Shown here: in pieces, positions 1 through 64,000 of the stretch | How the letters are laid out: each line of letters opens with the position of its first letter | Numbering within the stretch: the stretch's first letter is position 1 | Sequence record: NC_019500.1 | Length of the DNA: 64,000 nucleotides | Source: Escherichia phage Bp7 | Strand: one strand, 5' to 3' | Position numbers and translations under genes: made by a program | The notes under the pieces: generated by a model | The model's input: the letters and a program-made list of their open reading frames with translations, nothing else | The model's database searches: none | Told to the model about the DNA's origin: nothing

Positions 1-130
1 GAGATGGACAGTGGTATACTGTAAAGGTTGTGGTTAATATGTTTGCTGCCGAAGGTTATGTTAAATTGTCTACCAAAGTTTACCATGATAACGATTTTGA
101 TGCGGAAGATTATTTCAATAATATGAAATA
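1..130 (+). CDS. hypothetical protein, 3-prime end only (partial)
   Basis: Open frame entering the window, stop TAA at 128-130. Confidence 0.3.
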
Positions 131-133
131 ATT

Positions 134-163
134 GTTTACATGGGCTCATGATTAAGATATTAT
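134..163 (+). promoter_or_regulatory. early sigma70-type promoter
   Basis: GTTTAC at 134-139, ~18 nt spacer, TATTAT; inverted repeat GGCTCAT/ATGAGCC flanks the -10. Confidence 0.4.
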
Positions 164-188
164 GAGCCTATAATTTGAGGAGAACATA

Positions 189-587
189 ATGAATATCGAA
201 GATAAAGAAATGCAAGAGTTGTATAATTCATTAACACCTGAACAACAAAAATATGCCAAAGAATTAGAGAAAGCTCTTACTTTCAACTTGGCAAAAACTG
301 ATTGGGCTGCCATGTATGAAGAAAAAACTAGATTAGAACTTGAAGCTGTCGAAAGAAATGAATGGATTGTCGAAACCAAGATTTCTGATGGTGGTTGCTC
401 TGTTGAGGTGTCAGCTGTAGTTAAAGGTACCCATGGCGAAAAATCATGGGGCTGGCATAATGAAGCAAACAAATGTATTGTTCTCTCAACGTCAAAAACT
501 TATGGGCAAAGGGCTCCTGTATCCAAAGCTATTATTAAGCAAGCTCAATGGGAAGCCAATGAAATTTGCCTCGCAAAAATGAAATAA
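189..587 (+). CDS. hypothetical protein (132 aa)
   Basis: ORF with GAGGAG RBS upstream of ATG. Confidence 0.6.
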   Translation: MNIEDKEMQELYNSLTPEQQKYAKELEKALTFNLAKTDWAAMYEEKTRLELEAVERNEWIVETKISDGGCSVEVSAVVKGTHGEKSWGWHNEANKCIVLSTSKTYGQRAPVSKAIIKQAQWEANEICLAKMK

Positions 588-591
588 AAAT

Positions 592-621
592 GTTTACAAC
601 CCTCAGAGGACAGGGTATAAT
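592..621 (+). promoter_or_regulatory. early sigma70-type promoter
   Basis: GTTTAC 592-597, TATAAT 616-621; inverted repeat GAGGACA/TGTCCTC flanks the -10. Confidence 0.4.
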
Positions 622-664
622 GTCCTCATGGATTACAAAACGTTAACCAACTGAAGGAAATACT

Positions 665-1258
665 ATGAACACTTTAAAGAAACTCGTTGAATTCATTCGT
701 TCTAAACTGGGCACCGCGATGACTCAGAACCTGTCAATCGAAGACCAATACACCAAAGCGGCTTCTACTCTGATTGATAAAATCACTGAACTCCAGACTG
801 CTCATGTTAAGTCCGTGAATGAAGAAAAACGTATTCGTGAACTCGCTAACGAAAAGGACCAACTGGCTAGTTCTAAAGAACGTGAAATTCGTAAACTGAT
901 TAAAGAAGGTGCCGATGTTCAGGTGCATGCTAAACTTGGCCTCCTTTATCGTCGTACGGCTACTCAACTTCGTAAGAAAGCTGATGATTATGTTGAAATG
1001 CGTAATGAAATTAAGCTTAAGGTCAAGGAACTTGATGACTCTCGTCAGGAACTAGCCGTTAAGCTCGAGTATATCCGTGAAACTCGTAATATGGCTGCCC
1101 TTGGTATTGCTACTGCTGACGATGTTGTTGAAATCGCTGCACTGACTAAGATTGATATTGAAGACACCCTGATGCGTGTAGAAACGTTTAAAGGCCCACA
1201 AGTTGGAATGGATACGACTTCTGCCGATATCGAAGACTACATTAATTCACTTAAGTAA
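665..1258 (+). CDS. hypothetical coiled-coil protein (197 aa)
   Basis: ORF with RBS; charged K/E-rich sequence typical of coiled coils. Confidence 0.6.
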
Positions 1259-1265
1259 TGTTACC

Positions 1266-1288
1266 GGGAGACTTCGGTCTCCCTATTT
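1266..1288 (+). terminator. stem-loop terminator candidate
   Basis: GGGAGAC-TTCG-GTCTCCC followed by a short T-rich tract. Confidence 0.5.
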
Positions 1289-1306
1289 GGAGGAGAGGAG
1301 AATATT

Positions 1307-1843
1307 ATGAGTTTATATGATAACCTTATATCAAATATTGATTGGTTTAAAAACAGTGGTCTTTCCCATGAAACCAATTCAGTTCTTTATAGAATTCGCC
1401 AAGACCTAGGCTATTCAAACGATTTCTTAAGCAGAACATCTAGCCGTGGCTATACTACCAAATTACCTTTTATTTTTGCTTTAGCCGAGGACCTTTCTTT
1501 TGCGGAAGCTTTAGAAATTATTGACGTAAATCTGGGTATTCAACGGGTGGAGTTCGCTGGGCTACGCTATTCGGTATACTCTTTAAATGAACCGAGCGAT
1601 TATAAACAGCTTACTAATGCCGACGATGATTATCATTTAGTATGCTATTTGATGTTAGAAAATGGTGACCATTTTGGTATGGTCGACCGCCGCCCATCTT
1701 ACTCTGATATTAAAAATTACGATAAAGACGAGCTTATTATTTTAGCCAATGAGTATACATCAGAGATTCGAAAACAACAACGGAAGCTTAATCGTTTTAT
1801 TGCTGAATGCCGTGAATATGCTAAAGAGGTTCAAAATGTATAA
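1307..1843 (+). CDS. hypothetical protein (178 aa)
   Basis: ORF with strong GGAGGAGAGGAG RBS. Confidence 0.6.
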   Translation: MSLYDNLISNIDWFKNSGLSHETNSVLYRIRQDLGYSNDFLSRTSSRGYTTKLPFIFALAEDLSFAEALEIIDVNLGIQRVEFAGLRYSVYSLNEPSDYKQLTNADDDYHLVCYLMLENGDHFGMVDRRPSYSDIKNYDKDELIILANEYTSEIRKQQRKLNRFIAECREYAKEVQNV

Positions 1844-2186
1844 GCCTAGTAAAACCGACCCTGGTTACGCATTAGCAGATTATGATATCGCTATTTCTTT
1901 ATTCGCTGGACTTGTCACTGGTACGATTGCCGGATTTGTTGGACTAATTGCTGGTGGAGTCGTTAATGATACGACACAAAACCTATTTGAATTGAACCTT
2001 GCCTGGATTTGGGTTCCTGCTTTAATAGGGTATTTTATCCCATTGGTCTTTGATATTGCCCAAACCAATAAAATAAACAAGCCACGTAAAAAGAGATATG
2101 CTGTATCGATGGCTAATTATAATGAGTATGTAAAACAAACCAAACGTAATGACCTTGAAACCTTTATTAAGGAATGTAAATCATGA
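1836..2186 (+). CDS. small membrane protein (116 aa)
   Basis: ATG at 1836 overlaps upstream stop; two hydrophobic helices; C-terminal tail ...FIKECKS shared with ORF 6059-6646. Confidence 0.5.
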   Translation: MYKPSKTDPGYALADYDIAISLFAGLVTGTIAGFVGLIAGGVVNDTTQNLFELNLAWIWVPALIGYFIPLVFDIAQTNKINKPRKKRYAVSMANYNEYVKQTKRNDLETFIKECKS

Positions 2187-2473
2187 ATAAAATTGAAATC
2201 GAAATCCCAGAACACAACGACGAGAAATCTGCAGAAAAGGCTATCTATGCTCTTCTAAATAAAGTAGATACCATCGAACATGAATGTGAAGCTATTGCCG
2301 ATAAGTATGGTATCCAATTCGGTACTGGTGATTATGGTTCAGGCCGTACATATTATCCTGTCGGTTATGAATGCTCCCAGTGGTTTAAAGATGAAATTGA
2401 AAACAACGGTGGTGAAGTTGAAAATGGCGTCGTTACAGTTGGTGCTTGGATCTCCTCTTCGGCAATGTGCTAA
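2183..2473 (+). CDS. small protein, member 1 of a tandem paralog family (96 aa)
   Basis: Overlapping ATGA start; C-terminus WISSSAMC. Confidence 0.55.
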   Translation: MNKIEIEIPEHNDEKSAEKAIYALLNKVDTIEHECEAIADKYGIQFGTGDYGSGRTYYPVGYECSQWFKDEIENNGGEVENGVVTVGAWISSSAMC

Positions 2474-2482
2474 GGAAACGCT

Positions 2483-2764
2483 ATGATGAATGATAATCAT
2501 AACAACCCAGAGCTTCTGGCTGCAGTAAAAGAAATCCATGAAGCTATTCGTCGTGCTGAGGAAATTGCTGACAAATATGAGACTCATTTTAATATATACC
2601 CTGCTCGCGGTATGGGCGGTGACTATTATTCTCCTGGCGCCTTGAAAGCCGACCTTGCCCACTGGGAAGAATACGGTGGAGCCCAGTACGCTATTGTAAA
2701 CCAGCATGATTACACTACCAGCCTAGAAAATGGCGGTTGGGTGTCCTCTTCTTCTGAATGTTAA
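2483..2764 (+). CDS. small protein, paralog family member 2 (93 aa)
   Basis: C-terminus WVSSSSEC; similar internal ADKY/EEYGG motifs. Confidence 0.55.
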   Translation: MMNDNHNNPELLAAVKEIHEAIRRAEEIADKYETHFNIYPARGMGGDYYSPGALKADLAHWEEYGGAQYAIVNQHDYTTSLENGGWVSSSSEC

Positions 2765-2773
2765 GGAAATAAA

Positions 2774-2986
2774 ATGACTATTGATGAAATCGAAAAACAA
2801 ATCCGCGAATTGGTACGTAAAGGCCAGTCTGTGGCTGACGAAACAGGTGAAGAGTTCCATGTTTCTGGTCGTGGACAATATATTTCTCCAAAGAACCCGG
2901 AATATGATGATTACGAATGGGCCCGTGATGATTACGGTATCCCAGATGGTGAAGGTTTCTGGTTTACATCCTCTATGTCTTGCTAA
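2774..2986 (+). CDS. small protein, paralog family member 3 (70 aa)
   Basis: C-terminus WFTSSMSC. Confidence 0.55.
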   Translation: MTIDEIEKQIRELVRKGQSVADETGEEFHVSGRGQYISPKNPEYDDYEWARDDYGIPDGEGFWFTSSMSC

Positions 2987-2996
2987 GGTGATAAAA

Positions 2997-3221
2997 ATGT
3001 CTAATATTAATGAATTAGAAAAAGCTGCACTTGAACTGGCTGCACTGTATAAGAAAGTAAAAGATATGGCTTCTGCTCAAAGTTTTGGTGTTGAGCTCGA
3101 TGATTATGACGGTGAAGTTCGTCTCGAAGATTGGCTGAATAGCCCGTGTTATGGTGAAGAAGCTGGTCGCACCTTCGTTGCTCAGGCCGATGGTAAAATC
3201 TGGTATCCGAGCTCATGCTAA
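2997..3221 (+). CDS. small protein, paralog family member 4 (74 aa)
   Basis: ATG at 2997 after AAGGTGATAAAA; C-terminus WYPSSC. Confidence 0.5.
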   Translation: MSNINELEKAALELAALYKKVKDMASAQSFGVELDDYDGEVRLEDWLNSPCYGEEAGRTFVAQADGKIWYPSSC

Positions 3222-3442
3222 AATTAAAGAAAAGATACATTCGTAAAATAAATGGTCTTCGCGATTATGCCAAAGGTTGGCCGTTAAGTATTATTATGGC
3301 TGATAGACACCCGCGTTATAATACTGAGATGACTTATTACAAAAAGTACGATTCATATTGTCGGTCTAAAGCAGGTCGTTTAGATGGTTCTTATGAAGAC
3401 TATTTCGGTAAAAAACCTACTCGTATTTCGTTAGGAAAATAA
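3215..3442 (+). CDS. hypothetical protein (75 aa)
   Basis: ORF with ATG overlapping upstream stop. Confidence 0.35.
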   Translation: MLKLKKRYIRKINGLRDYAKGWPLSIIMADRHPRYNTEMTYYKKYDSYCRSKAGRLDGSYEDYFGKKPTRISLGK

Positions 3443-3472
3443 TTTAACCGCATGGATGTGGTAGGAGGACTT

Positions 3473-3802
3473 ATGCATAAAGATTCAGTATTCAAATATC
3501 TTTTGAAAACAGATAAAGAATTCTATATGAATGGGCAAGCTTTCTTGTTCGTTCGCGGTAAACGTGAGATGTTTTACAAATGCGACCTCTCAATGCACCA
3601 TCATATGTATCACACCCATGGTGAGCCTATACTGGGATTCTCTGGCGACGAGACTAAACGTATAGCTATGTACTACGACCATTTTAAGCTCAATGATTGT
3701 GGTGACAACGCTTTGGTCTGGAACCCATCTTGGCGTCGTTGGGATACAGTAGACAACGATAAATTATTTTTAGAATATTGCAGAAGTGATGTACAACTCT
3801 AA
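3473..3802 (+). CDS. hypothetical protein (109 aa)
   Basis: ATG at 3473 preceded by AGGAGG RBS, in frame with track ORF 3452-3802. Confidence 0.5.
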   Translation: MHKDSVFKYLLKTDKEFYMNGQAFLFVRGKREMFYKCDLSMHHHMYHTHGEPILGFSGDETKRIAMYYDHFKLNDCGDNALVWNPSWRRWDTVDNDKLFLEYCRSDVQL

Positions 3803-3845
3803 AAATACGTGTTACTATTACCTTACACAAACATGAGGAGTACAT

Positions 3846-4085
3846 ATGTGGTATTACGCCCCGATGTCCGATAAGTCTAATGAACCGGTACGCATTACTC
3901 GTGCCAAGTTTAAAAAGATTTATGGCTTTGCCTATAAGAAGTCTGATTACGGTGTTCGTTTTGAAGATGCTCACTGTATCAATGACCCTTATGCTGAAGA
4001 AATCTCTAATGAGATAATTCCTATCATTAAGAATAATTCTGATGATATGTGGGAATTGCATAACGATTACGTCGCTGAAATTTAA
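3846..4085 (+). CDS. hypothetical protein (79 aa)
   Basis: ORF with GAGGAG RBS. Confidence 0.5.
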   Translation: MWYYAPMSDKSNEPVRITRAKFKKIYGFAYKKSDYGVRFEDAHCINDPYAEEISNEIIPIIKNNSDDMWELHNDYVAEI

Positions 4086-4104
4086 GTTTACTGAGGAAAA
4101 TATT

Positions 4105-5064
4105 ATGATGTTAGTTATTGGTTCTCGTGCACTGCACCACGCTGGTCTGATTGAAAGTAAGCATATCGAAAATTCTGATTGGGATTTCATTGCCGACCAA
4201 GGCTCATGGAATCACTTTAAAGCTCGGATGTTTGGTGCCCATGTTCCTGTGGATAACCCTGATGTCCAGGCTTTTAAATGCATGTACAACGGTAAAGAAA
4301 CCTATTTTGAAGCATATATCGTTCGTGCTCTGACTAACGTACGAGAAATCACCGGTGAGCTCCAAGATGAAGATTTCACCTCAAGTTATCGTCTCCTGAA
4401 ATATGCTGAAAATCATATTAAAAAGGATCGTCTTACAGGTTTCTATTGGGCTACGCCTGATATCTGTCTTGCTATCAAAACCTCTCATCGTTTCCTGAAG
4501 AATAATCCTTTCTTCCTGAAAACTATGTCCCACATCAAATACCTTCGTAATAAAGGTATCACCCTGAACGAAGAACTCCAGGAAATTATGCTGCAACGTC
4601 AAAAAGAAACGTTGAGCTACAAGCACCCTAAATTGGATGTAAACAAATCATCGTTCTTTAATGATACCATTTATACCCTAGACCACGACTCTATCCATGA
4701 AGCAGTGGCATTGGCAGGGCGCCCTGCATATACCTTTTATATGAAGGAAGGTTCTGAAGTCATGACCTCTCGTGAGAAGTTCGAGGCTTTGCCTGAAGCT
4801 ATTAAACTGGCTGGTGTGTATGAAGAAACTTGTGTCCTGGCACTAGAACGTTCACAGGTTCCTAATGACTTCAATATTTCACCATCATTAAGTTTCTATA
4901 TGGCCCTTGAGAAAGTGTGCACCTCAATCACTTCAGGTTGGTTCCGCACTTATGCATGGGAAAACTACCAAGCTGTGGTTAATATGTACAAGACTTTAGG
5001 TGAAAACGACTACATTGAACGGTTTAAGCGTAACCAACATTTAATTCGTCCTTTCGAAAAATAA
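4105..5064 (+). CDS. hypothetical protein (319 aa)
   Basis: ATG at 4105 preceded by TGAGGAAAATATT RBS module; track ORF 4042 start rejected. Confidence 0.6.
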   Translation: MMLVIGSRALHHAGLIESKHIENSDWDFIADQGSWNHFKARMFGAHVPVDNPDVQAFKCMYNGKETYFEAYIVRALTNVREITGELQDEDFTSSYRLLKYAENHIKKDRLTGFYWATPDICLAIKTSHRFLKNNPFFLKTMSHIKYLRNKGITLNEELQEIMLQRQKETLSYKHPKLDVNKSSFFNDTIYTLDHDSIHEAVALAGRPAYTFYMKEGSEVMTSREKFEALPEAIKLAGVYEETCVLALERSQVPNDFNISPSLSFYMALEKVCTSITSGWFRTYAWENYQAVVNMYKTLGENDYIERFKRNQHLIRPFEK

Positions 5065-5142
5065 TTGCACAAAACAGTGTACAAGGTCTATAGGTGTGAT
5101 ACTATAGACCTATCAAAACAACAGAGTGAAATGGAGAATAAA

Positions 5143-5355
5143 ATGAAACTTTCTAACCAAGCAATCAACATGTTAAACGAAGTTCGTGCAGCTGGTGCTA
5201 AATGCCTGATGGTTAACACTCGTGACGGTGACCTTCGTCAAGCATTTGGTGAATTGAAATCTGCTGACCTGGTTAAATGTTCAGTTGGTATTGGTAACGC
5301 ACTTCGTGTATCCTTATCCCCTAAAGGTAAAATGTACTTTTTCAACAAAAAGTAA
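5143..5355 (+). CDS. hypothetical protein (70 aa)
   Basis: ATG after GGAG; downstream of a promoter-like element at 5068-5110. Confidence 0.45.
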   Translation: MKLSNQAINMLNEVRAAGAKCLMVNTRDGDLRQAFGELKSADLVKCSVGIGNALRVSLSPKGKMYFFNKK

Positions 5356-5369
5356 GTGAGGAAAATATT

Positions 5370-6059
5370 ATGAACGGTCCAAAAATTTTTAATTCTAAAG
5401 CTCGTGCAGTAGGTGGTTTTGCTCAAGATATCAGTAATGATATGATTAAAAATGAGCCTATGTTCTTTAATTGCGATGCTTATTTTGCTCATAAACATGG
5501 CGGTCCTATTACTCGTAGCTTTATTGAAAACCTGCCTGAAGATTGGCAATGTGGCCCTGATATTGTATTTGATTCCCGTGTACACATGTTAATGCCCGGC
5601 TGGTACCCTGCAATTCCAGGCTTCCACCATGATGATGTACCACGCCCGGATATTCCGGTGGGTCAACACTTTATTACCGCAGGGCAACCTGATTATGATA
5701 ATCCTCGATACCATTCTGAACATATTCTTGGTCTTGTTAACGCTGATGTGTGTCCTACTCATTTTGCAACCGGAACTGCACAGTTCAGTCAGATTCCTGA
5801 AGGCGAACTTATCTATCGCCAGTGGCATAAAGAAGTTCTGGAAAAAATTGAGTCCAATGAATTAACCAAGTGGGATGCTCCTGACCGCACGTTGCTCCAG
5901 TTTGATTGGCAGACATGGCATACAGGTTCTCGTGCAGTAAGTAATGGGTGGCGCTGGTTTGGTCGGGTGTCTCGTAATACAGACCGTGTTAAAAAGATTA
6001 CAAATGAAATCCGCGTTAATGCTCAAGTATATCTGGAATTCCCTATGGAGGGCTGGTAA
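5370..6059 (+). CDS. hypothetical protein (229 aa), His-rich
   Basis: ORF with GTGAGGAAAATATT RBS; no confident family assignment. Confidence 0.6.
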   Translation: MNGPKIFNSKARAVGGFAQDISNDMIKNEPMFFNCDAYFAHKHGGPITRSFIENLPEDWQCGPDIVFDSRVHMLMPGWYPAIPGFHHDDVPRPDIPVGQHFITAGQPDYDNPRYHSEHILGLVNADVCPTHFATGTAQFSQIPEGELIYRQWHKEVLEKIESNELTKWDAPDRTLLQFDWQTWHTGSRAVSNGWRWFGRVSRNTDRVKKITNEIRVNAQVYLEFPMEGW

Positions 6060-6646
6060 TGGCCCTTTATGAACCTGGTTGTATGGGTATTGATACAAAC
6101 TTCATCCGTCGGTCGGAAAATGCTGGAATTATTATCCCAAGTGGTGAGAATATGATTATTAAAAAGTCCTGGCGAAATATCGATGACTGTGATGAAGGAA
6201 TTTCAGCCAGTACAATAGATTGGTCAGGTTGTACTGCCGAAATGAAACAGCTTTTAATTGAGGAATATAAAATGGGCTATATTGTAAACGGCTGGCAAGC
6301 GGAACCACATAAAGAACAGACTCCAGACCCATTGATTTGTTATAGCAAAAAATACGGCTTCCGTGCCTGGAGTGATGAATACGACAAATTGGTGGGTTCT
6401 AGATTCTATGTTTGGATGGGTATATTATTTTTCCCACTCCTAGGGTTTTTCCTGACAACAGATAATGACCTGCCTATTTGTGTATTCGCTTCAGCGATGT
6501 CTGCTGCTATCTTAGGTCTTATCGCATCATTTTTATGGACCTCTGTTATCGAAGTACCTTTTCGTATTTCTAAAGTTAAAAAGGTATATGACGATATCAC
6601 TAAGAAAAATACATTAAACTCTTTTATTAAGGAATGCCGTAAATGA
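6059..6646 (+). CDS. membrane protein (195 aa)
   Basis: Hydrophobic segments; C-terminal tail ...FIKECRK paralogous to ORF 1836-2186. Confidence 0.55.
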   Translation: MALYEPGCMGIDTNFIRRSENAGIIIPSGENMIIKKSWRNIDDCDEGISASTIDWSGCTAEMKQLLIEEYKMGYIVNGWQAEPHKEQTPDPLICYSKKYGFRAWSDEYDKLVGSRFYVWMGILFFPLLGFFLTTDNDLPICVFASAMSAAILGLIASFLWTSVIEVPFRISKVKKVYDDITKKNTLNSFIKECRK

Positions 6647-6879
6647 GTATTGCAATTTATATTAAATCCGAGTCATGTGATTCTTATCTGTATTCCTATG
6701 ACACCGGAACATCAGAAGAGAAAATTAAAGAAGACTTAGAAAGCGATATGGATATGTTCTGTCCTATTGGTGACTATATGCTTCAAGTGTCTGATAGTGA
6801 AAGTCCATCATCAGAAAATAGACTTCAAATTATTATGCAAGATATTTTTAAACAATCATGGGAACGAGACGATGAGTAA
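6643..6879 (+). CDS. hypothetical acidic protein (78 aa)
   Basis: ORF with overlapping start. Confidence 0.5.
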   Translation: MSIAIYIKSESCDSYLYSYDTGTSEEKIKEDLESDMDMFCPIGDYMLQVSDSESPSSENRLQIIMQDIFKQSWERDDE

Positions 6880-7321
6880 GAAAGCTAAGGAATTATCGGC
6901 AGGTATTTTGTTCATGACCGTTGATAAAGAACTAGTTATGGGTCGTGTAACAGGCTCTCGTAATCCAGAGAACATGCGTCATAAATGGGACATTCCTAAA
7001 GGTCATGTCGAACCAGGCGAAGAGCCTATTCAAGCGGCAATGCGCGAAACCGAAGAAGAGATTGGATTCACAGCATACGATCCTGCGTTCCTGAAAGACC
7101 TAGGTGAGTTCAAATATTCAAGCAATAAGAATCTACATCTGTTCTTATATACAGTGCCTGTGGAACACGAGCAGTTCAAGGATTGCAAATGTACAGCTTA
7201 CCATACGTTCCCTGATGGTCGTACTATTCCTGAATTCGATGCTTTTGCCTTGATTAAACGACCTCAATGGGAATATGTCATGGGCCCGTCGATGTTTAAG
7301 GTTTTAGATTCGCTCTTTTGA
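6872..7321 (+). CDS. nudE: Nudix hydrolase
   Basis: Nudix box GHVEPGEEPIQAAMRETEEEIG; sits immediately upstream of lysozyme as in T4. Confidence 0.75.
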   Translation: MSKKAKELSAGILFMTVDKELVMGRVTGSRNPENMRHKWDIPKGHVEPGEEPIQAAMRETEEEIGFTAYDPAFLKDLGEFKYSSNKNLHLFLYTVPVEHEQFKDCKCTAYHTFPDGRTIPEFDAFALIKRPQWEYVMGPSMFKVLDSLF

Positions 7322-7347
7322 TATAAATACCTCCTATACTCAGGAGG
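7322..7347 (+). promoter_or_regulatory. late promoter TATAAATA plus RBS-sequestering hairpin for gene e
   Basis: TATAAATA at 7322-7329; CCTCCT (7330-7335) pairs with the SD AGGAGG (7342-7347). Confidence 0.6.
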
Positions 7348-7351
7348 TATT

Positions 7352-7840
7352 ATGGATATTTTTGATATGTTACGTCAAGACGAAGGTCTTGATTTAAATC
7401 TTTATAAAGACACTGAAGGTTATTGGACTATTGGTATTGGCCAGTTAGTTACCAAGAACCCATCTAAAGATGTTGCTCGTGCTGAACTTGATAAGCTTAT
7501 GGGTCGAGTTTGCAATGGTCGTATTACTATGGCTGAAGCCGAACAACTCTTTAACCGGTCGGTTGAAAATGCTCGTAGAGCTATTCTGCGTAATCCTAAA
7601 TTGAAACCTGTTTATGATGTACTGGACGAAGTTCGTCGTTGTGCTTTAATTAACATGGTCTTCCAAATGGGTGAAGCAGGTGTAGCAGGGTTCACTAACT
7701 CTTTACGTATGCTCCAACAGAAACGTTGGAATGATGCGGCAGTTAACCTGGCCCAATCCCGTTGGTATAAACAAACTCCTAATCGTGCTAAGCGCGTTAT
7801 CGCCACCTTTAAAACAGGTACTTGGGCTGCTTATAGATAA
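7352..7840 (+). CDS. e: endolysin, T4 lysozyme family
   Basis: 162 aa; strong similarity to T4 lysozyme ([45 protein letters not shown]). Confidence 0.95.
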
Positions 7841-7845
7841 AAGCA

Positions 7846-7874
7846 GTTTACATCTCCTGCAGTCATGATACTAT
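7846..7874 (+). promoter_or_regulatory. early promoter (PeSL-type)
   Basis: GTTTAC, 17 nt spacer, TACTAT, then conserved box GATACTATAGACCTATCAACT; CTCCTGCAG/CTACAGGAG inverted repeat. Confidence 0.5.
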
Positions 7875-7901
7875 AGACCTATCAACTACAGGAGATTAAA
7901 A

Positions 7902-8345
7902 ATGACTCGTATCAACCTTACCTTAGTATCTGAATTGGCTGACCAACACTTAATGGCTGAATATCGCGAATTACCACGTGTTTTCGGTGCAGTTCGTAAG
8001 CATGTTGCTAATGGTAAACGTGTTCGTGATTTTAAAATTAGCTCTACTTTTATCCTCGGTACGGGCCATGTTACGTTCTTTTACGATAAGCTCGAGTTCT
8101 TACGTAAACGCCAAATCGAGCTTATAGCCGAATGTTTAAAACGTGGTTTTAATATCAAGGATACTACGGTCCAGGACATTAGTGACATTCCTCAGGAATT
8201 CCGTGGTGATTACATTCCTCAGGAATTCCGTGGTGATTACATTCCTCACGAAGCTTCTATCGCCATTTCACAGGCCCGTTTGGACGAAAAAATTGCACAA
8301 CGCCCTACCTGGTACAAACATTACGGTAAGGCGATTTATGCATAA
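7902..8345 (+). CDS. denV: endonuclease V, pyrimidine-dimer DNA glycosylase
   Basis: Near-identical to recalled T4 EndoV ([29 protein letters not shown]...) but 147 aa because of a 9-aa internal duplication. Confidence 0.9.
8187..8248 (+). repeat. perfect 27-bp in-frame tandem duplication inside denV
   Basis: ATTCCTCAGGAATTCCGTGGTGATTAC at 8187-8213 and 8214-8240, then partial third copy; encodes IPQEFRGDY twice. Confidence 0.9.
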
Positions 8346-8384
8346 GGGAGCAACCTGGACCTCACAATTCTGTGAGGGACTCCC
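8346..8384 (+). other. nested stem-loop element downstream of denV
   Basis: GGGAG...CCTCACA-ATTC-TGTGAGG..CTCCC; no U-tract follows. Confidence 0.35.
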
Positions 8385-8447
8385 GCCAACCTGTAATAAG
8401 GTCGAGCCCAAGTGCGGTAATGGGTAAATGCAGAAAGGGATTAATTA

Positions 8448-9035
8448 ATGTGCCAAGGAATGGCCCCACAACTTAAAAAAGAGCCAATTATGAAAACGTT
8501 TTTAACCGGTAGTTATCTATCCCTGATGAATGCTTTTGCAAACCATTCTGATGCTAGAGTAGAACACATTTGTAATAGTGGGTTTTATGTACCTGATTCA
8601 CAAACCCTGTTTAAAGAATGCTGCACCCTAAAACTTGATGGTGGACGCCAATCTGGTAAAACAAGGGCAGTATCCATTTTTGCGTCTGATTGGCTCGCAG
8701 GTGGCGGGACCGTAATTATTTTGTCTAATTGCGCCGCGTATGCTAATGTTTCGGCTGCTGCAATCCGAAAGGAATATTTTAATAACCATACAGAAAGTAT
8801 TAAGTATCGTTTGTACACTGATTCTGTTCGTAGTTTTATTGGTAATACTGCATGCAAATTCCGTGGATTATCGCTTTCACGTGTTCTGTATATAATTGAC
8901 GAGCCTGTTAAAACACCTGATATGGATAAGATTTATGATGCTCATATAAAGGTGGTGCAACATTGTTGTCATGCATCATGTGAAGAAACCAATCAAACCG
9001 CACGTCCTCTGTTCTTTGTGATAGGAATGCAATGA
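8448..9035 (+). CDS. P-loop NTPase-like protein (195 aa)
   Basis: Walker A-like GGRQSGKT and Walker B-like LYIIDE; start codon uncertain. Confidence 0.5.
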   Translation: MCQGMAPQLKKEPIMKTFLTGSYLSLMNAFANHSDARVEHICNSGFYVPDSQTLFKECCTLKLDGGRQSGKTRAVSIFASDWLAGGGTVIILSNCAAYANVSAAAIRKEYFNNHTESIKYRLYTDSVRSFIGNTACKFRGLSLSRVLYIIDEPVKTPDMDKIYDAHIKVVQHCCHASCEETNQTARPLFFVIGMQ

Positions 9036-9328
9036 TGACTGATGAAGAACTTTTTGAGTTCTGTTATTTCTCACGTAAGGTTCGAAGAGAGGACCTTACT
9101 GCAAATTTTGAATATGCTTATTTCTACCCATTGGAATATGTATTCATGACAGGGCCCTTTAAGGGCTCTCGTTTTAGATGTCATGCTCCTAGTATCCGAT
9201 TAATGAAACAGGTTCCTTACTTCACTCTCGAGTTCATCTCAGGGCCTTGTAAGGGTATTATTGCTCGTAGTCTCTTGACTTATGACCAAGAGATTCATAT
9301 GATTTCTGATTGGAAAAAATATGTCTAA
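9032..9328 (+). CDS. hypothetical protein (98 aa)
   Basis: ORF with overlapping ATGA junction. Confidence 0.5.
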   Translation: MMTDEELFEFCYFSRKVRREDLTANFEYAYFYPLEYVFMTGPFKGSRFRCHAPSIRLMKQVPYFTLEFISGPCKGIIARSLLTYDQEIHMISDWKKYV

Positions 9329-9539
9329 ATTGACAATTGAAGGTTCTGAAGAAGCTCTGAAAAGATTTGTTGAATGGCTTAATGGACCAGGTGAACAAGA
9401 CTTTCTGGAAGTCTGGGATGGCGGTCGGTGGAATGGTAAAGAAATGATTTACCCGACTACCTATATCTCCGTGCAAGGTTGGACTGAAGGCCTTCGTTTG
9501 GTAGAATATGATATCGCAACTGGCGAGGAAGTGAAATGA
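9321..9539 (+). CDS. hypothetical protein (72 aa)
   Basis: ORF with overlapping junction. Confidence 0.5.
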   Translation: MSKLTIEGSEEALKRFVEWLNGPGEQDFLEVWDGGRWNGKEMIYPTTYISVQGWTEGLRLVEYDIATGEEVK

Positions 9540-9814
9540 TTGAAGATATCAAGGGTTATAAGCCGCATACCGACGATAAAATCGGTAAAGTAAACGCTAT
9601 CAAAGATGCTGAAGTTCGTCTTGGGTTAATGTTTAAAGCTCTGGAAGAAGAACATGTTACTCATTATATGAACTTAGATACCGAAGAGGTTTCTGAACAA
9701 GAACTAGACCAGGCTCATGAACGCATCACCCAGATTCGTAATGCAATTGACCGTCTGAAAGAAGCAAGCATGTGGGCGTGTCGTTCCGTTTTCCAACCAG
9801 AAGAAAAGTACTAA
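9536..9814 (+). CDS. hypothetical protein (92 aa)
   Basis: ORF with overlapping junction. Confidence 0.5.
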   Translation: MIEDIKGYKPHTDDKIGKVNAIKDAEVRLGLMFKALEEEHVTHYMNLDTEEVSEQELDQAHERITQIRNAIDRLKEASMWACRSVFQPEEKY

Positions 9815-9818
9815 AGCA

Positions 9819-9847
9819 GTTTACATCTCCTGTAGGTATGATACTAT
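9819..9847 (+). promoter_or_regulatory. early promoter (PeSL-type)
   Basis: GTTTAC, 17 nt, TACTAT; CTCCTGTAG/CTACAGGAG perfect inverted repeat spans promoter and RBS. Confidence 0.5.
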
Positions 9848-9875
9848 AAACCTATCAACTACAGGAGATTACAAA

Positions 9876-10334
9876 ATGTCAGAAATTAATTCAGAAGTAT
9901 TCATCCGCCGCAACAAATTACGTCGTCAGTTCGAAACCGAATTCCGTGAACTGAATGCGTCCATCAAAAAAGCCGCCATTAAGAGCGGAGTCCCAGCCTT
10001 CTTTATTAAGTACTCTAATCACTTGTTGGACCGTGCTATCCAACGTGAAATCGACGAAAAATACGTTTTTGCTTTATTCAAGCAACTCCATAACCATGTT
10101 AAAGAAATTCATGAATTTTTAATCCAGGAACCTCTGCCTGATGTAGAATCCGAAATTGTCCCTGGTAAAGTGTATCGTCCATTGCGTCTCGAAATTACCG
10201 ATAAAACCTTATGGCTAGGTATGACAGTAGACCGTAAACATCCTGATAAAGGATATTCCCTTAAATGCCGTATGGCATTTGTTAACTCTAAACGTTTAGA
10301 AGGTAAAACCAGCACGAAAGTAATCTATCTTTAA
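9876..10334 (+). CDS. hypothetical protein (152 aa)
   Basis: ORF downstream of promoter with GGAG RBS. Confidence 0.55.
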   Translation: MSEINSEVFIRRNKLRRQFETEFRELNASIKKAAIKSGVPAFFIKYSNHLLDRAIQREIDEKYVFALFKQLHNHVKEIHEFLIQEPLPDVESEIVPGKVYRPLRLEITDKTLWLGMTVDRKHPDKGYSLKCRMAFVNSKRLEGKTSTKVIYL

Positions 10335-10346
10335 TAATGAGGTCTC

Positions 10347-10886
10347 ATGAAAAAAGTATTAGCCACTTTACTATTGACAGTTAGTATGTCTGCCTATAGC
10401 GTAGAGCCTACTTTCAGTAATGAACAACTCGATAATTTACATTATGCGTATGCTTTCGGTGAACAATACCAAAAGTCGGGAAAGTTCAAAGAAAACCCTA
10501 ATCAAAAAGGATTAGGATATATCATGGCCGGATTACTATGGCAGGAGTCATCAGCCGGAATTAATCAAGGTTTAAATAAAGATAAGCACCATGCTTATGG
10601 CATGTTCCAAAATTACTTGCCTACGTTAAGAAGTCGTGTTCAACAGGTAGGTTGGAAGATGTCTGATAAAGAAATAATTCGTATGGTCCAAAAACGACAG
10701 AACAGTGCCTCTTGGGCCTACATTGAACTGTCTTATTGGATTGATGTTCACAAAGGTGACCTGAGAAAAGCGATTGCTTCTTATAATGCGGGCTGGAACG
10801 TCAAAGCAGGCAGTAAATATGCTTCTGAAGTTCTAGAAAAGGCCAATTACCTAAAATCTAAAAAGATGTTTGAGGCGGTATATTAA
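10347..10886 (+). CDS. secreted lytic-transglycosylase-like protein (179 aa)
   Basis: N-terminal signal peptide; SLT-like motifs WQESSAG...GMFQ and SYNAGWN. Confidence 0.5.
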   Translation: MKKVLATLLLTVSMSAYSVEPTFSNEQLDNLHYAYAFGEQYQKSGKFKENPNQKGLGYIMAGLLWQESSAGINQGLNKDKHHAYGMFQNYLPTLRSRVQQVGWKMSDKEIIRMVQKRQNSASWAYIELSYWIDVHKGDLRKAIASYNAGWNVKAGSKYASEVLEKANYLKSKKMFEAVY

Positions 10887-11243
10887 ATGATTAAGCAGAT
10901 GACTATAGCGCTTATGTTGATTGCTCCGGGAGTATTAGCGTCACAAGTTGATGATAGCAATAATTCAATTGTCGAGTATGCTACCCGTACAGCAAAAGAT
11001 TATTGTCATCCAAGTAATACTGAATGTGTTATCGAATTCAGTTCAAAAATCACGGCTGCTTTTAAAGATGGACAGAACGACGTAGAGCATCGACGAATGA
11101 AAGAGAAAACTCTTTCTAAAAGATACGAGCAACGTCTAAACGTTACTGAATGTATTCCATCTGATAAAAAGTACAAAGAAATGTGCGCGTCTATGGTAGA
11201 CAGACTCGTTGACTCGTACAACCGAGGATTAAACTCTAAATGA
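10887..11243 (+). CDS. secreted small protein (118 aa)
   Basis: Signal peptide MIKQMTIALMLIAPGVLAS; several Cys. Confidence 0.5.
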   Translation: MIKQMTIALMLIAPGVLASQVDDSNNSIVEYATRTAKDYCHPSNTECVIEFSSKITAAFKDGQNDVEHRRMKEKTLSKRYEQRLNVTECIPSDKKYKEMCASMVDRLVDSYNRGLNSK

Positions 11244-11707
11244 TTATTGATTATATTAAGGGCGATATTGTCGCCCTGTTTCTTCAAGGTAATAATGTTG
11301 CACACGGGTGCAACTGTTTCCACACAATGGGTTCAGGTGTAGCTGGACAATTAGCTAAGGCTTATCCACCTATTCTCGCTATCGATAAAACCACTTATTT
11401 AGGCAATTTGGAAAAACTTGGCACGTTTACTCAAGCCACAGGTAATAATGGCCAAATTTGCTATAATTTATATACCCAATACGAACCAGGCCCTAATCTT
11501 GATTATGGTGCTTTAGTAAACTGTATGATAGAATTAAATCAACAAGCAAAAGGTCTTTTGTTTAAACCAAGAATTTATATCCCTCGCATTGGTTGTGGTA
11601 TTGCTGGTGGTGATTGGGACAAGGTTTATCAATTGATTAATTTGTTTACTCCTGATATTAATTTAGTGGTGGTAGATTATGAAAGCCCATTACCCACATC
11701 CGTTTGA
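11240..11707 (+). CDS. macro-domain (ADP-ribose binding/processing) protein
   Basis: 155 aa; HGCNCFHTMGSGVAGQLAKAYP glycine-rich loop and IGCGIAGGDW typical of macro domains. Confidence 0.55.
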   Translation: MIIDYIKGDIVALFLQGNNVAHGCNCFHTMGSGVAGQLAKAYPPILAIDKTTYLGNLEKLGTFTQATGNNGQICYNLYTQYEPGPNLDYGALVNCMIELNQQAKGLLFKPRIYIPRIGCGIAGGDWDKVYQLINLFTPDINLVVVDYESPLPTSV

Positions 11708-11881
11708 CCCTAAAAACAAAGCGGAAATTATTCGACGATGGACCGAAACTCGAGTAACCAAATGCCCTATAAAAAGTCAACACAACACCGATAAATGGTA
11801 TATCGGTGAATACGTTGAATATATTTTTATAGATAAAAATAAACGTAAACAGCATGTAGAAGAATATTGCTTAAAGGTGCA

Positions 11882-12073
11882 ATGGTTATGAGTCTGAGTA
11901 AAGAACAGAAAGATAAATTGTTTGAGCTTATCCATGAGCTTTTGGACGAGCATACAGAAGCAAACGCCTTTTATGATGAATACGGCCCTATAGGTGCCGA
12001 ACACCAGGAAGAATTCGCCAGTCGGTTTGATGAGAAAGAAAACGAATTAATTGCTTATGTAAATAGTCTTTAA
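11882..12073 (+). CDS. hypothetical acidic protein (63 aa)
   Basis: ATG 11882 in frame with track ORF 11867-12073. Confidence 0.45.
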   Translation: MVMSLSKEQKDKLFELIHELLDEHTEANAFYDEYGPIGAEHQEEFASRFDEKENELIAYVNSL

Positions 12074-12082
12074 GAAGGTAAT

Positions 12083-12655
12083 ATGGCTCAACTTTATTTT
12101 CACTATGCGGCAATGAATTCCGGGAAGACTGCTTCATTGCTAACAGCCGCTCATAACTACAAAGAACGCGGTATGGGTGTACTCCTTTTAAAGCCTGCGG
12201 TAGACAATAGAGAATCAAGCCATAGCATTTCGTCTCGTATAGGGATTAGTCAAGAGGCTAATGCCGTGACTCCGGATATGGACCTATACGAGTTCTATCG
12301 TTGGGCTGAATCTCAAAAAGATATCCACTGTGTGTTTGTGGATGAAGCACAATTCTTAGAACCTGCACAGATAAAACAACTGGCAAAGATAGTAGACAAT
12401 TATAATGTTCCAGTTATGTGCTATGGGCTAAGAACTGATTTTCAGGGTAAACTGTTTCCTGGCTCTGCTGAATTACTCGCTACGGCAGATAAACTCGTTG
12501 AGTACAAAGGTGTGTGCCATTGTGGCCGTAAAGCTACTATGACTGCTAGGGTCCAGGATGGTATCGCAATTAAGGACGGCGCCCAAGTTTCTATAGGTGG
12601 CAACGATTCTTACGTGTCATTGTGCAGGAAGCACTGGATAGAAATAACGAGTTGA
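12083..12655 (+). CDS. tk: thymidine kinase
   Basis: 190 aa; P-loop AAMNSGKT, VFVDEAQF, C-terminal Cys zinc cluster; strong similarity to T4 Tk. Confidence 0.9.
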   Translation: MAQLYFHYAAMNSGKTASLLTAAHNYKERGMGVLLLKPAVDNRESSHSISSRIGISQEANAVTPDMDLYEFYRWAESQKDIHCVFVDEAQFLEPAQIKQLAKIVDNYNVPVMCYGLRTDFQGKLFPGSAELLATADKLVEYKGVCHCGRKATMTARVQDGIAIKDGAQVSIGGNDSYVSLCRKHWIEITS

Positions 12656-12662
12656 GGGTACT

Positions 12663-12941
12663 ATGGACCTAAATTCAAAGATTTTAATTCTAGCGTTCGC
12701 TGTGGCTATTTCTTATATTGTTCTTTCGCCTATCATGGATGATGTGGCTTACAAAAGAGAGATAGAGGTTGTAGCAGCGACGTATAATGCTAATAATAAA
12801 GAGTGTCCTAATAAAAATGGGATGGATTTAATTAAGGCCCATTATATGCTTTCCATTACCTCGCCTATACAGAGGAATTGGGTTGAATATAATTTTAACG
12901 ACGTGTTCTATTCTTATTGTCGTAAGCTTAAAAAGCTATAA
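12663..12941 (+). CDS. small membrane/secreted protein (92 aa)
   Basis: N-terminal hydrophobic helix; TATAAATA-like motif at its 3-prime end (12937-12944). Confidence 0.5.
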   Translation: MDLNSKILILAFAVAISYIVLSPIMDDVAYKREIEVVAATYNANNKECPNKNGMDLIKAHYMLSITSPIQRNWVEYNFNDVFYSYCRKLKKL

Positions 12942-13033
12942 ATAATAATACTAACCGTAGAGCTTTAGCTTTTGGTAATCGCTATCGGTTAAGGCCGAAA
13001 GGCAAATAGTATAAAACAACAAAGGACTTTTGT

Positions 13034-13327
13034 ATGGATATTTTCCGTACAGCGGCTTGTATCCTTATGGCGGGATGTTTAAGCCCTACAGTTTCACTAG
13101 CAAATGGTGCCAATGATAAATTGATGGATGCATTTGCTAGTAGTGCGATGCCTGTTTATGCGCAAATGAGTAGACCCAGCGTAAAGGCCTCCGAAGACTA
13201 TTGGGCCTATGTTACGGCTTCCTGGAAGATTTCAAGTTGTCGGACTATAGAAGCGTGCTCAATTGAAGGTCGGGCCATCGGAGAGCGTTATGTAAAACTA
13301 ATGAAGGTGGAAGATGAAGTTCAATGA
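13034..13327 (+). CDS. putative lipoprotein (97 aa)
   Basis: Signal peptide ending in lipobox-like LMAGC. Confidence 0.5.
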   Translation: MDIFRTAACILMAGCLSPTVSLANGANDKLMDAFASSAMPVYAQMSRPSVKASEDYWAYVTASWKISSCRTIEACSIEGRAIGERYVKLMKVEDEVQ

Positions 13328-13685
13328 TTTCGTACCCAGTCGAGGGTCTGAAGTGGATTCTTATATTGGTTGGCTACTGGTTTCTTTAGCCTATTTTAAG
13401 TCAGCCCATTTAGAAACCAAAAGCTATGCAAGACACAAAGCGTATGACTTCTATTATGTAGAAGTTCAAGGACCGCTGGACCAATTTAGTGAGCAATATC
13501 TTGGATTCAGTGGCAAAGAATATAAAGCATCATTACCGTCTGCTTCAGACTTGCCTAAGGACCCTGTAGATTTCCTTGACGAGCTTCTTAAAGCATCTGA
13601 TAAATCTATGATACACTTCCTAAGGCCATCCAGTCGACTTTGGACGATATCACTGGTGTCTTTTACCAGACTAAGTATTTGTTGA
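13314..13685 (+). CDS. hypothetical protein (123 aa)
   Basis: ORF overlapping upstream gene end. Confidence 0.5.
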   Translation: MKFNDFVPSRGSEVDSYIGWLLVSLAYFKSAHLETKSYARHKAYDFYYVEVQGPLDQFSEQYLGFSGKEYKASLPSASDLPKDPVDFLDELLKASDKSMIHFLRPSSRLWTISLVSFTRLSIC

Positions 13686-13701
13686 CGTTAGAATAATCAA
13701 A

Positions 13702-13730
13702 GGTCTCACTTCGGTGGGACCTTTTTTTTT
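13702..13730 (+). terminator. rho-independent terminator
   Basis: GGTCTCAC-TTCG-GTGGGACC followed by T9. Confidence 0.7.
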
Positions 13731-13739
13731 CGTTTAGGT

Positions 13740-13768
13740 GTTTACATCCTCTAGGAACGTGATACTAT
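13740..13768 (+). promoter_or_regulatory. early promoter (PeSL-type)
   Basis: GTTTAC, 17 nt, TACTAT plus conserved GATACTATAGACCTATCAACT box. Confidence 0.5.
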
Positions 13769-13796
13769 AGACCTATCAACTAATGAGGAGAACAAA

Positions 13797-14033
13797 ATGA
13801 AACTTACAAGTACTACGGTTTCATTAGAATATGAAATCAACGGTCGTATCCTTGAGATTAAGATATTCGACGACCGAAGTATCTTTGCCGATTATCGAGG
13901 ATACAGAATTCGTCTAGAAAAGGACGAGCTCAAGGAACCGTGGCTCCTTAAAGACACATTAAAGGGATGTGGATGTAAACTGAAAACCACCCAAGCCCAA
14001 GAATTAATTTCTACTATCAACAAATACTGGTGA
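13797..14033 (+). CDS. hypothetical protein (78 aa)
   Basis: ORF with GAGGAG RBS. Confidence 0.55.
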   Translation: MKLTSTTVSLEYEINGRILEIKIFDDRSIFADYRGYRIRLEKDELKEPWLLKDTLKGCGCKLKTTQAQELISTINKYW

Positions 14034-14037
14034 TATT

Positions 14038-14220
14038 ATGTTAACTACTGAACAGATTGAACAAATCCTTAAACTAGCTACTGCTATTGAACGTGATTCT
14101 TATGATAGTGCAGTAGAACATTGCGAAGGCTATTCATATTCCGGAATAGAGCAGTGTAAACGAGATTTGGCTAATTCTAAAGCGGCCTTGGTTGAGTATC
14201 TTAATGAGTTGAAAGCATAA
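14038..14220 (+). CDS. hypothetical protein (60 aa)
   Basis: ORF closely following upstream gene. Confidence 0.45.
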   Translation: MLTTEQIEQILKLATAIERDSYDSAVEHCEGYSYSGIEQCKRDLANSKAALVEYLNELKA

Positions 14221-14340
14221 TGGCTGATGGCACAGGAGCCTGAAGATGATTTACTATCTTGAACCTTGGGCTTGGTTAACAATGGTTGTAGGGTCTGTTT
14301 TAATTGGTTTATTCTTTTCATGGTTAGCGAGGAAACTGTA

Positions 14341-14538
14341 ATGTTATATGACCCGAGTGGTAATTCTGAAGATGGTATTATTGTTCTTTTGGCAGATGTT
14401 GAAGAATCTGACGATGATGTCTTTGTTAAAGATTGGGAAGAAAAAGGTGGAATTACGCTCCAACAAGAAAATGATATGATTTGTCTGAACGCAAGCCAAG
14501 TCGAAGAGCTTTATAGTATTTTAAAACATAACCGTTGA
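14341..14538 (+). CDS. hypothetical acidic protein (65 aa)
   Basis: ATG 14341 after GAGGAAACTGTA; in frame with track ORF 14266. Confidence 0.45.
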   Translation: MLYDPSGNSEDGIIVLLADVEESDDDVFVKDWEEKGGITLQQENDMICLNASQVEELYSILKHNR

Positions 14539-14548
14539 GGAACAGAAA

Positions 14549-15109
14549 ATGATTATTGAAACATCTGAGCTGTTTGGTGACCTGACCGCTGAAGTAGTTG
14601 ATAATGCAATCGTGCTTTCACAAGAAGACGATAAAATCATATTGACCATCCAAGATATCAAACCGCTTTATGATTTAAAGGTTTTGGACAAACAGGATTA
14701 TCTTGATAGACGCCATAGTGCCTCGATTGATATTAACAGCGATGTATGGGCCCAAATTTATAAAAATGAAGACGGATTTAATATTGAAACTAAAACAGAA
14801 TGCCTAAGCATCAGTGATTCTGATAACTTCTTTAAATGTATTTTTAAACTGTTCCAGGAAGAATGCAAGCCAGAAGTTGAATGGAAAGTCCCTGGTCAAG
14901 ATGCGGTGATTCGTTCCAGTGAAACATTTGAAGGTGATGAAGAAGAACTGGATTATGATACCGAATTATCCGTGTATCAACATCAGGGTCGTGATTTGCT
15001 ATCCTTGACCCAAAGACACGATGGTGAAAGTGAAGTGGTATTTACTAAGGATGAGCTCAAAGCTTTAGTCTCTTATCTGAACTCTGTTATCCCAACTATG
15101 AACTCTTAA
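14549..15109 (+). CDS. hypothetical acidic protein (186 aa)
   Basis: ORF with GAGGAACAGAAA RBS. Confidence 0.55.
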   Translation: MIIETSELFGDLTAEVVDNAIVLSQEDDKIILTIQDIKPLYDLKVLDKQDYLDRRHSASIDINSDVWAQIYKNEDGFNIETKTECLSISDSDNFFKCIFKLFQEECKPEVEWKVPGQDAVIRSSETFEGDEEELDYDTELSVYQHQGRDLLSLTQRHDGESEVVFTKDELKALVSYLNSVIPTMNS

Positions 15110-15119
15110 GGAAAATATT

Positions 15120-15572
15120 ATGATTATCAATGCAAACTCTTGGCACGTTAAATTACACGACCGTTTTTATGACCGTCATTCTCGACCACACTCTTTGTGT
15201 GCTTACTTCTGGAAAATGGTTTGGGCTTGTTTTGCTTGTGCTGTTGTTGCAGGTAGTACGCTTTTTGGATTAACTGTTGCAGGTGTTGGTGTATTAGAGC
15301 ATTTCTTTGTATTAAGTACCCCTGTTCTGTTGAGTCTAGGGTTTGTTTTAGGATTGGTTGCAATAGCTCTTATTATTGCGCTATCCATTGGTTTGGCATT
15401 CGGTGCGATGAATTTACACGCATGGTATGATGCCCGTAGAGAAGAAAAGGAATGGCAACGTATTCAAGCTGAGCGTGAAGGCCGAGAAACTAAAGAAAAC
15501 GTTGTCATCCAATATATCAAAGCTCGTAAATCTAAGGTCTGTCCGGTAATCCACTTCGAGAACAAAGAATGA
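15120..15572 (+). CDS. membrane protein (150 aa)
   Basis: Two long hydrophobic helices then a charged tail. Confidence 0.55.
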   Translation: MIINANSWHVKLHDRFYDRHSRPHSLCAYFWKMVWACFACAVVAGSTLFGLTVAGVGVLEHFFVLSTPVLLSLGFVLGLVAIALIIALSIGLAFGAMNLHAWYDARREEKEWQRIQAEREGRETKENVVIQYIKARKSKVCPVIHFENKE

Positions 15573-16579
15573 GAACAGTTATGAAAGGCTACTTCGGTAG
15601 CCATCTTTATGGAACGAGTACTCCGGAATCTGATGTCGATTTTAAAGAAATCTTTGTTCCACATCCGCGTGATATTCTGTTGGGTACGGCAATGAACCAT
15701 ACCAACCTGAACACGAATAACACTGCTTCCAAAAACACCAAAGATGATGTTGACCATGAGCTTTACAGTCTGAAATATTTCTTTAAACTGGCGGCAGATG
15801 GCGAAACCGTTGCTCTGGATATGCTCCACACTCCACCTGAAATGGTGGTTAAATCTGATTTACCTGATGTATGGAAATTTATCCAAGACAATCGTTCTCG
15901 GTTCTATACGACTAACATGAAAGCCTATTTAGGGTACGTCCGTAAGCAAGCTTCTAAATATGGTGTTAAGGGTTCTCGACTAGCTGCACTGCGTGGTGTA
16001 CTGGCTATTGTTAACCAGATTCCTGAACAGTGGGTCGATTATCAAGAAGATGGTTCGACTAAGCAACGTCGTACTCGTGTAGAAGATATCAAACATCGAC
16101 TCCCTGAAAACGAATTCTGTGAATGGGTATTCCATAACCATGAGAAAACAGGCCCTCAAACGTTCTATACTGTTCTTGGACGTAAGTACCAAACTACTTT
16201 ATCTTTAATCGAGCTCAAGCAATCTCTGAATAAGCTCGATGCGGAATATGGTGAACGGGCCCGTAAAGCTGAAGCTAACGAAGGTATTGACTGGAAAGCT
16301 CTGAGCCATGCTTATCGCGCAGGGTATCAATTGTTGGAAATCTACCAAACAGGCGACCTGGTGTTCCCATTGCGCGAAGCCTCTATCATTAAGCTGATTA
16401 AAGCCGGTGAATTACCATTTAAAGAAGTTCAAGAACTTCTTGAAGATACTGTTGATTTGGTTGAAGTCCTAGCCATCCAGGCATCTAAGAACGGTATGCC
16501 TGAGAAGGTAGACATGAAGTTCTGGGACAAGTTCGTTGAAGAGGTATACCTCGACAACCACAACTCGTATTATAAATGA
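15569..16579 (+). CDS. nucleotidyltransferase-fold protein (pol-beta-like NTase superfamily)
   Basis: N-terminal GSHLYGTSTPESDVDF matches the G[GS]x9-13Dh[DE] NTase signature; about 336 aa. Confidence 0.55.
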   Translation: MRTVMKGYFGSHLYGTSTPESDVDFKEIFVPHPRDILLGTAMNHTNLNTNNTASKNTKDDVDHELYSLKYFFKLAADGETVALDMLHTPPEMVVKSDLPDVWKFIQDNRSRFYTTNMKAYLGYVRKQASKYGVKGSRLAALRGVLAIVNQIPEQWVDYQEDGSTKQRRTRVEDIKHRLPENEFCEWVFHNHEKTGPQTFYTVLGRKYQTTLSLIELKQSLNKLDAEYGERARKAEANEGIDWKALSHAYRAGYQLLEIYQTGDLVFPLREASIIKLIKAGELPFKEVQELLEDTVDLVEVLAIQASKNGMPEKVDMKFWDKFVEEVYLDNHNSYYK

Positions 16580-16582
16580 TAA

Positions 16583-16602
16583 AAGGCCTTCGGGCCTTTT
16601 TT
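16583..16602 (+). terminator. rho-independent terminator
   Basis: AGGCC-TTCG-GGCCT followed by TTTTTT. Confidence 0.7.
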
Positions 16603-16622
16603 GGGTTTAGTGCAAAAAAGAG

Positions 16623-16650
16623 TTTACACTCTCGTAGAGCATGTTATTAT
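16623..16650 (+). promoter_or_regulatory. early promoter
   Basis: GTTTAC, 16 nt, TATTAT, then GGACCTATCAA box variant. Confidence 0.45.
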
Positions 16651-16687
16651 GGACCTATCAAATCTACTGAGTGAAATGGAGAATATA

Positions 16688-17668
16688 ATGTTAACTATCA
16701 AAATCAACAAAGGTATCTATCGCGGTAATGTAATCTCTGGTACGTTCATGAGTTCAGGTAAAACCTGGTTCCCTAATAAAATTCATGAATCCGAAGCTCA
16801 CCTAGGTGATGGCAAGGTATTCGTACAGATTGATGGTGTTGAACGTGGTGTATGGGTGTTCAAATGTGATATCGAAACCGAAGGTGCTGGAGCTCCTGCA
16901 ATGGTTACTGAATCCGCTGAAGAAATGAAACATCGCATTAACAAACGTTTTAAAGTAATGAACATGATGACTAATGGAATCATCGATGGTAAAATTCGTT
17001 CCCTTATCATCTCTGGTGCCGCAGGTATTGGTAAAACGTATTCTTTGGATAAAGCATTACAGAATGCCCACGAAAATGAAACTATCGAATATAAATCAAT
17101 CAACGGAAAGATTAGTGGAATCGGTCTTTACGAGCAGCTTTGGAATAACCGCGGCCCTAATAGTGTTCTTCTTATCGATGATGTTGATGTATTCTCTGAT
17201 ATGGATATCCTGAACCTTCTGAAAGCGGCATTGGATACCGGTGAAAAACGTAAGGTGTGCTGGAGCACTTCAAGTTCTTACCTCGATGATAAAAATATCG
17301 ATAAAGAATTCGAATACGAAGGCACCATCGTGTTCATCACCAACGTTGATATTGACCGTGAATTAGAGCGTGGAACTAAACTTGCTCCACACCTCCAGGC
17401 TTTAGTATCTCGTTCAGTTTACTTAGACCTCGGAGTTCACTCGAACGAAGAGATTATGGTTCGTGTTGAAGACGTTATCCTGTCCACTGATATGATGCAA
17501 AACCGTGGTCTGACTGACGCCGAGACTTACCAAGCTTTAGCATGGATGAAGGCTAATGTATCTCGTCTTCGTAACGTATCATTACGTACAGCTCTTTATC
17601 TGGCGGATTTCATTGCCACCGATAAAAATGACTGGGGTGAAATCTCTGAAGTTACACTTCTGAAATAA
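16688..17668 (+). CDS. AAA/P-loop ATPase (326 aa)
   Basis: Walker A GAAGIGKT, Walker B LLIDDVD; start ATG 16688 after GGAG. Confidence 0.6.
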   Translation: MLTIKINKGIYRGNVISGTFMSSGKTWFPNKIHESEAHLGDGKVFVQIDGVERGVWVFKCDIETEGAGAPAMVTESAEEMKHRINKRFKVMNMMTNGIIDGKIRSLIISGAAGIGKTYSLDKALQNAHENETIEYKSINGKISGIGLYEQLWNNRGPNSVLLIDDVDVFSDMDILNLLKAALDTGEKRKVCWSTSSSYLDDKNIDKEFEYEGTIVFITNVDIDRELERGTKLAPHLQALVSRSVYLDLGVHSNEEIMVRVEDVILSTDMMQNRGLTDAETYQALAWMKANVSRLRNVSLRTALYLADFIATDKNDWGEISEVTLLK

Positions 17669-17680
17669 GGATAAATTATG

Positions 17681-17733
17681 TTCGAACAATTGGTCCCGAA
17701 GTCGCATGCTCCCGGCCGCCATGGCCGCGGGAT
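17681..17733 (+). other. cloning-vector polylinker-like sequence (pGEM-T-type, T7-side arm)
   Basis: GTCGCATGCTCCCGGCCGCCATGGCCGCGGGATT (17700-17733) matches the recalled pGEM-T MCS up to the T-overhang site; upstream ~20 nt is a diverged ApaI/AatII region. Confidence 0.75.
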
Positions 17734-17745
17734 TATCGTGATGCC

Positions 17746-18030
17746 ATGAAACAGTCCGTCGAGGACTATGATAAAGAAGTTGTCGACGGATATACTAATA
17801 GAGTTTATAAAACTGAATGCGAAGAAGGAGACTACAGGAGATTGCTCTTGGCCGCGAAGACCCAGGCCTTAATAAATCTAGACCGCAAGCAGGTAAAGTT
17901 GGCAGGCGACTTCAGAGATAAGCAGCGCGCCATTCGTAGTGATTATCAAGAGCGTATCGCTCAACAAAGGAAAACTGTGACCCAATCAGCGTGGTTTAGT
18001 GGACAAGCAGGTGAAAAAAGTTTCTATTAG
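17746..18030 (+). CDS. hypothetical protein (94 aa) inside the vector-flanked segment
   Basis: ORF with noticeably higher GC than flanking phage DNA, no clear RBS; function unknown. Confidence 0.35.
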   Translation: MKQSVEDYDKEVVDGYTNRVYKTECEEGDYRRLLLAAKTQALINLDRKQVKLAGDFRDKQRAIRSDYQERIAQQRKTVTQSAWFSGQAGEKSFY

Positions 18031-18032
18031 TT

Positions 18033-18061
18033 GTTTACATCTCCAGTAGAAATGATACTAC
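18033..18061 (+). promoter_or_regulatory. early promoter (PeSL-type variant)
   Basis: GTTTAC, 17 nt, TACTAC; CTCCAGTAG/CTACTGGAG inverted repeat with compensatory changes. Confidence 0.45.
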
Positions 18062-18087
18062 AGACATATCAACTACTGGAGGTTATC

Positions 18088-18582
18088 ATGAACGCTAAAG
18101 ATATTTTTTCACTGATTAATTTCAACAACGGTAATTTCAAATCTGAAAAACAAAGCAAGTTCTTTAACGACGTTGCTTGTGGTAATGAGATTACTGTATC
18201 TGGAGGAGAGATTTACAAAAGCCGTTGGAACTGGATTGTTATCATCGATTCAGTTGGTATTGTAGAGCTCTATAAAAACACCAACAAAAAACGTACTCTT
18301 CACTGGAGTCGTGAAACCAATCAAGCTTATCAAGCTGAACGTAACAAACGTTTAATGCCTACCGAATCCGACCTGGCAAACGTTAAATCTGATATCGCTT
18401 ATTTCGATAATCTGATTGCTGAACAACAAGCTGTTATTGATAAGTTTGACGAAATCAAAGCTTGTAAAGAGATTCCTGAATTCATGCGGGAATCAGTAAA
18501 CGAACAGTACGCCCTCACTTCAGGTCGATCAATAGTGCGAACCCCTGCAAGTCGAACATCTGGGAGAGCTCCGATCGCGTAG
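18088..18582 (+). CDS. hypothetical protein (164 aa); 3-prime end runs into vector-like sequence
   Basis: ATG 18088 after GGAGG; last ~18 codons are encoded by polylinker-like sequence, so the native C-terminus is probably lost. Confidence 0.45.
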   Translation: MNAKDIFSLINFNNGNFKSEKQSKFFNDVACGNEITVSGGEIYKSRWNWIVIIDSVGIVELYKNTNKKRTLHWSRETNQAYQAERNKRLMPTESDLANVKSDIAYFDNLIAEQQAVIDKFDEIKACKEIPEFMRESVNEQYALTSGRSIVRTPASRTSGRAPIA

Positions 18583-18592
18583 TATGAAGAGC
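18528..18592 (+). other. cloning-vector polylinker-like sequence (pGEM-T-type, SP6-side arm, diverged)
   Basis: ATCAATAGTGCGAACCCCTGCAAGTCGAACATCTGGGAGAGCTCC... aligns to the recalled MCS at ~80 percent identity; SpeI/NotI/PstI/SalI/NdeI each lost by point changes. Confidence 0.65.
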
Positions 18593-18678
18593 GTTTAAAG
18601 ACGGTTCTCGCATAAACGCTTTATACCAAGGATGGTATAATGGTTCTAGGTTCTTAATTACTTACTGAGGAAATTATT

Positions 18679-19518
18679 ATGTCACAGGCAATTAATCAAA
18701 TTCGTTCTGAAGTTAAAAAAGTTGTTAAATTCGGACGTATTCCGAGTTCTAAAGAAGTGGTTGAAAAGGTTTTGGCCATGATGTGGGAAAAGTTTGAAGT
18801 TTGTATTTCTGTAGATGAATTCACTAAAATCTTTGACAAGACTAGGATGTTTACGTTAGAAGACCGAGTCATGAAATCTCTTCACAGGGCCGGTATGTTG
18901 ACTCGTGCTAACGCCAGAATTATTCTTAGAAATTATAACAAAGGCTATGACCTCTATGGTCGTTTAATCCCGGCGATGTCATTTGATGAAGTTGTTAAAG
19001 ACCTTCGTACTAACCAACGACGTTTACTAGCACTGGGTGCTCGTCTAGCTTTAGGTAAAGATAAGCAAATGCCATTTAAGACTAATGGTTCAGGCGATTG
19101 GATTATCTTTAATATTGTCAACCAACCAGGTAACGAAAACGAGTATCTTACTTCAACTTTTAGTGGTTGTCAATATGACAACTGGAAATTCCATCTTCGA
19201 TTGGCTTTGTCTGAACTCGAACGTAGCGGTATTCTTACCTTCGATAATGTTAATACCAGTACAGGCTGGCGTATTAAACTTGTTAAGCCAGGTAATGAAG
19301 TTAAGAGTCATTCAGAAGCTCCTAAACCGGAACCTGTACCAGTGCGCAGCAATGAGAAGCATCAAGCTCAAATCGAGTATTTTAGCAATTTGCTTACTTG
19401 CTTGAATGTTACAATTCAGCAACAAGATGATGAGATTTTCCGACTCTCTGGTCTGAATGCTAAAGCCAAGGCTGAACGCCAGAAATATATCGATATCCTA
19501 AATCTTCTTAAGGATTAA
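18679..19518 (+). CDS. hypothetical protein with C-terminal coiled coil (279 aa)
   Basis: ORF with TGAGGAAATTATT RBS module; C-terminal heptad-like region. Confidence 0.6.
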   Translation: MSQAINQIRSEVKKVVKFGRIPSSKEVVEKVLAMMWEKFEVCISVDEFTKIFDKTRMFTLEDRVMKSLHRAGMLTRANARIILRNYNKGYDLYGRLIPAMSFDEVVKDLRTNQRRLLALGARLALGKDKQMPFKTNGSGDWIIFNIVNQPGNENEYLTSTFSGCQYDNWKFHLRLALSELERSGILTFDNVNTSTGWRIKLVKPGNEVKSHSEAPKPEPVPVRSNEKHQAQIEYFSNLLTCLNVTIQQQDDEIFRLSGLNAKAKAERQKYIDILNLLKD

Positions 19519-19519
19519 T

Positions 19520-19708
19520 ATGGCTACTTTAATTATTGGTTCTATTTTTGGATACCTTGTGATAGGATTCATTACTACTGTATTAATCCACAAATTTGAC
19601 AGCTGTTTTGAAAAAGGTGATGAGTATGATGCAGTGTTCACTACTCTCGCCTGGCCTATATTCTGGGTTACAGGTATTGTTCTGGCTATAGTGTGTGCCT
19701 ATGGCTAA
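19520..19708 (+). CDS. small membrane protein (62 aa)
   Basis: Two hydrophobic helices. Confidence 0.5.
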   Translation: MATLIIGSIFGYLVIGFITTVLIHKFDSCFEKGDEYDAVFTTLAWPIFWVTGIVLAIVCAYG

Positions 19709-19737
19709 ATTCTATAAAAAATTATTTGGACTTTAAT

Positions 19738-20607
19738 ATGAACATTAAAACACGTAAAGAATATTCCCGATATGATTTTGGTGTAACCAAGCGTATCGCT
19801 ATCGATCGGCTGGCCGACTTCGGCCATATTTGTAATGGTAATTATACTTATGGTGTAGGTCGTAAAGGGACTTATATTAGTTCTTTGAACGATTATTGCC
19901 GTGGCCCAGCCAACCTGTTTGGTGTAACATTGCGAGCTAATATCAAAGACCTCTTGGCTACCGCAGGACGTATTTCTACGGTTCCTGTTAATATCAAGAA
20001 TATTAATTTTACGGCTCGTAACCTAGTCATTAATATTCTGAATGACGGCATTCAAGTTCGTTTCCGTCCTACCTCAAAAGGTAATAAGGCCCTTCGTGAA
20101 GCATTTGAAACCTTATTCAGGGAAGCAATGACTCGTATTAAGGCTGTAGAATCATATAAGGTTACAACAGATGAATATGCTGATTGTTCCGGACGGCCCG
20201 ATGCAGTGTATTTTAATGTTAAACTAACTCGTGAATATCTTTTGTCTTATGCCCCTTATCAATCCCAACAAAAGGAACCGGAAATGGAACGACGTATCTC
20301 TGCAGTATCATGTGACAGCGTAGGCCAGTATGCAGCCTATGACAGATTCAAAACCACGGCTGTACCGAGTCCATTCAATTCCGAACCGTATCATTGGAAA
20401 ATTAAACCTGATAATTCTTTGGTTGTTACTAACCCTACGATGAAACCCATCGAGAAGTATCATGAGGACCACCTCCAGGAATCAATCCACCGTTTAAACG
20501 GTCAGATTGAAGATGAGAAAAAGAGTATCCAAGACGTATTGATTCGCATCAAGAACATGGAAATCCAGCGTGACAAGCTTAGCGCGGCAGTATTAGCTCT
20601 AAAATAA
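19738..20607 (+). CDS. hypothetical protein with C-terminal coiled coil (289 aa)
   Basis: ATG 19738 in frame with track ORF 19693; C-terminal heptad-like region. Confidence 0.55.
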   Translation: MNIKTRKEYSRYDFGVTKRIAIDRLADFGHICNGNYTYGVGRKGTYISSLNDYCRGPANLFGVTLRANIKDLLATAGRISTVPVNIKNINFTARNLVINILNDGIQVRFRPTSKGNKALREAFETLFREAMTRIKAVESYKVTTDEYADCSGRPDAVYFNVKLTREYLLSYAPYQSQQKEPEMERRISAVSCDSVGQYAAYDRFKTTAVPSPFNSEPYHWKIKPDNSLVVTNPTMKPIEKYHEDHLQESIHRLNGQIEDEKKSIQDVLIRIKNMEIQRDKLSAAVLALK

Positions 20608-20608
20608 T

Positions 20609-20638
20609 GTTTACATCCAAGGACGGATGGAGTATAAT
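20609..20638 (+). promoter_or_regulatory. early sigma70-type promoter
   Basis: GTTTAC 20609-20614, 18 nt, TATAAT 20633-20638; CATCC/GGATG inverted repeat in spacer. Confidence 0.45.
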
Positions 20639-20665
20639 CTTTTTAAATCTACTGAGGAGAATATC

Positions 20666-21676
20666 ATGACTCGTACTGAATACATCAATGCCTTTACTAC
20701 GTATATCACTACCAACACCCCTCCGTTAACCCCATACGAGGTAATAGTTTCTAATATCAATAAATGGGTCGACCAAATTGATGATGCATTATCGCGCTGT
20801 TTCAAAGCCGAAATCGAAAAGATTGCAGGCCGTTTGTGCATTCATGATATCATTAAAACATTTAAAGGTTCTCGACTGCTTTCGCGACTGGTCAATAAGG
20901 ACATCCTTTCAGAGTTCGGCAAAGAGAAATATCCGGGTTCTAGCCATGTTGTTAGCTACAAATGGTTTGGTGATACCATAAAAGGTTATGTCAAAATTAA
21001 AGGTATGGACCCTAGTAGTTTATTTCCGCAACGTTGGGTTAGCGAATTCAAGGCTAACTCTGCATTAATTCTCAAAGCGGCCTCTAAAACTATAGTTTCC
21101 GGTGATTGTCGTACTATTCACCCTATGGCTAATTGCATGATTAAAACAAATAGTTATAAAGGAAAAGCTATTATTTCTGTTATTTGGTCGCCTAATAGGA
21201 AACCTAAAGATGATGCGGAAGTTGTAAAGTATCAAGATATTGCTTACGATACCTTGAATACTATCGAACAAGCTTTAGCTCTGATGGATACCGTAGAGAA
21301 ATATGAGACCCAAGAAGTTAAACACCACTTAGGCTGGAAAGGATATGAAGTCTTAGTAACAGTCCGTGAAATCAAATGTACCGTTCCAAAAACTGACGCT
21401 GAAATTTACCAAGAAAAATGTGAGGAAATTGTGAACACTGATAAAGAGCCTGCTACATTAGAAGACTTGATTAACGACTTGAACAGCCCTATCATGGCCC
21501 CTACACCAATTACTAAATCCAAGTTACCGGAAATAGTGGCCTTAGAAAAAGCGTATAAAGATGCCCTGGCTATTAACAAAAAACTGACTGGACAATATAC
21601 TGCTGCCAAGAAACTTTGGGAAGAGTCTACCAATCGTTTAGACCGTCTTGAACAGGCTCTGGAGCTGCTGAAATGA
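20666..21676 (+). CDS. hypothetical protein with C-terminal coiled coil (336 aa)
   Basis: ATG 20666 after TGAGGAGAATATC; C-terminal heptad-like region. Confidence 0.55.
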   Translation: MTRTEYINAFTTYITTNTPPLTPYEVIVSNINKWVDQIDDALSRCFKAEIEKIAGRLCIHDIIKTFKGSRLLSRLVNKDILSEFGKEKYPGSSHVVSYKWFGDTIKGYVKIKGMDPSSLFPQRWVSEFKANSALILKAASKTIVSGDCRTIHPMANCMIKTNSYKGKAIISVIWSPNRKPKDDAEVVKYQDIAYDTLNTIEQALALMDTVEKYETQEVKHHLGWKGYEVLVTVREIKCTVPKTDAEIYQEKCEEIVNTDKEPATLEDLINDLNSPIMAPTPITKSKLPEIVALEKAYKDALAINKKLTGQYTAAKKLWEESTNRLDRLEQALELLK

Positions 21677-21984
21677 AACAACGTTTAGCTGAAGATATTG
21701 CTTCAGCATCTAATACCGGCTTATTGAAATTTATTAAAGCCGCTGATGTTGAAGTTGAATTGGTTGGTAAAATTCATGGTTGTGATGATTATGGTGATGC
21801 CGTTAATTGGGATGCTGTAATGGCTATGGTCGCACGACGAGAACAAGCTTCTAAGAATGTTCCTAATTGTCCTAAGTGCGGCACAGAACAGGTTCAGTTG
21901 GTTCAATGGCGCCATAATCCGCTTCAGTATAAATGCCGCCATTGCAAACACCGATTTGAGCGAGAAGAAAATGGCAAAGTGTAA
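21673..21984 (+). CDS. zinc-ribbon protein (103 aa)
   Basis: CPKCG...CRHCKH four-Cys motif. Confidence 0.5.
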
Positions 21985-22207
21985 AGAATATGTAGAGGCT
22001 GCCGATAAGGCAGTCCGCGAACTTACTCTAGCTTATTATAAAGAGCACGGTAAATTTCCGGACAGTTATTCAGTATTGAAATCTGCTTTAACTCGCTCGT
22101 ATAATAATATACTATCTGATGTGTATAATTTAAAATATGAGCACATGGAAAAATACGGAACAGAACTCGACCGTTCTGAAGCATTCAAACAAATATTAGG
22201 AATTTAA
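21971..22207 (+). CDS. hypothetical protein (78 aa)
   Basis: ATG 21971 overlapping upstream gene end. Confidence 0.45.
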
Positions 22208-22208
22208 A

Positions 22209-22472
22209 ATGTTTAAAGTTTATGGTTATGATTCAAATATTCACCGTTGTGTTTTCTGTGATAATGCCAAACGACTGCTTGATGTTAAGAAACAACCTTA
22301 CGAATTCATTAACGTGATGCCGGAAAAAGGTGTATTTGATGATGAGAAGATTGCCGAACTCCTGGCTGCTCTTGGACGCGAATCTCAGGTAGGTTTGACT
22401 ATGCCTCAGGTATTTGCTCCGGACGGAACTTCTATTGGTGGCTTTGACCAACTGCGAGCGTATTTCAAATGA
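22209..22472 (+). CDS. nrdC: thioredoxin/glutaredoxin NrdC
   Basis: 87 aa; CVFC redox motif; strong similarity to T4 NrdC. Confidence 0.9.
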   Translation: MFKVYGYDSNIHRCVFCDNAKRLLDVKKQPYEFINVMPEKGVFDDEKIAELLAALGRESQVGLTMPQVFAPDGTSIGGFDQLRAYFK

Positions 22473-22630
22473 TTGAACTATTGTTGAGTGTTTTGTATCT
22501 TATCATCGGTATTGGTTATGCTAAGACCCTAGCTAAATTAGATGATTCAGGTGACTTTTGTTGGTGGCTGACGTCTATGATTTGTTGGCCTTTATTTCTG
22601 GTTGGTGCTTCATTCTGGAACTTTAAATGA
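22469..22630 (+). CDS. small membrane protein (53 aa)
   Basis: ATG overlaps nrdC stop; hydrophobic; below the 60-aa cutoff of the ORF track. Confidence 0.4.
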   Translation: MIELLLSVLYLIIGIGYAKTLAKLDDSGDFCWWLTSMICWPLFLVGASFWNFK

Positions 22631-22935
22631 TTGAATTAAATGAACAGACTATTTTTCTGGGTGATGGTACCGAAGATGACCTGGAATATAAACTATACGA
22701 ATATATGGTTTGGCTGGCTAAAGCAGAAGGTATAGACTTTGCTGTATCTCACCCGTATGGCGAGAACACCGTTGTAATCGGTGGCACTGCTTATGAAGTC
22801 CAATGGCAATACGTTGGCCTTGAATCTGAAGAATTTGAAGAAGATGAACACGGTGATTGGCATCCAGTCGGTCCTTGGTACTGGGAACACGGTGGACCTG
22901 ATTTTGAAGTAAGTAGTTGGTGGTGTGACCGTTAA
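22627..22935 (+). CDS. hypothetical acidic Trp-rich protein (102 aa)
   Basis: ORF with overlapping start. Confidence 0.5.
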   Translation: MIELNEQTIFLGDGTEDDLEYKLYEYMVWLAKAEGIDFAVSHPYGENTVVIGGTAYEVQWQYVGLESEEFEEDEHGDWHPVGPWYWEHGGPDFEVSSWWCDR

Positions 22936-22981
22936 GCCATGGTATGTCGCTCGGTGGAAAACTACCGAGCCAGAGGAACCT

Positions 22982-23011
22982 GTTTACAACGATTCCGAAA
23001 TAGAGTATAAT
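22982..23011 (+). promoter_or_regulatory. early sigma70-type promoter
   Basis: GTTTAC, 18 nt, TATAAT. Confidence 0.45.
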
Positions 23012-23051
23012 GAACCTTCAAACAATGATTTAATCGATATGGAGTTTGGAT

Positions 23052-23225
23052 ATGAGTACCAAAATTGAAGTTGGCCGTCATAAAGGCCGTCTGATTGAAC
23101 ATTCGCTTTACGAGTTGTCGGATTCGGGTTCTTTACCTGACTTAGAATCCGATTTGATTAAAGCTGCAGCCGATTATATTCATTGGCTTGAAGCTCAACT
23201 TCGCTTTTCCGATGAGGCCTTCTGA
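23052..23225 (+). CDS. small protein (57 aa)
   Basis: ATG after GGAG; below track cutoff. Confidence 0.35.
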   Translation: MSTKIEVGRHKGRLIEHSLYELSDSGSLPDLESDLIKAAADYIHWLEAQLRFSDEAF

Positions 23226-23527
23226 TGAATTTATTTGAATTTGAAGGTAAAACTGTTCGTATTACTGAAGAAGATGTCGACCATTATGTTGACTGGCCTG
23301 AATTAAATGGTAATCGTGGTTTTGAGTCAGGTGAGCTCTGTGAAGGCGCTGAAGTTAAAATCTTGAAGGTGGAGATTTCTCCATGGGGCGACCCTGAAAT
23401 CATCGGCGTAACTGCTATCGAATTCAATGGTAAGGTATACGAATACACTAAAGAAATGTTTGAAGATACTAAAGCTTCATTCTGGTGTTTTTGGACTAAC
23501 GATGATAATGAATTTGAGGTCGCATGA
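23225..23527 (+). CDS. hypothetical protein (100 aa)
   Basis: ORF with overlapping start. Confidence 0.5.
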   Translation: MNLFEFEGKTVRITEEDVDHYVDWPELNGNRGFESGELCEGAEVKILKVEISPWGDPEIIGVTAIEFNGKVYEYTKEMFEDTKASFWCFWTNDDNEFEVA

Positions 23528-23709
23528 AAACTGTATTAGTCTATACCGAAAAATTAAATGGCGGTAAGGTCTGGAAACTTCTTATCAAAGGAAGTCCAAC
23601 TGACCAGTTTATGGCCACCTGTGTAGGATTATACACTCGTCCTACTAAAAAGATGATTCGTCAATTTAAACGGTTGCATCGCTCGTTTTATAGTACATTT
23701 GAAAAATAA
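23524..23709 (+). CDS. hypothetical basic protein (61 aa)
   Basis: ORF with overlapping start. Confidence 0.45.
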   Translation: MKTVLVYTEKLNGGKVWKLLIKGSPTDQFMATCVGLYTRPTKKMIRQFKRLHRSFYSTFEK

Positions 23710-23747
23710 TAAATACCTATATCTAATTATTATTAAAGGTATAGGTC

Positions 23748-24563
23748 ATGCAAGATTTCGGACATTGGGCGGTATTTGAAGAAACCGATATTAAAAACCA
23801 TATTGGATTTGTATACGTAATCACTTTTGAAGATGGCAAAAAATATGTAGGTGCTAAAAAGATTTGGAAACGAATTAAAGCTGCACCTTGCACATTTAAA
23901 CGCGGCCCTAAAAAAGGATTTGAAGAATCTGATTGGAAAACCTATACCTCATCATCTAATGAACTAAACGCAATGATAGAAAAGGGTATAAGTCCTAAAG
24001 AGTATCTTATTGTAGGATGGTATCCTACTTGGGGTAAAACTCTTATGGCAGAAATGGAAATGCAATTAGCCAATGATGTTTTACGAGACCCTATGTGGCT
24101 TAACAAGCAAATTGGCGGACATTTCAACCCTAACTGCTTTGACGATTTAACCGAAGATGATATTGCAAGATGGATGGAATTTGATAAAGGGAACGAACAT
24201 GTTTCCTGGCCTATGATGTACAAAATAGGTCAGAAAACCAAATATGTTAAACCTGACGAAGTTGGCGAGTATATTAAATCCGGGTGGCAATTTGGTCGTT
24301 CTAAAACAGAAAAACATTCTGTTACCTATAATTGCTCTAAATTTACTATATGGGACTATCAAGAAAATAAAGCAGTGGAAGTTCTAAATCAAAATGAGTT
24401 TGCTCGTAATAATGATTTAAGTAGTAACCATCTAACTAGACTACTTCAAGGAACTCTCGATCTTATTAAAGATCGCTGGGGACTTCCACCAGATATTGCT
24501 CGTCAGCGTTATAAATTTCAGACGTTTCTTCAGGAACAAAATTTTTATCTAATTCCGAGTTAG
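23748..24563 (+). CDS. GIY-YIG-like homing endonuclease candidate (271 aa)
   Basis: N-terminal GFVYVITFEDGKKYVGAKK resembles the GIY-x10-YIG motif. Confidence 0.45.
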   Translation: MQDFGHWAVFEETDIKNHIGFVYVITFEDGKKYVGAKKIWKRIKAAPCTFKRGPKKGFEESDWKTYTSSSNELNAMIEKGISPKEYLIVGWYPTWGKTLMAEMEMQLANDVLRDPMWLNKQIGGHFNPNCFDDLTEDDIARWMEFDKGNEHVSWPMMYKIGQKTKYVKPDEVGEYIKSGWQFGRSKTEKHSVTYNCSKFTIWDYQENKAVEVLNQNEFARNNDLSSNHLTRLLQGTLDLIKDRWGLPPDIARQRYKFQTFLQEQNFYLIPS

Positions 24564-24932
24564 AAGAATTTTACGGTATGACACGCGGTCAGGCTAACAA
24601 AGCCGTTAAAGATGGAAGAGCCGTTAAATTGGTAGTCGAAAGCAAAGAAGACCACATTAAAAACTTGGCTCTATCGAATTGGTAAAACCGAAAAGACAAA
24701 AGTTACGTCTCAAGTAATGCTTAACAGTTTTAAAGATATAGTTAATCCTATGACCGATACCGAAAAATCAGAAATGATTGAATGGTTGGAAAGTTATATA
24801 ACTTATTTGAAATCTTAATGAGGAAATCGCTTAAATGATTAATTTTTATGGCTTAACCGAATCTATGAATGATATTATCCGGCGCATGGGTGTTGAGTAT
24901 CCTGCTCAATGGTTATTTGTTGTAACTAATAC

Positions 24933-25160
24933 ATGGACTATCGTATGAATAAATTTCGTAATGCTGTTTCTGATATCCTGGCTAATATAACATTGGTTCT
25001 GTTTATCGTATGCCTTTTAATCCTGGCTATTCCGTTTGGATTGCTGTTCATGATTATTGGTGCATTGAGTACTGAAAAGGGTCTTGAAGGGGCCGAGTTC
25101 GACAAACGAATCCAGGCTGTTCATAGTGTTATTGCAAAAATGATGAAGGTGAAAGAATGA
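24933..25160 (+). CDS. small membrane protein (75 aa)
   Basis: Hydrophobic helix. Confidence 0.5.
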   Translation: MDYRMNKFRNAVSDILANITLVLFIVCLLILAIPFGLLFMIIGALSTEKGLEGAEFDKRIQAVHSVIAKMMKVKE

Positions 25161-25453
25161 AACGTTTTGAAGAGTATGTAGCTTTGAATTGGACCGCTTG
25201 GGAAAAGTTCGGTGATGACTGGTACTTCCATGACTGTGACCTGAACCCTGAATTCTTTAAAGGTAAGGAAGAAGACCTTAAAGACATCTATGCTCTGTCA
25301 GAGATTCATGGTATTAAACCTACTGTCTACTTCTCTTTTGATGACACAGGTTTCCTTGTACAGATTTACGTCCCATACAGAACTAATGAAGACGAAGTTC
25401 TAAAAACCTGGGACTACCAAGGAGTTATTTCCTGTGGACCAAAAGTTAACTAA
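25157..25453 (+). CDS. hypothetical protein (98 aa)
   Basis: ORF with overlapping start. Confidence 0.5.
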   Translation: MKRFEEYVALNWTAWEKFGDDWYFHDCDLNPEFFKGKEEDLKDIYALSEIHGIKPTVYFSFDDTGFLVQIYVPYRTNEDEVLKTWDYQGVISCGPKVN

Positions 25454-25751
25454 AATTGAGATTTACGGTATCCCTGAGACAGTCATGCGCTGTCCAGGGT
25501 GCATTGCTGTTCTATCGCTCCTAAATTCCCTTTCTATCCCACATACTTTCTATCCTGTGATTAATCAGACGCCGTCAGGCGCAGTATATGACAAGCCTCT
25601 TATAGTATCATTGGCCAAACGTGCAGGCTTCAAGAGCTTAGCGATACGCTATCCTGTCATATTTGTCGATAATAAGAAAATAGAAAATATTCCTGCCTTC
25701 AAATCGCTTTTGATTGAACTTGGTTATGACCGAGATTTAATTGAAGATTAG
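25434..25751 (+). CDS. glutaredoxin/thioredoxin-fold protein candidate (105 aa)
   Basis: CPGC motif near N-terminus in a beta-alpha context. Confidence 0.4.
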   Translation: MDQKLTKIEIYGIPETVMRCPGCIAVLSLLNSLSIPHTFYPVINQTPSGAVYDKPLIVSLAKRAGFKSLAIRYPVIFVDNKKIENIPAFKSLLIELGYDRDLIED

Positions 25752-25752
25752 T

Positions 25753-25781
25753 GTTTACTTCCTCTCCTCACGTGTTATAGT
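25753..25781 (+). promoter_or_regulatory. early promoter (PeSL-type)
   Basis: GTTTAC, 17 nt, TATAGT; CTCCTCACGTG/CACATGAGGAG inverted repeat. Confidence 0.45.
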
Positions 25782-25810
25782 CTATCCTATCAACACATGA
25801 GGAGAACATT

Positions 25811-25993
25811 ATGACTATCCAAGATAAAGAAATTAAAGCCGACCAGTATTATTTGGTAAATGGGCGTGCGGTTCGTGTAATTGCTGCTAGCGATTCAGAC
25901 GTATGGTATCGTGTACTGGACCATAGAAATATTCCAATGATGGTATGTGACCGTAGCGTGTTTTGTTCAATAGCTAAGGAAATCAAATTATGA
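25811..25993 (+). CDS. hypothetical protein (60 aa)
   Basis: ORF with GAGGAG RBS. Confidence 0.5.
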   Translation: MTIQDKEIKADQYYLVNGRAVRVIAASDSDVWYRVLDHRNIPMMVCDRSVFCSIAKEIKL

Positions 25994-26244
25994 GCCTGAA
26001 ATTACATTCAATGAAAAATGTCGTCACCCTTAATCTGGATGATGAGCGCCTGATTTTTCTCACCGTCACTGATAAGAATATTGAAATCGCCAACGGCCCG
26101 AAAACTTATTGCTGTCCTGTTAAGAATTGGAAACGTGTATCATTTCTTACTCTGGCCGAACGCCTGAAAGATATTAAGTTAGATTTGGATGTCAAAGATG
26201 TCCAATACATTAAAAATCTTATTGGATACAAACTGCTGAGGTAA
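25990..26244 (+). CDS. hypothetical protein (84 aa)
   Basis: ORF with overlapping start. Confidence 0.5.
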   Translation: MSLKLHSMKNVVTLNLDDERLIFLTVTDKNIEIANGPKTYCCPVKNWKRVSFLTLAERLKDIKLDLDVKDVQYIKNLIGYKLLR

Positions 26245-26246
26245 CT

Positions 26247-26510
26247 ATGGGTAAAACTATTCGTCGTAAAGAATTGTCTGTAAAAGATTTTTATTATTCC
26301 GGACGTCGTAAAGCACCTGACGGCGTAAGTCAGGAACTGGTTGAAGAAAATATCTTCCGTTCCGACAAGTGGAAACGTATGCGCGGTGTTGATTCTGAAG
26401 TTAAGAATGAAATGAATCGCCAACTTCGTAAAGAAGTGAGAAAGCTGAAAAAGATGTTTACAACGACGATGAACCTGATTACAATACTTCTCATCAAGTT
26501 GCAAACGTAA
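26247..26510 (+). CDS. hypothetical basic protein (87 aa)
   Basis: ORF with RBS. Confidence 0.5.
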   Translation: MGKTIRRKELSVKDFYYSGRRKAPDGVSQELVEENIFRSDKWKRMRGVDSEVKNEMNRQLRKEVRKLKKMFTTTMNLITILLIKLQT

Positions 26511-26545
26511 ATCAAACGAGTGCTATCGTTACAGCTGAGGAAAAT

Positions 26546-26677
26546 ATGAATATTAAACGAATGCTTTTTAAGCAAGGGTTATATACTTTAAATGTTACTC
26601 CAAAAGGCGATACAACCAAGTGGTCAGTAAATGACTGGGTTAAATTCATTGATGAAAACGGTAACTGGAAAATTTAA
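26546..26677 (+). CDS. small protein (43 aa)
   Basis: ATG after TGAGGAAAAT; below track cutoff. Confidence 0.35.
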   Translation: MNIKRMLFKQGLYTLNVTPKGDTTKWSVNDWVKFIDENGNWKI

Positions 26678-26878
26678 ATGAATCCTGAATCTAAATTATC
26701 ACAGCGAATTGCTGAAGCTCGTCGTCAGTTCTTTGAAAATATGATAGCCCAAGGTATTGATGACGAAGTTTTTCTAAACTGGTTTTGGAATCACAAATAT
26801 TCAAGTTGCTCGGGTGCTTTGTTAATTTCCGCCGGAATGATGTATGAAGGTTGGAAAGGTGCCAAAGCACAAAAATAG
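26678..26878 (+). CDS. hypothetical protein (66 aa)
   Basis: ORF with overlapping start. Confidence 0.45.
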   Translation: MNPESKLSQRIAEARRQFFENMIAQGIDDEVFLNWFWNHKYSSCSGALLISAGMMYEGWKGAKAQK

Positions 26879-26907
26879 TTTACAAACTCTTGGGACCGGA
26901 GTATAAT
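26878..26907 (+). promoter_or_regulatory. early sigma70-type promoter
   Basis: GTTTAC, 18 nt, TATAAT; GGACC/GGTCC inverted repeat flanks the -10. Confidence 0.45.
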
Positions 26908-26945
26908 GGTCCTACGGATTATAAATTTTAACTGAGGAAATTATT

Positions 26946-27275
26946 ATGTCACAAGCTATTAAAAACGTACTGAACTCTTTCGCTTTCGATAAAGTAAATG
27001 AACTGATGAATACAGGTTTTGTGACTCCTGAAATTCTCGACCAATGGGTTGCTGAACTGTTACCAATCATGCACTCTAAAGACCAGAAAATTGGTAAGAA
27101 TGGTATTCGTGAAATTCTGGTTCAATATATCCTCGATGAATTCGATGTCGCTGCCTTTGGTGTAGAATCTAAAGCTTGGGCCCCTGGTGAAATCTCTGAT
27201 AAAACTATCCGTCGTATGAAGAACCAGCGTAAGAAAAAATTCGTTGACCTGAAAATTGTTAAGGCAGCGAAATGA
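26946..27275 (+). CDS. hypothetical protein (109 aa)
   Basis: Shares a 23-nt RBS/start module with ORF 18679 (both begin MSQAI). Confidence 0.55.
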   Translation: MSQAIKNVLNSFAFDKVNELMNTGFVTPEILDQWVAELLPIMHSKDQKIGKNGIREILVQYILDEFDVAAFGVESKAWAPGEISDKTIRRMKNQRKKKFVDLKIVKAAK

Positions 27276-27538
27276 TTAAAATAAAACTCTCTAATTACGA
27301 TAAAAACTTGGAAATGATTGCTATGAAAGAAGAACTCTTGAATGATGTCCGCTTTACAGGTTATGCAGTTCAATTTAATGGTGATGGGGTTCTTCAAATT
27401 GAAGGCGACCACTTTATTATTGAATACGAGTTTAAACAGTATTGGCTGTATGCAAAAGATGAGGTTGGCGGTGTTGATTACGTCGACGAGTTCGATAACC
27501 TAGATGATGCCTTGGAAGGAGCTCGATTCCTACAATGA
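27272..27538 (+). CDS. hypothetical protein (88 aa)
   Basis: ORF with overlapping start. Confidence 0.5.
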   Translation: MIKIKLSNYDKNLEMIAMKEELLNDVRFTGYAVQFNGDGVLQIEGDHFIIEYEFKQYWLYAKDEVGGVDYVDEFDNLDDALEGARFLQ

Positions 27539-27798
27539 AACCCATATCCACCACCCTCGCCTACGAAGGTCTCGGATTTTTCTTAATAGATAACTGTATG
27601 GATGTTGAGTTTGTTTGTGGTGAGACTTCTTTAGTATGGAAGTCTCATATTTCCAAATACAACCATCGCGAATATCCAGGTCTTTTTAAAGAATTTTGTG
27701 GATATATGTCTGAACATGGATGTACTGATACAATTTCTTATTCCGAGTTCACACAAATCCTTGAAACCGTATTTCAGGCTTATTGCTTACTCCGTTGA
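27535..27798 (+). CDS. hypothetical protein (87 aa)
   Basis: ORF with overlapping start. Confidence 0.5.
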   Translation: MKPISTTLAYEGLGFFLIDNCMDVEFVCGETSLVWKSHISKYNHREYPGLFKEFCGYMSEHGCTDTISYSEFTQILETVFQAYCLLR

Positions 27799-27864
27799 TG
27801 CTTTAAAAGGGTCTTCAAATACTATGATATAATAGACCTATGATTTGAGTTATCTGAGGTAACA

Positions 27865-28422
27865 ATGACCGAAATTAAACTGACTAAAAATAACTATGTA
27901 AATAATAAGGAGCTTCTGAAAGCTATCACCCAATGGAAAACAGAACTCAGAGAAAATACCGATCCTAATAAAATAGTTCGCCAGAACGACGTTATCGGCT
28001 TGGCTATTATGCTCATTGCTGAAGGACTAAGTAAACGTTTCAACTTCTCAGGATATACCCAATCTTGGAAGCAAGAAATGATTGCTGATGGAATCGAAGC
28101 TTCGATTAAAGGTCTTCACAACTTCGACGAAACAAAATACGACAACCCACATGCATATATCACTATGGCTTGTTTTAATGCCTTCGTTCAGCGTATCAAA
28201 AAAGAACGTAAAGAAATGGCAAAGAAATATAGCTACTTCGTCCATAATGTCTATGACAGTAATGATGACGACATGGTAGGTATTGCAGATGAAACCTTTA
28301 TCCAAGATATCTACGACAAAATGACTCAGTATGAAACCTCTTTAACTAAAGCACCAGGGTCTGATAAGAGTGCCGAACCTAAAGTTGGTGAACTGGATTT
28401 TTTATATGGAACATCAGATTAA
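27865..28422 (+). CDS. 55: late-transcription sigma factor gp55
   Basis: 185 aa, same length as T4 gp55; position upstream of gene 47. Confidence 0.85.
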
Positions 28423-28636
28423 TATCACTCCACTTTTAGATGGAATGGAAGACTTCGAAGCACTCCCTTATTTTATTAAATTGATATTACGGGATGTTAA
28501 AGGTCTTCCTATTGATATTGACCCACTTAACGTCAGGAATATTGAATTCACTTCTCCTGACAATAACGTAGATTACCGTTATCATGTTGAGAACGCTAAT
28601 TTCTACTTCACTATTGAATTGACTCCAAAGGATTAA
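28406..28636 (+). CDS. hypothetical protein (76 aa)
   Basis: ATG 28406 overlapping the gp55 3-prime end. Confidence 0.45.
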
Positions 28637-28637
28637 T

Positions 28638-28949
28638 ATGCAAAGCCATGACATTTCTCAATTGACTGATGAGCAAATTGAAGAAGCCCAGCAACGTTTA
28701 GAAGAGCACAATATTAAAGAAGCTAATTCTCAAGCGGCTAAGATTCTTAAGAAGAATGCTCGTGAAATCCGTCGTTTAAATCTCCATGCCCAAGGCGCTG
28801 TACTTGAAAACAACTTTGAAGCATATAAGTACGCTTTAATTAAATTACGTGGTATTTACCGTCAACCTGTTACTGATGAACTTGTTCAATTGATGTGGAA
28901 ATCTACCCGCAAACAAATTTGGGAAATCGTCAATGGCCCTAGTAAATAA
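28638..28949 (+). CDS. hypothetical protein (103 aa)
   Basis: ORF with short intergenic gap. Confidence 0.5.
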   Translation: MQSHDISQLTDEQIEEAQQRLEEHNIKEANSQAAKILKKNAREIRRLNLHAQGAVLENNFEAYKYALIKLRGIYRQPVTDELVQLMWKSTRKQIWEIVNGPSK

Positions 28950-29133
28950 ACCCTTTAAACGGCTTCTTATTGGAGCCGCCTTTAGACTTCGCTCATACGG
29001 TAATATCTGTATTAAGCAGTCCGAAACCGAATATAAAATGGTCGGCCAGTATTCCGATGGAATTTTTCGGATTGAGCCCGTAGCCAAGGTTTGGGTAGAT
29101 TCTCATCAACTTAAGAAATGGTGGCAACGATGA
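28933..29133 (+). CDS. hypothetical protein (66 aa)
   Basis: ORF overlapping upstream gene end. Confidence 0.4.
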   Translation: MALVNKPFKRLLIGAAFRLRSYGNICIKQSETEYKMVGQYSDGIFRIEPVAKVWVDSHQLKKWWQR

Positions 29134-29191
29134 TAACGTGGACAGGCGGCTAATGAAAGACGAATACGAAAAAGTTTAAGAGGTTGTATGA

Positions 29192-29365
29192 ATGACGAAT
29201 TCGATGGATTTTGATAAGATTAAATCTGACAAAAATGAGATGATACTTCAATTTGAAGCCGCTCGTATTAAAGCAGAAAATGAAGGTACTATTACCTATA
29301 AGCCTATCAAGTTCAGGTCTAATCACGAACCTCTGTACGGTGTATTAGTTGGTAAAGGAGCTTAG
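29192..29365 (+). CDS. small protein (57 aa)
   Basis: ORF below track cutoff; ends inside the terminator stem. Confidence 0.3.
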   Translation: MTNSMDFDKIKSDKNEMILQFEAARIKAENEGTITYKPIKFRSNHEPLYGVLVGKGA

Positions 29366-29376
29366 GCTCCTTTTTT
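29357..29376 (+). terminator. rho-independent terminator
   Basis: GGAGC-TTAG-GCTCC followed by TTTTTT. Confidence 0.7.
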
Positions 29377-29430
29377 GCTTTCTGAATGGATGATAAAATA
29401 AATCTATGAAATACATTATAAAGGTAGATT

Positions 29431-30453
29431 ATGAAAATTTTGAATATAGGTGATTTGCATATCGGAGTAAAAGCCGATGACCCTTGGATTCAGGAAATCC
29501 AGCTTAACGGTATTAAACAGGCTGTAGAATATTCTAAAGCAAACAATATTGATACATGGATTCAATATGGTGATTGGTTCGATGTACGCAAGGCTATCAC
29601 CCATAAATGTATGGAATTTAATCGTGGTCTGGTGGAAATTATCAGCGATGCAGGTATTAAAGTCCATGTTATAATTGGTAACCATGATGCAACGTTTAAA
29701 AATAGCATAACTCCTAATGCGGTTTCTGAACTTCTTACTCAGTATGAAAATTTTACTGTTTACGAGAAACCTACTACTGTTAATTTTGATGGCACCGAAA
29801 TTGATTTGATTCCATGGATGTGTGAAGAAAACACGACCGATATCATGGACCATATCAAAAATACTACTGCCGATTTCTGTATTGGCCACTGGGAATTAAA
29901 TGGTTTCTATTTCTATAAAGGAATGAAATCACATGGTTTAGAACCTGATTTCCTTAAGAAGTATAAGCAAGTATGGTCTGGTCACTTCCACACCATTTCT
30001 GATGCAGCAAACGTCAAGTATATTGGTACGCCATGGACCCTGACTGCAGGTGATGAGAACGACCCTCGTGGCTTCTGGATTTTCGATACAGAAACCCATA
30101 AAATGGATTTCATCATCAATGAAACTTGTTGGCATCGTAAGATTCATTACCCGAATGCGACTATCGATTACAAAGATTTTACAAATATTGCGGTTCGTGT
30201 TATAGTCGATAAAATTGATGACGGGCTTACTAAGTTCGAATCTGAACTTGAAAAGGTTGTTCACTCTTTACGTATTGTGTCTAAGGTAGATAACAGTGTT
30301 GATATCGATGATTCTGAAGAGGAAGATGAAGTTAAGTCCCTCTTGGATATGATGTATGATTATATCGATGCCCTTCCTGATGGCCACACTGAAGACGATG
30401 TTAAAGCCCTTAAGACCATGGCTGCACAACTTTATAATGAGGTTACACGATGA
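29431..30453 (+). CDS. 47: recombination nuclease subunit gp47 (Mre11-like)
   Basis: 340 aa; phosphoesterase motifs DLHIG, GDWFD, GNHD, GHWE. Confidence 0.9.
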   Translation: MKILNIGDLHIGVKADDPWIQEIQLNGIKQAVEYSKANNIDTWIQYGDWFDVRKAITHKCMEFNRGLVEIISDAGIKVHVIIGNHDATFKNSITPNAVSELLTQYENFTVYEKPTTVNFDGTEIDLIPWMCEENTTDIMDHIKNTTADFCIGHWELNGFYFYKGMKSHGLEPDFLKKYKQVWSGHFHTISDAANVKYIGTPWTLTAGDENDPRGFWIFDTETHKMDFIINETCWHRKIHYPNATIDYKDFTNIAVRVIVDKIDDGLTKFESELEKVVHSLRIVSKVDNSVDIDDSEEEDEVKSLLDMMYDYIDALPDGHTEDDVKALKTMAAQLYNEVTR

Positions 30454-30713
30454 CTTTAGATGAATTCAAAAAATCGGGACTTGAACTAGAACACGACTGC
30501 ACAGTTATTGATGACGACGGACAAACGAGTATTATTAAGTTCTGGTTTGAAGCCGTGAGCACTCGTGATACCAACGAGCTTATTAAAGTTTATGTTGCTA
30601 CTGATTGGGCTGTGGAATTTAGCTTTAATGTAATGGTAGATGATACTCCAGAAACATTAATTCATATGGCTGAATCATGCATCAAGGATGCTTATAATGA
30701 CGAAAATGTATAA
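30450..30713 (+). CDS. hypothetical acidic protein (87 aa)
   Basis: ORF between genes 47 and 46. Confidence 0.5.
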   Translation: MTLDEFKKSGLELEHDCTVIDDDGQTSIIKFWFEAVSTRDTNELIKVYVATDWAVEFSFNVMVDDTPETLIHMAESCIKDAYNDENV

Positions 30714-30912
30714 ACATGATTTTCATATTGGCGATGGCTGGTTCGGTAATGTAGAATGGGACGTGGATGGTTCTTGGTATACCGGAACTATGTATGTCAC
30801 TTCTGGATATTCTGAAGGTGTTTCATGGGCCATGGAACTTGACGACGTGTTTGCTTCTTCCGAAGAAATGCTAGAATATGCCGAACAAACAATTCGTGAG
30901 AACAATACATGA
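30697..30912 (+). CDS. hypothetical acidic protein (71 aa)
   Basis: ATG 30697 overlapping upstream gene end. Confidence 0.45.
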   Translation: MTKMYKHDFHIGDGWFGNVEWDVDGSWYTGTMYVTSGYSEGVSWAMELDDVFASSEEMLEYAEQTIRENNT

Positions 30913-32586
30913 AGACTTTTAAGTTAAAGAAAGTAACGTATAAAAATATCATGTCAGTAGGCCAACAGCCTATTACAATCCAACTTGATAAGGTCCAAAA
31001 GACCTTAGTCACAGGTAAAAATGGTGCAGGGAAATCTACGTTCCTTGAAGCTGTTACATTTGCTCTGTTCGGTAAGCCTTTTCGTGATGTTAAGAAAGGG
31101 CAATTAATTAACTCAAGTAACAAGAAAGACCTTTTGGTCGAACTGTGGATGGAATATGATGGCAAAGAATACTACATCAAACGTGGGCAAAAACCGAACG
31201 TTTTTGAAATCTCTTGTGGCGGTGAACGTCTTGATGAATCTGCCAGCAGTAAAGACTTCCAAGCAGAATTTGAACAGCTTATCGGAATGTCCTATGCAAG
31301 CTTCAAACAGATTGTCGTTCTTGGCACGGCAGGGTATACCCCCTTCATGGGTTTGTCAACCCCAGCGCGTCGAAAGCTGGTGGAAGACCTTTTAGAGGTT
31401 TCTGTATTAGCGGATATGGATAAGTTGAACAAATCTTTGATTCGTGAGACTAATAGCCAAATCCAGGTGATAGACGTTAAACAGGATTCTATTACCCAAC
31501 AAATTAAAATTTATAATGACAACGAAGAACGTCAACGTAAATTATCTGGCGAGAACGCGGCACGACTACAAACAATGTATGATGAGCTCGTTAAAGAAGC
31601 CAGGACTGCGAAGGGCAATATAGAAAAACTAACTGATGAATTACTCAATGTCATCGTCGATGATGACCCTAGCGACTCCATGAGTGACCTGAGTAATAAA
31701 GGATTTGCAATCAAGAATGATATGGCAACCTTTACGAAGGTCGTGAAATTATACGAAACTGGTGGCAGCTGTCCTACATGTATGCAAGGATTGGAAGAAC
31801 ACGGGAACATCCTTACTAAAATTAAGGATAAGAACTTTGAGCTTCAAAAATCTTTGGATAAGATTAATGAGCAATACCAAGAGCTCAAACTTATTAAAGA
31901 CCAAGTAACCGAACAACGTAATAAAGCGCTGGCTATTAAATCTCAGATAGCTACTCATAAGCAACAAGCCATTACTGCCGTAGAGAAAGCTAAAAAAGTT
32001 AAAGTATTAATCGACCAAGCAGCTGCTGAGTTCGTAAGTAATGCCGAAGAGATTGCCGCGCTTCAAGCAGAGCTTGATAAAATCGTCTCTACCAAATCCA
32101 CATTGGTAATGGAAAAATATCATCGTGGAATTCTGACAGAATGTTGAAGGATACTGGTATTAAAGGTTCCATTATTAAGAAATACATCCTATCTTTAATA
32201 AGCAGATAAATTCTTATTTGAAGATTATGGAAGCCGACTACGTCTTTACACTAGACGAAGAGTTCAATGAGACGATTAAATCACGTGGACGTGAAGACTT
32301 TAGTTATGCTTCATTTTCACAGGGTGAGAAAGCACGTATTGATATCGCACTACTTTTTACATGGCGTGATATTGCTGAAAAAGTCAGTGGAGCCACATTA
32401 GTACATTAGTGTTGGATGAAGTTTTGATGAGCAGTTGACGCTGAGGCTGTTAAGGCGATTGCAAGTATTCTTAATAATCTTGAAGACAGTAATGTTTTTA
32501 TAATCAGCCACAGGGACCATGACCATCAAGCATATGGCCAGCATTTACAAATGAAAAAGGTTGGTCGATTTACAATTATGGAATAA
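30909..32586 (+). pseudogene. 46: recombination ATPase gp46 (Rad50/SbcC-like), 3-prime end disrupted
   Basis: Walker A GKNGAGKST and zinc hook CPTC are intact to 32147; C-terminal SQGEKARIDIALLF, LVLDEV and ISHRD are spread over shifted frames with an 8-bp tandem duplication at 32395-32410. Confidence 0.75.
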
Positions 32587-32591
32587 GCCTC

Positions 32592-33308
32592 TTATTGAGG
32601 CTTCATTTTACAGTTATCGAAATGCCAACGATTCATATTACCGGAATTCCCTTGTTTACCACAATGAGGGCATTCTACCTTCTTTTCTGATTTTTTGCGC
32701 CCGTTAGGATTTTTCTTACAAAAAACTTTATGAGCCGCAATAACACAGGATTTTCCTGAAAGGCCGCAGAATTCACATTCCACAATTTTATAGACCATGT
32801 TTTCTAGGCCTTTCTTTATTTTTAATTTTTGCTCCTCAGATATAGAGCGGTCCACTTTATTAGGGCCTTTAGGGCAGTTATCGAAATGCCATCTGTTCAT
32901 ATTGCCTACCAATCCAGTTTTACCGCAGTGTGGACAGGTAACTCTAGGCTTTTTTAAAGCGGAAATTGACATTTTCTTTCTGGTTTCTTCCGAGAATTCT
33001 TTATCCTTTTGGACTTCTGAATTCTTACGACGAAGCCATCCAAATAATTTATTTTTAGACCTATCAGCTTTTGGTGAGCTAACTGTCATCATTCTTGCTG
33101 CATAGACTAACGATGCATTATCTGGATGGATTTTAACTAACAACTGATGAGCCAAGTAATGTTCTTCAGGTGTTAAGTCTACCAAGTTTAAAGCGTCGTC
33201 CGTTCCACCCATGCATTGTGGTATAATGTGATGACGTTCTTTATAGGTAGTTAAATTTCTATTAACTGCTCGTTGAATAAGCTTTTCGTATATTGATTTA
33301 TAATTCAT
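32592..33308 (-). CDS. HNH homing endonuclease (Mob-like)
   Basis: Minus strand; HHIIPQCMGG...N...H HNH motif plus repeated CPHCGK...NMNRWHFDNC zinc-binding modules; ATG 33308 after AAGGA. Confidence 0.8.
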   Translation of the reverse strand: MNYKSIYEKLIQRAVNRNLTTYKERHHIIPQCMGGTDDALNLVDLTPEEHYLAHQLLVKIHPDNASLVYAARMMTVSSPKADRSKNKLFGWLRRKNSEVQKDKEFSEETRKKMSISALKKPRVTCPHCGKTGLVGNMNRWHFDNCPKGPNKVDRSISEEQKLKIKKGLENMVYKIVECEFCGLSGKSCVIAAHKVFCKKNPNGRKKSEKKVECPHCGKQGNSGNMNRWHFDNCKMKPQ

Positions 33309-33351
33309 TATCAAATCCTTATTTGATACAGCGACCGATAAAGATATTTAT

Positions 33352-33546
33352 ATGGCTTCCAATTTTATAACAGGCCAGCATTTGTTGGCCGTTCCTGAAC
33401 TAAAGCGGTATGTTTTAGTTAATAACTTCTCTGGAGACGAACATCTTGTTACTGAAGATTATCTCCGAAATGCTTTTAAGTCAGAGTATGATAGAATCAT
33501 GTCGAACAGGAATCCTGCCTGGTTCGTTTATGAATACTTTGATTAA
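33352..33546 (+). CDS. hypothetical protein (64 aa)
   Basis: ORF upstream of rpbA. Confidence 0.4.
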   Translation: MASNFITGQHLLAVPELKRYVLVNNFSGDEHLVTEDYLRNAFKSEYDRIMSNRNPAWFVYEYFD

Positions 33547-33606
33547 ATTAAGTGCTTTAAAATATTGATTTATAATACATCTACCAACCAAATGAGAGAA
33601 AATATT

Positions 33607-34020
33607 ATGTTTGCTAACGCTATTACTGTTAAAGATATCCAAGTTAAAACCATTCGTACTGATTCCAACCCACATAATCAAAACCGTATCCGTAAATCAT
33701 GGGTACTGAATATTGATACCGACTCTGCACGTCGTCTGCAGTCTCTTCCACAAGAAACTAAGTTCATGCTCTACGGTATCATTGATAACGACGTATCCGA
33801 TAAGTGGGTAGAAATTATGCGTCGCCACTATAATGATTCACTGGCCGCAGGTGCTAAACTGGTTATCGACCGTGATGGTTCTGAACGTCTCGAAGATGAT
33901 TATTGTGTAGATTTTGACGAACAACTGCTTGAAGCTGGTGCTATTGTTGCTTCCCAGATTCCAGAGTATATTGAATCTCTGCCTGAATCCATTCGTAAAC
34001 AAATGATCGTTATTGCTTAA
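33607..34020 (+). CDS. rpbA: RNA polymerase-binding protein RpbA candidate
   Basis: 137 aa acidic protein immediately upstream of gene 45, as in T4. Confidence 0.55.
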   Translation: MFANAITVKDIQVKTIRTDSNPHNQNRIRKSWVLNIDTDSARRLQSLPQETKFMLYGIIDNDVSDKWVEIMRRHYNDSLAAGAKLVIDRDGSERLEDDYCVDFDEQLLEAGAIVASQIPEYIESLPESIRKQMIVIA

Positions 34021-34048
34021 TTAATTTTTGACTTGATAAGGAAACATT

Positions 34049-34747
34049 ATGAAATTCTCTAAAGAAACTCTGAACATTCTGAAAAACTTCTCCGGTATTA
34101 ACCCAGGTATCATGCTTAAACCTGGTAACACTATTCTAACTCGTTCAGTAACGGGTGCAAGTTATGGTGAAGCTACTGTAAATGACACCTTTGATATCGA
34201 AGCCGCAATCTACGACCTGAACGGCTTCTTAAGTATTCTGTCATTGGTATCTGATAGTGCTGAAGTTTCGGTAAGTGAAGACCAAACCACCTTAATTATT
34301 AAAGACCAACGTTCAACTATTAAATGGCCTATTGCCGACCCAAGTACAATTGCATTCCCAAGCAAAGCTATTCCATTCCCGGTGGCTGAAGTTATTTTCG
34401 ACCTTAAAGCCGAAGATTACCAACAGTTGATGCGTGTGTCCTCTGGATTGAGTATTGATACATTTGCTATCACTGTAGACAACGGTAAAATTGTAATCAA
34501 TGGCTACAAACAAGTTGATGATAAGGACCTGGCACGTCCATTGTATTCCTTAGTGGTTGCAGACCATGATGGTCCTGAATTCAAATTCATTATCAACAAA
34601 ACTAATATGAAAATGATGCCTGCCGATTACCATGTATTGTTATGGGCTCGTGGTGAAGGTCAGGACGCTCGTTTCGCAGCCAAGTTTGAAGGTTCACAAG
34701 CTTCTTATGTATTGGCTATGGAAGCAGGCTCAAGCCACTCGTTCTAA
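34049..34747 (+). CDS. 45: sliding clamp gp45
   Basis: 232 aa; N-terminus MKFSKETLNILKNF resembles T4 gp45; upstream of 44/62. Confidence 0.9.
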   Translation: MKFSKETLNILKNFSGINPGIMLKPGNTILTRSVTGASYGEATVNDTFDIEAAIYDLNGFLSILSLVSDSAEVSVSEDQTTLIIKDQRSTIKWPIADPSTIAFPSKAIPFPVAEVIFDLKAEDYQQLMRVSSGLSIDTFAITVDNGKIVINGYKQVDDKDLARPLYSLVVADHDGPEFKFIINKTNMKMMPADYHVLLWARGEGQDARFAAKFEGSQASYVLAMEAGSSHSF

Positions 34748-35325
34748 TGTATATATGTTATCATAATACGATAACCAACACTAAAACCAAGTGTGTCTAT
34801 CATTATTTTGGTAGACACCGTGTTACTGCTGAAGAATACTACGGTACAGGTAAGTTTGTTAAGAAATGCAAACGAGAAAATGCTATTACTCCAGGTCTTT
34901 GGGAGTTTTGTGTTGAAGTTATCCATACAGTGGATACGTTTAAAGAAGCCAAGATTATTGAAGAAGAGCTTGTTAAAGAAGGCATATCAAAATATGGTAT
35001 CCTTTGTGTTAATAAGAATCCTGGTGGTGATGGCGGTGTGGATTACCACACCGAAGAATCTAAACGTAAAATGTCAGAAACTAGAACAGGAAAATCAAGA
35101 ATATTTTCCGAAAGTCATAAAGAAAATTTAAGTAAACGAGCCAGAAAATACTCTGATGTTTGGTCCGAACCTGTATATTCAAATCTTAAAACCATTTGGC
35201 TGGAAACAGGTATGTTAAAACGCGGACGGTTTAGTACGCTTTTACAAAAATATGGGTATAATTATTCTGCGAATGAATTGAATAAAATTGTTAAACATTT
35301 TAATGAGGAAAATAATAATGAGTAA
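34747..35325 (+). CDS. Seg-like GIY-YIG-family endonuclease candidate, possibly degenerate (192 aa)
   Basis: Inserted between 45 and 44, overlapping both; NUMOD-like repeats (SKRKMSETRTGK, SESHKENLSKRARK); N-terminal GIY-YIG core atypical. Confidence 0.5.
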   Translation: MYICYHNTITNTKTKCVYHYFGRHRVTAEEYYGTGKFVKKCKRENAITPGLWEFCVEVIHTVDTFKEAKIIEEELVKEGISKYGILCVNKNPGGDGGVDYHTEESKRKMSETRTGKSRIFSESHKENLSKRARKYSDVWSEPVYSNLKTIWLETGMLKRGRFSTLLQKYGYNYSANELNKIVKHFNEENNNE

Positions 35326-36295
35326 AGTAGTAAATGGTTTAACTATTAATGAAAACGACTTCATGTGGGAACAGAAATATCGTCCAGGTACTTTATCTGA
35401 GTGTATTCTGCCAGCGCATGATAAAGAAACCCTCCAAGCCATTGTTAATAAGGGTCTAATCCCTAACATTATCCTAGTCTCTGCTTCACCAGGCACAGGT
35501 AAAACTACCGTAGCTAAAGCATTGTGTGCTGATACAAATTCAGATATGCTTTTTGTTAACGGTTCCGACTGCCGTATTGATTTCGTTCGTAATGAACTTA
35601 CTCGTTTTGCATCTTCCAAATCTATCGAAGGTAAACGTAAGGTAATTGTTATCGACGAATTCGACCGCGCCGGTGTTGCTGAAGCTCAACGTCACCTTCG
35701 TTCGTTCTTAGAAGCCTATTCCTCAAACTGTTCTGTAATTATTACAGCAAACAATATTGATGGTATTATCGGTCCACTTCAATCCCGTTGTCGTGTTATT
35801 AAATTTGGTGAAGCCACTCCGGCCGACCAAACAACCATGATGAAAGAAATGATTCATCGTGCTGTAGCAATCTGTAAAAACGAAAATATCGAAGTCGAAG
35901 ACCTTAAAGTTATTGCTGCCTTAGTTAAACAAAACTTTCCTGACTTCCGTAAAACAGTTAACCAACTGGACCGTTACTCATCCAGTGGTAAAATCGATAC
36001 AGGCATTTTGAGTATTGTAATGAATACCAATTCGCCTATCGATGAAGTAGTGGCTGCACTTAAAGATAAAAACTTTAAAGAACTCCGTGCATTAGCTCCA
36101 CGTCATGTCAACGATTATTCCAACTTTATTATGTCGCTGGCTAACGAACTCTATGGTAAATTGCCTGGGCCAAGCATTGTTAGAATGTACGAAATTGTCG
36201 GTGAAAATAACCAATACCACGGTATTGCGGCTAACCCAGAAATTCACATGACTTATCTGTTCATCCAACTTGCTCTGGAGCTCCAATGGCTATAA
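35318..36295 (+). CDS. 44: clamp-loader large subunit gp44
   Basis: AAA+ Walker A SPGTGKTT, Walker B VIVIDEFD; start ATG 35318 after GAGGAAAATAATA. Confidence 0.9.
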   Translation: MSKVVNGLTINENDFMWEQKYRPGTLSECILPAHDKETLQAIVNKGLIPNIILVSASPGTGKTTVAKALCADTNSDMLFVNGSDCRIDFVRNELTRFASSKSIEGKRKVIVIDEFDRAGVAEAQRHLRSFLEAYSSNCSVIITANNIDGIIGPLQSRCRVIKFGEATPADQTTMMKEMIHRAVAICKNENIEVEDLKVIAALVKQNFPDFRKTVNQLDRYSSSGKIDTGILSIVMNTNSPIDEVVAALKDKNFKELRALAPRHVNDYSNFIMSLANELYGKLPGPSIVRMYEIVGENNQYHGIAANPEIHMTYLFIQLALELQWL

Positions 36296-36858
36296 GTCTT
36301 TTTGATGATGACGTTGAACTGAACGAACATGAAGTTGCTTGGAAATCACGTAACGACGCTGCAATTCAAGCCTTGGCCGATTCATTTAAAGAAAAGGCTG
36401 AAAACGAACTGTTCGCCATTATGAACGATATCACATATGGTAAAAACCAACGTAACTTGGCTCAATCGGAAAACTACAATCAATTTTGGCTCGATAATAG
36501 TTTGAGCCAACATGTGGATTGCATTATGCAAGCTGCAATGGTTAACTGTCTGAAACTTGATGACCAAAGTCATTTCAACTATCTTTTACATGCTGTTCCT
36601 AAGGGTAAGAGATTTGGTAAATGGGCTAAGGCCCATGATGATGAAGTTAGTGTAGTTTTTATTACTCGTTTATTGATGAAATACCATTCAATTAATAATG
36701 ATGACGCTTATCGTTATCTCGAGACTTATAAAATTAAAGGCCATCTTCCGGCGGTGCTTAAGAAGATGAAAGGGTTGGTTACTGACGAGTTCCTGAAATC
36801 CGTAACCAAAAATGTTAAAGAACAAAAAGACTTGAAAAAGAAAGCATTGGAATGGTAA
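36286..36858 (+). CDS. 62: clamp-loader small subunit gp62
   Basis: 190 aa ORF overlapping the gp44 end, position as in T4. Confidence 0.8.
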   Translation: MAISLFDDDVELNEHEVAWKSRNDAAIQALADSFKEKAENELFAIMNDITYGKNQRNLAQSENYNQFWLDNSLSQHVDCIMQAAMVNCLKLDDQSHFNYLLHAVPKGKRFGKWAKAHDDEVSVVFITRLLMKYHSINNDDAYRYLETYKIKGHLPAVLKKMKGLVTDEFLKSVTKNVKEQKDLKKKALEW

Positions 36859-36863
36859 ATTAA

Positions 36864-37226
36864 ATGATTGAAATTACTCTGAAACAACCTGAAGACTTCT
36901 TGAAAGTGAAAGAGACCCTAACTCGTATGGGTATCGCTAATAATAAAGAAAAGAAACTATATCAATCCTGCCACATTCTGCAAAAGCAAGGGCTGTATTA
37001 TATAGTCCACTTTAAAGAGATGTTACGTATGGATGGTCGCCAAGTTGATATCGATGGTGAAGACTATCAACGTCGAGATTCAATTGCCCAGCTTCTTAAG
37101 GAGTGGGGACTGATTGATATTGTAGATGAATCTGAACTGTTCGAAATCACCAATAACTTCCGTGTCATTTCCTTTAAGCAGAAAAATGACTGGGAACTAC
37201 TGTCTAAGTACACCATTGGTAATTAA
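36864..37226 (+). CDS. regA: translational repressor RegA
   Basis: 120 aa, between 62 and 43 as in T4. Confidence 0.8.
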   Translation: MIEITLKQPEDFLKVKETLTRMGIANNKEKKLYQSCHILQKQGLYYIVHFKEMLRMDGRQVDIDGEDYQRRDSIAQLLKEWGLIDIVDESELFEITNNFRVISFKQKNDWELLSKYTIGN

Positions 37227-37227
37227 T

Positions 37228-37443
37228 ATGATTCTTGAAATTGAAACGTGTGAACGTCTTAAAGAGGTATACGGACTTTCTCCAACTCAAACTGTTTTTG
37301 ACCTTTCCGAAGAGCTCCAAATAGAATTTCAAAAGGACCTCCATAAGTTGCTACATCCAGGTCAGAAAGTCTTCCAGGCTATGATTAAAACTAAAGACGA
37401 AGATGGTAATTCAACCATTAAACGTCAAACAATAGAAATTTAA
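37228..37443 (+). CDS. hypothetical protein (71 aa)
   Basis: ATG overlaps regA stop. Confidence 0.45.
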   Translation: MILEIETCERLKEVYGLSPTQTVFDLSEELQIEFQKDLHKLLHPGQKVFQAMIKTKDEDGNSTIKRQTIEI

Positions 37444-37448
37444 GCAAA

Positions 37449-37466
37449 GGGACTTCGGTCCCTTTT
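37449..37466 (+). terminator. rho-independent terminator
   Basis: GGGAC-TTCG-GTCCC followed by TTTT. Confidence 0.7.
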
Positions 37467-37524
37467 GGAGTATAATGATTCATCAACAAACAAAAGACAA
37501 TCACTCGTCTATAAAGGAAATGAA

Positions 37525-40236
37525 ATGCAAGAATTCTATTTGACAGTCGAACAAATCGGTGATAATATTCTCGAACGTTACATCGATAAAAATGGTAACG
37601 AACGTAGTCGTGAAGTTCCATACAAGCCTACAATGTTTATGCATGCTAATCCAGAGCAAGCCGTAAAATACATTGATATCTACGGTAAGGGTTGTGTTAA
37701 GAAAGAATTCGACTCTATGCGTGATGCATCCCAATGGATGAAACGTATGGACGATATGGGTCTCGAAGCCCTGGGTATGGACGACTATAAATTAGCCTAT
37801 TTGTCTGATACCTATCGTAAAGAAATCAGATATGATTCTTCTAAGATTCGTATTGCTAACTTCGACATCGAGGTAACATCTCCTGATGGATTCCCTGAAC
37901 CAGCTCAGGCTAAACATCCTATCGATGCCATTACCCACTACGACTCGATTGACGATAAATTCTATGTATTCGACCTTTTAGTTTCGCCTTATGGTACTGT
38001 TGAAGAGTGGTCGATTAAAATCGCTGAGAAACTCCAAGACGAAGGCGGTGACGAAGTTCCACAAGAAATCATTGACAAAATCGTTTATCTTCCGTTTAAT
38101 TCTGAAGAAGAAATGATGCTTGAGTACTTGAATTTCTGGCAACAGAAAACTCCTGTGATTTTGACTGGATGGAACGTTGAGTCGTTTGACGTACCATACG
38201 TTTATAACCGTCTGAAAAATCTGTTCGGTGAGAACACTGCTAAGCGATTAAGCCCACATCGTAAAACTCGTGTTAAAGTTATCGAGAACATGTACGGTGC
38301 TCGTGAAATCATTACATTGTTCGGTATCTCTGTTCTGGATTATATCGACCTGTATAAAAAATTCAGCTTTACCAACCAGCCTTCTTATTCTCTGGATTAT
38401 GTTTCTGAATATGAATTGAAAGTAGGTAAGTTGAAATATGATGGCCCAATCTCCAAGTTACGTGAGACGAACCACCAACGATATATTTCCTATAACATTA
38501 TCGACGTATATCGTGTAGTGCAGATTGATATGAAGCGTCAGTTCATTCTTCTGAGTTTGGACATGGGTTATTATGCCAAGATGCAGATTCAGTCGGTGTT
38601 CAGCCCAATTAAGACTTGGGACGCTATTATCTTTAATAGCCTTAAAGAACAAGGCAAGGTAATTCCACAAGCTCGCTCACACGTGGTCCAACCTTATCCT
38701 GGTGCTTTCGTTAAGGAACCGATTCCTAACGCTTACAAATATGTAATGAGTTTCGACCTTACATCTCTGTATCCGAGTATCATTCGACAAGTGAATATAA
38801 GCCCAGAGACCATCGCAGGGACATTCGCTAACGCACCGATACATGAATATATTGCCGGAACTGCTCAGCGTCCTAGCGACACCTACAGTTGCTCTCCTAA
38901 CGGCATGATGTACTATAAAGACCGTGAAGGTGTGATTCCGACAGAAATCACCAAGGTATTCTTGCAGCGTAAAGAACATAAAGGTTACATGCTTGCAGCT
39001 CAACGTAATGGTGAGTTAATTAAAGAAGCATTGGAAAATCCTAATCTCTCAGTTGATAGTCCACTGGATATCGATTATCGTTTTGACTTCTCTGACGAAA
39101 TCAAAGCCCAGATTAAAGCACTGTCAGCGCCTTCTTTAAGAGAAATGTTGAAGAAAGCCGAGCTCACTGAAGTTGCAGGTAACACTGCTCAGATTAACCG
39201 TAAGTTGCTTATCAACTCCCTTTACGGTGCACTTGGTAACGTATGGTTCCGTTACTATGACCTCAGGAACGCAACTGCAATCACACTGTTTGGTCAAATG
39301 GCCCTCCAATGGATTGAACGTAAGGTTAACGAATATCTGAATAGCGTGTGTAAGACTGAAAATCAGAAGTTCGTGCTCTATGGTGATACTGACTCCATTT
39401 ATGTTAAGGCAGATGCAATCATCAATAAAGTAGGCGAAGATAAATTCCGTGACACTAACCACTGGGTCGACTTCTTAGATAAATTTGCACGTGAACGTAT
39501 GGAACCAGCTATTGATGCAGGCTTCCGTGAGATGTGTGAGTACATGAACAACAAACAACACTTGATGTTCATGGACCGAGAAGCTATCGCTGGTCCTCCA
39601 CTTGGTTCTAAAGGCCTTGGTGGATTCTGGACAGGCAAGAAACGTTATGCACTTAACGTTTGGGACATGGAAGGTACTCGTTATGCCGAACCACACTTGA
39701 AAATCATGGGTCTCGAAACTCAGAAATCAAGTACACCTAAAGCAGTTCAGAAAGCTCTGAAGGAATGTATCCGTCGTATGCTTCAGGAAGGCGAGGCATC
39801 TTTGCAAGAATATTTCAAACAGTTTAATAAGGAATTTAACGAACTCGATTATGTAAGCATTGCAGCAGTATCCAGTGCTAACAACATCGAGAAATATAAT
39901 GAAGGTGGATTCCCTGGCTCTAAATGTCCGTACCACATCAAAGGTTGCTTAGCTTACATGCGTGCTTCTGCAGGTGATTTGACTATGCCTCGTATCGTTG
40001 ATGGTGAAAAGGTATATGTACTGCCGCTTAAAGAAGGCAACCCGTTCGGTGAAGCTTGTATGGCATGGCCGTCAGGTATTGAACTTCCGGTTCAGATTCG
40101 TGACCAAGTCCTCCGTTGGATGGACTACAACGTACTGTTCCAAAAGACCTTTATCAAGCCTCTGACTGGTTTTACTGAGTCCGCTAAAATCGACTACGAG
40201 AAAAAAGCAACATTATTTGACATGTTTGACTTTTAA
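37525..40236 (+). CDS. 43: DNA polymerase gp43 (family B)
   Basis: 903 aa; N-terminus MQEFYLTVEQIG and exo/pol motifs (FDIEV, YGDTDS, KKRY) as in RB69/T4 gp43; in-frame upstream extension from 37465 rejected. Confidence 0.97.
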   Translation: MQEFYLTVEQIGDNILERYIDKNGNERSREVPYKPTMFMHANPEQAVKYIDIYGKGCVKKEFDSMRDASQWMKRMDDMGLEALGMDDYKLAYLSDTYRKEIRYDSSKIRIANFDIEVTSPDGFPEPAQAKHPIDAITHYDSIDDKFYVFDLLVSPYGTVEEWSIKIAEKLQDEGGDEVPQEIIDKIVYLPFNSEEEMMLEYLNFWQQKTPVILTGWNVESFDVPYVYNRLKNLFGENTAKRLSPHRKTRVKVIENMYGAREIITLFGISVLDYIDLYKKFSFTNQPSYSLDYVSEYELKVGKLKYDGPISKLRETNHQRYISYNIIDVYRVVQIDMKRQFILLSLDMGYYAKMQIQSVFSPIKTWDAIIFNSLKEQGKVIPQARSHVVQPYPGAFVKEPIPNAYKYVMSFDLTSLYPSIIRQVNISPETIAGTFANAPIHEYIAGTAQRPSDTYSCSPNGMMYYKDREGVIPTEITKVFLQRKEHKGYMLAAQRNGELIKEALENPNLSVDSPLDIDYRFDFSDEIKAQIKALSAPSLREMLKKAELTEVAGNTAQINRKLLINSLYGALGNVWFRYYDLRNATAITLFGQMALQWIERKVNEYLNSVCKTENQKFVLYGDTDSIYVKADAIINKVGEDKFRDTNHWVDFLDKFARERMEPAIDAGFREMCEYMNNKQHLMFMDREAIAGPPLGSKGLGGFWTGKKRYALNVWDMEGTRYAEPHLKIMGLETQKSSTPKAVQKALKECIRRMLQEGEASLQEYFKQFNKEFNELDYVSIAAVSSANNIEKYNEGGFPGSKCPYHIKGCLAYMRASAGDLTMPRIVDGEKVYVLPLKEGNPFGEACMAWPSGIELPVQIRDQVLRWMDYNVLFQKTFIKPLTGFTESAKIDYEKKATLFDMFDF

Positions 40237-40238
40237 GT

Positions 40239-40268
40239 GTTTACATACCACAAGGAACGTGGTAGTAT
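40239..40268 (+). promoter_or_regulatory. early promoter
   Basis: GTTTAC, 18 nt, TAGTAT, then CCTATCAACT box. Confidence 0.45.
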
Positions 40269-40298
40269 CCTTCCTATCAACTACATGAGGAAATTACA

Positions 40299-40535
40299 AT
40301 GGAAGCTTTAATCGTTAGTGCTGGTGTTTTAGGATTCGGTTCTCTGGTTATTATGTTCATCGGTTACTTTTTACCATGGATTCTGGCTCTTCTGCGAGGC
40401 ACTCGTAGTAATGTCGGAATTTTCTTCCTTAATCTCCTGTTAGGCTGGACGATGATTGGTTGGGTAGTGGCTTTAATCTGGGCCATCGTCGCTGAACGTA
40501 AATCAAACGCTCAAATCATTATTGTTAAACAATGA
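40299..40535 (+). CDS. imm: immunity (superinfection exclusion) membrane protein Imm candidate
   Basis: 78 aa, two transmembrane helices, directly downstream of gene 43 as in T4. Confidence 0.7.
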   Translation: MEALIVSAGVLGFGSLVIMFIGYFLPWILALLRGTRSNVGIFFLNLLLGWTMIGWVVALIWAIVAERKSNAQIIIVKQ

Positions 40536-40669
40536 AAATAATTATTTTATTTCTTATAATGGCCGCCTTTACCATTTACTGGGCAGTGGCAATTCCACCA
40601 ATGATTCCGACACTAATCATCGGATGGATTATTCTTATAGCACAAATTAAGTATAACTGTTTTAATTGA
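40532..40669 (+). CDS. small membrane protein (45 aa), imm.1-like position
   Basis: ATG overlaps imm stop; fully hydrophobic; below track cutoff. Confidence 0.4.
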   Translation: MKIIILFLIMAAFTIYWAVAIPPMIPTLIIGWIILIAQIKYNCFN

Positions 40670-40676
40670 GGATATT

Positions 40677-41177
40677 ATGAAAAAGTTAATTATCGCAATG
40701 AGTATGCTCCTATCAGGTTGCGCAGTCCAGTACGGTGATGCAGTTTCGGCTGATGAAGTTGGTAAAGCTCGTATCGCAGCTGAACAGAAACAATTCGATG
40801 GCGAAATGAAATTCCGTGCAGGTTCAGGACTTGTGTATACCCGAGCTAATAATCAATGTGGTAATAACTGTGCAAAATATGCTCAACGAGAAATTGAATT
40901 CCAACGTGAACAAGAGTCTAAGCGTGAAGCGGTACTAGCCAAACGCCAGGCAGAAATGAAGCGCCAAGATGATTTGTATAAAAAGCAGAAACTGTATGCG
41001 ATGTGCGTAAACCATATCAATCTACAGATTTCTATCCATGAGGCTCGTTATTACGAAATGCTCGAAACCGAAAGCTTTGATAAGGCCCGTGATTATAAGA
41101 AACAAATCAATAAGCTCAAGACCAAAGTGCCGGCAGCAATAGAACAGTGCATCGAAATCGGTAAAGATAAGATTTAA
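40677..41177 (+). CDS. lipoprotein (166 aa)
   Basis: Signal peptide with lipobox LLSGC; mature part charged and helical. Confidence 0.6.
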   Translation: MKKLIIAMSMLLSGCAVQYGDAVSADEVGKARIAAEQKQFDGEMKFRAGSGLVYTRANNQCGNNCAKYAQREIEFQREQESKREAVLAKRQAEMKRQDDLYKKQKLYAMCVNHINLQISIHEARYYEMLETESFDKARDYKKQINKLKTKVPAAIEQCIEIGKDKI

Positions 41178-41237
41178 GCAGTATCAATTTATTAAAAATA
41201 GTGTATAATGTACCTACATTCACTTGAGGAACAGATA

Positions 41238-42911
41238 ATGAAAAAGGTTGTTATTTTAGGCGCAGGTCTTGGCTCACGGTTGTATCCAATTACTAACGAA
41301 ATCCCGAAGGTATTGGTTAACTACAAACAACATACAGTACTAAAACATTTGTATGATTTGTATAGTAACCAATCAGATGAAATCATTTTGGTAATTCATA
41401 GCAAATTTAATGACCTTGTTAAGGGTTACATTAAATCCATTAACATGATTACCAGTGATAAGCCTAAATTCATTATTCGTAACGTAGATGTTGCCAATGG
41501 TTCAGCTCATGCTATCGATTGCATTGCTGAAGATATCATCGGGCACAACGTCCTGTTTAACTGGTGTGACATCATTCCTGAGGGTCATAAAGTTGAGTGG
41601 GATAACGACTACTGTTATACCTACGGGACTGACTGTCGTTTTACATTTGAAGAACCGTATTTGCGTGAAATTGGTACCGGCGGTGGTGTGGTTGGTTTGT
41701 ATCAGGTGGCTAATTGGACAGGTTTCGACCGTTCTAATTATGGTGAAGACCTTGCCGACAACCTGGATTCGATGGTCTATTTGACTGAACGTAAGCTGGA
41801 CTTTGTAGTTGATGTAGGTGACAAACTGAAACTGGCTAAGGCCCATGAAGATTCCGAAATTAACCGTGAATTTAATAAATTAGAGTTCACTGAGAATCTG
41901 GCTATTAAAGTACCAACTAACGAATTAGGTAAAGAAATCCAATCTAAAGAAATCAATTGGTACAATTCTATTGATTCTGAATTCGTTCCGAGCATTGTAG
42001 ACTTTGCTCCAGGTGAATTCATTAAAATGGAACGTATCTTTGGACGCACCATGGCAGATGCCTACCGGTTTATGTCTAAAGAAACTAAAGTCCTCATGGT
42101 TTATAAGGTCATTAGTGCATTACGTTCATTTGGTGGAACCATCGATAATCCATCTGATGAGCAATGGTATTCTGATGTTAAGAAAGAAGTATTGGACAAG
42201 GTCCTTATTCGTAATGCTTCTATTGCTGGATTGATTGAAGGCTTTGCTCCACAGGGCATTACCCATGTCAATGACTTTAAGGTAGGCGACCCGGAAAAAC
42301 TTCTTCGTCACGCCTTAGAAATTCTGTCTGAACATAAAGAACCGTACCAACTTATTCATGGCGACCCGCACTACAGTAATATTATGTTGTCGGACGAAGG
42401 TAATATTAAAATCATCGACCCACGTGGTTATTTTGGTAATAGTTCTAAAGGCCCTGCGATTTATGATGAAGCTAAGGTGCTTTATTCTATCGATGGCTAT
42501 GACAAATTTAACTCTGACCCTCTATGGGGTGGCTTAACTCGTAACGGAACTCGTGTATTCGTTGATATTGAAAAGGTTATGCCTTTAGATGATATTCCAA
42601 TGTGTACATTTAAGCACAAGCTCTGGATTGCTGTTATCTGGATGGCACTGGCAGGTTACTTTAAAAATAACCCTCTGAAAGCTCTGGGTGCTTATTACAA
42701 TGGGCTATATCAACTGAGTGTGCTGCTGAAGCGGCATCCTCGTAAGCGTAAGCTTATCACAGGTGAATTCGTCGATGAAGTTCGCGACCCTATCACGGCT
42801 CAAATTATCACTCGTTGTCCTGATAAGTGGGTTTTGCTTGACCAGGAAACTGGTGTAAAATATAAACCTACAGGTTCTACCGAACTCCACAAACAATGGA
42901 AGAAAATTTAA
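41238..42911 (+). CDS. bifunctional sugar-1-phosphate nucleotidyltransferase / anomeric kinase-like protein (557 aa)
   Basis: N-terminal ILGAGLGSRLYPITNEIPKVLV (NDP-sugar pyrophosphorylase signature); C-terminal HGDPHYSNIML...IKIIDPRGY (APH/choline-kinase-like catalytic motifs). Confidence 0.7.
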   Translation: MKKVVILGAGLGSRLYPITNEIPKVLVNYKQHTVLKHLYDLYSNQSDEIILVIHSKFNDLVKGYIKSINMITSDKPKFIIRNVDVANGSAHAIDCIAEDIIGHNVLFNWCDIIPEGHKVEWDNDYCYTYGTDCRFTFEEPYLREIGTGGGVVGLYQVANWTGFDRSNYGEDLADNLDSMVYLTERKLDFVVDVGDKLKLAKAHEDSEINREFNKLEFTENLAIKVPTNELGKEIQSKEINWYNSIDSEFVPSIVDFAPGEFIKMERIFGRTMADAYRFMSKETKVLMVYKVISALRSFGGTIDNPSDEQWYSDVKKEVLDKVLIRNASIAGLIEGFAPQGITHVNDFKVGDPEKLLRHALEILSEHKEPYQLIHGDPHYSNIMLSDEGNIKIIDPRGYFGNSSKGPAIYDEAKVLYSIDGYDKFNSDPLWGGLTRNGTRVFVDIEKVMPLDDIPMCTFKHKLWIAVIWMALAGYFKNNPLKALGAYYNGLYQLSVLLKRHPRKRKLITGEFVDEVRDPITAQIITRCPDKWVLLDQETGVKYKPTGSTELHKQWKKI

Positions 42912-43270
42912 TGCATCTGTGTTTTGATATCGATAATACCATTACTCACTGGCAAGATGACCGTGATTACGAAAACTTTAAACCGGACACCGAAATGGTG
43001 TCCATGATTAATAAGCTTTATGATGAAGGGTACGAGATTACCTTGTTCACTGCCCGTGGTATGACTTCATGCGGCCCAGGTCGAATCTTGGTTGAAGTAG
43101 TTCCTGCATTAGTTAAGAACCTTGAAAAGATTGGATTGAAATATCACAATCTGCTTACACATAAGCCGAGTTATACTTTTATCATCGATGACCGAGCAAT
43201 CCGTCCTGACCACTTTAAAGAAATGGTTCGTGAAGGAACTCTTGAAACCTATAAGGCATATCATCCGTGA
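42911..43270 (+). CDS. HAD-superfamily phosphatase (119 aa)
   Basis: HAD motif I FDIDNTIT at the N-terminus; small capless HAD size; ATG overlaps upstream stop. Confidence 0.6.
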   Translation: MHLCFDIDNTITHWQDDRDYENFKPDTEMVSMINKLYDEGYEITLFTARGMTSCGPGRILVEVVPALVKNLEKIGLKYHNLLTHKPSYTFIIDDRAIRPDHFKEMVREGTLETYKAYHP

Positions 43271-43803
43271 AACCAAAAATCATTGTTATCGACGGCCCGG
43301 ATAATTCCGGGAAGTCTACTTTAATTGAATCACTTTTATCTGATAAGAAATATCGTCTTATTGATTTCCCTAAAAAGATTAATGGCAAATGCATTTCATT
43401 AGGGACTGATAATGACAAGGCTTTAGTCGAGACGTTGTATAAGTTTTTAGACCCTAATTTTGTCTACATCTTAGACCGTGGGTATCCTAGTAATATTGTT
43501 TACTCTGGATTCCTTCGTGGTGAAATGGACCCTTATGTAGAACTGGAAGATTGGAAAGGGTTTAAATCTGAATTCAATATTATTGAGGTTATTTTAACCC
43601 GTAATCCACTGGATAAAGACTTTGAAGATGACCTTATTAAATTAACCAAAGATGAGTTCAACCTAACTATCCGGCAATATGAAACATGTTTTGAAAACGT
43701 GTTTAAAATCTTAAATCACGACGGCCATAATAACTTGCTTAACGTCGATATGGTAGAATTAAAACGTCTGAATGAATATATTGAAAATAAGGTGAATAAA
43801 TGA
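43267..43803 (+). CDS. P-loop nucleotide/nucleoside kinase-like protein (178 aa)
   Basis: GTG start overlapping upstream stop; IVIDGPDNSGKST Walker A typical of dNMP/thymidylate-kinase-like enzymes. Confidence 0.55.
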   Translation: MKPKIIVIDGPDNSGKSTLIESLLSDKKYRLIDFPKKINGKCISLGTDNDKALVETLYKFLDPNFVYILDRGYPSNIVYSGFLRGEMDPYVELEDWKGFKSEFNIIEVILTRNPLDKDFEDDLIKLTKDEFNLTIRQYETCFENVFKILNHDGHNNLLNVDMVELKRLNEYIENKVNK

Positions 43804-44498
43804 AACACATTACCGCTGTTAGTTTTGAAAACGCGTTTAAGCAAATGAACGAAGAAATCCTGGAAGCTCCACAGTTTGCAGTTGATTCTCGTATCGGCCG
43901 TTGTTATGAAATTGGTTCTGCTTCGGTAGAAGTACTGGATGCAAGCACCTATAAATTCACCGACCCTCGTATTAATCGTATCAACTATGATTATGCCGAA
44001 TCTTTCTGGAAGTTTATGATTTCTGGTGGTACTGACGCCACCGAAGCATTTAAGGAATACCCTAATGTTGCTAAGTTCATTGATAAGCCGAAAAGTGACG
44101 TATTGCCTGCAAACTTCAACACTTTCTATGGACCTAGAATTGTGGCCCAACTCCCAGCCCTACTTAAAGAGCTTAAAGAAAAGCCTAACTCGAGACGAGT
44201 TGTGTTCCAAATTCTCCAAGAACAAGACCAAGCCCTCCTTGATTCTGACGAATCCTTAGAATATCCATGTACCGATTCGGTGACATATTATATTCGTGAT
44301 GGACGTCTGTATGCACACACCCATATGCGTTCACAGAACTGTGCTATCGTTATGCAGCTGGATTTCTATCTGCAGGGTAAACTGATGGCCTTTATTGCTG
44401 AACAGTGTGGTGTTGGTCTGGGTACATATTCCCATACTATGGTTAGTGCACATGTATTTGAACGTGATTTTGACTACGTTCGAGGATTCCTGAAATGA
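43800..44498 (+). CDS. 42: dCMP hydroxymethylase gp42 (thymidylate-synthase fold)
   Basis: 232 aa; EYPCTDSVTYYIRDGRLYAHTHMRSQN resembles the catalytic-Cys region of T4 gp42. Confidence 0.8.
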   Translation: MKHITAVSFENAFKQMNEEILEAPQFAVDSRIGRCYEIGSASVEVLDASTYKFTDPRINRINYDYAESFWKFMISGGTDATEAFKEYPNVAKFIDKPKSDVLPANFNTFYGPRIVAQLPALLKELKEKPNSRRVVFQILQEQDQALLDSDESLEYPCTDSVTYYIRDGRLYAHTHMRSQNCAIVMQLDFYLQGKLMAFIAEQCGVGLGTYSHTMVSAHVFERDFDYVRGFLK

Positions 44499-45388
44499 GT
44501 TTGTTTATCGTTCCTATTTTCAGTATGCGTAGTTACGAAACAGGTGAATATGCCGTCCTTAAGGACGGTAATTTTCAACTCCATTTAAACCGTGCTTGCC
44601 CAGGTGATTATCTGGCTTATCCTAGAAATTCGAGCGATATCAAAGAATGCATTGAATTATTTCCTGAACTGAATTTTGTACCTCTTTGGTATAAAGAAAA
44701 TGCTTATGAAACTCGTAAACATTTTTGGTCTGAAAATGAGTTCGTTGTTGATTCGTTAATCGAATACTATGACTGCTCAGGATTGGTAACCGATATCACA
44801 GGTTATGAGGGTACCCAGACTGTACAATTCAACTTTAACATTACAATGGACCCTGAAGTTCCTCGTTATTATATTGATGAGTTCATTGATATCGACGTGT
44901 CTTCAGTTGAACGTTCGATTTATACTACAGTCTTGAATCAATGTCAGAAAGACGTCCTGGTGACACGAGGTGCGTCCTCTGATAAGATTTTTGTAGACCA
45001 AAAGGTAATTAATCCGGCAGTAATTGAGCGTTACTCTGAAGGTCTAGCGCCTATTAAAATTGATGGTATTTTCCATCCATTCCGTATCTCTGATAAATGC
45101 TATCAATTCGAAAGAGTTGTAGACCAAGCTGCGGCTGAAGGTTCTCGCCTTTATATCACCGATCCGAATGATTCATTTAAACGTGAAGACTATCGTCCTG
45201 ATGTAGAGATTATTAAATTCAAACCGAGTAAGGTTGAATATTATCAGATTCTGAAATCAAGACCTCATATCATTTATCATGAGAATCCTGGTTTAGTATT
45301 CCATCCAGGTCTAGCCGAATTCATTTATTTCGGTGCCCATATCCATTCTGAGCACGAAATGCCAAGTTATGAGGACGTGGTCCTTTAA
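44495..45388 (+). CDS. hypothetical protein (297 aa) in the position of T4 beta-glucosyltransferase
   Basis: ORF between gene 42 and uvsX; no recognisable GT-B signature by eye. Confidence 0.6.
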   Translation: MSLFIVPIFSMRSYETGEYAVLKDGNFQLHLNRACPGDYLAYPRNSSDIKECIELFPELNFVPLWYKENAYETRKHFWSENEFVVDSLIEYYDCSGLVTDITGYEGTQTVQFNFNITMDPEVPRYYIDEFIDIDVSSVERSIYTTVLNQCQKDVLVTRGASSDKIFVDQKVINPAVIERYSEGLAPIKIDGIFHPFRISDKCYQFERVVDQAAAEGSRLYITDPNDSFKREDYRPDVEIIKFKPSKVEYYQILKSRPHIIYHENPGLVFHPGLAEFIYFGAHIHSEHEMPSYEDVVL

Positions 45389-45465
45389 CGCTGTAAATGT
45401 GAAGTGATATAATTACCCTATCTTAAAACGTGAGTAAAATATAATGATGCCTATGGAAAAATATA

Positions 45466-46647
45466 ATGTCTGATTTAAAATCCCGTTTGATTAAAGCTTC
45501 TACTTCTAAAATGACCGCCGACCTGACCAAATCTAAATTGTTTAATGGTCGTGACGAAGTTCCTACTCGTATCCCTATGCTGAATATTGCATTGGGCGGT
45601 GCGTTGAATGCAGGCTTACAATCAGGTTTGACAATCTTTGCTGCTCCATCTAAACACTTTAAAACGTTGTTTGGACTTACCATGGTTGCGGCATATATGA
45701 AGAAATATCCAGACGCAATTTGTTTGTTCTATGACTCTGAGTTTGGTGCTTCAGAATCTTATTTCCGTTCGATGGGTGTTGATTTGGAACGTGTGGTTCA
45801 TACACCAATCCAGTCAGTCGAACAGCTTAAAGTTGATATGACCAACCAGTTAGAAGAAATTACTCGTGGCGAAAAGGTTATTATCTTTATCGACTCCATT
45901 GGTAACACTGCTTCTAAGAAAGAAACCGAAGATGCTTTGAACGAGAAAGTTGTAGGTGATATGACTCGTGCTAAATCACTGAAATCTCTGTTCCGTATCG
46001 TAACACCTTATCTGACCATCAAAGATATCCCTTGTGTAGCAATTAACCACACGGCTATGGAAATTGGTGGAATGTACCCTAAAGAGATTATGGGTGGTGG
46101 TACTGGTATTCTGTACTCTGCTTCTACCGTGTTCTTTATCTCTAAACGTCAGGTTAAAGATGGTACTGAGCTCACTGGTTATGACTTCACACTGAAGGCC
46201 GAGAAATCTCGTACGGTTAAAGAGAAATCAACGTTCCCGATTACAGTGAACTTCGAAGGTGGTATCGACCCATTCAGTGGATTGCTTGAAATGGCTACTG
46301 ATATTGGCTTTGTCGTGAAACCTAAAGCTGGCTGGTATAATCGTGCATTCCTTGACGAAACCACAGGCGAAATGGTTCAAGAAGAAAAAGCATGGCGTGC
46401 TAAAGCTACCGATTGTGTTGAGTTCTGGGGACCGCTGTTTAAACATGCTCCGTTCCGTGAAGCAATCGAGAATAAGTATAAGCTTGGTGCAATTAATTCT
46501 ATTAAAGAAGTTGACGATGCGGTAAATGACCTTATTAACTCTCGTGTCTCTAAGAACGTTGCTGTTAAATTAAGCGGAAATACCCAAAGCGCCGCTGATA
46601 TCGAAAACGATTTAGAAAATATGAATTTTGTGAGCGACCATGACTGA
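45466..46647 (+). CDS. uvsX: recombinase UvsX (RecA-like)
   Basis: 393 aa; N-terminus MSDLKSRLIKASTSK near-identical to T4 UvsX; Walker A AAPSKHFKT. Confidence 0.95.
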   Translation: MSDLKSRLIKASTSKMTADLTKSKLFNGRDEVPTRIPMLNIALGGALNAGLQSGLTIFAAPSKHFKTLFGLTMVAAYMKKYPDAICLFYDSEFGASESYFRSMGVDLERVVHTPIQSVEQLKVDMTNQLEEITRGEKVIIFIDSIGNTASKKETEDALNEKVVGDMTRAKSLKSLFRIVTPYLTIKDIPCVAINHTAMEIGGMYPKEIMGGGTGILYSASTVFFISKRQVKDGTELTGYDFTLKAEKSRTVKEKSTFPITVNFEGGIDPFSGLLEMATDIGFVVKPKAGWYNRAFLDETTGEMVQEEKAWRAKATDCVEFWGPLFKHAPFREAIENKYKLGAINSIKEVDDAVNDLINSRVSKNVAVKLSGNTQSAADIENDLENMNFVSDHD

Positions 46648-46969
46648 TTTATCTGATTTAGATAATTTTGTTAAAGATACCGAAGAGGGTCCTAGTGACC
46701 CTCGTTATTATGAGAAATCGTTAGATATAATCCGTAAGTCAATGGGTTCTGTTAAGCAGGAAATTATGCTTACTTTACCCGATGGCACTGCTCACATCGT
46801 TTATGTGATGAATATTGTTATTGAGAAAGATGGAAAAGTGTCGGTTGATTTCGGAACACCTTCCGAAGACCGAAAAGAAGAGCTAGCGCTTCATGTAGAA
46901 AAATGTGTTACAATGCAAATACAAGAAGAACTGGATAAAATTAAATCTAAGAGGTGGTGGAAGTGGTAG
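46640..46969 (+). CDS. 40: gp40 head-vertex assembly protein candidate
   Basis: 109 aa ORF between uvsX and 41 as in T4. Confidence 0.65.
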   Translation: MTDLSDLDNFVKDTEEGPSDPRYYEKSLDIIRKSMGSVKQEIMLTLPDGTAHIVYVMNIVIEKDGKVSVDFGTPSEDRKEELALHVEKCVTMQIQEELDKIKSKRWWKW

Positions 46970-48393
46970 AAACTATTTTGGCTCAACTGCTAGGCAATAG
47001 TGATTATTTCACTAAGGTCTGGCCTTATATGAATGATTCTTATTTTGACCAGGGTCCTGCAAAGACCCTTTTCAAAGAAATTAAAAAACACGTCAATGAA
47101 TATAATGCAGTGCCTTCTAAGAACGCGCTGAGCATTGCATTAGATAACAGTACGCTTTCAGAAGTTGAACATCAAGGCGCTAAAGAGCTTTTAAGTTCAC
47201 TGAATGCCGGACCTGAAGACCAAGAATGGTTGGTTAAAGAGACGGAGAAATACGTTCAGAAAGCAGCGATGTATAATGCAACTTCAAAAATCATTGAAAT
47301 CCAAACTAATGCCGACCTTCCGGTTGAGCAACAAAATAGAAAACTTCCAGGTATTGGTGCTATTCCGGATATCATGCGTGATGCATTATCGATTTGTTTC
47401 GATTCTGAATTAGGTCATGACTGGATGGATGACTATGAAGAACGTTTCAAAAGTTATTCTGATAAAGCACGTAAGGTTCCGTTCCGTCTTAATATTCTGA
47501 ATAAGATTACCAAAGGTGGTGCCGAGTTTGGTACTGAAAACGTATTGTTGGCAGGAACAAACGTAGGTAAGTCTCTTGGTCTTTGTTCATTGGCTGCTGA
47601 TTATCTTCAATCTGGTTACGATGTTCTTTATATCTCCATGGAGATGGCAGAGGAAGTATGTGCTAAGCGTATCGATGCCAACCTTCTGGATGTATCACTG
47701 GATGATATCGATGATGGCCACGTCTCTTGGCCTGAATATAAAGCTAAGATGGATAAATGGCGTTCAACTGCTACTTTAGGTCGTTTAAAGATTAAACAGT
47801 ATCCTACTGGTGGTGCTAATGCCGATACATTCCGTGCATTATTAAACGAATACAAGCTCAAACAAAACTTTGTCCCTCAGGTTGTTATCGTCGACTACTT
47901 GGCTATCTGCGCATCGTCTCGTACGAAAGTTTTCTCTGAAAACAGTTACGGATTGATTAAGATGGTTGCTGAAGAACTACGTGGACTTGCAGTAGAGAAG
48001 AAATTATTGCTGTGGACAGCCGCCCAGACTACTCGTGGTGCAAACGTTGCAGCCGAAATCGATATGGCTGATATTGCTGAATCATTTGGTATTGCACATA
48101 CTGCAGACTTCATGTTGGGTGTGGTCGAGACAGAAGAGTTTGCTCAGATGGGTATGCAGATGGTTAAGCAGCTTAAATCTCGTTATGGTGATAAGAGCTA
48201 CTACAACAAATTTAAGATTGGTGTTAAGAAAGGAAATCAGCGTTGGTACGAAGTTGAAGATGATTCCAACCCGGGCCCAGTGAACACTGTTCGTGAGGCC
48301 ACAGGTGAGATGAATCGTCAAGCCGAGGTCAATCGACAGACGCGTGTTAATAGAAGTGATTTGGACGATTTAGCAGCATCTATCAAATTTTAA
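46954..48393 (+). CDS. 41: replicative DNA helicase gp41 (DnaB-like)
   Basis: Strong similarity to T4 gp41 (LAGTNVGKSLGLCSLAADYLQSGYDVLYISMEMAEEVCAKRIDAN); probable GTG start. Confidence 0.95.
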   Translation: MVEVVETILAQLLGNSDYFTKVWPYMNDSYFDQGPAKTLFKEIKKHVNEYNAVPSKNALSIALDNSTLSEVEHQGAKELLSSLNAGPEDQEWLVKETEKYVQKAAMYNATSKIIEIQTNADLPVEQQNRKLPGIGAIPDIMRDALSICFDSELGHDWMDDYEERFKSYSDKARKVPFRLNILNKITKGGAEFGTENVLLAGTNVGKSLGLCSLAADYLQSGYDVLYISMEMAEEVCAKRIDANLLDVSLDDIDDGHVSWPEYKAKMDKWRSTATLGRLKIKQYPTGGANADTFRALLNEYKLKQNFVPQVVIVDYLAICASSRTKVFSENSYGLIKMVAEELRGLAVEKKLLLWTAAQTTRGANVAAEIDMADIAESFGIAHTADFMLGVVETEEFAQMGMQMVKQLKSRYGDKSYYNKFKIGVKKGNQRWYEVEDDSNPGPVNTVREATGEMNRQAEVNRQTRVNRSDLDDLAASIKF

Positions 48394-48413
48394 GGAGCTT
48401 CGGCTCCTTTTTT
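48394..48413 (+). terminator. rho-independent terminator
   Basis: GGAGC-TTCG-GCTCC followed by TTTTTT. Confidence 0.75.
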
Positions 48414-48422
48414 GTTTTAAGG

Positions 48423-48451
48423 GTTTACATCTCCTGTAGGCGTGATACTAT
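48423..48451 (+). promoter_or_regulatory. early promoter (PeSL-type)
   Basis: GTTTAC, 17 nt, TACTAT plus GATACTATAGACCTATCAACT box. Confidence 0.5.
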
Positions 48452-48475
48452 AGACCTATCAACTTGGAGAACAAA

Positions 48476-48793
48476 ATGAAAACCATCGACTGTAAAGCAG
48501 AATACAAAGTATATTATCACGGAAGTTGTAGTGTCGCTAATATCGGTAATATGCTTTGTCCTCCTGAGGAAACAGGAGTTCTGTCTGAAACCGGTCGTAA
48601 GAAAAACCTAAATCGTGTGTTCTTTACTGAAGATATCGGTTTGGCTAAGATTTATGCTGGACGTGCAGCTCGTTCAGTGGGAGGAGAACCTCGTCTTTAT
48701 CGTGTAATTGCTCCGGTAGATGTGGTTTGTTTAAATGATACTAAAGGCGCTACGGTTTATCATGCTGAATGGGCCTTCTGTGAGGAAATCTAA
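48476..48793 (+). CDS. hypothetical protein (105 aa)
   Basis: ATG 48476 after GGAG; Cys/His-containing. Confidence 0.5.
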   Translation: MKTIDCKAEYKVYYHGSCSVANIGNMLCPPEETGVLSETGRKKNLNRVFFTEDIGLAKIYAGRAARSVGGEPRLYRVIAPVDVVCLNDTKGATVYHAEWAFCEEI

Positions 48794-48988
48794 ATGTCTG
48801 AATCAATTAAAGTAAAATTTGTCGGCCATTTCGCCAACGGTGATACCGCTACCAAAGAAGCTTCAGTGCGTGAAAACGATATTGTGTGGGTGGCTACCCA
48901 ATTCGCTGAAGTCAATAGTATTCTAGTCAAGGCCTATGTCGACGACGTAGAAGTTTATGAACACGATGCTCGCATTGAGGAAATCTAA
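48794..48988 (+). CDS. hypothetical protein (64 aa)
   Basis: ORF abutting upstream gene. Confidence 0.45.
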   Translation: MSESIKVKFVGHFANGDTATKEASVRENDIVWVATQFAEVNSILVKAYVDDVEVYEHDARIEEI

Positions 48989-49129
48989 ATGGAAGAATTT
49001 GAATGTGTAGTATGTGGTTGTTCGGTCTGTGAAGACCAGGCAGTATTTGATGCTTGGGACAACGCAACCTGTTTAGACTGTGACAGCGAATTCGAAGAAA
49101 TTGCCCATAAACATGAAGGTGAGGAATAA
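48989..49129 (+). CDS. small Cys-rich zinc-binding protein (46 aa)
   Basis: CVVCGCSVC...CLDC motifs; below track cutoff. Confidence 0.35.
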   Translation: MEEFECVVCGCSVCEDQAVFDAWDNATCLDCDSEFEEIAHKHEGEE

Positions 49130-49369
49130 ATGAATATTACCTTAATGAAACCAACTCCTAGTTCTTTTTGGAATAAATCTTTCGGTAAGCATAATATGTT
49201 TATCCAACGTACCGTAAACAACTGGGAACTAGTTCTTTCAGTCGGTCACAACGATTATGAACAAGAATACGTAGAGTTCTTCGAATTTCCTGTGAAGCCC
49301 ACTAAGCGTCAGATTCGTCAGACAAAACGTAAATTCCGTAAAATTTCTTTGGAAGATTCATTAAAATAA
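49130..49369 (+). CDS. hypothetical basic protein (79 aa)
   Basis: ORF with overlapping start. Confidence 0.45.
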   Translation: MNITLMKPTPSSFWNKSFGKHNMFIQRTVNNWELVLSVGHNDYEQEYVEFFEFPVKPTKRQIRQTKRKFRKISLEDSLK

Positions 49370-49370
49370 A

Positions 49371-49400
49371 GTTTACAACGGTCTATGGTAGTGATACTAT
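49371..49400 (+). promoter_or_regulatory. early promoter (PeSL-type)
   Basis: GTTTAC, 18 nt, TACTAT, GGACCTATCAACT box. Confidence 0.45.
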
Positions 49401-49428
49401 GGACCTATCAACTACCGAGGAGAACATT

Positions 49429-49722
49429 ATGAAAAAGTTATTAATCGCAGCAATCCTTACAGTAGCATCATGTGGCACAGCTCCAGTTACGGCTGGATTG
49501 GATAAAGACCTGTGTGAATGGTCTATGACTGCAGACCAAGAATCAGTCGAACATCAGATTTATGCCGATATCATGAACATCACTAAACGCGACCGCCCTG
49601 ATATGGTTAAAGAAGTGTCAGACCAATTGGCTTCAAGCGGTGTTATGCAATATAACTATGTTTTGTATTGCGATGCCAATTTCGATAACAAAAATATCGT
49701 TAAAGAGGTGACAGGTGAATAA
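49429..49722 (+). CDS. putative lipoprotein (97 aa)
   Basis: Signal peptide with lipobox-like VASC. Confidence 0.5.
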   Translation: MKKLLIAAILTVASCGTAPVTAGLDKDLCEWSMTADQESVEHQIYADIMNITKRDRPDMVKEVSDQLASSGVMQYNYVLYCDANFDNKNIVKEVTGE

Positions 49723-50155
49723 GATTAACAGAAATTTAGTTATCAAAAAACTTCGTTGTAAAAATCCAAATGCACAAGCATACAGGATGTTTTGGAGCGA
49801 CGACCACCAGTACCTAGGTTATTTTCTTGTTGATAGTGATAATATAATTACGTTTGCTCATAAACTTCTTAACAAAGAATTAAACCATTGGCAAGAACTT
49901 ATTGCAGTGAGGTCTAAATTGTTTTCACGTAATGCAATGCACCAATTGGTTTATTTTTTCGCTGAAGGTATTCCTGACAAGGTCGAGTTTGATGGATTCG
50001 AATTTAAAGATATCCTCCCGGACAACGAATTGAACGACTGCATTAATATAGATGTCCCTAGCAAGTATATCAAAAATAGCCTGTTGAAAATTCTGGAAGC
50101 CCCAGTTTATTCAATTGACGACCAGATTTTTAATGCCTTTATGAATCGAGGTTAA
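49715..50155 (+). CDS. hypothetical protein (146 aa)
   Basis: ORF with apparent GTG start. Confidence 0.45.
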   Translation: MNKINRNLVIKKLRCKNPNAQAYRMFWSDDHQYLGYFLVDSDNIITFAHKLLNKELNHWQELIAVRSKLFSRNAMHQLVYFFAEGIPDKVEFDGFEFKDILPDNELNDCINIDVPSKYIKNSLLKILEAPVYSIDDQIFNAFMNRG

Positions 50156-50156
50156 T

Positions 50157-50348
50157 ATGAGTGCAATGTGTACGGGCTCTAAGATTTCTGTATTCGAATT
50201 ATTCGAAGAGTATGAAATCGTATCAAAGGACCAAGAAGCTATCCATATTATTGCCGGTGATGGTGTGACTTGGATTATCCCACTGTATCATGAAGATACC
50301 TATGAAGTCACTGATGCGAATGGTGATAAAGCTATTTTCGTAATATAA
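50157..50348 (+). CDS. hypothetical protein (63 aa)
   Basis: ORF with GAGG RBS. Confidence 0.45.
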   Translation: MSAMCTGSKISVFELFEEYEIVSKDQEAIHIIAGDGVTWIIPLYHEDTYEVTDANGDKAIFVI

Positions 50349-50351
50349 ATA
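50344..50351 (+). promoter_or_regulatory. late promoter TATAAATA
   Basis: Exact TATAAATA ~14 nt upstream of the ORF at 50365. Confidence 0.45.
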
Positions 50352-50364
50352 AGGCCAGGAGCCT

Positions 50365-50526
50365 ATGAAATCTTTTAAAGAAGTTATGAACGAAGATATG
50401 GTCGCAGGCGATGCAGGTGGTAACCCATCTAATATTGCCTCCGGAACTACCTCAGGCGTGGTCGTCAACAAAGGGCCTGAACAAATCCCATCTAAAAAGC
50501 GTAAAGAAAAATCCGAAAACGAATGA
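50365..50526 (+). CDS. small protein (53 aa), possibly late-expressed
   Basis: ATG after AGGAG; preceded by TATAAATA; below track cutoff. Confidence 0.35.
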   Translation: MKSFKEVMNEDMVAGDAGGNPSNIASGTTSGVVVNKGPEQIPSKKRKEKSENE

Positions 50527-50564
50527 TATAATGGCTCTATTAATTTAGAGCCCAAGGAAAAATA

Positions 50565-51593
50565 ATGTCATATGTCGATAAAGAATTTGCTGTACGTGCC
50601 TTGAATTACCAACCTAAATTCAGACAAGTAACTGGTAGTGATTTTAAATTAAACTGTCGTTGTCGTGTATGCGGTGACTCTCAAAAAGATGAGAACAAAG
50701 CTCGTTTTTGGGCCTATCCGGCTAATGACGGCTCTGTAATGCTGCACTGTTTTAACTGTGACTATTCAGCAGGAATTAAGAAGTATCTATACGAATACGA
50801 GCCTGATTTATATCGCGAATATATTCTTGAGAAACATAAAGAGCAATCGTTCGGGAGACAAGCTGCACCTAAGGTGGAGATATCTGAAAAAATTAAAGCT
50901 AAGATGCCTGTCATCGAAAAGCTTAATTTCTGTGAACGATTAGATAGGATGCCGAAGGACCATCCTATTATCAAATATGTGACGTTACGTTGCATTCCTG
51001 AAAACAAATGGAACCGGCTGTGGTTTACTAAAGAATGGCCTGCATTAGTTAACTCTGTGAATCCAGGGACCTATTCTAAAGAAATGCCTGAGCCTCGTTT
51101 GGTTATTCCAATTTTCAATAAGAATAAACAAATTGAAAGTTTTCAGGGTCGAGCCTTACGTAAAGATGCTCCACAAAAATATATTACAATAAAAGCTCAC
51201 GACCAAGCTACAAAAATATATGGAATGGATACAGTTGACGAACGTCAGTTGGTGTGGGTAATGGAAGGCCCTATTGACTCTTTGTTTGTTCCGAATGCAA
51301 TAGCAATTACTGGCGGGTCGTTGGACTTGGCTATGGTTCCGTGCAAAGAAACTAGGGTTTGGGCCCTTGATAGCGAAAGCCGCCACCCAGATACTATTTC
51401 AAGAATGAAAAAGCTTATCGAGGCTGGTGAAAAAGTAGTGTTTTGGGATAAGGTCCCTTGGCCTTCTAAAGATATTAACGATATGATTAGAAAAGACGGG
51501 GCGTCGCCGGAAGCAATACTAGAATATATGAAAAGTAATTACAGTCAAGGATTAATGGCTAAATTGAGATTACAACGGTATGCTAAAATATGA
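50565..51593 (+). CDS. 61: DNA primase gp61
   Basis: 342 aa; zinc ribbon CRCRVCGDSQKD...CFNCDY; strong similarity to T4 gp61. Confidence 0.95.
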   Translation: MSYVDKEFAVRALNYQPKFRQVTGSDFKLNCRCRVCGDSQKDENKARFWAYPANDGSVMLHCFNCDYSAGIKKYLYEYEPDLYREYILEKHKEQSFGRQAAPKVEISEKIKAKMPVIEKLNFCERLDRMPKDHPIIKYVTLRCIPENKWNRLWFTKEWPALVNSVNPGTYSKEMPEPRLVIPIFNKNKQIESFQGRALRKDAPQKYITIKAHDQATKIYGMDTVDERQLVWVMEGPIDSLFVPNAIAITGGSLDLAMVPCKETRVWALDSESRHPDTISRMKKLIEAGEKVVFWDKVPWPSKDINDMIRKDGASPEAILEYMKSNYSQGLMAKLRLQRYAKI

Positions 51594-52345
51594 ATTATAA
51601 TAAAATTTATGACGATTTGGTTAATAGGGCCCTTGAAAGGGGTCTTATTAAAGAAAATTTAAAATACTATACAGAATCTCATCATATTATACCTGAATGT
51701 ATAGGTGGGCCTGATATAGATTCAAACAAAGTATTATTTACGGCAAGAGAGCATTTTATAGCTCACATATTATTGTATAAGATTTATAAGTTGCCTAAAT
51801 TAATATATGCTGTGCATATGATGTGCAATTCTAGTGAAAAGCACCAAAGAAATTCTAAGATGTATGACTGGCTTAGAAAGGACCATAAAGCAGCCTTAAG
51901 TAAGAAAATGACCGATGCTTGGAAAGCCCCTGAATTTAGGACCAAAATGGTGGCGGCCTTATACCAAAGGCACAAAGATAAGCCCGTCACAGAGGAGACT
52001 AGGGAAAAACAGTCTAATTCTCTAAAGAGGTATTATAAAGAAAATCCTATCTCTGAAGAAGCAAAAAAGAAAAATTCAGAAGCCCAAAAACAAAGGTTTA
52101 AAGATAGGCCTCAAACAGAAGAAACAAAAAGATTAAGGAAGGACTCATGCAGAAAAACCCAAGGCACCCCTATATGGTTATGTAATTCGAATGGGGTAGG
52201 AATAGAAAAGTTTTCTTCTGCGGCAGAAGCTAAAGAAATCTTAGGATTGTCCGGGCACACCCAAAATATATACACCGCTTGTAAGCGAAACAAAGAAACC
52301 GGGAGATTGTATAAATCCTCCGGTTTAATTTGGAAATATCAATAA
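51590..52345 (+). CDS. HNH homing endonuclease (Mob-like)
   Basis: 251 aa; ESHHIIPECIGGPD...N...H HNH motif with NUMOD-like repeats; N-terminus paralogous to the HNH gene at 32592-33308. Confidence 0.8.
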   Translation: MNYNKIYDDLVNRALERGLIKENLKYYTESHHIIPECIGGPDIDSNKVLFTAREHFIAHILLYKIYKLPKLIYAVHMMCNSSEKHQRNSKMYDWLRKDHKAALSKKMTDAWKAPEFRTKMVAALYQRHKDKPVTEETREKQSNSLKRYYKENPISEEAKKKNSEAQKQRFKDRPQTEETKRLRKDSCRKTQGTPIWLCNSNGVGIEKFSSAAEAKEILGLSGHTQNIYTACKRNKETGRLYKSSGLIWKYQ

Positions 52346-52351
52346 TGGCAT

Positions 52352-52552
52352 TTAAACCTGCATACCTGTAAAGAATCCAATGATGCTCAACACGTGTTCC
52401 ATAGTAACCGCAGGGAGAGTAATACCCTGACTAGCCGCAACAGGTACAACTAAAAGATTCCATAGGAACACATCTAAAGCAAGGAAGCCCATCATGAGCT
52501 TTTTATCTTTCTTGCTGGTTAATTTCCAAATTTGGTAAAATATACTACCCAT
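52352..52552 (-). CDS. small membrane protein (66 aa) on the minus strand
   Basis: Two hydrophobic helices; preceded on the minus strand by TATAAATA and AGGAGG RBS. Confidence 0.5.
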   Translation of the reverse strand: MGSIFYQIWKLTSKKDKKLMMGFLALDVFLWNLLVVPVAASQGITLPAVTMEHVLSIIGFFTGMQV

Positions 52553-52573
52553 GTTATCCTCCTGTTAAATTAA

Positions 52574-52581
52574 TATTTATA
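52574..52581 (-). promoter_or_regulatory. late promoter TATAAATA (minus strand)
   Basis: Reverse complement of 52574-52581 is TATAAATA, ~20 nt upstream of the minus-strand ATG at 52552. Confidence 0.5.
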
Positions 52582-52651
52582 GCTTGCTTTACAAATTAAT
52601 GATATAATTATCTAACTTATTACCTAATATGAATCGAAAAGGAAAAATATA

Positions 52652-53167
52652 ATGGCTCATTTTAACGAATGTAGTGGTTTGATTGCAGGTGTTGATAAAG
52701 CTGAGGAAGCTTATGTTAGTGCAATTACCAAAGGTATCGACCCACTGCAGGTTATGCTTGATATGCAGAAATCTTTACAGGTTCGTCTGGCTAATGACCG
52801 TGATTATTGTTACCACCCGGATAAACTGGCTACTGCAGGTGATGTTGTTGGATGGATGCGCGAACAGAAAGACTGCATCGATGATGAATTCCGTGAACTT
52901 CTGACTTCACTTGGTGAAATGTCTAAAGGTGAGAAAGATGCTTCTGCCGTCTGGAAAAAATGGAAGGCACGTTACCCAGAAGCTCAGTCTAAACGTATTG
53001 ATGAAATGAGCCCTGAAGACCAGTTGGAAATTAAATTTGAACTTGTGGACATAATCCATTTCGTATTAAACATGGTTACAGGTCTTGGTATGACTTCTGA
53101 AGAATTGTTCAAACTTTATTATCTGAAAAATCTTGAAAATTTCAAACGTCAGGACAATGGGTATTAA
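52652..53167 (+). CDS. 56: dCTP pyrophosphatase gp56
   Basis: 171 aa; strong similarity to T4 gp56 (MAHFNEC..., EQKDCIDDEFRELLTSLG, MSPEDQLEIKFEL). Confidence 0.9.
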   Translation: MAHFNECSGLIAGVDKAEEAYVSAITKGIDPLQVMLDMQKSLQVRLANDRDYCYHPDKLATAGDVVGWMREQKDCIDDEFRELLTSLGEMSKGEKDASAVWKKWKARYPEAQSKRIDEMSPEDQLEIKFELVDIIHFVLNMVTGLGMTSEELFKLYYLKNLENFKRQDNGY

Positions 53168-53171
53168 TCAG

Positions 53172-53179
53172 TATAAATA
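53172..53179 (+). promoter_or_regulatory. late promoter TATAAATA
   Basis: Exact TATAAATA upstream of soc. Confidence 0.6.
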
Positions 53180-53210
53180 CACCTGTAATTAAACAACAAA
53201 GGAGTTAATT

Positions 53211-53444
53211 ATGGGTGGTTTCGTTAATATCAAAACCTTTACGCATCCGGCTGGTGAAGGTAAAGAAGTTAAAGGTGTTGAAGTATCTGTTCCGTTTGAA
53301 ATCTATTCAAACGAGCATCGTATTGCGAATGCACACTATCAGACATTTCCTTCTGAAAAGGCGGCATACACTACTGTAGTAACTGATGCAGCCGATTGGC
53401 GAACTAAGAACGCGGCGATGTTTACGCCTACCCCAGTAGTTTAA
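53211..53444 (+). CDS. soc: small outer capsid protein Soc
   Basis: 77 aa; VNIKTF...AHYQTFPSEKAAY matches T4 Soc. Confidence 0.85.
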   Translation: MGGFVNIKTFTHPAGEGKEVKGVEVSVPFEIYSNEHRIANAHYQTFPSEKAAYTTVVTDAADWRTKNAAMFTPTPVV

Positions 53445-53450
53445 TTATAA

Positions 53451-53472
53451 GGAACCTTCGGGTTCCTTTTTT
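53451..53472 (+). terminator. rho-independent terminator
   Basis: GGAACC-TTCG-GGTTCC followed by TTTTTT. Confidence 0.75.
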
Positions 53473-53538
53473 GGTTTTAAGGGTTTACTTTCTAGGAAGG
53501 CCGTGTTAAGATGGTCTTATCTTATAGAGGAGAACACT

Positions 53539-53736
53539 ATGTTAAATCGTTGGATTAAACCTAATAATGCAGTAGGTGCTTTGATTGCTCAAGAAGTTTC
53601 GCTTAAATACGGGTTAGGGTATCATGACGATGTTATTACGCATTCTTTTATGATGTATGAAGATAATTCTGTAGAATTTAATGCAGAAATCCGCTTAGAC
53701 AATGGCGATGTAAAATTTGTGAGAGGTTTCCTATGA
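53539..53736 (+). CDS. hypothetical protein (65 aa)
   Basis: ATG 53539 after GAGGAGAACACT. Confidence 0.45.
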   Translation: MLNRWIKPNNAVGALIAQEVSLKYGLGYHDDVITHSFMMYEDNSVEFNAEIRLDNGDVKFVRGFL

Positions 53737-54062
53737 TTCAGTGGCTTAAGAATTTATTCAAAATTACCCCAGGCGAAGGTCCGGTTCCTATTAGTCCATC
53801 AGACGTTAAGTTAAGGGAATATGTTTACGTGGGCGATGGTATGATGGAAGAAGTTATCAGGCAACCTGAAAAAGCTGGTAATGTGGGGCCAGGCGCTCTT
53901 CCTTTGAATTCTAAAAAGTTTAAAGAACATCTAGAAGCTCGTCGCACGAGCCATATTGATACCACTCCTATTATGGTTGCGGCGGCTGTTAGTTCATGGA
54001 CCGGTGATTCGTCTTATTCTGACTCAGGAAGCTGTGGCTCATCGTCCAGCTCGTGTGATTAA
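53733..54062 (+). CDS. hypothetical protein (109 aa)
   Basis: ORF with overlapping start; Ser-rich C-terminus. Confidence 0.5.
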   Translation: MIQWLKNLFKITPGEGPVPISPSDVKLREYVYVGDGMMEEVIRQPEKAGNVGPGALPLNSKKFKEHLEARRTSHIDTTPIMVAAAVSSWTGDSSYSDSGSCGSSSSSCD

Positions 54063-54262
54063 TGAAACCTTTATCATGGCTTAAAGATTGGCTAGACCGT
54101 CCTGGCGATTATCTTGATGACGGATGGTTAGACCAAGCCAATGCAGAAATGAAACGTGACTCCGAAGAATGGATTCTTAAAGGTATCCGTGAAGAACGCG
54201 AAAAGAAATTAGAACGCAAAGCTCTTAGAATTATGCGTGACATCTATGGGGATAAATCATGA
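54062..54262 (+). CDS. hypothetical protein (66 aa)
   Basis: ORF with overlapping start. Confidence 0.45.
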
Positions 54263-54426
54263 CTACTGAAGAGGCCGAAAAACAAGCTAAAGAGGCATTG
54301 GATTTGCTTCTTAAAATTGGTAGTAAAATGATGGAAGAAAACGAGAAATACATCCAAGAAAATAAAATTCCGGATGGTCCTTTAGCGGGTAAACTAAAAA
54401 GAGGAAAACATAATGAAAGTTTATGA
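54259..54426 (+). CDS. small protein (55 aa)
   Basis: ORF below track cutoff with overlapping junctions. Confidence 0.35.
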
Positions 54427-54901
54427 ACTAGAATTCTTTGTTCGTGATTCTGCCGGACAAACGCGACCTTATGATGCTACGGCGTGTCTTATCCTTGTCG
54501 ATAATGGTACGAATTCTATAACCCAGTTAGAAACACGATTAAAAGATATTAAGCTTCCAGAAAATATTATGATGAAGGCTTACCATAACAAAAATGTTGA
54601 TGTTGCTGAAGATTGTCCTTTTAGCCTGGCTGAAGCATTGCATATCAAGGGTTATCGCCATCCGGACCCGGATGGCGAAGGAACAATGGACATTTTCTAT
54701 AAAGATACCGATAGAATGTCCAACGAACGTCTTAAAGGTCGTACTTATCTTATTTCCGCTACCGAAGACCTTATTGAAGTTGAACGTCAGATTTGGAAGC
54801 ACTTTGATATTGGATTGCGCTTTACCATGACTGAAGACGCTATTCGTGATGCTAAGTTACGAGCTCGTATGTACGGTTATGGTCCTATCGGTGGTTACTA
54901 A
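54413..54901 (+). CDS. hypothetical protein (162 aa)
   Basis: ORF with RBS. Confidence 0.55.
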
Positions 54902-55089
54902 TGGACTTATTTGATATGTTTGTCATTCCGGACCCTGAGCCTGAAACAACTCAGGAGCCGCCTGTTGACCTTGTCAACGAACTTGATATGATTATACAGA
55001 AGCACGGTTTTAAGTTGCCTAAAGAGGTCCTTAGTGACCTTGCTTCTTATTACTTAGACCCTCCACCCTGGGCCCCTTGGGTAAAATAA
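54901..55089 (+). CDS. hypothetical acidic protein (62 aa)
   Basis: ORF with overlapping start. Confidence 0.45.
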   Translation: MDLFDMFVIPDPEPETTQEPPVDLVNELDMIIQKHGFKLPKEVLSDLASYYLDPPPWAPWVK

Positions 55090-55144
55090 AGTTTTACACC
55101 TCCTCCCTTCATGTTATAATGACCTCTAAATCACTGGAGGTCAT

Positions 55145-55714
55145 ATGAACATCGAACAAAAATGTCTTTATCAAGACCGAATCAATTCCAAATTCTCAAA
55201 ACACGAACAGAATCTTTTAGAAAAATGTCTGGATGCTAAAAAAGACCCTAACTTCCATTACGACCTTGACAAACTGGTTCGCAAGCATGTTACTTCAGCG
55301 GTTCCAGTAGAGTTGTATCGTGGGATTACCACCAGAGAACTTGAGCAATTAGAGCTCCTTTCAGTAGGGTGTCAATGGTCTCCTGGTCGAGTTACTTCTT
55401 TTAGTACACAATACTCTCAGGCTCGTCAGTTCGCAGGGGCGTGGGAATATGGAACCAAAACCATTTTAAGTCTCAGGAATGCACCGTTCATTTTCGACTA
55501 CTACAACCATGCTATAGACCTTGTTCTTGCAGGGAATGTAGACGCCCTTGAAATTGATGAAACTCGTATTGACCTCTATGATATGGTCGAAACTGAATGT
55601 GAGTTCATGGTCTCTAGCCAATCGCGATTTGAGATTGTTGCAATCGAAACCGTCAAAAGAGACCCGTATGAAATCGAGTACAAAACAATTCATTTAAAAA
55701 TGTTGGATTTTTAG
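55145..55714 (+). CDS. ADP-ribosyltransferase, ModA/ModB family
   Basis: 189 aa; R-S-E ART motifs (LYRG, SFSTQ, EFMVSSQ); position near dda as in T4. Confidence 0.65.
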   Translation: MNIEQKCLYQDRINSKFSKHEQNLLEKCLDAKKDPNFHYDLDKLVRKHVTSAVPVELYRGITTRELEQLELLSVGCQWSPGRVTSFSTQYSQARQFAGAWEYGTKTILSLRNAPFIFDYYNHAIDLVLAGNVDALEIDETRIDLYDMVETECEFMVSSQSRFEIVAIETVKRDPYEIEYKTIHLKMLDF

Positions 55715-55768
55715 TTTACAAGCAAGGATGCTTGTGGTACTATCTTTCTATCAACTGAGGAGAATAAT

Positions 55769-56383
55769 ATGTTATATCCAAGCCACCGATTATCAGAGTT
55801 CTATGACAATGTTAAGTGTGATGATTTCCGTGAAAACATCCAGTGCGAAATCAACCAGCAGTATTCTGATTTAGAACAGAGTACCCTCTGGCAGTGCATG
55901 GAAAATAAACCAGATTGTATCCAGGAAACTCTGAACAAAATTATTCGTAAGAACCTGACTTCTGTAGTGCCTGATAAGCTCTATCGAGGCATATCTAAAA
56001 AGACTATGAAGTATCTAGAGTCCACAATGTGTGTAGGTGCGGTAATTGAATTCGACCGCGTGATGAGCTTCTCTAAAGACTTCAACGTGGCAAGGAATTT
56101 CGCGTCTTATAACTTCTACGGCACATTTAATATCTTTTGTATTAATGATGCACCATTTGTGTACAATTATCAGGAAGAAATCTTTAAAATGTTATGTGCC
56201 GCGCCCCCTGAAGAGTTCCCAGGTGCATTTCCTGAATCTACCCGTGTAGCAAACTTACAATTAATCAATGATGAAGATGAGATGATGTTCCCTGCGGGAA
56301 CTACGCTGCGCGTAGACTCTATTGAGAGAAATCCTAAATGGAATAATTACACCATTTGGAATCTTTCCGTTCTTTCTTACTGA
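55769..56383 (+). CDS. ADP-ribosyltransferase, ModA/ModB family (paralog)
   Basis: 204 aa; LYRG, MSFSKD, EMMFPAGT motifs; tandem paralog of 55145-55714. Confidence 0.65.
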   Translation: MLYPSHRLSEFYDNVKCDDFRENIQCEINQQYSDLEQSTLWQCMENKPDCIQETLNKIIRKNLTSVVPDKLYRGISKKTMKYLESTMCVGAVIEFDRVMSFSKDFNVARNFASYNFYGTFNIFCINDAPFVYNYQEEIFKMLCAAPPEEFPGAFPESTRVANLQLINDEDEMMFPAGTTLRVDSIERNPKWNNYTIWNLSVLSY

Positions 56384-56452
56384 ACCACCTGGTTTAATTG
56401 AAAGGCAAAGTCCTTGATTCATTATACCGTCGAAAATTTAAAGCAAAAAAGT

Positions 56453-56481
56453 GTTTACTTTACCGAGCAACATGATACTAT
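56453..56481 (+). promoter_or_regulatory. early promoter (PeSL-type)
   Basis: GTTTAC, 17 nt, TACTAT plus GATACTATAGACCTATCA box. Confidence 0.5.
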
Positions 56482-56521
56482 AGACCTATCAGCTAATCGT
56501 CCGTAAGATGAGAAAAATATT

Positions 56522-57187
56522 ATGCCTACTATTAAAACTAACGATGAATTTGAGTTAAAGGTTTACAAACGTCGCGAACACACTAAAGCCTCTGCCAAAA
56601 AACGTGGTAAGGACTTTAACCTGTCTAGTAAGTACGTTCGTAGACTTCTTGAACAAAAAGTGTGTGCATATTCAGGCGAGCGCTTTGATGAGAATTCAGA
56701 TAAAGATAAGATTTCGTTTGAACGCTTTAACAACGATATAGGTTATATCGAAGGTAATGTAATCCCGGTTAAAGTTAAGTACAACGGGTTGCGAGCTGAT
56801 TTGTCTTTAGATGAATTGAAACGTGCACAGACTCGTTTAGCGTCCCGTATTTCAGGTGGTTCTAAAATGCCTAATAGTTTTAAAGTTACCCCAGATAATT
56901 ATTATAAAATTCGTAAAATAGTTAAAAATATTAAAGATACCCAAAGAGGTCTTAAAAAGCGTGAAAAACGTCTTAAGGACCTTATTAAATCAGGAGCCAC
57001 TGATAATACCCCTTCTGTCATCGCGGTTAAGGCCCGTATCCATGGTTCTAACGCTTCAATAGGTACTATGGAAAAGGGTCTCAAATCTATATTGGTGGGC
57101 CTGATTGGCGTGTCAAGTTTAAATTGTCTGAAGCAGAAACGCGTTACTATATGTATGATAAAATTATTCAAGGTCTGGAGCGTTTAG
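56522..57187 (+). CDS. endonuclease-VII/HNH-like domain protein, possibly degenerate (221 aa)
   Basis: N-terminal KKRGKDFNLS...CAYSGERF...NNDIGYIEGNV resembles Endonuclease_7-type domains but lacks obvious catalytic His. Confidence 0.4.
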   Translation: MPTIKTNDEFELKVYKRREHTKASAKKRGKDFNLSSKYVRRLLEQKVCAYSGERFDENSDKDKISFERFNNDIGYIEGNVIPVKVKYNGLRADLSLDELKRAQTRLASRISGGSKMPNSFKVTPDNYYKIRKIVKNIKDTQRGLKKREKRLKDLIKSGATDNTPSVIAVKARIHGSNASIGTMEKGLKSILVGLIGVSSLNCLKQKRVTICMIKLFKVWSV

Positions 57188-57274
57188 AACACCTTTCTTT
57201 TATTGACAAAATGAAGTTGAAAAAAGGTCTTCCGCTGAATGCTTCAATTTTTTCACTGATTAGAGGTTAACGTG

Positions 57275-57571
57275 ATGTACTATGCATACGTATTAGTTCA
57301 CAAGGACAAAGACGGGTACGAAATTCCATTAGAAGAGGCCGGTGAAGTGACTTTGTATTCGACAAAGATTGGAGCCGATACCGCTCTATCCGTTTATGAA
57401 ATGTCAACAAAAAGATATCTTCGGCTTGGACGCCTTGAAACGGTGTGCACACCTAGAAAATGGTGGTTTGATAAGTGGGAAACTAAAACAGTATATCCTA
57501 CCGAAGAACGAGCCCGAGAACTTAAATTAGTTTTAGACACTTTATATGTTAAGCGAGTAAAATTGGCATGA
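57275..57571 (+). CDS. hypothetical protein (98 aa)
   Basis: ATG 57275 after GAGG, directly upstream of dda. Confidence 0.5.
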   Translation: MYYAYVLVHKDKDGYEIPLEEAGEVTLYSTKIGADTALSVYEMSTKRYLRLGRLETVCTPRKWWFDKWETKTVYPTEERARELKLVLDTLYVKRVKLA

Positions 57572-58899
57572 TTACATTTGAAGACTTGAACAACGGCCAG
57601 AGGACGGCCTTTAAAGAAATCATTGAAGCTATTAAACGACGTAAGGGCGAATGGATTACATTGAATGGTCCGGCCGGTACAGGTAAAACAACCCTTACCA
57701 AATTTATTCTTGACCATCTAGTCAAGAATGGTGAACTCGGAGTTATTTTGACTGCACCCACTCATGCGGCCAAAAAGGTGTTGTCGAAACTCGCAGGTCA
57801 AGAAGCATCAACAATTCACAGAATTCTAAAGATTAACCCTACTACATACGAAGACCAGGACATCTTTGAACAACGCGAAGCTCCTGACTTGAGCAAATGC
57901 AATGTGTTAGTTGTTGATGAAGGCTCGATGATTGATGGTAAGTTGTTTAAGATTATTGAATCTTCCGTGCCACCATGGTGTACTGTATTAGGGATTGGCG
58001 ACAGAGCTCAGCTACAACCGGTAGAACCTGGCTGTGATGGTAGTCCGCAGTTATCTCCGTTCTTTACTCATCCAAAAATCAAACAATTACATTTGACTGA
58101 AGTGATGCGTAGTAATGCTCCTATCATTGAGGTGGCTACTGAAATCCGTAATGGTGGATGGTTTAGAGATTGTATATTCGAAGACCACGGTGTCCATGGT
58201 TTTAAATCTCAGACTGCTTTAAAAGATTTTATGATGAATTATTTTTCCATTGTAAAAGATGCTGATGCTCTGTTTGAGAATAGGATGTTTGCTTATACAA
58301 ATAAATCGGTTGAAAAGCTGAATAGCATTATTCGTAAAAAGCTTTATGAAACCGATGCACCTTATATCAAGGGTGAAATCCTAGTAATGCAAGAGCCTTT
58401 TATGAAGGAACTTGAATACGATGGTAAGAAATTCTCTGAAACCATTTTTAATAACGGTCAAATGGTTCGTATTCTGGATGTGAACCATACCTCATTGTTT
58501 TTGTCTGCTAAGGATGTAGGCACTCGTCAAATGATTAATTACTGGGACCTGCAAGTAGAATCTGTTGATGAAGACGATGAGTACTATGTAGAGCATTTAA
58601 AGGTTATCGATGAGACTTCGGTCGAGAAGTTCCATTATTTCTTGGCTAAGGTTGCTACTGAGTACAAAGCCATGCGTGGTAGTGGTAAGAAACCTAAGTG
58701 GGCTGATTTCTGGAAAGCCAAGCGAATGTTCAGTAAGGTTCGAGCTCTTCCAGTGAGCACTGTTCATAAATCCCAAGGACTTACAGTCCAAAACAGCTTC
58801 ATCTATACTCCGTGTATGCACATGGCTGATGCGAATTTAGCTTCACAGCTGGCTTATGTTAGTATTACGCGTGCTCGTACCGACGCTTACTACGTTTGA
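57568..58899 (+). CDS. dda: SF1 DNA helicase Dda
   Basis: 443 aa; Walker A GPAGTGKTT, Walker B VDEGSM; length and context as T4 Dda. Confidence 0.9.
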   Translation: MITFEDLNNGQRTAFKEIIEAIKRRKGEWITLNGPAGTGKTTLTKFILDHLVKNGELGVILTAPTHAAKKVLSKLAGQEASTIHRILKINPTTYEDQDIFEQREAPDLSKCNVLVVDEGSMIDGKLFKIIESSVPPWCTVLGIGDRAQLQPVEPGCDGSPQLSPFFTHPKIKQLHLTEVMRSNAPIIEVATEIRNGGWFRDCIFEDHGVHGFKSQTALKDFMMNYFSIVKDADALFENRMFAYTNKSVEKLNSIIRKKLYETDAPYIKGEILVMQEPFMKELEYDGKKFSETIFNNGQMVRILDVNHTSLFLSAKDVGTRQMINYWDLQVESVDEDDEYYVEHLKVIDETSVEKFHYFLAKVATEYKAMRGSGKKPKWADFWKAKRMFSKVRALPVSTVHKSQGLTVQNSFIYTPCMHMADANLASQLAYVSITRARTDAYYV

Positions 58900-58906
58900 G
58901 GAAAAT

Positions 58907-59146
58907 ATGATTAAAGTAACTAAAGACCAATTTTATAAGTTGAAATTTGAAACCGAATATATTATTAAGGTCGACCAAGACGATACAAATATTCGTGGCA
59001 AGGCCCATAAGGTCTTGCATTCTCTTAAAGAGATTGAATACGATTTTATTGCAATACAGCGTCTAATGGACGACAATATCTCTTCGGTTTATATTGAAGA
59101 CTACATCGTTGGCCAAATCCGAGACCTTATGAGGTATGTTAAATGA
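58907..59146 (+). CDS. hypothetical protein (79 aa), dda.1 position
   Basis: ATG 58907 after TGAGGAAAAT. Confidence 0.5.
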   Translation: MIKVTKDQFYKLKFETEYIIKVDQDDTNIRGKAHKVLHSLKEIEYDFIAIQRLMDDNISSVYIEDYIVGQIRDLMRYVK

Positions 59147-59817
59147 AAGATATAATTATTGACTTCGAAACCTTTGCTACTACCCAAAATGCTGCGGTTA
59201 TCGACCTTGCAGTAATTGCTTACGACCCTAATCCAGAGGTTGTAGAAACGTTTGAAGAGCTTACTCAACGAGGCCTTCGTATTAAATTTGACCTCGCTTC
59301 TCAACGTGATAAACGTCTGTTTTCTAAAAGCACGTTGCAGTGGTGGAAAGAGCAAGGGCCTGAAGCACGTAAAAACCTGGCCCCATCCGAAATTGATGTG
59401 AGCACTTCTATCGGCCTTGGTAATTTCCTGGAATACTGCCGTAAAAACGAAGTGGACCAATGGAAATCACAGATGTGGTGTCGTGGAATGTCATTTGACT
59501 TTCCTATCTTAGTCGACCTTATTCGCGATGCTTATCGTTCTGAAGGTGTTCCTGAGAATGAAATTGATACCAGTAAATTAGAACCGGTTAAATTCTGGAA
59601 CCAACGTGATATCCGTACGGCCATCGAAGCATATTCATTGACTCGCGGATTGAGCATGTGTCCTCTGCCTAACGGAACATTGAGTGGGTTTGTAGCCCAT
59701 GACTCCATCCATGACTGTGCCAAGGATATCTTGATGCTGAAATATGCTCAACGTTATGCCTTGGGCCTGGAAGATGTCCCTGAGAATCCTGACCCGTTAA
59801 GTGTAAAAAATCGATAA
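59143..59817 (+). CDS. dexA: exonuclease A (DnaQ-like 3-5 exonuclease)
   Basis: 224 aa; N-terminal IIDFETF DEDD exonuclease motif; position between dda and 39. Confidence 0.75.
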   Translation: MKDIIIDFETFATTQNAAVIDLAVIAYDPNPEVVETFEELTQRGLRIKFDLASQRDKRLFSKSTLQWWKEQGPEARKNLAPSEIDVSTSIGLGNFLEYCRKNEVDQWKSQMWCRGMSFDFPILVDLIRDAYRSEGVPENEIDTSKLEPVKFWNQRDIRTAIEAYSLTRGLSMCPLPNGTLSGFVAHDSIHDCAKDILMLKYAQRYALGLEDVPENPDPLSVKNR

Positions 59818-59821
59818 AAGT

Positions 59822-59850
59822 GTTTACTTCTCCTCATGACATGATATTAT
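59822..59850 (+). promoter_or_regulatory. early promoter (PeSL-type)
   Basis: GTTTAC, 17 nt, TATTAT; CTCCTCATG/CATGAGGAG inverted repeat. Confidence 0.45.
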
Positions 59851-59877
59851 CTACCCTATCAACATGAGGAGAACAAA

Positions 59878-60351
59878 ATGAAAATTTATCGAGTGGAGTC
59901 ATCGTTTAGTATCTTAGACAACAGCGATGTTATCACAATCACTCGTCATCAATGTCGCCAATTAACCCCGTATAGAGGCTCATTTGACGAATGGAGTGAA
60001 GGTTGGTTATTGGAAGTAGGTTTCGACAGACCTAATTTTAGACACCATCATACCAATAATAAAAATATTCCATTACCAAGTCAAGACGAATTGTTGGTTA
60101 AAAATTCTAATATGGTAATTAAAACCAAATTCGAACATGAAGATTATAAAGGTGTAGATAACTACATTCCAGGTTGGTTTGTCAATCTCTACCATTTTGC
60201 TTTTGCCAGCGAGTATGATATGATGCGCTGGTTCACTCGTGAAGAGCGTGCTGAATTATCTTCTAAAGGATTTTACCTTGCTGTTACGAAATACCTGAAG
60301 ATGAGTTGTCATTGGTGGCCGCCAAGTAAGGTTCCGCAAATCCCATGCTGA
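59878..60351 (+). CDS. hypothetical protein (157 aa)
   Basis: ORF with GAGGAG RBS. Confidence 0.55.
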   Translation: MKIYRVESSFSILDNSDVITITRHQCRQLTPYRGSFDEWSEGWLLEVGFDRPNFRHHHTNNKNIPLPSQDELLVKNSNMVIKTKFEHEDYKGVDNYIPGWFVNLYHFAFASEYDMMRWFTREERAELSSKGFYLAVTKYLKMSCHWWPPSKVPQIPC

Positions 60352-60493
60352 ACTCGTAGATTTATGAATGAGAACAATATGAAATTTAATTACAACCCTA
60401 AATACACCCCGAATCCAGCAGCTAAACTGATTGATTTGATGTTTTAAGCACTTATGTATGCCTGTTAAACCACTGGAAATTAAGGAACCTGCT

Positions 60494-60928
60494 ATGAATA
60501 CTCAGACTATCGAAATCGGCAAAACCTACAAACTGGTTGAACGTGAAATTAAAACTAAGGCCTTGATTTCTGGCCATAAAACTCTGACTGAGGTTTTTGG
60601 CGAAGGCGAATTTATTGTTGAAGAATTTACCAAAAGTGACTGGTTTACTAAATCTTACGTCATCCACGGCCGTCGATTAGATAATAACAAAATAGAGAAA
60701 ATCTTGGTTTATGAAGCAGAGTTCATCCTGTTCCAAGAAGTTGAAGTCGAACAAGACCCTACTGACCTGCTGTGTGCTGCTGTGTCTATCCGTCGTCCTT
60801 TTGATAATCCTATCTGTGGATGGGTAACAGACCAATGGGTTGAAGATGGGGTTGAGCTGCTGAACGTTGTACATGCTGGTGATTTTAGTGTAGTACCTCG
60901 TAGTGCAGTGGTTAATGTATTGAATTAA
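60494..60928 (+). CDS. hypothetical protein (144 aa), paralog of 61002-61568
   Basis: C-terminal GWVTDQWVEDGVELLNVVHAGDFSVVP shared with the next gene. Confidence 0.5.
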   Translation: MNTQTIEIGKTYKLVEREIKTKALISGHKTLTEVFGEGEFIVEEFTKSDWFTKSYVIHGRRLDNNKIEKILVYEAEFILFQEVEVEQDPTDLLCAAVSIRRPFDNPICGWVTDQWVEDGVELLNVVHAGDFSVVPRSAVVNVLN

Positions 60929-61001
60929 TAGTTTACTTTATCGAGGGCCATGTTATAATGGCTCTCATGGAGAATAAACCTTTAACCAAGAGAGAAAAAT
61001 T

Positions 61002-61568
61002 ATGATTACTATTTCCGATATCGGCGGTATTGTTCGTGTATCCAAAAAGTCTCGTTCAAAAGCTGCAGGCTGTTTAGTTGAAGTTGTTAGTATCCAACTT
61101 AAAGAAGGTGTCAGTGTAGAAAATTCTGAAGTAAAAGTGCGTATCATTCCTAAAAATGGTCAAACTGAAACTCAATTCGCTTATGTGCGTGCTAAATTCT
61201 TGGAATCGACTGAATTTACCGGATACATCGCTCCTGTAGTTGAAGAAGTTGAATCCCATGATGGGTATGTATGTGAAAGCAATGATATCCGTGGCGTAGT
61301 AGCTCAAGACGTTGAAACTATTGACCAATCTCATGTTGGTGTTGATTTCAAATGGAAATTAGGTAAAGGTGTCTTTTTCGTTTCACCTAAACCGTTTGAA
61401 TACAATTGCAAGTATGGTCCGACTTATGAAACCACTAGTATGTCCGGTTACATCACAGACCAATGGGTTGAAGAAGGTGTTAAGCTGTATAACATCGTGT
61501 TCCTTGGCACCTTTAAAGTAGTTCCTGAAAGTTTTATTGTTGAGTATGCTGATATTCATTTTGCATAA
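61002..61568 (+). CDS. hypothetical protein (188 aa), paralog of 60494-60928
   Basis: C-terminal GYITDQWVEEGVKLYNIVFLGTFKVVP. Confidence 0.55.
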   Translation: MITISDIGGIVRVSKKSRSKAAGCLVEVVSIQLKEGVSVENSEVKVRIIPKNGQTETQFAYVRAKFLESTEFTGYIAPVVEEVESHDGYVCESNDIRGVVAQDVETIDQSHVGVDFKWKLGKGVFFVSPKPFEYNCKYGPTYETTSMSGYITDQWVEEGVKLYNIVFLGTFKVVPESFIVEYADIHFA

Positions 61569-61640
61569 AGTTTAAAAACAGTATACAACAGGGTAGTAGT
61601 GTGATACTATTACCCTATCAACAAATGAGAGGAAAATAAA

Positions 61641-61865
61641 ATGGCTAAAGTTACTGTGAACTCTACTCGTGAAGAATTTGAAGATGTTCTGTTCAACCCT
61701 GATTTAATCGTGGTTCAAAAGGAACATTCTGATACGTTTTCTCATTTATCGTCAGTTTATGTATACGAAAATCAAGGCGATAAAAATCCTATCTATGCAG
61801 TGTTCCGTGAAATCACTGCTGAAGGCACCGACTTCTGGAAGGAAACTTACAATGCCACTTTATGA
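61641..61865 (+). CDS. hypothetical protein (74 aa)
   Basis: ORF with GAGAGGAAAATAAA RBS. Confidence 0.5.
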   Translation: MAKVTVNSTREEFEDVLFNPDLIVVQKEHSDTFSHLSSVYVYENQGDKNPIYAVFREITAEGTDFWKETYNATL

Positions 61866-62028
61866 TTACAAATGCCAATCTGAAGACTGTGCGAAAGAAT
61901 ACGAAAAAATCAAGAAAATCTCTGAAAGAGATAATGATGTTTGCCCTGATTGCCATCGGCTGGCTGTTCGGTTAGTCTCGGCTCCTAAACATGTTAATGG
62001 CGGTTTTTACGACCTGCTGACTAAGTGA
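61852..62028 (+). CDS. small zinc-ribbon protein (58 aa)
   Basis: CQSEDC...CPDC four-Cys motif. Confidence 0.4.
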   Translation: MPLYDYKCQSEDCAKEYEKIKKISERDNDVCPDCHRLAVRLVSAPKHVNGGFYDLLTK

Positions 62029-62034
62029 GAAATT

Positions 62035-62295
62035 ATGAAATATATTAATCGTTCTATTGCAGCTCTCGTATTAGCAGTTTCTTTGGTTGGATGTACTGAT
62101 GCCGATAATGCCACCCGTGTATTGGATGCAAATGGCTACGAACAAATCCAAATCACAGGATACAACCTATTTGGCTGCTCTGAAGATGATTTCCAACGTA
62201 CAGGCTTTATTGCTGTCGGTCCGACGGGTAAAAGGGTTGAAGGAACCGTTTGTTCTGGATTATTCTTTAAAAAGTCGACCATTCGATTTGATTAA
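62035..62295 (+). CDS. putative lipoprotein (86 aa)
   Basis: Signal peptide with lipobox LVGC. Confidence 0.55.
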   Translation: MKYINRSIAALVLAVSLVGCTDADNATRVLDANGYEQIQITGYNLFGCSEDDFQRTGFIAVGPTGKRVEGTVCSGLFFKKSTIRFD

Positions 62296-62311
62296 GGGCT
62301 TCGGCCCTTTT
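62296..62311 (+). terminator. rho-independent terminator
   Basis: GGGC-TTCG-GCCC followed by TTTT. Confidence 0.6.
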
Positions 62312-62361
62312 CTTGTTAAGCAAAGTATCCAAATCCTTAAATCTATGTTATAATACATATT

Positions 62362-63042
62362 ATGAAATATATAACATACTTAACAATATATGATGGAACA
62401 AAGCTACCTCCATTTTATATAGGCTCCACTTATTTGGATAAACACCTAGCTGGATATCATGGTTCGGTTACATCCAAAAAGTACGAAGACCTATATAATA
62501 AAGAGCTTGAGGAACACCCTGAATTATTTGATAGCATGATTTTGGGTGAATTTGAAACCAGAGAAGAAGCTACATTTTGTGAGCTTTATTACCAAAAACT
62601 TTATAACGTTGTTAAAAGTAATTTATTTTTCAATATGGCATATGCTACCGTTGACGGATGTTTTGGTATGGATGTTTGTAAAGAAAATAATCCATTTTGG
62701 AACCATAAACATTCTGAAAGTACATTAAAAGCCCAATCTGATGCTAAGATTGGAGAGCTTAATCCTATGTACGGGACTAAACGCCCTGAGCATTCTAAAG
62801 CAATGTCAAAAGAAAATAATCCTTTTTATGATAAGAAACACACCGAAGAAGGATTGGTTAAGTGTGGAATTAAAAATCGTAAAAGTCCGGTATGGGAATA
62901 TGAATCTGCTTTAGAAAAATTATGGTTAGAATTAGATAAACCTAAATTGGCTATGTTTATGCGAGAAAGTATTAAACGCGGTTTTCCTGAAGGTTCATAC
63001 AAAAATATTTTACGACAATTCGAGAGAAGACATAATGATTGA
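62362..63042 (+). CDS. GIY-YIG homing endonuclease (Seg-like)
   Basis: 226 aa; N-terminal YITYLTIYDGTKLPPFYIGST (GIY...YIG) with NUMOD-like repeats (NNPFWNHKHSE, NNPFYDKKHTE). Confidence 0.65.
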   Translation: MKYITYLTIYDGTKLPPFYIGSTYLDKHLAGYHGSVTSKKYEDLYNKELEEHPELFDSMILGEFETREEATFCELYYQKLYNVVKSNLFFNMAYATVDGCFGMDVCKENNPFWNHKHSESTLKAQSDAKIGELNPMYGTKRPEHSKAMSKENNPFYDKKHTEEGLVKCGIKNRKSPVWEYESALEKLWLELDKPKLAMFMRESIKRGFPEGSYKNILRQFERRHND

Positions 63043-64000
63043 TAATAAAATTGAAATGCTTAGTATTAAAGAACACGTTATTAAACGCCCTGGAATGTAC
63101 ATAGGAAGTGTATCATTCGAGGACCATGAACGTTTTCTCTTTGGTGAATTTAAAAAAATTCGTTATGTTGCGGGTGTTCTCAAATTAGTAGATGAAATCA
63201 TTGATAACTCTGTTGATGAAGCCATTCGTACCAATTTTAAATTTGCAAATAAAATCTCAGTTGATATTGATTTAAAAACTAATAAAGTTACTGTAGAAGA
63301 TAATGGTCGTGGCATTCCACAGGCTATGGTTATTACTCCTGAAGGTGAAGAAATCCCAGGACCTGTGGCGGCCTGGACCAAGACTATGGCAGGTGGTAAC
63401 TTTGGCGACGATAAAGAACGAGTCACGGGTGGGCAAAACGGTGTAGGCTCGAGCTTAACAAATATTTTCTCTACATTGTTTACAGGTGTAACTTCAGATG
63501 GCAAAAATGAGCTATCAGTAAATTGTTCTAATAACGCTGATAACGTTTCTTGGAAAACCAAAGCATCTAAAGCCAATGGAACAAAGGTTGAATTTATTCC
63601 AGATTTTACCCACTTCGAAATGTCAGCTTTTGACCAAATCTATTTAGATGTTACTTTAGACCGTTTGCAAACCTTGTCAGTGGTTTATCCCGACATAGAA
63701 TTTAAATTTAACGGTAAAAAGGTTCAAGGCCAGTTTAAAAAATATGCTAAGCAGTTTGATGAAGAAGTTGTAACTCAAGAACAAGAAACATGCTCTATTG
63801 CAATAGGTCGAAGCCCTGACGGATTCCGTCATTTAACTTATGTGAACAATATTCATACTAAAAATGGTGGCCATCACATTGAATGCGTAATGGATGATAT
63901 GTGTGATGAATTGATTCCAGCTATTAAAAAGAAATATAAAATCGAAGTAACTAAGGCTCGCGTTAAAGAATGTCTAACTATGTTGATGTTTGTCCGTGGA
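63035..64000 (+). CDS. 39: DNA topoisomerase II large subunit gp39 (GyrB-like ATPase), 5-prime part only
   Basis: ATG 63035; GHKL ATPase motifs (VDEIIDNSVDEA, EDNGRGIP, GGQNGVGSS); runs off the window end; absent from the ORF track. Confidence 0.9.
   Translation, partial: MIDNKIEMLSIKEHVIKRPGMYIGSVSFEDHERFLFGEFKKIRYVAGVLKLVDEIIDNSVDEAIRTNFKFANKISVDIDLKTNKVTVEDNGRGIPQAMVITPEGEEIPGPVAAWTKTMAGGNFGDDKERVTGGQNGVGSSLTNIFSTLFTGVTSDGKNELSVNCSNNADNVSWKTKASKANGTKVEFIPDFTHFEMSAFDQIYLDVTLDRLQTLSVVYPDIEFKFNGKKVQGQFKKYAKQFDEEVVTQEQETCSIAIGRSPDGFRHLTYVNNIHTKNGGHHIECVMDDMCDELIPAIKKKYKIEVTKARVKECLTMLMFVRG

What the first reader, a model, noticed from the sequence alone, without database searches (positions are those of the whole stretch)
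18679..21676. Three consecutive proteins with unrelated N-domains but each ending in a coiled-coil segment
ORFs 18679-19518, 19738-20607 and 20666-21676 have different globular N-terminal regions but each ends in a ~40-50 residue heptad-like, K/E/Q-rich stretch. A shared oligomerisation or targeting tail on diversified heads resembles cassette-type effector or packaged-protein families. No family could be assigned by eye.
Basis: inference. Interest (0 to 1): 0.4.

Follow-up and report, generated by a model that had tools for sequence, protein, structure and literature searches.

The report
T4-type NrdC.4/5/6 early-gene paralog array
The three genes are the NrdC.6, NrdC.5 and NrdC.4 genes of a T4-like coliphage: each really does end in a coiled-coil-type helix, at least two are diverged copies of one ancestral gene, and the T4 version of the middle one is already known to disarm the bacterial Dsr1 defence, so this is a known kind of phage accessory gene cluster seen a little more clearly.

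Summary
The window is a Dhakavirus (T4-like) genome. The three ORFs are orthologs of T4 NrdC.6 (P1), NrdC.5 (P2) and NrdC.4 (P3).

**Tails confirmed.**
- Each protein ends in a Pro-free stretch of about 49–52 residues with significant heptad periodicity (P1 p≈0.01, P2 p≈0.0002, P3 p≈0.003).
- AlphaFold2 models the tails of P2 and P3 as single long helices behind a disordered linker.
- All tails share the same C-terminally anchored register and an L-x-x-A-L-x-L-L-K end.

**"Unrelated N-domains" is wrong for P2 and P3.**
- Their profiles align collinearly from head core to C-terminus (hhalign probability 91%, E 1e-6).
- Both models hit the same Straboviridae proteins.
- P1's head is only weakly linked and is unresolved.

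**Other points.**
- Within each family the tail is much more conserved than the head. Between families the tails are only 22–29% identical.
- A 62-aa membrane ORF separates P1 and P2.
- Promoters are of early and middle type, with no late promoter nearby and no DNA repeat between tails. Packaging and cassette shuffling are therefore not supported.

**Function.** T4 nrdC.5 is published as counteracting Dsr1. The best reading is a tandem array of early counter-defence paralogs built as head, linker and oligomerising coil. The genes are known; the shared architecture is a modest new insight.

The parts
18618..18641 (+). Middle-promoter-like site before P1: GCTTTA (MotA-box-like), 12 bp, TATAAT
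   Evidence: Read directly from the sequence. The match to the T4 MotA-dependent middle-promoter layout rests on my knowledge of T4 promoters and was not tested.
18679..19518 (+). P1, NrdC.6 ortholog (279 aa): head about aa 1-205, Pro-rich linker about aa 206-228, heptad tail aa 229-279
   Evidence: BLASTP vs T4 NrdC.6 gives 47% identity, E 9e-47. phrog_2257 scores 2.5e-122. Homologs carry PF26899.
19363..19515 (+). P1 C-terminal heptad tail (aa 229-279), ending ...YIDILNLLKD
   Evidence: Heptad periodicity p=0.0096 vs within-tail shuffles. The tail is 59-71% identical to distant orthologs, against 41-61% for the head. There is no structure model.
19520..19708 (+). Small 62-aa predicted membrane ORF between P1 and P2. 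It is not part of the family but interrupts the 'consecutive' array.
   Evidence: ORF with an AGGA Shine-Dalgarno sequence directly after the P1 stop. It is annotated in IME540. It is weakly similar to the 53-aa ORF 22469-22630 (E 0.002).
19738..20607 (+). P2, NrdC.5 ortholog (289 aa, DUF7235): beta-beta-alpha-beta-beta head core at aa 96-163, disordered linker 171-236, helix 238-288
   Evidence: Pfam PF23882 scores 1.5e-115. T4 NrdC.5 hits the same family at 5e-126. BLASTP vs T4 NrdC.5 gives 24% identity over the full length, E 1e-16. AF2 model.
20449..20604 (+). P2 C-terminal coiled-coil-type helix (aa 238-289), with a=Ile/Val and d=Leu, ending ...LSAAVLALK
   Evidence: AF2 helix 238-288 with pLDDT 70-90. 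Heptad p=0.0002. Register.
20609..20638 (+). Early-type promoter before P3: GTTTACA, 17 bp, TATAAT
   Evidence: Promoter scan gives 11/12 matches. Sequence read directly.
20666..21676 (+). P3, NrdC.4 ortholog (336 aa): confident head at aa 1-235, low-confidence linker 240-287, helix 288-335
   Evidence: BLASTP vs T4 NrdC.4 gives 44% identity, E 8e-81. phrog_1435 scores 6.7e-147, and T4 NrdC.3 also belongs to that family. AF2 mean pLDDT 80.6.
21527..21673 (+). P3 C-terminal coiled-coil-type helix (aa 288-336), ending ...LEQALELLK
   Evidence: AF2 helix 288-335. Heptad p=0.003. The tail is 65-73% identical to orthologs whose heads are 26-40% identical.

Best explanation
The three genes are the Dhakavirus versions of T4 nrdC.6, nrdC.5 and nrdC.4. 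They form a tandem array of non-essential, pre-replicatively expressed accessory genes.

At least P2 and P3 (and T4 NrdC.3) descend from one ancestral gene and keep one architecture. This is an alpha/beta head with a beta-beta-alpha-beta-beta core, a disordered Pro-rich linker, and a seven-heptad C-terminal helix ending in L-x-x-A-L-x-L-L-K.

The most likely function is counter-defence. Each head binds a different host immune protein, as T4 NrdC.5 neutralises the NAD-depleting, capsid-sensing Dsr1. The family-specific coiled coil homo-oligomerises the protein: probably as a parallel dimer for P2, judged from Ile at a and Leu at d positions. This would give avidity and keep paralogs from mixing.

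**Shown:** orthology, P2/P3 paralogy, the helix and its periodicity, tail conservation exceeding head conservation, and the early/middle promoter context.

**Inferred:** oligomerisation, that the heads are the target-binding parts, and that P1, P3 and this diverged P2 also act against defence systems.
For: **Identity and orthology.**
- The window is 97.7% identical to Dhakavirus IME540.
- Synteny with the IME08 and T4 nrdC clusters.
- BLASTP orthology to T4 NrdC.6, NrdC.5 and NrdC.4.

**Paralogy.**
- phrog_1435 covers T4 NrdC.3 and NrdC.4 full-length. phrog_26858 bridges the NrdC.4 body and the NrdC.5 tail.
- hhalign of P2's family vs the NrdC.3/4 profile: probability 91%, E 1e-6, residues 13-289 vs 69-336, score 52.7 against at most 20.9 for shuffles.
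- The order of secondary-structure elements matches in the two AF2 models.
- Both models hit the same Straboviridae proteins: Cronus, PS2 and fPS-65.

**Tails.**
- Periodicity p values of 0.0002-0.01.
- Identical C-anchored register, 48-52 residues long.
- Tails are 59-73% identical where heads are 26-49% identical within families, but only 22-29% identical between paralog families.

**Function.**
- T4 nrdC.5 expressed from a plasmid restores plating of a deletion phage on Dsr1-carrying cells, and the gene is non-essential (PMC9391042).

**Expression and distribution.**
- GTTTACA-N17-TATAAT before P3, GCTTTA-N12-TATAAT before P1, and no TATAAATA nearby.
- The family is confined to T4-like phages. 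There are only 7 representatives among 1.84 billion for the NrdC.3/4 profile, and 526 phage records for P2, all enterobacterial T4-likes.
Against: - Only T4 NrdC.5 has an experimental phenotype. P2 is just 22-24% identical to it, so its specificity may differ.
- No function is known for NrdC.3, NrdC.4 or NrdC.6.
- P1's head is not demonstrably homologous. The hhalign score of 23.0 is beaten by a reversed control at 25.2.
- Tail homology between families is not statistically established by sequence.
- Oligomerisation is inferred from heptads and monomer models only. No multimer prediction was possible.
- The P2 model is of low overall confidence (mean pLDDT 53.7).
- A tail that is better conserved than the head could equally mean that the tail is the functional binding element.
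Confidence: 0.6

Rival explanations
1. The conserved C-terminal helix is the working part, not an oligomerisation handle. It docks onto a conserved host or phage partner, for example by inserting into a defence protein or a host machine. The heads are then variable regulatory or shielding domains.
For: - Within every family the tail is the most conserved segment.
- Each paralog keeps its own distinct tail sequence (22-29% identity between families), as expected if each tail has its own partner.
- P3's a/d positions are atypical for a canonical coiled coil, with Tyr/Tyr/Trp at a and Ala/Ala/Ser at d.
Against: - Uninterrupted heptads over seven repeats with Ile/Leu cores in P2, T4 NrdC.3 and T4 NrdC.5 are typical of self-associating coils.
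- In arms-race proteins the target-contacting surface is usually the fast-evolving part. This rests on general knowledge and was not tested here.
Confidence: 0.2
2. The heads are early-expressed copies of a tail-terminator or tail-completion-like fold. They act as decoys, or as competitive binders, for host sensors that recognise phage structural proteins.
For: - Foldseek with both models lists tail terminator/completion proteins at probability up to 0.96.
- Bacterial Avs and Dsr sensors are reported to recognise core structural proteins, including tail terminators (10.64898/2026.01.04.697583).
Against: - Dsr1, the one known target, is reported to sense the major capsid protein, not a tail terminator.
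- No sequence similarity to any tail protein was found.
Confidence: 0.1
3. The proteins are packaged or injected virion proteins, or cassette-type modules that exchange heads by recombination at the shared tail.
For: - The build is modular.
- One metagenomic homolog (P0151) carries an unrelated N-terminal half on a P2-type back half and tail.
- T-even internal proteins are a precedent for a shared targeting peptide on diversified anti-defence bodies (PMC9391042).
Against: - No DNA repeat of 14 nt or more links the tails.
- The P2 and P3 heads are homologous, so no head swapping is needed to explain them.
- Promoters are early and middle type, and no late promoter lies in the region.
- The T4 capsid-targeting signal is N-terminal, and plasmid-expressed NrdC.5 works from the cytoplasm.
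- P0151 comes from a 1.9-kb contig and may be a chimeric assembly.
Confidence: 0.05

Closest known systems
T4 NrdC.5 (anti-Dsr1 counter-defence protein; Pfam DUF7235/PF23882, phrog_2351)
   Same: P2 is its syntenic ortholog. It belongs to the same Pfam and PHROG families, aligns over the full length, and has the same head-linker-coil build and the same ...L-x-x-A-L-x-A-L end.
   Different: Identity is only 22-24%. P2 is 51 residues shorter at the N-terminus. Activity against Dsr1 has not been tested for the Dhakavirus protein.
T4 NrdC.4 and NrdC.3 (PF26897 / phrog_1435), function unknown
   Same: P3 is the NrdC.4 ortholog (44% identity, E 8e-81). NrdC.3 is a paralog in the same PHROG with the same architecture.
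   Different: The window phage has no NrdC.3 copy, so it carries three large paralog-type genes where T4 has four.
T4 NrdC.6 (PF26899 / phrog_2257), function unknown
   Same: P1 is its ortholog (47% identity over 179 residues, E 9e-47).
   Different: The T4 reference protein lacks the coiled-coil tail because its reading frame diverges after residue 259. Other Tequatrovirus copies (P0090, 296 aa) and P1 keep the tail.
T-even internal proteins (IPI, IPII, IPIII)
   Same: They are a set of diversified, non-essential anti-defence proteins in T4-like phages that share one short conserved module (PMC9391042).
   Different: Their shared module is an N-terminal capsid-targeting sequence and they are packaged. 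Here the shared module is a C-terminal 50-residue helix, and the promoter context is early or middle, not late.
DSAD1 (anti-DSR2 protein of SPbeta-like phages)
   Same: It is a phage protein that blocks a SIR2-type NADase defence sensor by direct binding (abstracts listed).
   Different: No sequence or structural relation was found. It targets DSR2, not Dsr1, and comes from a different phage group.

Membership tests
NrdC.5 / DUF7235 (PF23882) | Score above the Pfam gathering threshold over the full length | tested here: met
   P2 scores 386 bits (cut-off 30), E 1.5e-115, residues 1-289 on profile positions 9-307.
NrdC.5 / DUF7235 (PF23882) | Syntenic position between the nrdC.6 and nrdC.4 orthologs in the nrdC cluster | tested here: met
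   The gene order nrdC.8, nrdC.6, (small ORF), P2, nrdC.4, nrdC.2, nrdC.1, nrdC matches T4 and IME08.
NrdC.5 / DUF7235 (PF23882) | Ability to overcome Dsr1 | not testable with these tools
   This is shown only for T4 NrdC.5 (PMC9391042). P2 is 22-24% identical to it.
NrdC.4/NrdC.3 (PF26897, phrog_1435) | Full-length profile match | tested here: met
   P3 matches phrog_1435 at 6.7e-147 over 1-336. All its homologs carry PF26897.
NrdC.6 (PF26899, phrog_2257) | Full-length profile match | tested here: met
   P1 matches phrog_2257 at 2.5e-122 over 1-279. Its homologs carry PF26899.
Proposed NrdC.3-6 superfamily (head, linker, C-terminal coil) | Homologous head core (beta-beta-alpha-beta-beta) | tested here: met
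   This applies to P2 and P3. hhalign gives 91%, E 1e-6, and shuffles score at most 20.9 against 52.7. They share Foldseek targets.
Proposed NrdC.3-6 superfamily (head, linker, C-terminal coil) | P1 head homologous to the NrdC.3/4/5 heads | tested here: inconclusive
   hhalign scores 23.0 against shuffles of at most 19.2, but a reversed control scores 25.2. BLASTP of P1 vs T4 NrdC.3 gives E 0.002 over 98 residues. Foldseek of the P3 model vs the Sf25 NrdC.6 homolog gives E 7e-4.
Proposed NrdC.3-6 superfamily (head, linker, C-terminal coil) | C-terminal helix of about 50 residues with heptad periodicity, ending in L-x-x-A-L-x-L-L-K | tested here: met
   All three window proteins and T4 NrdC.3, NrdC.4 and NrdC.5 meet it. 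The motif was defined post hoc.
Coiled-coil oligomer | Self-association through the tail | not testable with these tools
   Only monomer AF2 models and the heptad pattern are available.
Thioredoxin/glutaredoxin (the product name given in many GenBank records) | Thioredoxin-fold domain match | tested here: not met
T-even internal (packaged) proteins | Late expression and an N-terminal capsid-targeting sequence | tested here: not met
   Early- and middle-type promoters, and no TATAAATA between 12945 and 33344. The conserved module is C-terminal. The capsid-targeting motif itself was compared only by eye.

The most novel reading that the evidence does not exclude
NrdC.3, NrdC.4, NrdC.5 and perhaps NrdC.6 form one fast-evolving superfamily of early-expressed, coiled-coil-oligomerised proteins whose heads derive from a tail-terminator-like structural fold. 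On this reading each paralog acts as a decoy or blocker for a different bacterial sensor of phage structural proteins (Dsr1, Avs-type receptors). The nrdC cluster would then be an 'anti-sensor island' whose copy number and head sequences track the host's receptor repertoire.
Probability: 0.1. Interest if true: 0.7.

Novelty: new member of a known kind. Interest (0 to 1): 0.35.

Why it matters
T4-like phages carry many small, non-essential early genes of unknown function, and the nrdC.x block is one of the larger such blocks. Showing that NrdC.5, the only member with a known role (anti-Dsr1), shares ancestry and architecture with NrdC.3/NrdC.4, and shares its build with NrdC.6, turns three or four 'hypothetical proteins' into concrete candidates for further counter-defence factors. 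It also suggests a simple design rule of a variable head on a family-specific coiled coil, which could be tested by head swaps and tail deletions. It corrects the widespread 'thioredoxin' mislabel on these genes. The finding does not reveal a new kind of system.

Tried and rejected
- **Pairwise BLASTP among P1-P3** found nothing.
- **First hhalign with narrow family profiles** (Neff about 2) gave only E 0.002 for the P2/P3 heads and nothing for the tails. Significance for P2/P3 appeared only after adding NrdC.3-type sequences and P0190.
- **Tail-only HMMs against all window ORFs plus reversed decoys** gave no cross-family hits, except the NrdC.5-type tail to the T4 NrdC.3 tail at E 0.013. Tail homology is therefore not proven by sequence.
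- **A first, crude heptad score against whole-protein shuffles** was significant only for P2. It was replaced by within-tail shuffles.
- **Deep profile search of 1.84 billion representatives with the NrdC.4 alignment** returned only 7 hits and no bridge to other families.
- **PDB sequence search** found no relatives.
- **NrdC.8 as a fourth, shorter member** was not supported (hhalign E 0.05-0.4).
- **P1 against a merged NrdC.3/4/5 profile** scored below a reversed-sequence control.
- **Other high-heptad ORFs in the window** (29431-30453, 30909-32147, 56522-57187) look, from reading the translations, like gp47-, gp46- and HNH-type proteins. They are not hit by any family HMM.
- **DNA repeats between tails** were not found.
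- **Literature:** no paper in the library beyond Srikant et al. 2022 assigns a function to nrdC.3-6. The mentions of nrdC.8 are incidental.
Full report
**Where we are.** The window is a T4-like coliphage of the genus Dhakavirus. The 4-kb stretch around the finding is 97.7% identical to phage vB_EcoM_IME540 and 93.6% identical to IME08. The region is the nrdC.x block of pre-replicative genes, read on the window's + strand.

BLASTP against T4 gives the orthology:

| Window ORF | Coordinates | T4 ortholog | BLASTP result |
|---|---|---|---|
| P1 | 18679-19518 | NrdC.6 | 47% identity, E 9e-47 |
| P2 | 19738-20607 | NrdC.5 | 24% identity over nearly the full length, E 1e-16 |
| P3 | 20666-21676 | NrdC.4 | 44% identity, E 8e-81 |

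Family assignments agree with this:
- P1 matches phrog_2257, and its homologs carry PF26899.
- P2 matches PF23882 (DUF7235) at 1.5e-115 and phrog_2351.
- P3 matches phrog_1435, and its homologs carry PF26897.

T4 has a fourth gene of this size, nrdC.3, which the window lacks.

**Checking the observation.** The ORFs are real, conserved genes. P1 and P3 share a TACTGAGGA..AT.ATG motif upstream, and P2's N-terminus is conserved among homologs.

The genes are not strictly consecutive. A 62-aa hydrophobic ORF with its own AGGA ribosome-binding site sits at 19520-19708, and it is annotated in IME540.

The C-terminal heptad stretches are real:
- Shuffling only the last 49 residues, the best-register a/d score is reached in 0.96% (P1), 0.02% (P2) and 0.3% (P3) of 5000 shuffles. 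T4 NrdC.3, NrdC.4 and NrdC.5 and a Tequatrovirus NrdC.6 behave alike.
- AlphaFold2 places one uninterrupted helix at P2 238-288 (pLDDT 70-90) and at P3 288-335 (pLDDT 66-81). Each follows a low-confidence linker.

**Are the tails alike?** By sequence statistics, barely.
- BLASTP finds nothing between the three proteins.
- hhalign on the narrow family profiles finds no significant tail match.
- Tail-only HMMs searched against all 289 window ORFs plus reversed decoys cross-hit only once. The NrdC.5-type tail hits the T4 NrdC.3 tail at E 0.013, aligned end to end.

Descriptively, the resemblance is clear.
- All tails are 48-52 residues long, with seven heptads.
- The best register is the same in every family when anchored on the C-terminus.
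- All end in [LY]-x-x-[AI]-[LIV]-x-[LAV]-L-K. That motif occurs at the C-terminus of no other window ORF, but I derived it after seeing the sequences, so this is not an independent test.

**Are the heads unrelated?** Not for P2 and P3.
- phrog_1435 covers both T4 NrdC.3 and NrdC.4 full-length. phrog_26858 matches the NrdC.4 body and the NrdC.5 tail.
- With an NrdC.4 profile enlarged by NrdC.3-type sequences and the divergent P0190, hhalign aligns P2's family to it collinearly (13-289 vs 69-336). The probability is 91% and E is 1e-6.
- The real score is 52.7. Twenty column-shuffled controls score at most 20.9.
- The two AF2 models show the same element order: helix, beta hairpin, long helix, beta hairpin, disordered linker, terminal helix.
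- The two models independently hit the same BFVD proteins from other Straboviridae. These are Erwinia phage Cronus, Serratia phage PS2 and the NrdC.3-like protein of Yersinia phage fPS-65.

For P1 the evidence is thin.
- BLASTP to T4 NrdC.3 gives E 0.002 over 98 residues, spanning the last head helix, the linker and most of the tail.
- Foldseek of the P3 model against the Sf25 NrdC.6 homolog gives E 7e-4.
- The collinear hhalign alignment scores 23.0. This exceeds 20 shuffles (at most 19.2) but not a reversed-sequence control (25.2).

I therefore treat P1's head as unresolved.

**Pattern of conservation.** Within each orthologous family the tail is the best conserved part:

| Pair | Head identity | Tail identity |
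|---|---|---|
| P3 vs P0190 | 26% | 73% |
| P3 vs T4 NrdC.4 | 40% | 65% |
| P2 vs P0145 | 49% | 71% |
| P1 vs P0090 | 41% | 59% |

Between paralog families the tails are as diverged as the heads, at 22-29% identity. So each paralog maintains its own tail. There is no DNA repeat between the tails, which argues against recombinational cassette exchange.

**Context and expression.**
- P3 is preceded by GTTTACA-N17-TATAAT, an 11/12 match and the shape of a T4 early promoter.
- P1 is preceded by GCTTTA-N12-TATAAT. This matches the MotA-dependent middle-promoter layout as I know it from the T4 literature, and the sequence was read.
- The late-promoter core TATAAATA is absent between 12945 and 33344.

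Together with the cluster's position, this points to pre-replicative expression rather than virion proteins.

**Function.** The only experimental datum is for T4.
- A deletion phage that cannot plate on cells carrying Dsr1 from ECOR17 is rescued by plasmid-borne nrdC.5, which the authors describe as an uncharacterised early gene. The deleted genes are non-essential (PMC9391042).
- A 2026 preprint reports that the Dsr1 sensor domain, shared with Avs7, is activated by the phage major capsid protein (10.64898/2026.01.04.697583).
- How NrdC.5 blocks Dsr1 is unknown.
- No paper in the library assigns a role to nrdC.3, nrdC.4 or nrdC.6, and no PDB relative exists by sequence.

By homology and architecture, the most economical reading is a tandem array of counter-defence paralogs. 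A diversifying head would carry target specificity, and a family-specific coiled coil would drive homo-oligomerisation. P2's a positions are Ile/Val and its d positions Leu, which by the classical GCN4 rules suggests a parallel dimer. This is inference.

The core is a simple alpha/beta sandwich that also matches unrelated proteins at similar Z. Dsr1 senses the capsid protein rather than a terminator. The idea that the heads are decoys of structural proteins therefore stays speculative.

**Distribution.** The families are confined to enterobacterial T4-like phages. P2-type proteins occur in 526 of 50,697 phage records, at over 80% identity in Dhakavirus, about 50% in a second group, and about 22% in Tequatrovirus. 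The NrdC.3/4 profile finds only 7 representatives among 1.84 billion proteins. No further paralog is present in the window.

**Verdict.**
The tails are real, the 'unrelated heads' claim is wrong for two of the three proteins, and a small ORF sits between P1 and P2.
The proteins are a modular effector family with a conserved tail, but they are neither cassettes nor packaged.
- The genes are known T4-type accessory genes, and one family has a published counter-defence role.
- The shared architecture and the P2/P3/NrdC.3 paralogy are a modest addition that nominates NrdC.3, NrdC.4 and NrdC.6 as candidates for further anti-defence functions.

Noticed in passing
window 18528-18582 (3' end of nrdC.8, ORF 18088-18582): A patch of about 55 nt is scrambled relative to IME540 and IME08, with indels, roughly half the bases changed and a premature TAG at 18580-18582. 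The flanks are identical. After the stop, the same frame continues with YEERLKTVLA, which is the normal C-terminus. In the relatives and in T4, NrdC.8 ends in a heptad-like tail that this window copy has lost.
   Followed up: partly
L002 10067-10894 (T4 reference nrdC.6): T4's annotated NrdC.6 (275 aa) is 99.6% identical to the common Tequatrovirus protein (P0090, 296 aa, a cluster of 940 sequences) up to residue 259. It then diverges and stops early. An apparent frameshift removes the coiled-coil tail in the reference strain or its sequence.
   Followed up: partly
window 19520-19708 and 22469-22630: Two small hydrophobic ORFs (62 and 53 aa) are weakly similar to each other (BLASTP E 0.002, shared ...WP(I/L)F..(T)G... 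motif). One sits between P1 and P2 and the other just after nrdC. They may be a small membrane-protein paralog pair.
   Followed up: partly
P0151 (336 aa, from a 1873-nt ENA contig): This homolog of P2 matches DUF7235 only over residues 187-336 (back half of the head, linker and tail). Its N-terminal 186 residues are unrelated. It is either a natural head replacement or a chimeric assembly.
   Followed up: partly
P0089 (Shigella phage Sf25, 378 aa): This NrdC.6 homolog has an internal tandem duplication of about 80 residues that covers the end of the head, the linker and the start of the tail.
   Followed up: no
GenBank records matched: Many records label NrdC.4, NrdC.5 and NrdC.6 homologs as 'thioredoxin'. 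No thioredoxin domain is detectable, so the name seems to have spread from the neighbouring nrdC gene. A 2026 paper likewise treats nrdC.8 as a nucleotide reductase.
   Followed up: yes
window 15569-17668: The nrdC.11 (nucleotidyltransferase-annotated, 336 aa) and nrdC.10 (P-loop motif GAAGIGKT, 355 aa) orthologs lie just upstream. They are separated by a strong hairpin with a T-run at 16581-16600. This pair of unknown function might be another accessory module.
   Followed up: no
window 21673-21984 and 21857-22207: The nrdC.2 ortholog has weak, sub-threshold matches to zinc-ribbon families and contains two CxxC pairs. It overlaps the nrdC.1 ortholog by 128 nt in another frame, as is also annotated in IME08 and IME540.
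   Followed up: no

Follow-up and report, generated by a model that had tools for sequence, protein, structure and literature searches.

The 64,000 nucleotides of the Escherichia phage Bp7 genome analysed here (record NC_019500.1; the 64-kb window) carry the recombination genes in the order 47 - 46.2 - 46, as in other T4-like phages. Gene 46 is followed by a convergent gene for a mob-like homing endonuclease. The features of the locus are listed below with their coordinates in the window and their strand.

29431..30453, + strand: gene 47 (Mre11/SbcD-like partner), intact, 340 aa
30909..32586, + strand: gene 46 as deposited (Rad50/SbcC-like recombination ATPase), 1678 nt
30909..32147, + strand: truncated gene 46 ORF, 412 aa, ending in TGA at 32145-32147
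31014-31040, + strand: Walker A, GKNGAGKST, in the intact frame of the 412-aa ORF
31308-31328, + strand: Q-loop region, within the 412-aa ORF
31770-31781, + strand: CPTC zinc hook (CxxC, coiled coil), intact frame
32141-32188, + strand: MLKDTGIKGSIIKKYI segment of gp46, frame 2
32188-32392, + strand: PIFNKQ...SQGEKAR segment of gp46, frame 1
32311..32337, + strand: ABC signature motif region SFSQGEKAR, frame 1, aligning with the Rad50 signature SGGE in 3qf7
32394-32423, + strand: HISTLVLDEV segment of gp46, frame 0
32406..32423, + strand: Walker B, LVLDEV, frame 0, between lesions 3 and 4
32434-32583, + strand: VDAEAV...ISHRDH...RFTIME segment of gp46, frame 1
32503..32520, + strand: H-loop region ISHRDH, frame 1, past lesion 5
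32395..32410, + strand: direct repeat ACATTAGT-ACATTAGT
32378..32586, + strand: 3' tract of gene 46 (~210 nt), a distinct allele
32592..33308, - strand: mob-like HNH homing endonuclease gene, convergent, intact, 238 aa

Gene 46 measures 1683 nt (560 codons plus a stop) in all five relatives examined, as against 1678 nt in Bp7, a net change of -5 nt. The 412-aa ORF is an exact match to the deposited Bp7 protein (AEN93793.1 / YP_007004117.1), which is annotated as a 'recombination endonuclease subunit' in a record (HQ829472 / NC_019500) of 168,066 bp. Pfam matches are to AAA_23, SMC_N and AAA_29, and both the Walker A motif and the CxxC zinc hook of a Rad50/SbcC-type ATPase are present in gp46 as deposited. 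A first-pass annotation of this DNA had described the frame as open through Walker A and CPTC up to the TGA stop, and the ORF list and three-frame translation bear this out. It had also placed the remaining motifs in other frames, correctly: the segments follow one another in frames 2, 1, 0 and 1. The signature motif, Walker B and H-loop are not found in one polypeptide as deposited, since they lie behind the stop in frames 1, 0 and 1, and they share one frame only once five bases are re-inserted. The likeness to the ABC ATPases T4 gp46, Rad50 and SbcC takes in Walker A, the Q-loop region, the coiled coil with its CxxC hook, the signature motif, Walker B and the H-loop. The deposited Bp7 protein differs from the T4 gp46/Rad50 family in having its C-terminal lobe spread over four frame segments, an arrangement seen in no relative. 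The idea that gp46 works as a split protein, its N- and C-terminal halves being translated apart, was set aside, since different frames encode Walker B and the H-loop.

The segment 32050-32600 was aligned with the corresponding DNA of phages 04086, KIT01 and IME08, and private indels were scanned separately against KIT01, MX01 and WG01. In the alignments with 04086, KIT01, IME08, MX01 and WG01, exactly five 1-nt deletions break the frame of gene 46, and there is no other frame-breaker.

32140..32141, + strand: lesion 1, AAA to AA; AAA in all relatives; private against KIT01, MX01 and WG01
32187, + strand: lesion 2, TT to T; TT in relatives (ACATTCC)
between G32392 and C32393, + strand: lesion 3, T missing; GAGTCC in relatives
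32422..32425, + strand: lesion 4, T5 to T4; TTTTT in relatives
32429, + strand: lesion 5, GG to G, with a synonymous C to T at 32428; GATG as against GACGG in relatives

Lesion 1 leaves AA in place of AAA and is the source of the premature TGA. It corresponds to the shift that had been suspected near 32138-32141. A second suspected shift, near 32186-32190, was correctly located but misidentified as CC in place of CCC; the base lost is the T of lesion 2. The further shift proposed at 32425-32437 is likewise in the right place, except that it consists of two 1-nt losses (lesions 4 and 5) and not of one. The 8-bp tandem duplication reported at 32395-32410 does exist, but it is not a lesion. The repeat is native coding sequence for His-Ile-Ser-Thr-Leu-Val just before Walker B, and the identical 16-mer stands inside the intact 560-codon gene 46 of 04086, MX01 and IME281 (KIT01 has one mismatch); its presence in these intact genes rules it out. 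Alignment to gene 46 of related phages, the check that had been suggested for these claims, thus upholds the frame breaks as five private deletions and removes the duplication from the list.

None of the five lesions was seen in any relative by alignment, private-indel scan or tblastn. Bp7 is a Dhakavirus, and the phages of the collection that come nearest to it in DNA sequence are Dhakaviruses too, namely 04086 (95.2%), followed by KIT01, MX01 and IME281. At every lesion KIT01, MX01, WG01, IME08 and IME281 all agree with 04086, a sparsely annotated and possibly error-prone reference that may contain many indel errors itself and calls for careful use. The 177 kb of the 04086 record (OR842557.1) bear only 148 annotated features, many of its CDSs are fragmentary, and gp47 is entered as an 85-aa piece. 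Among the 2819 phage records matched by tblastn, the best 60 all (60/60) encode the C-terminal 182 aa of gp46 in one unbroken piece, and the metagenomic relatives, which are fragmentary, are also continuous across the lesion sites. K-mers specific to lesion 1 were absent from IMG/VR, and those specific to lesions 4-5 were absent from IMG/VR and the JGI metagenomes. An exact-protein look-up for encoding contigs gave no match. The five private deletions are crowded into 290 bp; against a uniform spread of the 21 such deletions in the window, the Poisson probability is ~6e-8, or ~1e-5 after correction.

Re-insertion of the five bases (A, T, T, T, G) gives a 1683-nt ORF of 560 codons whose product is 99.1% identical in amino acid sequence to KIT01 gp46. 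The repaired protein has the signature motif, Walker B and the H-loop, and it aligns with Thermotoga Rad50 (PDB 3qf7) over both lobes, as it does with Pfam AAA_23 and SMC_N. The peptides that span the lesion sites read GILTEMLKDTGIK, KYIPIFNK and VSGVHISTLVLDEVFDGAVDAEAVK. In this form Bp7 gp46 resembles the other Dhakavirus gp46 proteins, with 97-99% identity and matches to Rad50 structures. In the C-terminal 149 residues, 147 are the same as in KIT01 and 04086, and therefore no decay is evident. Past the premature stop, private substitutions number 2 and private deletions 5, while the 1233 nt upstream in gene 46 contain 30 private substitutions and 0 private indels. The repaired C-terminal part differs from KIT01 at 8 synonymous and 2 non-synonymous positions. 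We looked past the first lesion for the marks of relaxed selection (an excess of substitutions, non-synonymous changes, mixed indels) and did not find them. Judged from the sequence, the pattern of substitutions and deletions is the opposite of that of a decaying pseudogene. The partner gene is in good order as well: the gene 47 ORF matches the Bp7 protein, its product is 99.4% identical to that of KIT01, and the exact protein also occurs in other phage records.

The same type of error recurs in the window outside gene 46. A tblastn search of KIT01 proteins against the window found 55.5, rI.-1 (mobD.6), srd, motB.2 and motB.1 to be split between frames as well. A second alignment resolved seven 1-nt homopolymer deletions in ~180 bp of motB.2/motB.1 (60284-60461): TTT to TT, GG to G, TTTT to TTT, TT to T twice, TTTT to TTT, and CCC to CC. 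Six of these seven are private against KIT01, MX01 and WG01 in the private-indel scan, several private substitutions lie there too, and motB.2 and motB.1 are intact in AnYang, IME08, KIT01, MX01 and WG01. Three private 1-nt homopolymer deletions (24520, GG to G; 24658, A6 to A5; 24683, A5 to A4) affect a SegE-like GIY-YIG homing endonuclease gene (ORF 23748-24563, continuing downstream to ~24820). Its product is cut to 271 aa, whereas 04086, E33 and PSD9 have 357 aa; with three bases lost in all (-3), the original frame is regained before the gene ends. Private 1-nt deletions also occur singly, in A runs, in rI.-1 (13602), 55.5 (26448 and 26503) and srd (57091), with another in the spacer before the regA start codon (36862). 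Taken over the whole window, 21 of the 24 private indels whose length is not a multiple of three are deletions (binomial p=1.4e-4), mostly in homopolymer runs.

Reciprocal tblastn between the window and KIT01, MX01 and WG01 served as a control for frame-split genes. The Bp7 window has 8 frame-split sites, each backed by all three relatives, and KIT01, MX01 and WG01 have 0 sites backed by at least two genomes in the same test. This control replaced an earlier one, a spanning-ORF count of private frame-breaking indels, which was too noisy for the relatives, its counts being raised by compensated pairs and by artefacts of alignment where the sequences diverge. An apparent frameshift at 12935 was dropped from the Bp7 lesions, as it is private to KIT01 instead. 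The error type is scattered over unrelated genes of one record, is absent from the relatives and is biased to deletions and homopolymers, as befits an artefact.

The convergent neighbour of gene 46 encodes a protein 98.7% identical to the KIT01 'mob-like endonuclease', with a match to phrog_655 (homing endonuclease, E=2.6e-68) and a weak Pfam match to HNH_5. The stop of gene 46 is separated from the HNH stop codon by the 5-bp spacer GCCTC (32587-32591), which agrees with the earlier statement that this gene ends 5 bp downstream. The arrangement recurs in KIT01 and MX01: the same HNH gene lies convergent to gene 46 at a distance of 5 bp, and their gene 46 is intact with 560 codons. The 3' tract of Bp7 gene 46 is 97-100% identical to 04086, KIT01 and MX01, which have the HNH gene or share the allele, and only 70-78% identical to IME08 and WG01, which are without the HNH gene. 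The 3' allele is also that of IME281; in 04086 and IME281 gene 46 is intact. This resembles the trace of co-conversion during homing of the mob-like gene downstream, a process known for free-standing homing endonucleases (PMC2988022). An intact mob-like gene adjoining a distinct gene 46 allele of ~210 nt is in keeping with the free-standing mob-type HNH endonucleases of T-even phages (PMC2988022). Lesions 3-5 lie inside the tract and lesions 1-2 outside it. Such a tract is ordinary T-even biology and leaves the frameshifts unexplained. An inverted repeat, AAGCCTC-TTATT-GAGGCTT (32585-32603), reaches from the gene 46 stop across the spacer to the HNH stop, with CATTTT next to it. This repeat may form a bidirectional terminator hairpin shared by the two convergent genes; a consensus terminator scan made no call at this inverted repeat.

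We consider the frame breaks in gene 46 to be a database artefact, real in the deposited sequence and almost certainly not in the phage, with a probability of about 0.9. On this view the five bases would have been dropped in base calling or assembly, where the deposited Bp7 genome has a patch of low quality. Gene 46 of the living phage is most likely normal, with 560 codons, and would encode a full Rad50-like ATPase, which would work with gp47 in the DNA end processing that recombination-dependent replication needs. We infer poor sequencing quality as the cause; the privacy of the deletions, the repair of the frame and the recurrence in other genes are direct observations. A poor read or thin coverage would drop bases in clusters of this kind, confined to patches of 150-300 bp. 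Homopolymer and low-quality-read errors in phage genomes are a close parallel, as the Bp7 deletions are private, of single bases, mostly in short runs and grouped in patches of this size. They fall in essential and non-essential genes alike, and the protein is unchanged once they are corrected. A point of difference is lesion 3, the sole one of the five outside a homopolymer run. Sequencing error was one of three explanations that the first-pass annotation had offered, and it is the one that the evidence favours; the other two, pseudogenisation and damage linked to the HNH gene, are at odds with the repaired C-terminal lobe and the intact genes of KIT01 and MX01.

If the gene were a real pseudogene, the sequenced Bp7 stock would have a shattered gp46 C-terminal lobe and would survive by compensation through host nucleases, uvsW-type suppressors or complementation in a mixed population. 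The frameshifts do stand in the public record, the truncated 412-aa protein is annotated as such, and uvsW inactivation suppresses the DNA-arrest phenotype in T4 (PMC3016281). The same work bears out the earlier remark that gp46/47 is needed in T4: DNA arrest is at its strongest when gp46/47 is inactivated, and both proteins are essential, although this essentiality is established for T4 and not for Bp7 (PMC3016281). Bp7 is still propagated in the laboratory (PMC10987938), and in publications from 2013 to 2024 it was worked with as a live phage that forms plaques. One frameshift alone would have inactivated the gene, and four more add nothing under selection. Every indel in gene 46 is a deletion, five deletions stand beside only 2 private substitutions in a lobe that matches at 147/149 residues once repaired, gene 47 is intact, no broken C-terminus (0) occurs among the best 60 relatives, and like deletion clusters are found in unrelated genes. 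Real pseudogenisation is thus very unlikely, and it is a little harder still to believe that Bp7 is truly without the gp46 C-terminal lobe and yet has normal lytic growth. Were the lobe lost, this lineage would either do without the Mre11-Rad50-like complex or have its role taken over by the host or by other functions of the phage, and real lesions would challenge the need of recombination-dependent replication for the gp46/47 complex.

The proximity of the HNH gene raises another possible origin: the 3' end of gene 46 would have been nicked or cut repeatedly nearby, and its error-prone repair would have left small deletions behind. The gene ends 5 bp from gene 46, and three of the five lesions are inside the last ~210 nt, which resembles a co-conversion tract. 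However, KIT01 and MX01 keep gene 46 intact with the same HNH gene in the same position, 04086 and IME281 do so with the same 3' tract, and the same lesions are found in no other HNH-carrying relative. Two of the lesions are outside the tract, the motB.2/motB.1 cluster is far from the HNH gene, and the repair that goes with homing in T4-like phages is accurate and directed by homology (PMC2988022). The endonuclease, itself predicted from sequence, is most improbable as the source of the frameshifts. A further reading is that full gp46 is made from the sequence as deposited by programmed recoding, through ribosomal frameshifting, slippage in transcription or bypassing; short homopolymer runs are present at four of the five sites. 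Translational bypassing in gene 60 of T4 is a textbook precedent. Against recoding, four or five successive +1-type corrections would be required, the runs are merely 2-4 nt long, and no site is conserved as a frameshift, all relatives having the gene in one frame. We regard recoding as scarcely credible.

With dropped bases in the record as the preferred reading, what gene 46 yields is a note on data quality in the Bp7 record; it is no biological discovery, and its biological import is small. Through RefSeq NC_019500 the 412-aa 'SbcC-like subunit' is passed on in truncated form, and errors of this type break six or more other genes of the 64-kb window. Bp7 serves as a Dhakavirus reference genome and as an assembly scaffold (e.g. 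PMC6163469). Users should not take the Bp7 truncations for gene loss.

The SegE-like gene touches on a separate matter. Gene 49 (endonuclease VII) was found neither at its syntenic place (23710-24835) nor anywhere in the 64-kb window; the slot is filled by this SegE-type GIY-YIG gene, 357 aa at full length. In T4, gene 49 is indispensable for packaging. No gp49 match (E<=1) turned up in the complete genome of 04086, and none (0/6) of the phages that share the GIY-YIG gene (04086, E33, ABTNLS3, PSD9, FB and LQ5) is among the 42 Dhakavirus records with a gp49 of at least 95% identity. The Tegunavirus phiR1-RT has the same layout at the gene 49 slot, and in RB16 and Aeromonas phage 65 gp49 is replaced by other nucleases (PMC2993671). 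Two more free-standing homing endonuclease genes lie in the window. One lies between genes 45 and 44 (34747-35325, + strand) and encodes a 192-aa phrog_314/NUMOD3 protein. Another is a second mob-like HNH paralogue (51590-52300, + strand; phrog_655), which is 39% identical to the first and adjoins gene 61.

Follow-up and report, generated by a model that had tools for sequence, protein, structure and literature searches.

Free-standing homing endonuclease genes (HEGs) of phage T4 are found between conserved genes, and those of the Seg family provide the closest described relatives of the gene considered here. T4 SegF and SegG are associated with intronless homing and with the marker exclusion of T2 genes 56 and 32, and the gene adjacent to the endonuclease gene is co-converted in the process (PMC2988022). 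In the T4 nrdA/mobE pair, the AUG of the endonuclease overlaps the upstream stop codon (UAAUGA), an arrangement that suggests translational coupling, by which endonuclease synthesis is limited (PMC2988022). RegA attaches to initiation regions, either at the AUG or immediately 5' of it, and gene 44 is one of its classic operators (PMC3014915).

The window, the whole stretch of 64,000 nucleotides that was analysed, is a segment of a Dhakavirus genome (JS98-like, T4-related). The approximately 2.3 kb surrounding the endonuclease gene is 99% identical to Escherichia phage PSD2002; no record is this close across the whole window, the best for the first 25 kb having 94.6% identity. The features of the locus are as follows.

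34049 to 34747, plus strand: gene 45, the sliding clamp, upstream flank, with its TAA at 34745-34747 (open reading frame; annotation of PSD2002, MX01 and QL01)
34745 to 34749, plus strand: TAATG overlap between the gene 45 stop and the start of the endonuclease ORF, one base being common to both (sequence)
34747 to 35325, plus strand: predicted Seg-like free-standing homing endonuclease gene, 192 amino acids, ATG start (ORF list, phrog_314, profile, model)
34747 to 35037, plus strand: predicted N-terminal GIY-YIG nuclease domain, residues 1 to about 97 (conserved residues Y5 to G94, listed below)
35047 to 35148, plus strand: linker with two NUMOD3-like helices, residues 101-134 (NUMOD3 at 17 bits, weak 1i3j match, model)
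35161 to 35316, plus strand: predicted C-terminal three-helix (helix-turn-helix or homeodomain-like) DNA-binding domain, residues 139-190 (model)
34748 to 35359, plus strand: inserted or replaced segment, 612 nt (alignment, QL01 spacer, association analysis)
35230 to 35320, plus strand: 3' zone of the ORF with unusual nucleotide-level conservation (sliding identity, reduced dS, alignments)
35302 to 35320, plus strand: gene 44 translation initiation region AATGAGGAAAATAATAATG, with Shine-Dalgarno sequence GAGG at 35305-35308 and ATG at 35318-35320 (native sequence of SP18)
35318 to 35359, plus strand: foreign gene 44 5' end MSKVVNGLTINEND, where HEG-less Dhakaviruses have MLTVNNNE (HEG-linked fixed differences end at 35359)
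35318 to 36295, plus strand: gene 44, the clamp-loader large subunit, 325 amino acids, downstream flank (open reading frame; PSD2002 annotation)

The 192-residue ORF overlaps both of its neighbours, as an earlier reading made from the sequence alone had stated. Within the TAATG, one base belongs both to its start codon and to the stop of gene 45, and its own TAA at 35323-35325 falls within the start of gene 44, whose ATG is at 35318, in the overlap ATGAGTAA (sequence; PSD2002 annotation). There is no Shine-Dalgarno sequence upstream of the endonuclease ATG, and since the TAATG overlap comes without one, translation of the ORF is probably coupled to that of gene 45. In GenBank, the gene is labelled a hypothetical protein in PSD2002, MX01 and VR20 and is part of gene 44 in vB_EcoM_005; the MX01 copy is already named homing endonuclease in UniProt. 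Three minus-strand ORFs within the region (34744-34926, 34839-34985 and 35242-35619) are probably by-products of AT-rich sequence.

Pfam is nearly silent on this ORF, and the assignment to a family therefore relied on a seeded profile and a structure model. The Pfam GIY-YIG models (PF01541, GIY-YIG; PF19835, SegE_GIY-YIG) return nothing even at E<=10, and NUMOD3 (PF07460) matches residues 101-116 with 17.0 bits (E 0.0059), which is under its 20.4-bit cut-off. NCBIfam gives no match and the PDB sequences, searched with the ORF, no GIY-YIG match, while PHROGs places the ORF in phrog_314, 'homing endonuclease' (E 9e-17). A word-indexed homolog search finds just four proteins. A profile seeded with the ORF and three close database homologs, searched exhaustively, detects 280 proteins, 79 of which were aligned to give a deeper 79-sequence profile. 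Pfam domains among these 79 relatives are NUMOD3 in 46 (at E<=0.001), SegE_GIY-YIG in 21, GIY-YIG in 18 and I-TevI_DNA-bd in three, so that the ORF belongs to the GIY-YIG Pfam families only transitively, through the 18 and 21 relatives that match those models.

In profile comparisons with hhalign, both T4 SegA (probability 99.9%, E 5e-35) and T4 SegF (99.5%, E 3e-22) align with the 79-sequence profile over their full length, including the C-terminal domain, and so does the window ORF at 62362-63042 over its full length (98%, E 6e-14). The SegE-like ORF at 23748-24563 is not matched significantly. With a shallow 6-sequence profile, hhalign recovers the C-terminal similarity alone. Against PDB sequences, the deep profile recovers both halves of I-TevI weakly, with E values of 0.04 and 0.15, the DNA-binding domain being 1i3j.

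The consensus of the family is Y-x(10-14)-Y-x-G-K-H-x(4-6)-D-x-Y-x-G-S-G ... E ... C-x-N-x(3)-G-G. The ORF retains all of the invariant or near-invariant positions (Y5, Y20, G22, H24, Y31, G33, G35, E72, N89, G93 and G94), and its T34 also stands at a conserved position, which is Ser in most relatives. The columns of Y5, Y20 (with G22), E72 and N89 are conserved in 78 of the 79 relatives, and no full-length copy of the gene has lost any of the family-invariant residues. When the profile is aligned with 1ln0, Y5, Y20, E72 and N89 fall on Y6, Y17, E75 and N90 of I-TevI. The position of I-TevI R27 lands in an insertion of the alignment; R23, R25 and K39 are candidate equivalents.

The structure was modelled with AlphaFold2 from the 79-sequence alignment; the resulting model, which replaces an earlier one from 4 sequences (pLDDT 60), has a pLDDT of 90.8 and depends on a remote-homolog alignment picked by the same profile. 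It shows the GIY-YIG alpha/beta fold, with a three-stranded sheet flanked by helices, and its best PDB match is the I-TevI catalytic GIY-YIG domain. Foldseek searches against viral models (BFVD) return Seg-like or GIY-YIG endonucleases. The two helices of the linker span residues 103-113 and 122-134 in the model. The window and MX01 alleles have 78% amino-acid identity and a dS of 0.85; their dN/dS is 0.18, with a lower value of 0.11 for the nuclease domain. The window and Gaprivervirus VR20 copies are 60% identical, with a dN/dS of 0.22. Since dN/dS is about 0.1-0.2, the coding sequence is under purifying selection that acts on the protein.

The ORF thus probably belongs to the T4 Seg family of free-standing GIY-YIG homing endonucleases; SegA and SegF are its nearest relatives there, and nuclease activity is predicted. 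The sequence-only reading had proposed such a Seg-like gene between genes 45 and 44, and the end-to-end profile match to SegA and SegF, the match to the I-TevI fold and the sporadic occurrence described below all bear it out. Its two remarks on the domains need qualification. The GIY-YIG core, which it called atypical, is so in relation to the Pfam models, none of which reports it at E<=10, but as a SegA-type core it is normal, with all family-invariant residues present. The NUMOD-like repeats survive in part: residues 101-116 match NUMOD3 weakly and a second helix, at 120-134, is visible by eye and in the model, but the match stays below the Pfam cut-off. The search with GIY-YIG and NUMOD profiles that it had suggested comes close to no match when Pfam is used alone, the sub-threshold NUMOD3 being the only signal.

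The gene is found in a minority of relatives that are otherwise 92-98% identical, always at the 45|44 junction. A survey of Dhakavirus covered 49 records with at least 90% identity over the 45-44 region. The insert is present in seven of these approximately 49 records, representing five distinct phages (PSD2002, vB_EcoM_005, MX01, SHP1 and LQ5) among about 45 genomes, and the remaining records have a 61-bp 45-44 spacer instead. In Gaprivervirus, two of 34 records carry it, again at the 45|44 junction; both are VR20, which makes one of about 33 when VR20 is counted once. Three metagenome contigs with homologs have the identical neighbours, 45 and 44. The gene is therefore far from being conserved in all relatives, most Dhakavirus and Gaprivervirus records being without it, and the comparison with phages that lack the insert, which the sequence-only reading had called for, places the site at the 45|44 junction and the Dhakavirus segment at 34748-35359.

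In Dhakavirus, the 612-nt segment stands in for about 88 nt of the HEG-less phages, namely the 61-bp spacer, which contains a hairpin and a TATAAT, and the first 9 codons of gene 44. Gene 45 is identical in the aligned HEG+ and HEG-less relatives until its stop codon, which is exactly the left boundary of the insert. The right boundary lies inside gene 44, where identity is back at 35360, and the N-terminus of the gene 44 product reads MSKVVNGLTINENDF in HEG+ phages and MLTVNNNEF in HEG-less Dhakaviruses. An association analysis of five HEG+ against five HEG-less genomes covered 748 nt on the left and 938 nt on the right, and all the HEG-linked fixed differences that it found lie within 34748-35359. 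With 95% identity as the minimum, the gene 44 5' tract is restricted to HEG+ Dhakaviruses, and its nearest HEG-less versions, at 78-81%, are those of Gapriverviruses; the long gene 44 start and initiation region ATGAGGAAAATAATAATG are native in the HEG-less Gaprivervirus SP18. Judged from these alignments, the block brings a Gaprivervirus-like ribosome-binding region and the first 14 codons of gene 44 into Dhakavirus. The VR20 copy is simply inserted, with the spacer hairpin on one side of it and the gene 44 initiation region on the other. The flanks of LQ5 are about 98% identical to the window, yet LQ5 carries an MX01-type allele (79% nucleotide identity), so that the history of the endonuclease gene is decoupled from that of its flanks. 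As read from these genomes, the sporadic occurrence, the boundaries and the replaced flank are the footprints to be expected of homing in which the adjacent gene is co-converted (PMC2988022, PMC2330249).

The empty 45-44 spacers contain a stable hairpin, with a TATAAT-like hexamer next to it. In Dhakavirus, the stem is AGGGAGG...CCTCCCT (record L004, 2253-2271); the empty Gaprivervirus spacer has the tetraloop hairpin GGGGCTTCGGCCCC and T4 (at about 31900) the imperfect variant GGGCTTCGGCC, each followed by its TATAAT-like hexamer. VR20 keeps the spacer hairpin upstream of the endonuclease gene, and all Dhakavirus HEG+ alleles have lost it.

In the proposed mechanism, the enzyme would cut HEG-less genomes during co-infection, at a site within or close to either the 45-44 spacer or the gene 44 5' end, and double-strand-break repair would use the HEG+ genome as the template from which the gene and its flank are copied, which is intronless homing with co-conversion. 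The protein would be made through termination and reinitiation coupled to gene 45 (TAATG, no Shine-Dalgarno sequence), while gene 44 would be translated from the ribosome-binding/RegA site in the last codons of the endonuclease. Because this site is embedded in the 3' codons of the endonuclease, the insert would leave expression of the clamp loader undisturbed. Since an occupied allele must escape its own enzyme, and since there is no other HEG-linked difference within -748/+938 nt, the best candidate for the target is the segment of about 90 bp that is replaced in Dhakavirus. This segment is nearly invariant among empty Dhakaviruses, and TGGAGTAYAAWGTARAAAC...TGAGGAAAWTAAT is common to the empty Gaprivervirus site; the cut is predicted to fall within TAAAGCATAGGGAGG...TGGAGTATAATGTAAAAACAAACCTGAGGAAATTAATATGCTTACAGTAAACAATAATGAA. 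Alternatively, the target may lie outside the analysed -748/+938 nt, as SegF and SegG cut away from their insertion sites.

The 3' end of the ORF carries signals of gene 44. Identity to MX01 and to VR20, which is of another genus, reaches 92-95% over the last 60 nt or so (about 35257-35316) and 83-88% over the 30 nt that precede them, whereas identity to VR20 is 48-77% in the interior of the ORF; dS is roughly halved over the conserved 3' stretch. The gene 44 initiation region, whose counterpart in T4 is GAATGAGGAAATTATG, sits in the last codons of the endonuclease (NEENNN) and is predicted to be unstructured. This region is probably a RegA operator, and the last 20-25 nt would be conserved through dual coding. 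For the conservation upstream of this, a promoter is unsupported as the cause, a scan for sigma-70 promoters and terminators over 33300-35600 being no richer than that of shuffled sequence. RNA folding of the two junctions gives nothing beyond chance (z -0.8 and 0.0), and Rfam gives no match in 33000-37500. A perfect TATAAT lies at 35257-35262, 55 nt 5' of the gene 44 ATG, and the alleles of MX01 and VR20 have it too. It lacks a convincing -35 element or MotA box, and a middle promoter composed of this hexamer and the MotA-box-like CGCTTTTA was rejected, by eye, as too poor a fit to the T4 consensus.

A different arrangement is found in vB_EcoM_005 (L003, NC_055783, 2248-3684), where a deletion of 112 nt, equal to window 35217-35328, removes the C-terminal DNA-binding domain of the endonuclease together with the ribosome-binding site and ATG of gene 44. 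Residues 1-157 of the Seg protein are fused in frame to gp44, the whole being annotated as a 478-residue 'clamp loader', and the ATG at the junction (Seg Met156) could reinitiate gp44 as MLLNGLTINENDF. The fusion may be a natural intermediate of decay, or else an error of assembly.

The overlap with gene 44 allows a more far-reaching reading, which is tentative and on balance rather unlikely: the endonuclease gene would be welded into the clamp/clamp-loader operon as an anchoring strategy, its last codons serving as the ribosome-binding/RegA region of gene 44, and the portable gene 44 5' end would have enabled the crossing from a Gaprivervirus-like phage to Dhakavirus. If this were true, simple deletion would be lethal, and decay would have to take in-frame routes, such as the Seg::gp44 fusion of vB_EcoM_005.

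The same overlap would also preserve a gene that has ceased to home, since removal of a decaying or inactive remnant would delete the ribosome-binding region of gene 44. The rare distribution, the constraint that gene 44 expression signals place on the 3' end of the ORF, the loss of the C-terminal DNA-binding domain with the 112-nt deletion of vB_EcoM_005 and an R27 equivalent that alignment does not identify are all compatible with such a remnant. However, the nuclease domain has a dN/dS of 0.11 across alleles with a dS of about 0.9, all full-length copies retain the family-invariant residues, and two diverged alleles sit on near-identical backbones, which points to recent movement; a remnant is accordingly improbable. 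The conserved nuclease residues also count against a protein of the replication operon that has been domesticated for DNA binding or regulation, whether as a modulator of genes 45, 44 or 62 or as a helper in phage-phage competition. Such a role would suit the embedding in the 45-44-62 unit with a translational overlap on either side, and recent work gives host-beneficial roles to some Seg enzymes, SegB for example (PMC13096335). The C-terminal helix-turn-helix domain is indeed the most conserved part of the protein, but the 3' conservation is at the level of nucleotides and not only of amino acids, which argues for overlapping gene 44 signals rather than for a special function of the protein. 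With approximately 85-90% of the close relatives replicating without the gene, domestication is very improbable.

The constant site of the gene could mean that it is an accessory gene inherited vertically, lost many times and not mobile. This would require many independent and precise deletions, each restoring the identical 61-bp spacer and the short start of gene 44. Moreover, the type of HEG allele does not track the similarity of the flanks, as LQ5 and MX01 illustrate, and the linked 5' tract of gene 44 has its nearest counterpart in another genus, so that vertical inheritance is scarcely credible. A mobile homing endonuclease gene of the Seg family remains the preferred reading.

Four further homing endonuclease genes had been recognized in the window from the sequence alone, and each has a match to SegE_GIY-YIG, to NUMOD3 and the hhalign profile, or to phrog_655.

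23748 to 24563: SegE-like gene (SegE_GIY-YIG, E 2.5e-34)
32592 to 33314, minus strand: HNH homing endonuclease gene (phrog_655, 'homing endonuclease', E 2e-68)
51590 to 52345: second HNH-type gene (phrog_655, 'homing endonuclease', E 2e-52)
62362 to 63042: paralogous Seg-like gene, downstream of motB (NUMOD3, E 1.7e-8; hhalign 98%)

The genes identified near the endonuclease genes of the window are 47, 46, rpbA, 45, 44, 62, regA, 43, uvsX, 41, 56, dda and motB. The gene at 51590-52345 has no Pfam match and overlaps the end of the ORF at 50565-51593; this ORF, just upstream, has no Pfam match and is presumably gene 61, as assumed from the T4 gene order. The HNH gene at 32592-33314, between gene 46 and the rpbA region, contains repeated CxxC zinc-ribbon motifs and is also present in MX01, KIT01, IME281 and phage 04086. 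At its position, PSD2002 and QL01 annotate just the small gene 45.2, and the window has a 64-residue ORF at 33352-33546. Since an HNH gene like that of MX01 and KIT01 is combined with a seg allele like that of PSD2002, the window is a mosaic. Gene 46 (30909 to about 32591) has five single-base deletions relative to MX01 at 32139-32425, at least three of them in short runs of the same base, which split it into ORFs of 412 and 63 residues. These frameshifts are likely to be sequencing errors, although gene 46 may be a pseudogene.

The Seg-type free-standing endonuclease gene between 45 and 44 is real and, for its kind, unremarkable; it has a predicted nuclease and a candidate target, and it leaves the current understanding of homing unchanged. 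No description of an endonuclease gene at this junction was found in the literature searched, the coverage of which is incomplete and makes this weak evidence of novelty. The mosaicism of T4-like phages is shaped by free-standing endonuclease genes, and 45|44 is a further mapped insertion site to be catalogued for them. The locus also shows how such a gene can lie between two essential genes that are under translational regulation and leave them undisturbed. With near-identical HEG+ and HEG-less phages, two diverged alleles, a sharp block of 612 nt and a candidate target of about 90 bp, the locus is a natural test system.

Each of the known systems shares some features with the ORF and differs from it in others. 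T4 SegA, its best profile match, has the same three-part architecture, with a C-terminal W..iW..gkP...f....G.p..y..mv..F domain and the shared core motifs Y..Y.G.H....(D/E).Y.G(S/T)G ... E ... N..GG. Identity to SegA is only about 18-20%, however, and SegA is located next to uvsX, whereas the ORF is at the 45|44 junction, is about 30 residues shorter, has a shorter NUMOD3 linker and has a start that is probably coupled to the upstream stop. The window ORF at 62362-63042 is a paralogous Seg-like gene with a shared architecture, but it lies downstream of motB and has a clear Pfam NUMOD3. I-TevI is encoded by the td intron and has a zinc finger in its linker and a canonical R27, while the ORF is free-standing, has no Cys cluster and contains a Seg-type insertion (H24...Y31-x-G-T-G) between the YIG motif and helix 1. 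MobE, encoded between nrdA and nrdB, has a comparable overlap of AUG and stop codon (UAAUGA, against UAAUG in the ORF), but it is a nicking enzyme of the HNH family. Like SegF and SegG, the ORF is free-standing between conserved genes, is present or absent among close relatives and would be accompanied by co-conversion of an adjacent gene. The cleavage sites of SegF and SegG have been mapped experimentally, hundreds of base pairs from the insertion point, whereas the target of the ORF is a candidate deduced from the replaced segment. The ORF differs from both enzymes in that its presumed co-converted tract takes in the start codon and the ribosome-binding region of the neighbouring gene.

What the first reader, a model, noticed from the sequence alone, without database searches (positions are those of the whole stretch)
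40532..41177. Lipoprotein and small membrane protein directly downstream of imm: candidate superinfection-exclusion set
Imm is followed by an overlapping 45-aa hydrophobic ORF and a 166-aa lipoprotein with a clear lipobox (LLSGC). Phage lipoproteins next to immunity genes often block DNA injection or receptor use by superinfecting phage, as with T5 Llp and T-even Sp/Imm.
Basis: inference. Interest (0 to 1): 0.4.

Follow-up and report, generated by a model that had tools for sequence, protein, structure and literature searches.

The report
Phage outer-membrane lipoprotein beside imm
Two small early genes of a T4-like phage, a 45-residue membrane peptide and an outer-membrane lipoprotein, are real, conserved counterparts of T4's uncharacterised genes 42.1 and imm.1, but a role in blocking rival phages is unproven, and both genes also occur in a phage that lacks the neighbouring immunity gene.

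Summary
The window is a Dhakavirus (T4-like, about 97% identical to JS98/QL01/C6-type phages). Downstream of DNA polymerase gp43 lie imm (40299-40535), a 45-aa hydrophobic ORF that overlaps imm's stop codon (40532-40669), and a 166-aa ORF with a canonical lipobox, LLSG|C (40677-41177). Both small ORFs are conserved and under purifying selection.

They are not new. The 45-aa ORF is the homologue of T4 42.1/Y02C. The lipoprotein falls in the same PHROG family (1754) as T4 Imm.1, an uncharacterised lipoprotein next to imm.

The predicted lipoprotein has five parts: lipid anchor, conserved tether motif, beta-hairpin with QCGNNC, charged stalk helix, and a helical head with two invariant cysteines. 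The head has been swapped as a cassette in a near-identical phage.

Evidence on the superinfection-exclusion reading is mixed:
- For: imm.1 and imm sit together at a different locus, beside spackle, in Mosigvirus, and an early-type promoter precedes imm here.
- Against: Serratia phage LC53 keeps the lipoprotein and the 42.1 gene but has no Imm anywhere in its genome. T4 and T6 Imm.1 are 98% identical despite using different receptors. Nothing resembles Llp, Cor or Spackle.

Function remains untested, and interest is modest.

The parts
40239..40268 (+). T4-early-type promoter-like site (GTTTAC-N14-GTGGTAGTAT) upstream of imm
   Evidence: Sequence. The scan found TTTACA-17-TAGTAT with a TG extension. 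It fits the T4 early consensus as quoted in the annotation of record OL960577. This is a consensus match only.
40299..40535 (+). imm, the superinfection immunity membrane protein (78 aa); context gene
   Evidence: PF14373 at E 5e-18. phrog_1039 at E 3e-32. 43% identical to T4 Imm.
40532..40669 (+). 45-aa hydrophobic protein, homologue of T4 42.1 / Y02C; its start overlaps the imm stop (ATGA)
   Evidence: phrog_3610 at E 7e-22. BLASTP against the unannotated T4 49-aa ORF between imm and 42 gives E 3e-13 and 53% identity. VR7 annotates its copy as 42.1. PF26865 Phage_T4_Y02C is recorded for the copy in L015. dN/dS 0.09-0.30.
40677..41177 (+). 166-aa predicted outer-membrane lipoprotein, T4 Imm.1-type (PHROG 1754)
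   Evidence: phrog_1754 at E 1.5e-51. The same family takes T4 Imm.1 at E 6e-43, the Melville lipoprotein at E 4e-46 and Mosigvirus Imm.1 at E 1e-28. dN/dS 0.01-0.18 against three relatives, 0.40 against head-swapped L013.
40677..40721 (+). Signal peptide and lipobox (MKKLIIAMSMLLSG|C; Cys15 would be lipidated)
   Evidence: Read directly from the sequence. Gly14 and Cys15 are kept in more than 90% of 23 members. Residue +2 is Ala, so outer-membrane sorting is expected under the Lol +2 rule (own knowledge).
40722..40796 (+). Conserved tether motif and short helix (AVQYGDAVSADEVGKARIAAEQ...)
   Evidence: hhalign aligns this motif together with the signal peptide to T4/Mosigvirus Imm.1 at probability 96.6%. 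Alignment. Helix 27-39 in the AF2 model.
40800..40871 (+). Beta-hairpin with invariant G49, G51 and Y54, then the QCGNNC motif (Cys61, Cys65)
   Evidence: Invariant and near-invariant columns. Strands 42-47 and 51-56 in the AF2 model.
40872..40988 (+). Charged stalk helix (residues 66-104; 19 of 39 residues charged)
   Evidence: AF2 places residues 62-131 in one continuous helix; pLDDT rises from 73 (residues 61-70) to 84-95 beyond residue 70. Composition. Stalk length varies between family members.
40989..41174 (+). C-terminal helical head with invariant Cys110 and Cys158 (putative disulfide)
   Evidence: Helices to 131, 134-149 and 151-162, with pLDDT 85-95. C110 and C158 are invariant.
40957..41165 (+). 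Cassette-like variable segment (lipoprotein residues ~95-163), replaced in the otherwise 94%-identical contig L013
   Evidence: Nucleotide identity in 60-nt sliding windows falls to 35-63% here, against 83-100% in the flanking windows. Imm is 100% identical at protein level in the same contig.
49429..49719 (+). Spackle (sp) homologue; context, the phage's other known exclusion gene
   Evidence: tblastn with T4 Sp: 69% identity, E 5e-45. PF25676 T4_Spackle at E 1.6e-42.

Best explanation
Identity (about 0.85). ORF 40532-40669 and ORF 40677-41177 are the Dhakavirus versions of two conserved, uncharacterised T-even early genes. The first corresponds to T4 42.1/Y02C, a very hydrophobic inner-membrane peptide. 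The second corresponds to T4 imm.1, a lipoprotein.

Anatomy (predicted, not measured). The lipoprotein would be exported, lipidated on Cys15 and sorted to the inner leaflet of the outer membrane, because residue +2 is Ala. Its mature 152 residues would then hang into the periplasm in four parts:
- a conserved tether motif;
- a beta-hairpin with QCGNNC;
- a roughly 40-residue charged stalk helix;
- a helical head, probably stapled by a Cys110-Cys158 disulfide.
The N-terminal half is conserved across genera. The head is fast-evolving and has been exchanged as a cassette.

Function (inferred, about 0.35-0.4). The genes are transcribed early together with imm. I think the lipoprotein is a periplasmic arm of the phage's envelope-protection and superinfection-exclusion programme. 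It would hold a variable binding head in the space between the outer membrane and the peptidoglycan, which an incoming T-even tail tip must cross. It would act alongside Imm (inner membrane) and Sp (periplasm) but independently of both. The 42.1 peptide would be a separate small membrane factor, translationally coupled to whichever gene precedes it.

No step of this function has been demonstrated.
For: Identity:
- PHROG hits for both ORFs.
- T4 Imm.1, Mosigvirus Imm.1, the Melville lipoprotein and the Klebsiella Roth16 lipoprotein all match phrog_1754.
- The post-cysteine motif GxVVxxS/DxVGK is shared with T4 Imm.1 (hhalign probability 96.6%).
- There is a weak profile signal on the mature domain once signal peptide and tether are removed (6.7 bits, single-comparison E 5e-4).
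- The late Cys pair and the C-terminal NxC[VIM] ending are shared.
- The 42.1 peptide matches the T4 ORF at E 3e-13, with the same ATGA overlap with imm.

Location and timing:
- A lipobox with a non-Asp +2 residue.
- An early-type promoter at 40239-40268 and no terminator-like site before 41350.
- An early promoter is annotated upstream of imm.1 in Mosigvirus.

Link to exclusion:
- The lipoprotein lies within one gene of imm in six lineages despite different gene orders.
- imm.1-imm lie together next to sp in Mosigvirus.

Recognition-type evolution:
- The head cassette is swapped in L013 while the flanks stay mostly 90-100% identical and Imm is unchanged.
- P0004 and P0005 diverge from the window protein mainly in the C-terminal third.

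Structure: AF2 mean pLDDT 80, with the head at 85-95.
Against: - There are no functional data. I found no paper on imm.1 or 42.1 function in the held library.
- LC53 has the lipoprotein, 42.1 and Sp but no Imm in its whole genome. PM2 has none in its first 50 kb. The link to Imm is therefore not obligate, and adjacency may only reflect shared residence in the variable gp43-gp42 interval.
- In the arabinose-type phages both genes sit among DNA-modification genes.
- From my own knowledge (Lu and Henning 1989), plasmid-borne imm alone excludes T4, so Imm does not need Imm.1.
- Homology to T4 Imm.1 outside the N-terminus is weak: BLASTP E 8.4, no Pfam DUF5481 hit, and hhalign aligns only 31 columns.
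- Fold searches gave only generic helical matches.
- The disulfides and the monomeric stalk are inferred, not shown.
Confidence: 0.4

Rival explanations
1. Envelope takeover unrelated to rival phages. The lipoprotein binds a host periplasmic or outer-membrane component through its conserved N-terminal half. Candidates include peptidoglycan-associated proteins, the Lpp/Pal/OmpA tethers, or a periplasmic protease or nuclease. This would stabilise or remodel the envelope during infection, for example during prolonged lysis inhibition. The head would be a structural module under relaxed constraint.
For: - The gene is retained in a phage without Imm.
- The conserved part is the N-terminal half, not the head.
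- Imm.1 is 95-100% conserved across about 500 Tequatrovirus records.
- The predicted architecture is a long stalk helix hanging from the outer membrane.
Against: - No similarity to any known peptidoglycan-, OmpA- or Lpp-type domain.
- A precise cassette swap of the head between near-identical phages looks more like selection on recognition than drift.
- imm.1 lies with imm beside sp in Mosigvirus.
Confidence: 0.3
2. Counter-defence. The lipoprotein neutralises a host or prophage envelope-located anti-phage factor, such as a prophage exclusion protein or an outer-membrane protease. The variable head would track variable host targets.
For: - The head is diversified and exchanged.
- The gene is expressed early.
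- It sits in a variable early-gene region rich in accessory genes.
Against: - No match in PADLOC, although that library holds defence proteins rather than anti-defence proteins.
- No known envelope-located target.
- Near-invariance across hundreds of Tequatrovirus isolates from many hosts.
Confidence: 0.12
3. Llp/Cor-like receptor masking. The lipoprotein binds the phage's own outer-membrane receptor from the periplasmic side and inactivates it. This would prevent superinfection and stop progeny being lost on cell debris.
For: - It is an outer-membrane lipoprotein made early, as T5 Llp is (PMC9586334, listed).
- A weak PHROG hit to Cor, E 0.015.
Against: - The Cor hit covers only signal-peptide residues 1-18.
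- No Llp-like sequence or fold was found.
- T4 and T6 use different receptors (OmpC/LPS versus Tsx; own knowledge) yet have 98% identical Imm.1.
- The gene lies next to the DNA polymerase gene, not next to a receptor-binding gene.
Confidence: 0.07
4. Chance ORFs: the small ORF, the lipoprotein ORF, or both, are not expressed genes.
For: The 45-aa ORF is short and hydrophobic, and its T4 counterpart is not annotated in the T4 RefSeq record.
Against: - The ORFs are conserved from T4 to Serratia and Pectobacterium phages, with a conserved C-terminal K(Y/F)(E/N)C(F/I)N ending.
- dN/dS is well below 1.
- Both have PHROG families, and a Pfam family is on record for the copy of the small ORF in L015.
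Confidence: 0.01

Closest known systems
T4 Imm.1 (gene imm.1; Pfam DUF5481; PHROG 1754), an uncharacterised lipoprotein between genes 43 and imm
   Same: - Same PHROG family.
- Lipobox plus the post-cysteine motif GxVVxxSxVGK.
- A late Cys pair and a C-terminal NxC[VIM] ending.
- Neighbour of gp43 and imm.
- Function unknown in both.
   Different: - 166 aa versus 125 aa.
- Placed downstream of imm and 42.1, not upstream of imm.
- Has the QCGNNC hairpin and a long charged stalk, which T4 lacks.
- Does not reach Pfam DUF5481.
- Pairwise BLASTP is not significant.
T4 42.1 / Y02C (PF26865 Phage_T4_Y02C; PHROG 3610)
   Same: - 45-49 aa and very hydrophobic.
- Shares the P-x-M-[IV]-P-T turn and the K[YF][EN]C[FI]N end.
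- Its start overlaps the imm stop.
   Different: None of substance. The N-terminal 15 residues are not conserved.
T5 Llp (lipoprotein that blocks FhuA; PMC9586334)
   Same: An early-expressed phage outer-membrane lipoprotein acting from the periplasmic side.
   Different: - No sequence or fold similarity was found.
- Mature size is 152 aa and helical, whereas Llp is much smaller (own knowledge).
- It is not linked to a receptor-binding gene.
- The family does not track receptor use.
Cor (phi80/N15/T1-type exclusion lipoprotein; PHROG 1119)
   Same: A lipoprotein signal peptide.
   Different: The match is limited to residues 1-18 (E 0.015). There is no similarity in the mature domain.
T4 Spackle (Sp; PF25676), a periplasmic inhibitor of the gp5 tail lysozyme
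   Same: - A small, helical, cysteine-containing periplasmic protein made early.
- Next to imm.1-imm in Mosigvirus.
   Different: - The window carries a genuine Sp elsewhere, at 49429-49719.
- The lipoprotein has no PF25676 match.
- Sp is described as soluble rather than lipid-anchored (own knowledge).

Membership tests
T4 Imm.1-type lipoproteins (PHROG 1754) | Full-length match to the family profile | tested here: met
   E 1.5e-51, residues 1-163 on profile positions 2-147 of 148. T4 Imm.1 scores E 6e-43 and Mosigvirus Imm.1 E 1e-28 against the same profile.
T4 Imm.1-type lipoproteins (PHROG 1754) | Match to Pfam DUF5481 (PF17578), the model built on T4 Imm.1 | tested here: not met
   No hit at E <= 1. 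T4 Imm.1 itself scores E 5e-72. DUF5481 appears to cover only the Tequatrovirus/Mosigvirus branch.
T4 Imm.1-type lipoproteins (PHROG 1754) | Homology of the mature domain to T4 Imm.1, beyond the signal peptide | tested here: inconclusive
   hhalign aligns only 31 N-terminal columns (probability 96.6%). A profile of the mature domain without the tether gives 6.7 bits and single-comparison E 5e-4. BLASTP E 8.4.
T4 Imm.1-type lipoproteins (PHROG 1754) | Lipobox, and a position in the gp43-imm-gp42 interval | tested here: met
   Lipobox LLSG|C. Gene order 43-imm-42.1-lipoprotein, compared with 43-imm.1-imm-42.1-42 in T4.
T4 42.1 / Y02C (PHROG 3610, PF26865) | Sequence match to the family and to the T4 ORF | tested here: met
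   phrog_3610 at E 7e-22. BLASTP to the T4 ORF at E 3e-13. PF26865 is recorded for the L015 copy. The local Pfam copy returned no such family even for the T4 and L015 copies, so it apparently lacks that model.
Bacterial-type lipoproteins (signal peptidase II substrates) | Positively charged n-region, hydrophobic h-region, [LVI][ASTVI][GAS]C lipobox | tested here: met
   MKK / LIIAMSMLL / L-S-G-C. Conserved across the family.
Bacterial-type lipoproteins (signal peptidase II substrates) | Lipidation and globomycin-sensitive cleavage | not testable with these tools
   Needs labelling and globomycin experiments.
T5 Llp-type receptor-blocking lipoproteins | Sequence or fold similarity to Llp | tested here: not met
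T5 Llp-type receptor-blocking lipoproteins | Specificity tied to the phage's own receptor | tested here: not met
   T4 and T6 Imm.1 are 98% identical although the two phages use different receptors (own knowledge). This was tested on the T4 branch only.
Cor exclusion lipoproteins (PHROG 1119) | Match over the mature protein | tested here: not met
   E 0.015, residues 1-18 only.
Spackle (PF25676) | Match to the T4_Spackle profile | tested here: not met
   No hit for the lipoprotein. The true Sp is at 49429-49719, E 1.6e-42.
Obligate Imm partner (the 'exclusion set' as a unit) | Co-occurrence with imm in every genome that carries the lipoprotein | tested here: not met
   LC53 whole genome: the best Imm-profile hit is 13.8 bits, inside the ligase gene. 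PM2 first 50 kb: nothing.

The most novel reading that the evidence does not exclude
Imm.1-family lipoproteins could be a third, outer-membrane-anchored arm of T-even superinfection exclusion, in addition to Imm and Sp. A conserved anchor, hairpin and stalk would present an exchangeable head that recognises a component of incoming related phages, such as the tail tip, tape measure or ejected proteins. Head swapping between phages would then set who excludes whom.
Probability: 0.25. Interest if true: 0.6.

Novelty: new member of a known kind. Interest (0 to 1): 0.3.

Why it matters
T4 is one of the best-studied phages, yet imm.1 and 42.1 have no assigned function, and I found no paper on them in the held library.

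This analysis adds three things:
- The Dhakavirus lipoprotein belongs to the Imm.1 family. The family extends across several Tevenvirinae genera (Escherichia, Salmonella, Serratia, Pectobacterium and Edwardsiella phages) and to an unclassified Klebsiella T4-like phage.
- The protein has a conserved anchor half and a cassette-swapped head.
- It persists in a phage without Imm.

Together these give a concrete, testable target for asking whether T-even exclusion has an outer-membrane component.

If the function turns out to be ordinary envelope housekeeping, the result is only a better annotation. That would include correcting database labels such as 'iduronate sulfatase' and 'capsid and scaffold protein'.

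Tried and rejected
1. Direct homology to T4 Imm.1 by BLASTP is not significant (E 8.4). Profile-profile comparison aligned only the N-terminus. I rely instead on PHROG co-membership, shared motifs and synteny.

3. Large-scale homologue searches show a small family with no bacterial or annotated relatives: 11 clusters by word-index search, 18 clusters at E <= 1e-3 among 1.84 billion representatives and 13 IMG/VR loci. T4 Imm.1 retrieved only close relatives.

4. PADLOC and NCBIfam gave nothing for the three proteins.

5. Literature searches for imm.1 were dominated by journal-abbreviation noise and produced no relevant paper. DUF5481 gave zero hits. The T4 genome review PMC150520 is not held.

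6. I considered whether the conserved tether motif binds Imm, and rejected it as unlikely. PM2 keeps the motif but has no Imm in its early 50 kb. Melville has Imm adjacent but lacks the motif.

7. I considered whether the head co-varies with Imm, and rejected it. L013 has a swapped head but 100% identical Imm.

8. A first lipobox scan of the whole window missed the 40677 ORF because my hydrophobicity cut-off was too strict. The lipobox itself is clear.
Full report
**What the window is.** The 1-kb stretch around the finding is 95-97% identical to about 47 phage records, including QL01, MX01, WG01 and C6. Phage C6 is classified in the T4-like genus Dhakavirus (Straboviridae, Tevenvirinae). The genes lie on the + strand in this order:
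- DNA polymerase gp43 (37465-40236)
- imm (40299-40535)
- a 45-aa ORF (40532-40669)
- a 166-aa ORF (40677-41177)
- a fused nucleotidyltransferase/kinase (41208-42911)
- a HAD-like protein and a dNMP-kinase-like protein

**The observation.**
- imm matches Pfam PF14373 at E 5e-18.
- The ATG of the 45-aa ORF overlaps the imm stop codon (ATGA), and the peptide is extremely hydrophobic (GRAVY 1.65).
- The 166-aa ORF follows a GAGGA ribosome-binding site and begins MKK-LIIAMSMLL-SG|C, a textbook lipobox. Residue +2 is Ala. Under the Lol sorting rule, where Asp at +2 means retention in the inner membrane (own knowledge), this predicts an outer-membrane lipoprotein facing the periplasm.
- Both ORFs are real genes. 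They match PHROG families 3610 (E 7e-22) and 1754 (E 1.5e-51). They are annotated in relatives.
- Pairwise dN/dS is 0.09-0.30 for the small ORF. For the lipoprotein it is 0.01-0.18 against three relatives and 0.40 against the head-swapped contig L013.

**What the small ORF is.** T4 has an ORF of 49 aa between imm and gene 42 that its RefSeq record does not annotate. It has the same ATGA overlap with imm. It aligns to the window peptide at E 3e-13 with 53% identity, and shares a P-x-M-[IV]-P-T turn and a K-[YF]-[EN]-C-[FI]-N end. VR7 annotates its copy as 42.1, and Pfam PF26865 'Phage_T4_Y02C' is on record for the copy in L015. In the Serratia, Edwardsiella, Enterobacter and Pectobacterium phages and in Escherichia phage EcS1, the same peptide follows an arabinose-5-phosphate isomerase gene instead of imm.

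**What the lipoprotein is.** T4 gene imm.1 lies between 43 and imm. It encodes a 125-aa lipoprotein (…GLAG|CVAQGPVVNQSDVGK…).
- T4 Imm.1, Mosigvirus Imm.1, the Salmonella phage Melville 'putative conserved lipoprotein' and a Klebsiella phage Roth16 protein all match phrog_1754, as the window protein does.
- Profile-profile comparison aligns the signal peptide together with the post-cysteine motif GxVVxxSxVGK at probability 96.6%.
- A profile of the mature domain with signal peptide and tether removed still gives a weak hit to T4 Imm.1 (6.7 bits, single-comparison E 5e-4).
- Both branches keep a late cysteine pair and an NxC[VIM] C-terminus.
- On the other side, pairwise BLASTP is not significant and Pfam DUF5481, built on T4 Imm.1, does not reach the window protein.

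I therefore treat it as a divergent Imm.1-family member, with probability about 0.85. The family is small and appears only in T4-like phages and viral metagenome contigs: 18 clusters at E <= 1e-3 among 1.84 billion representatives, 129 phage records for this branch and 657 for the T4/Mosigvirus branch.

**Anatomy.** With a 26-sequence alignment, AlphaFold2 gives mean pLDDT 80. The low-confidence segments are residues 1-3 and 5-23, which cover the signal peptide and the start of the tether. Beyond them the model has:
- a short helix, residues 27-39;
- a beta-hairpin, strands 42-47 and 51-56;
- one long helix, 62-131;
- two further helices, 134-149 and 151-162, that pack into a helical head (pLDDT 85-95).

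Invariant residues across the family are G49, G51, Y54, C110 and C158. The lipobox Gly-Cys and the QCGxNC motif are nearly invariant. Residues 66-104 are 49% charged and vary in length between members. I read this segment as a stalk. The Cys61-Cys65 and Cys110-Cys158 disulfides are inferred. No solved or viral predicted structure resembles the protein beyond generic helical hairpins.

**A swapped head.** A metagenomic Dhakavirus contig, L013, is 94% identical to the window over 8 kb. Identity collapses to 35-63% over 40957-41165, the segment encoding lipoprotein residues ~95-163, and is 83-100% in the flanking windows. Imm in that contig is 100% identical at protein level. P0005 likewise diverges from the window protein mainly in its C-terminal third. 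The head is therefore an exchangeable module and the N-terminal half is the conserved core.

**Does the context support an 'exclusion set'?**

Evidence for:
- The lipoprotein lies within one gene of imm in T4 and T6 (43-imm.1-imm), Melville and Roth16 (43-lipoprotein-imm-42), and Dhakavirus and Gaprivervirus (43-imm-42.1-lipoprotein).
- In Mosigvirus, imm.1 and imm lie together at a different locus, between dmd and sp, behind an annotated early promoter.
- In the window, a T4-early-type promoter (GTTTAC-N14-GTGGTAGTAT, 40239-40268) precedes imm, and no terminator-like site follows up to 41350.

Evidence against:
- In four genera, Kanagawavirus, Winklervirus, Mosugukvirus and Kagamiyamavirus, the order is 43-lipoprotein-arabinose-5-phosphate isomerase-42.1-nucleotidyltransferase, with no imm.
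- I assembled the whole 172,075-bp genome of Serratia phage LC53 and found no Imm. The best profile hit was 13.8 bits, inside the ligase gene. The same profile scored 128.9 bits on the window. LC53 does have Sp.
- Phage PM2 has Sp but no Imm in the first 50 kb, and its lipoprotein still carries the tether motif.
- Imm occurs in many phages outside the T4 group, none of which appear among the organisms listed in the lipoprotein searches. From my own knowledge (Lu and Henning 1989), plasmid-borne imm alone excludes T4.

The three genes are therefore neighbours, and probably co-transcribed, but they are not an obligate functional unit.

**Tests of specific mechanisms.**
- Receptor masking, as by T5 Llp (PMC9586334), is unlikely. 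There is no similarity to Llp. The only Cor similarity is in the signal peptide. T4 and T6, which use different receptors (own knowledge), have 98% identical Imm.1.
- The protein is not a Spackle variant. The window has a genuine sp at 49429-49719.
- It matches no PADLOC or NCBIfam model.

**Best reading.** The shown steps are gene reality, family membership, the lipobox, conservation pattern, head swapping and context statistics. The predicted steps are outer-membrane anchoring and the stalk-and-head architecture. The inferred step (about 0.35-0.4) is that the lipoprotein is an early periplasmic factor of the phage's envelope-protection and superinfection programme. It would present a variable head in the space between outer membrane and peptidoglycan and act independently of Imm. 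The main rival (about 0.3) is host-envelope remodelling through the conserved N-terminal half, unrelated to competing phages. Counter-defence (about 0.12) and receptor masking (about 0.07) follow.

**Novelty and score.** The genes are known but uncharacterised T-even genes, so this is a new member of a known kind. No paper in the held library addresses imm.1. The finding is a reasonable experimental lead rather than a surprise. I score interest at 0.3. The most novel reading not excluded, a third outer-membrane arm of T-even exclusion with swappable specificity, has probability about 0.25 and would deserve about 0.6.

Noticed in passing
window 41208-43803 (and onward to the gene-42 homologue): Directly downstream of the lipoprotein lies a sugar-nucleotide gene cluster. 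It comprises a 567-aa fused nucleotidyltransferase/APH-type kinase (annotated start probably the ATG at 41238), a HAD-like 124-aa protein that PHROGs labels 'phosphoheptose isomerase', and a dNMP-kinase-like 178-aa protein. In relatives the same locus also carries an arabinose-5-phosphate isomerase. This suggests arabinosyl-type hydroxymethylcytosine modification, as described for RB69 (PMC6024577), in place of T4's glucosyltransferase.
   Followed up: partly
window 49429-49719 (+): A genuine spackle (sp) homologue: 69% identical to T4 Sp, PF25676 at E 1.6e-42. The phage therefore has both classical T-even exclusion genes.
   Followed up: yes
window 62035-62295 (+): A second predicted lipoprotein, 86 aa (MKYINRSIAALVLAVSLVG|C…), matching phrog_902 of unknown function at E 6e-35.
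   Followed up: partly
L013 about 4280-4490, corresponding to window 40957-41165: A metagenomic Dhakavirus contig that is 94% identical overall has the C-terminal head of the lipoprotein replaced by an unrelated-looking sequence (35-63% nucleotide identity). The flanks stay mostly 90-100% identical, and 100% just downstream.
   Followed up: yes
L002 6228-6377 (-) = T4 NC_000866 26227-26376: The T4 RefSeq record does not annotate the conserved 49-aa ORF (42.1/Y02C) between imm and gene 42. It labels imm.1 'iduronate sulfatase', which looks like a spurious product name. Two Dhakavirus records label the lipoprotein 'capsid and scaffold protein' (H42 and H50).
   Followed up: partly
L016, L018, L020 and L019 (Serratia phage LC53, whole genome): LC53 has no Imm homologue anywhere in its 172 kb. 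It keeps Sp, the Imm.1-type lipoprotein and the 42.1-like peptide. PM2 shows the same picture over its first 50 kb.
   Followed up: yes
L009 2937-4030 (Mosigvirus SA35RD): imm.1, imm and sp form one contiguous block behind an annotated early promoter, away from gene 43. No 42.1-like ORF is annotated in this block, and the 63-nt gap between imm and sp leaves no room for one.
   Followed up: partly
P0021 (135-aa family member): One family member has lost the lipobox cysteine (MKKILIASLFMVAFGVNA…) and looks like an ordinary secreted protein. If so, the lipid anchor is not indispensable for every member.
   Followed up: no
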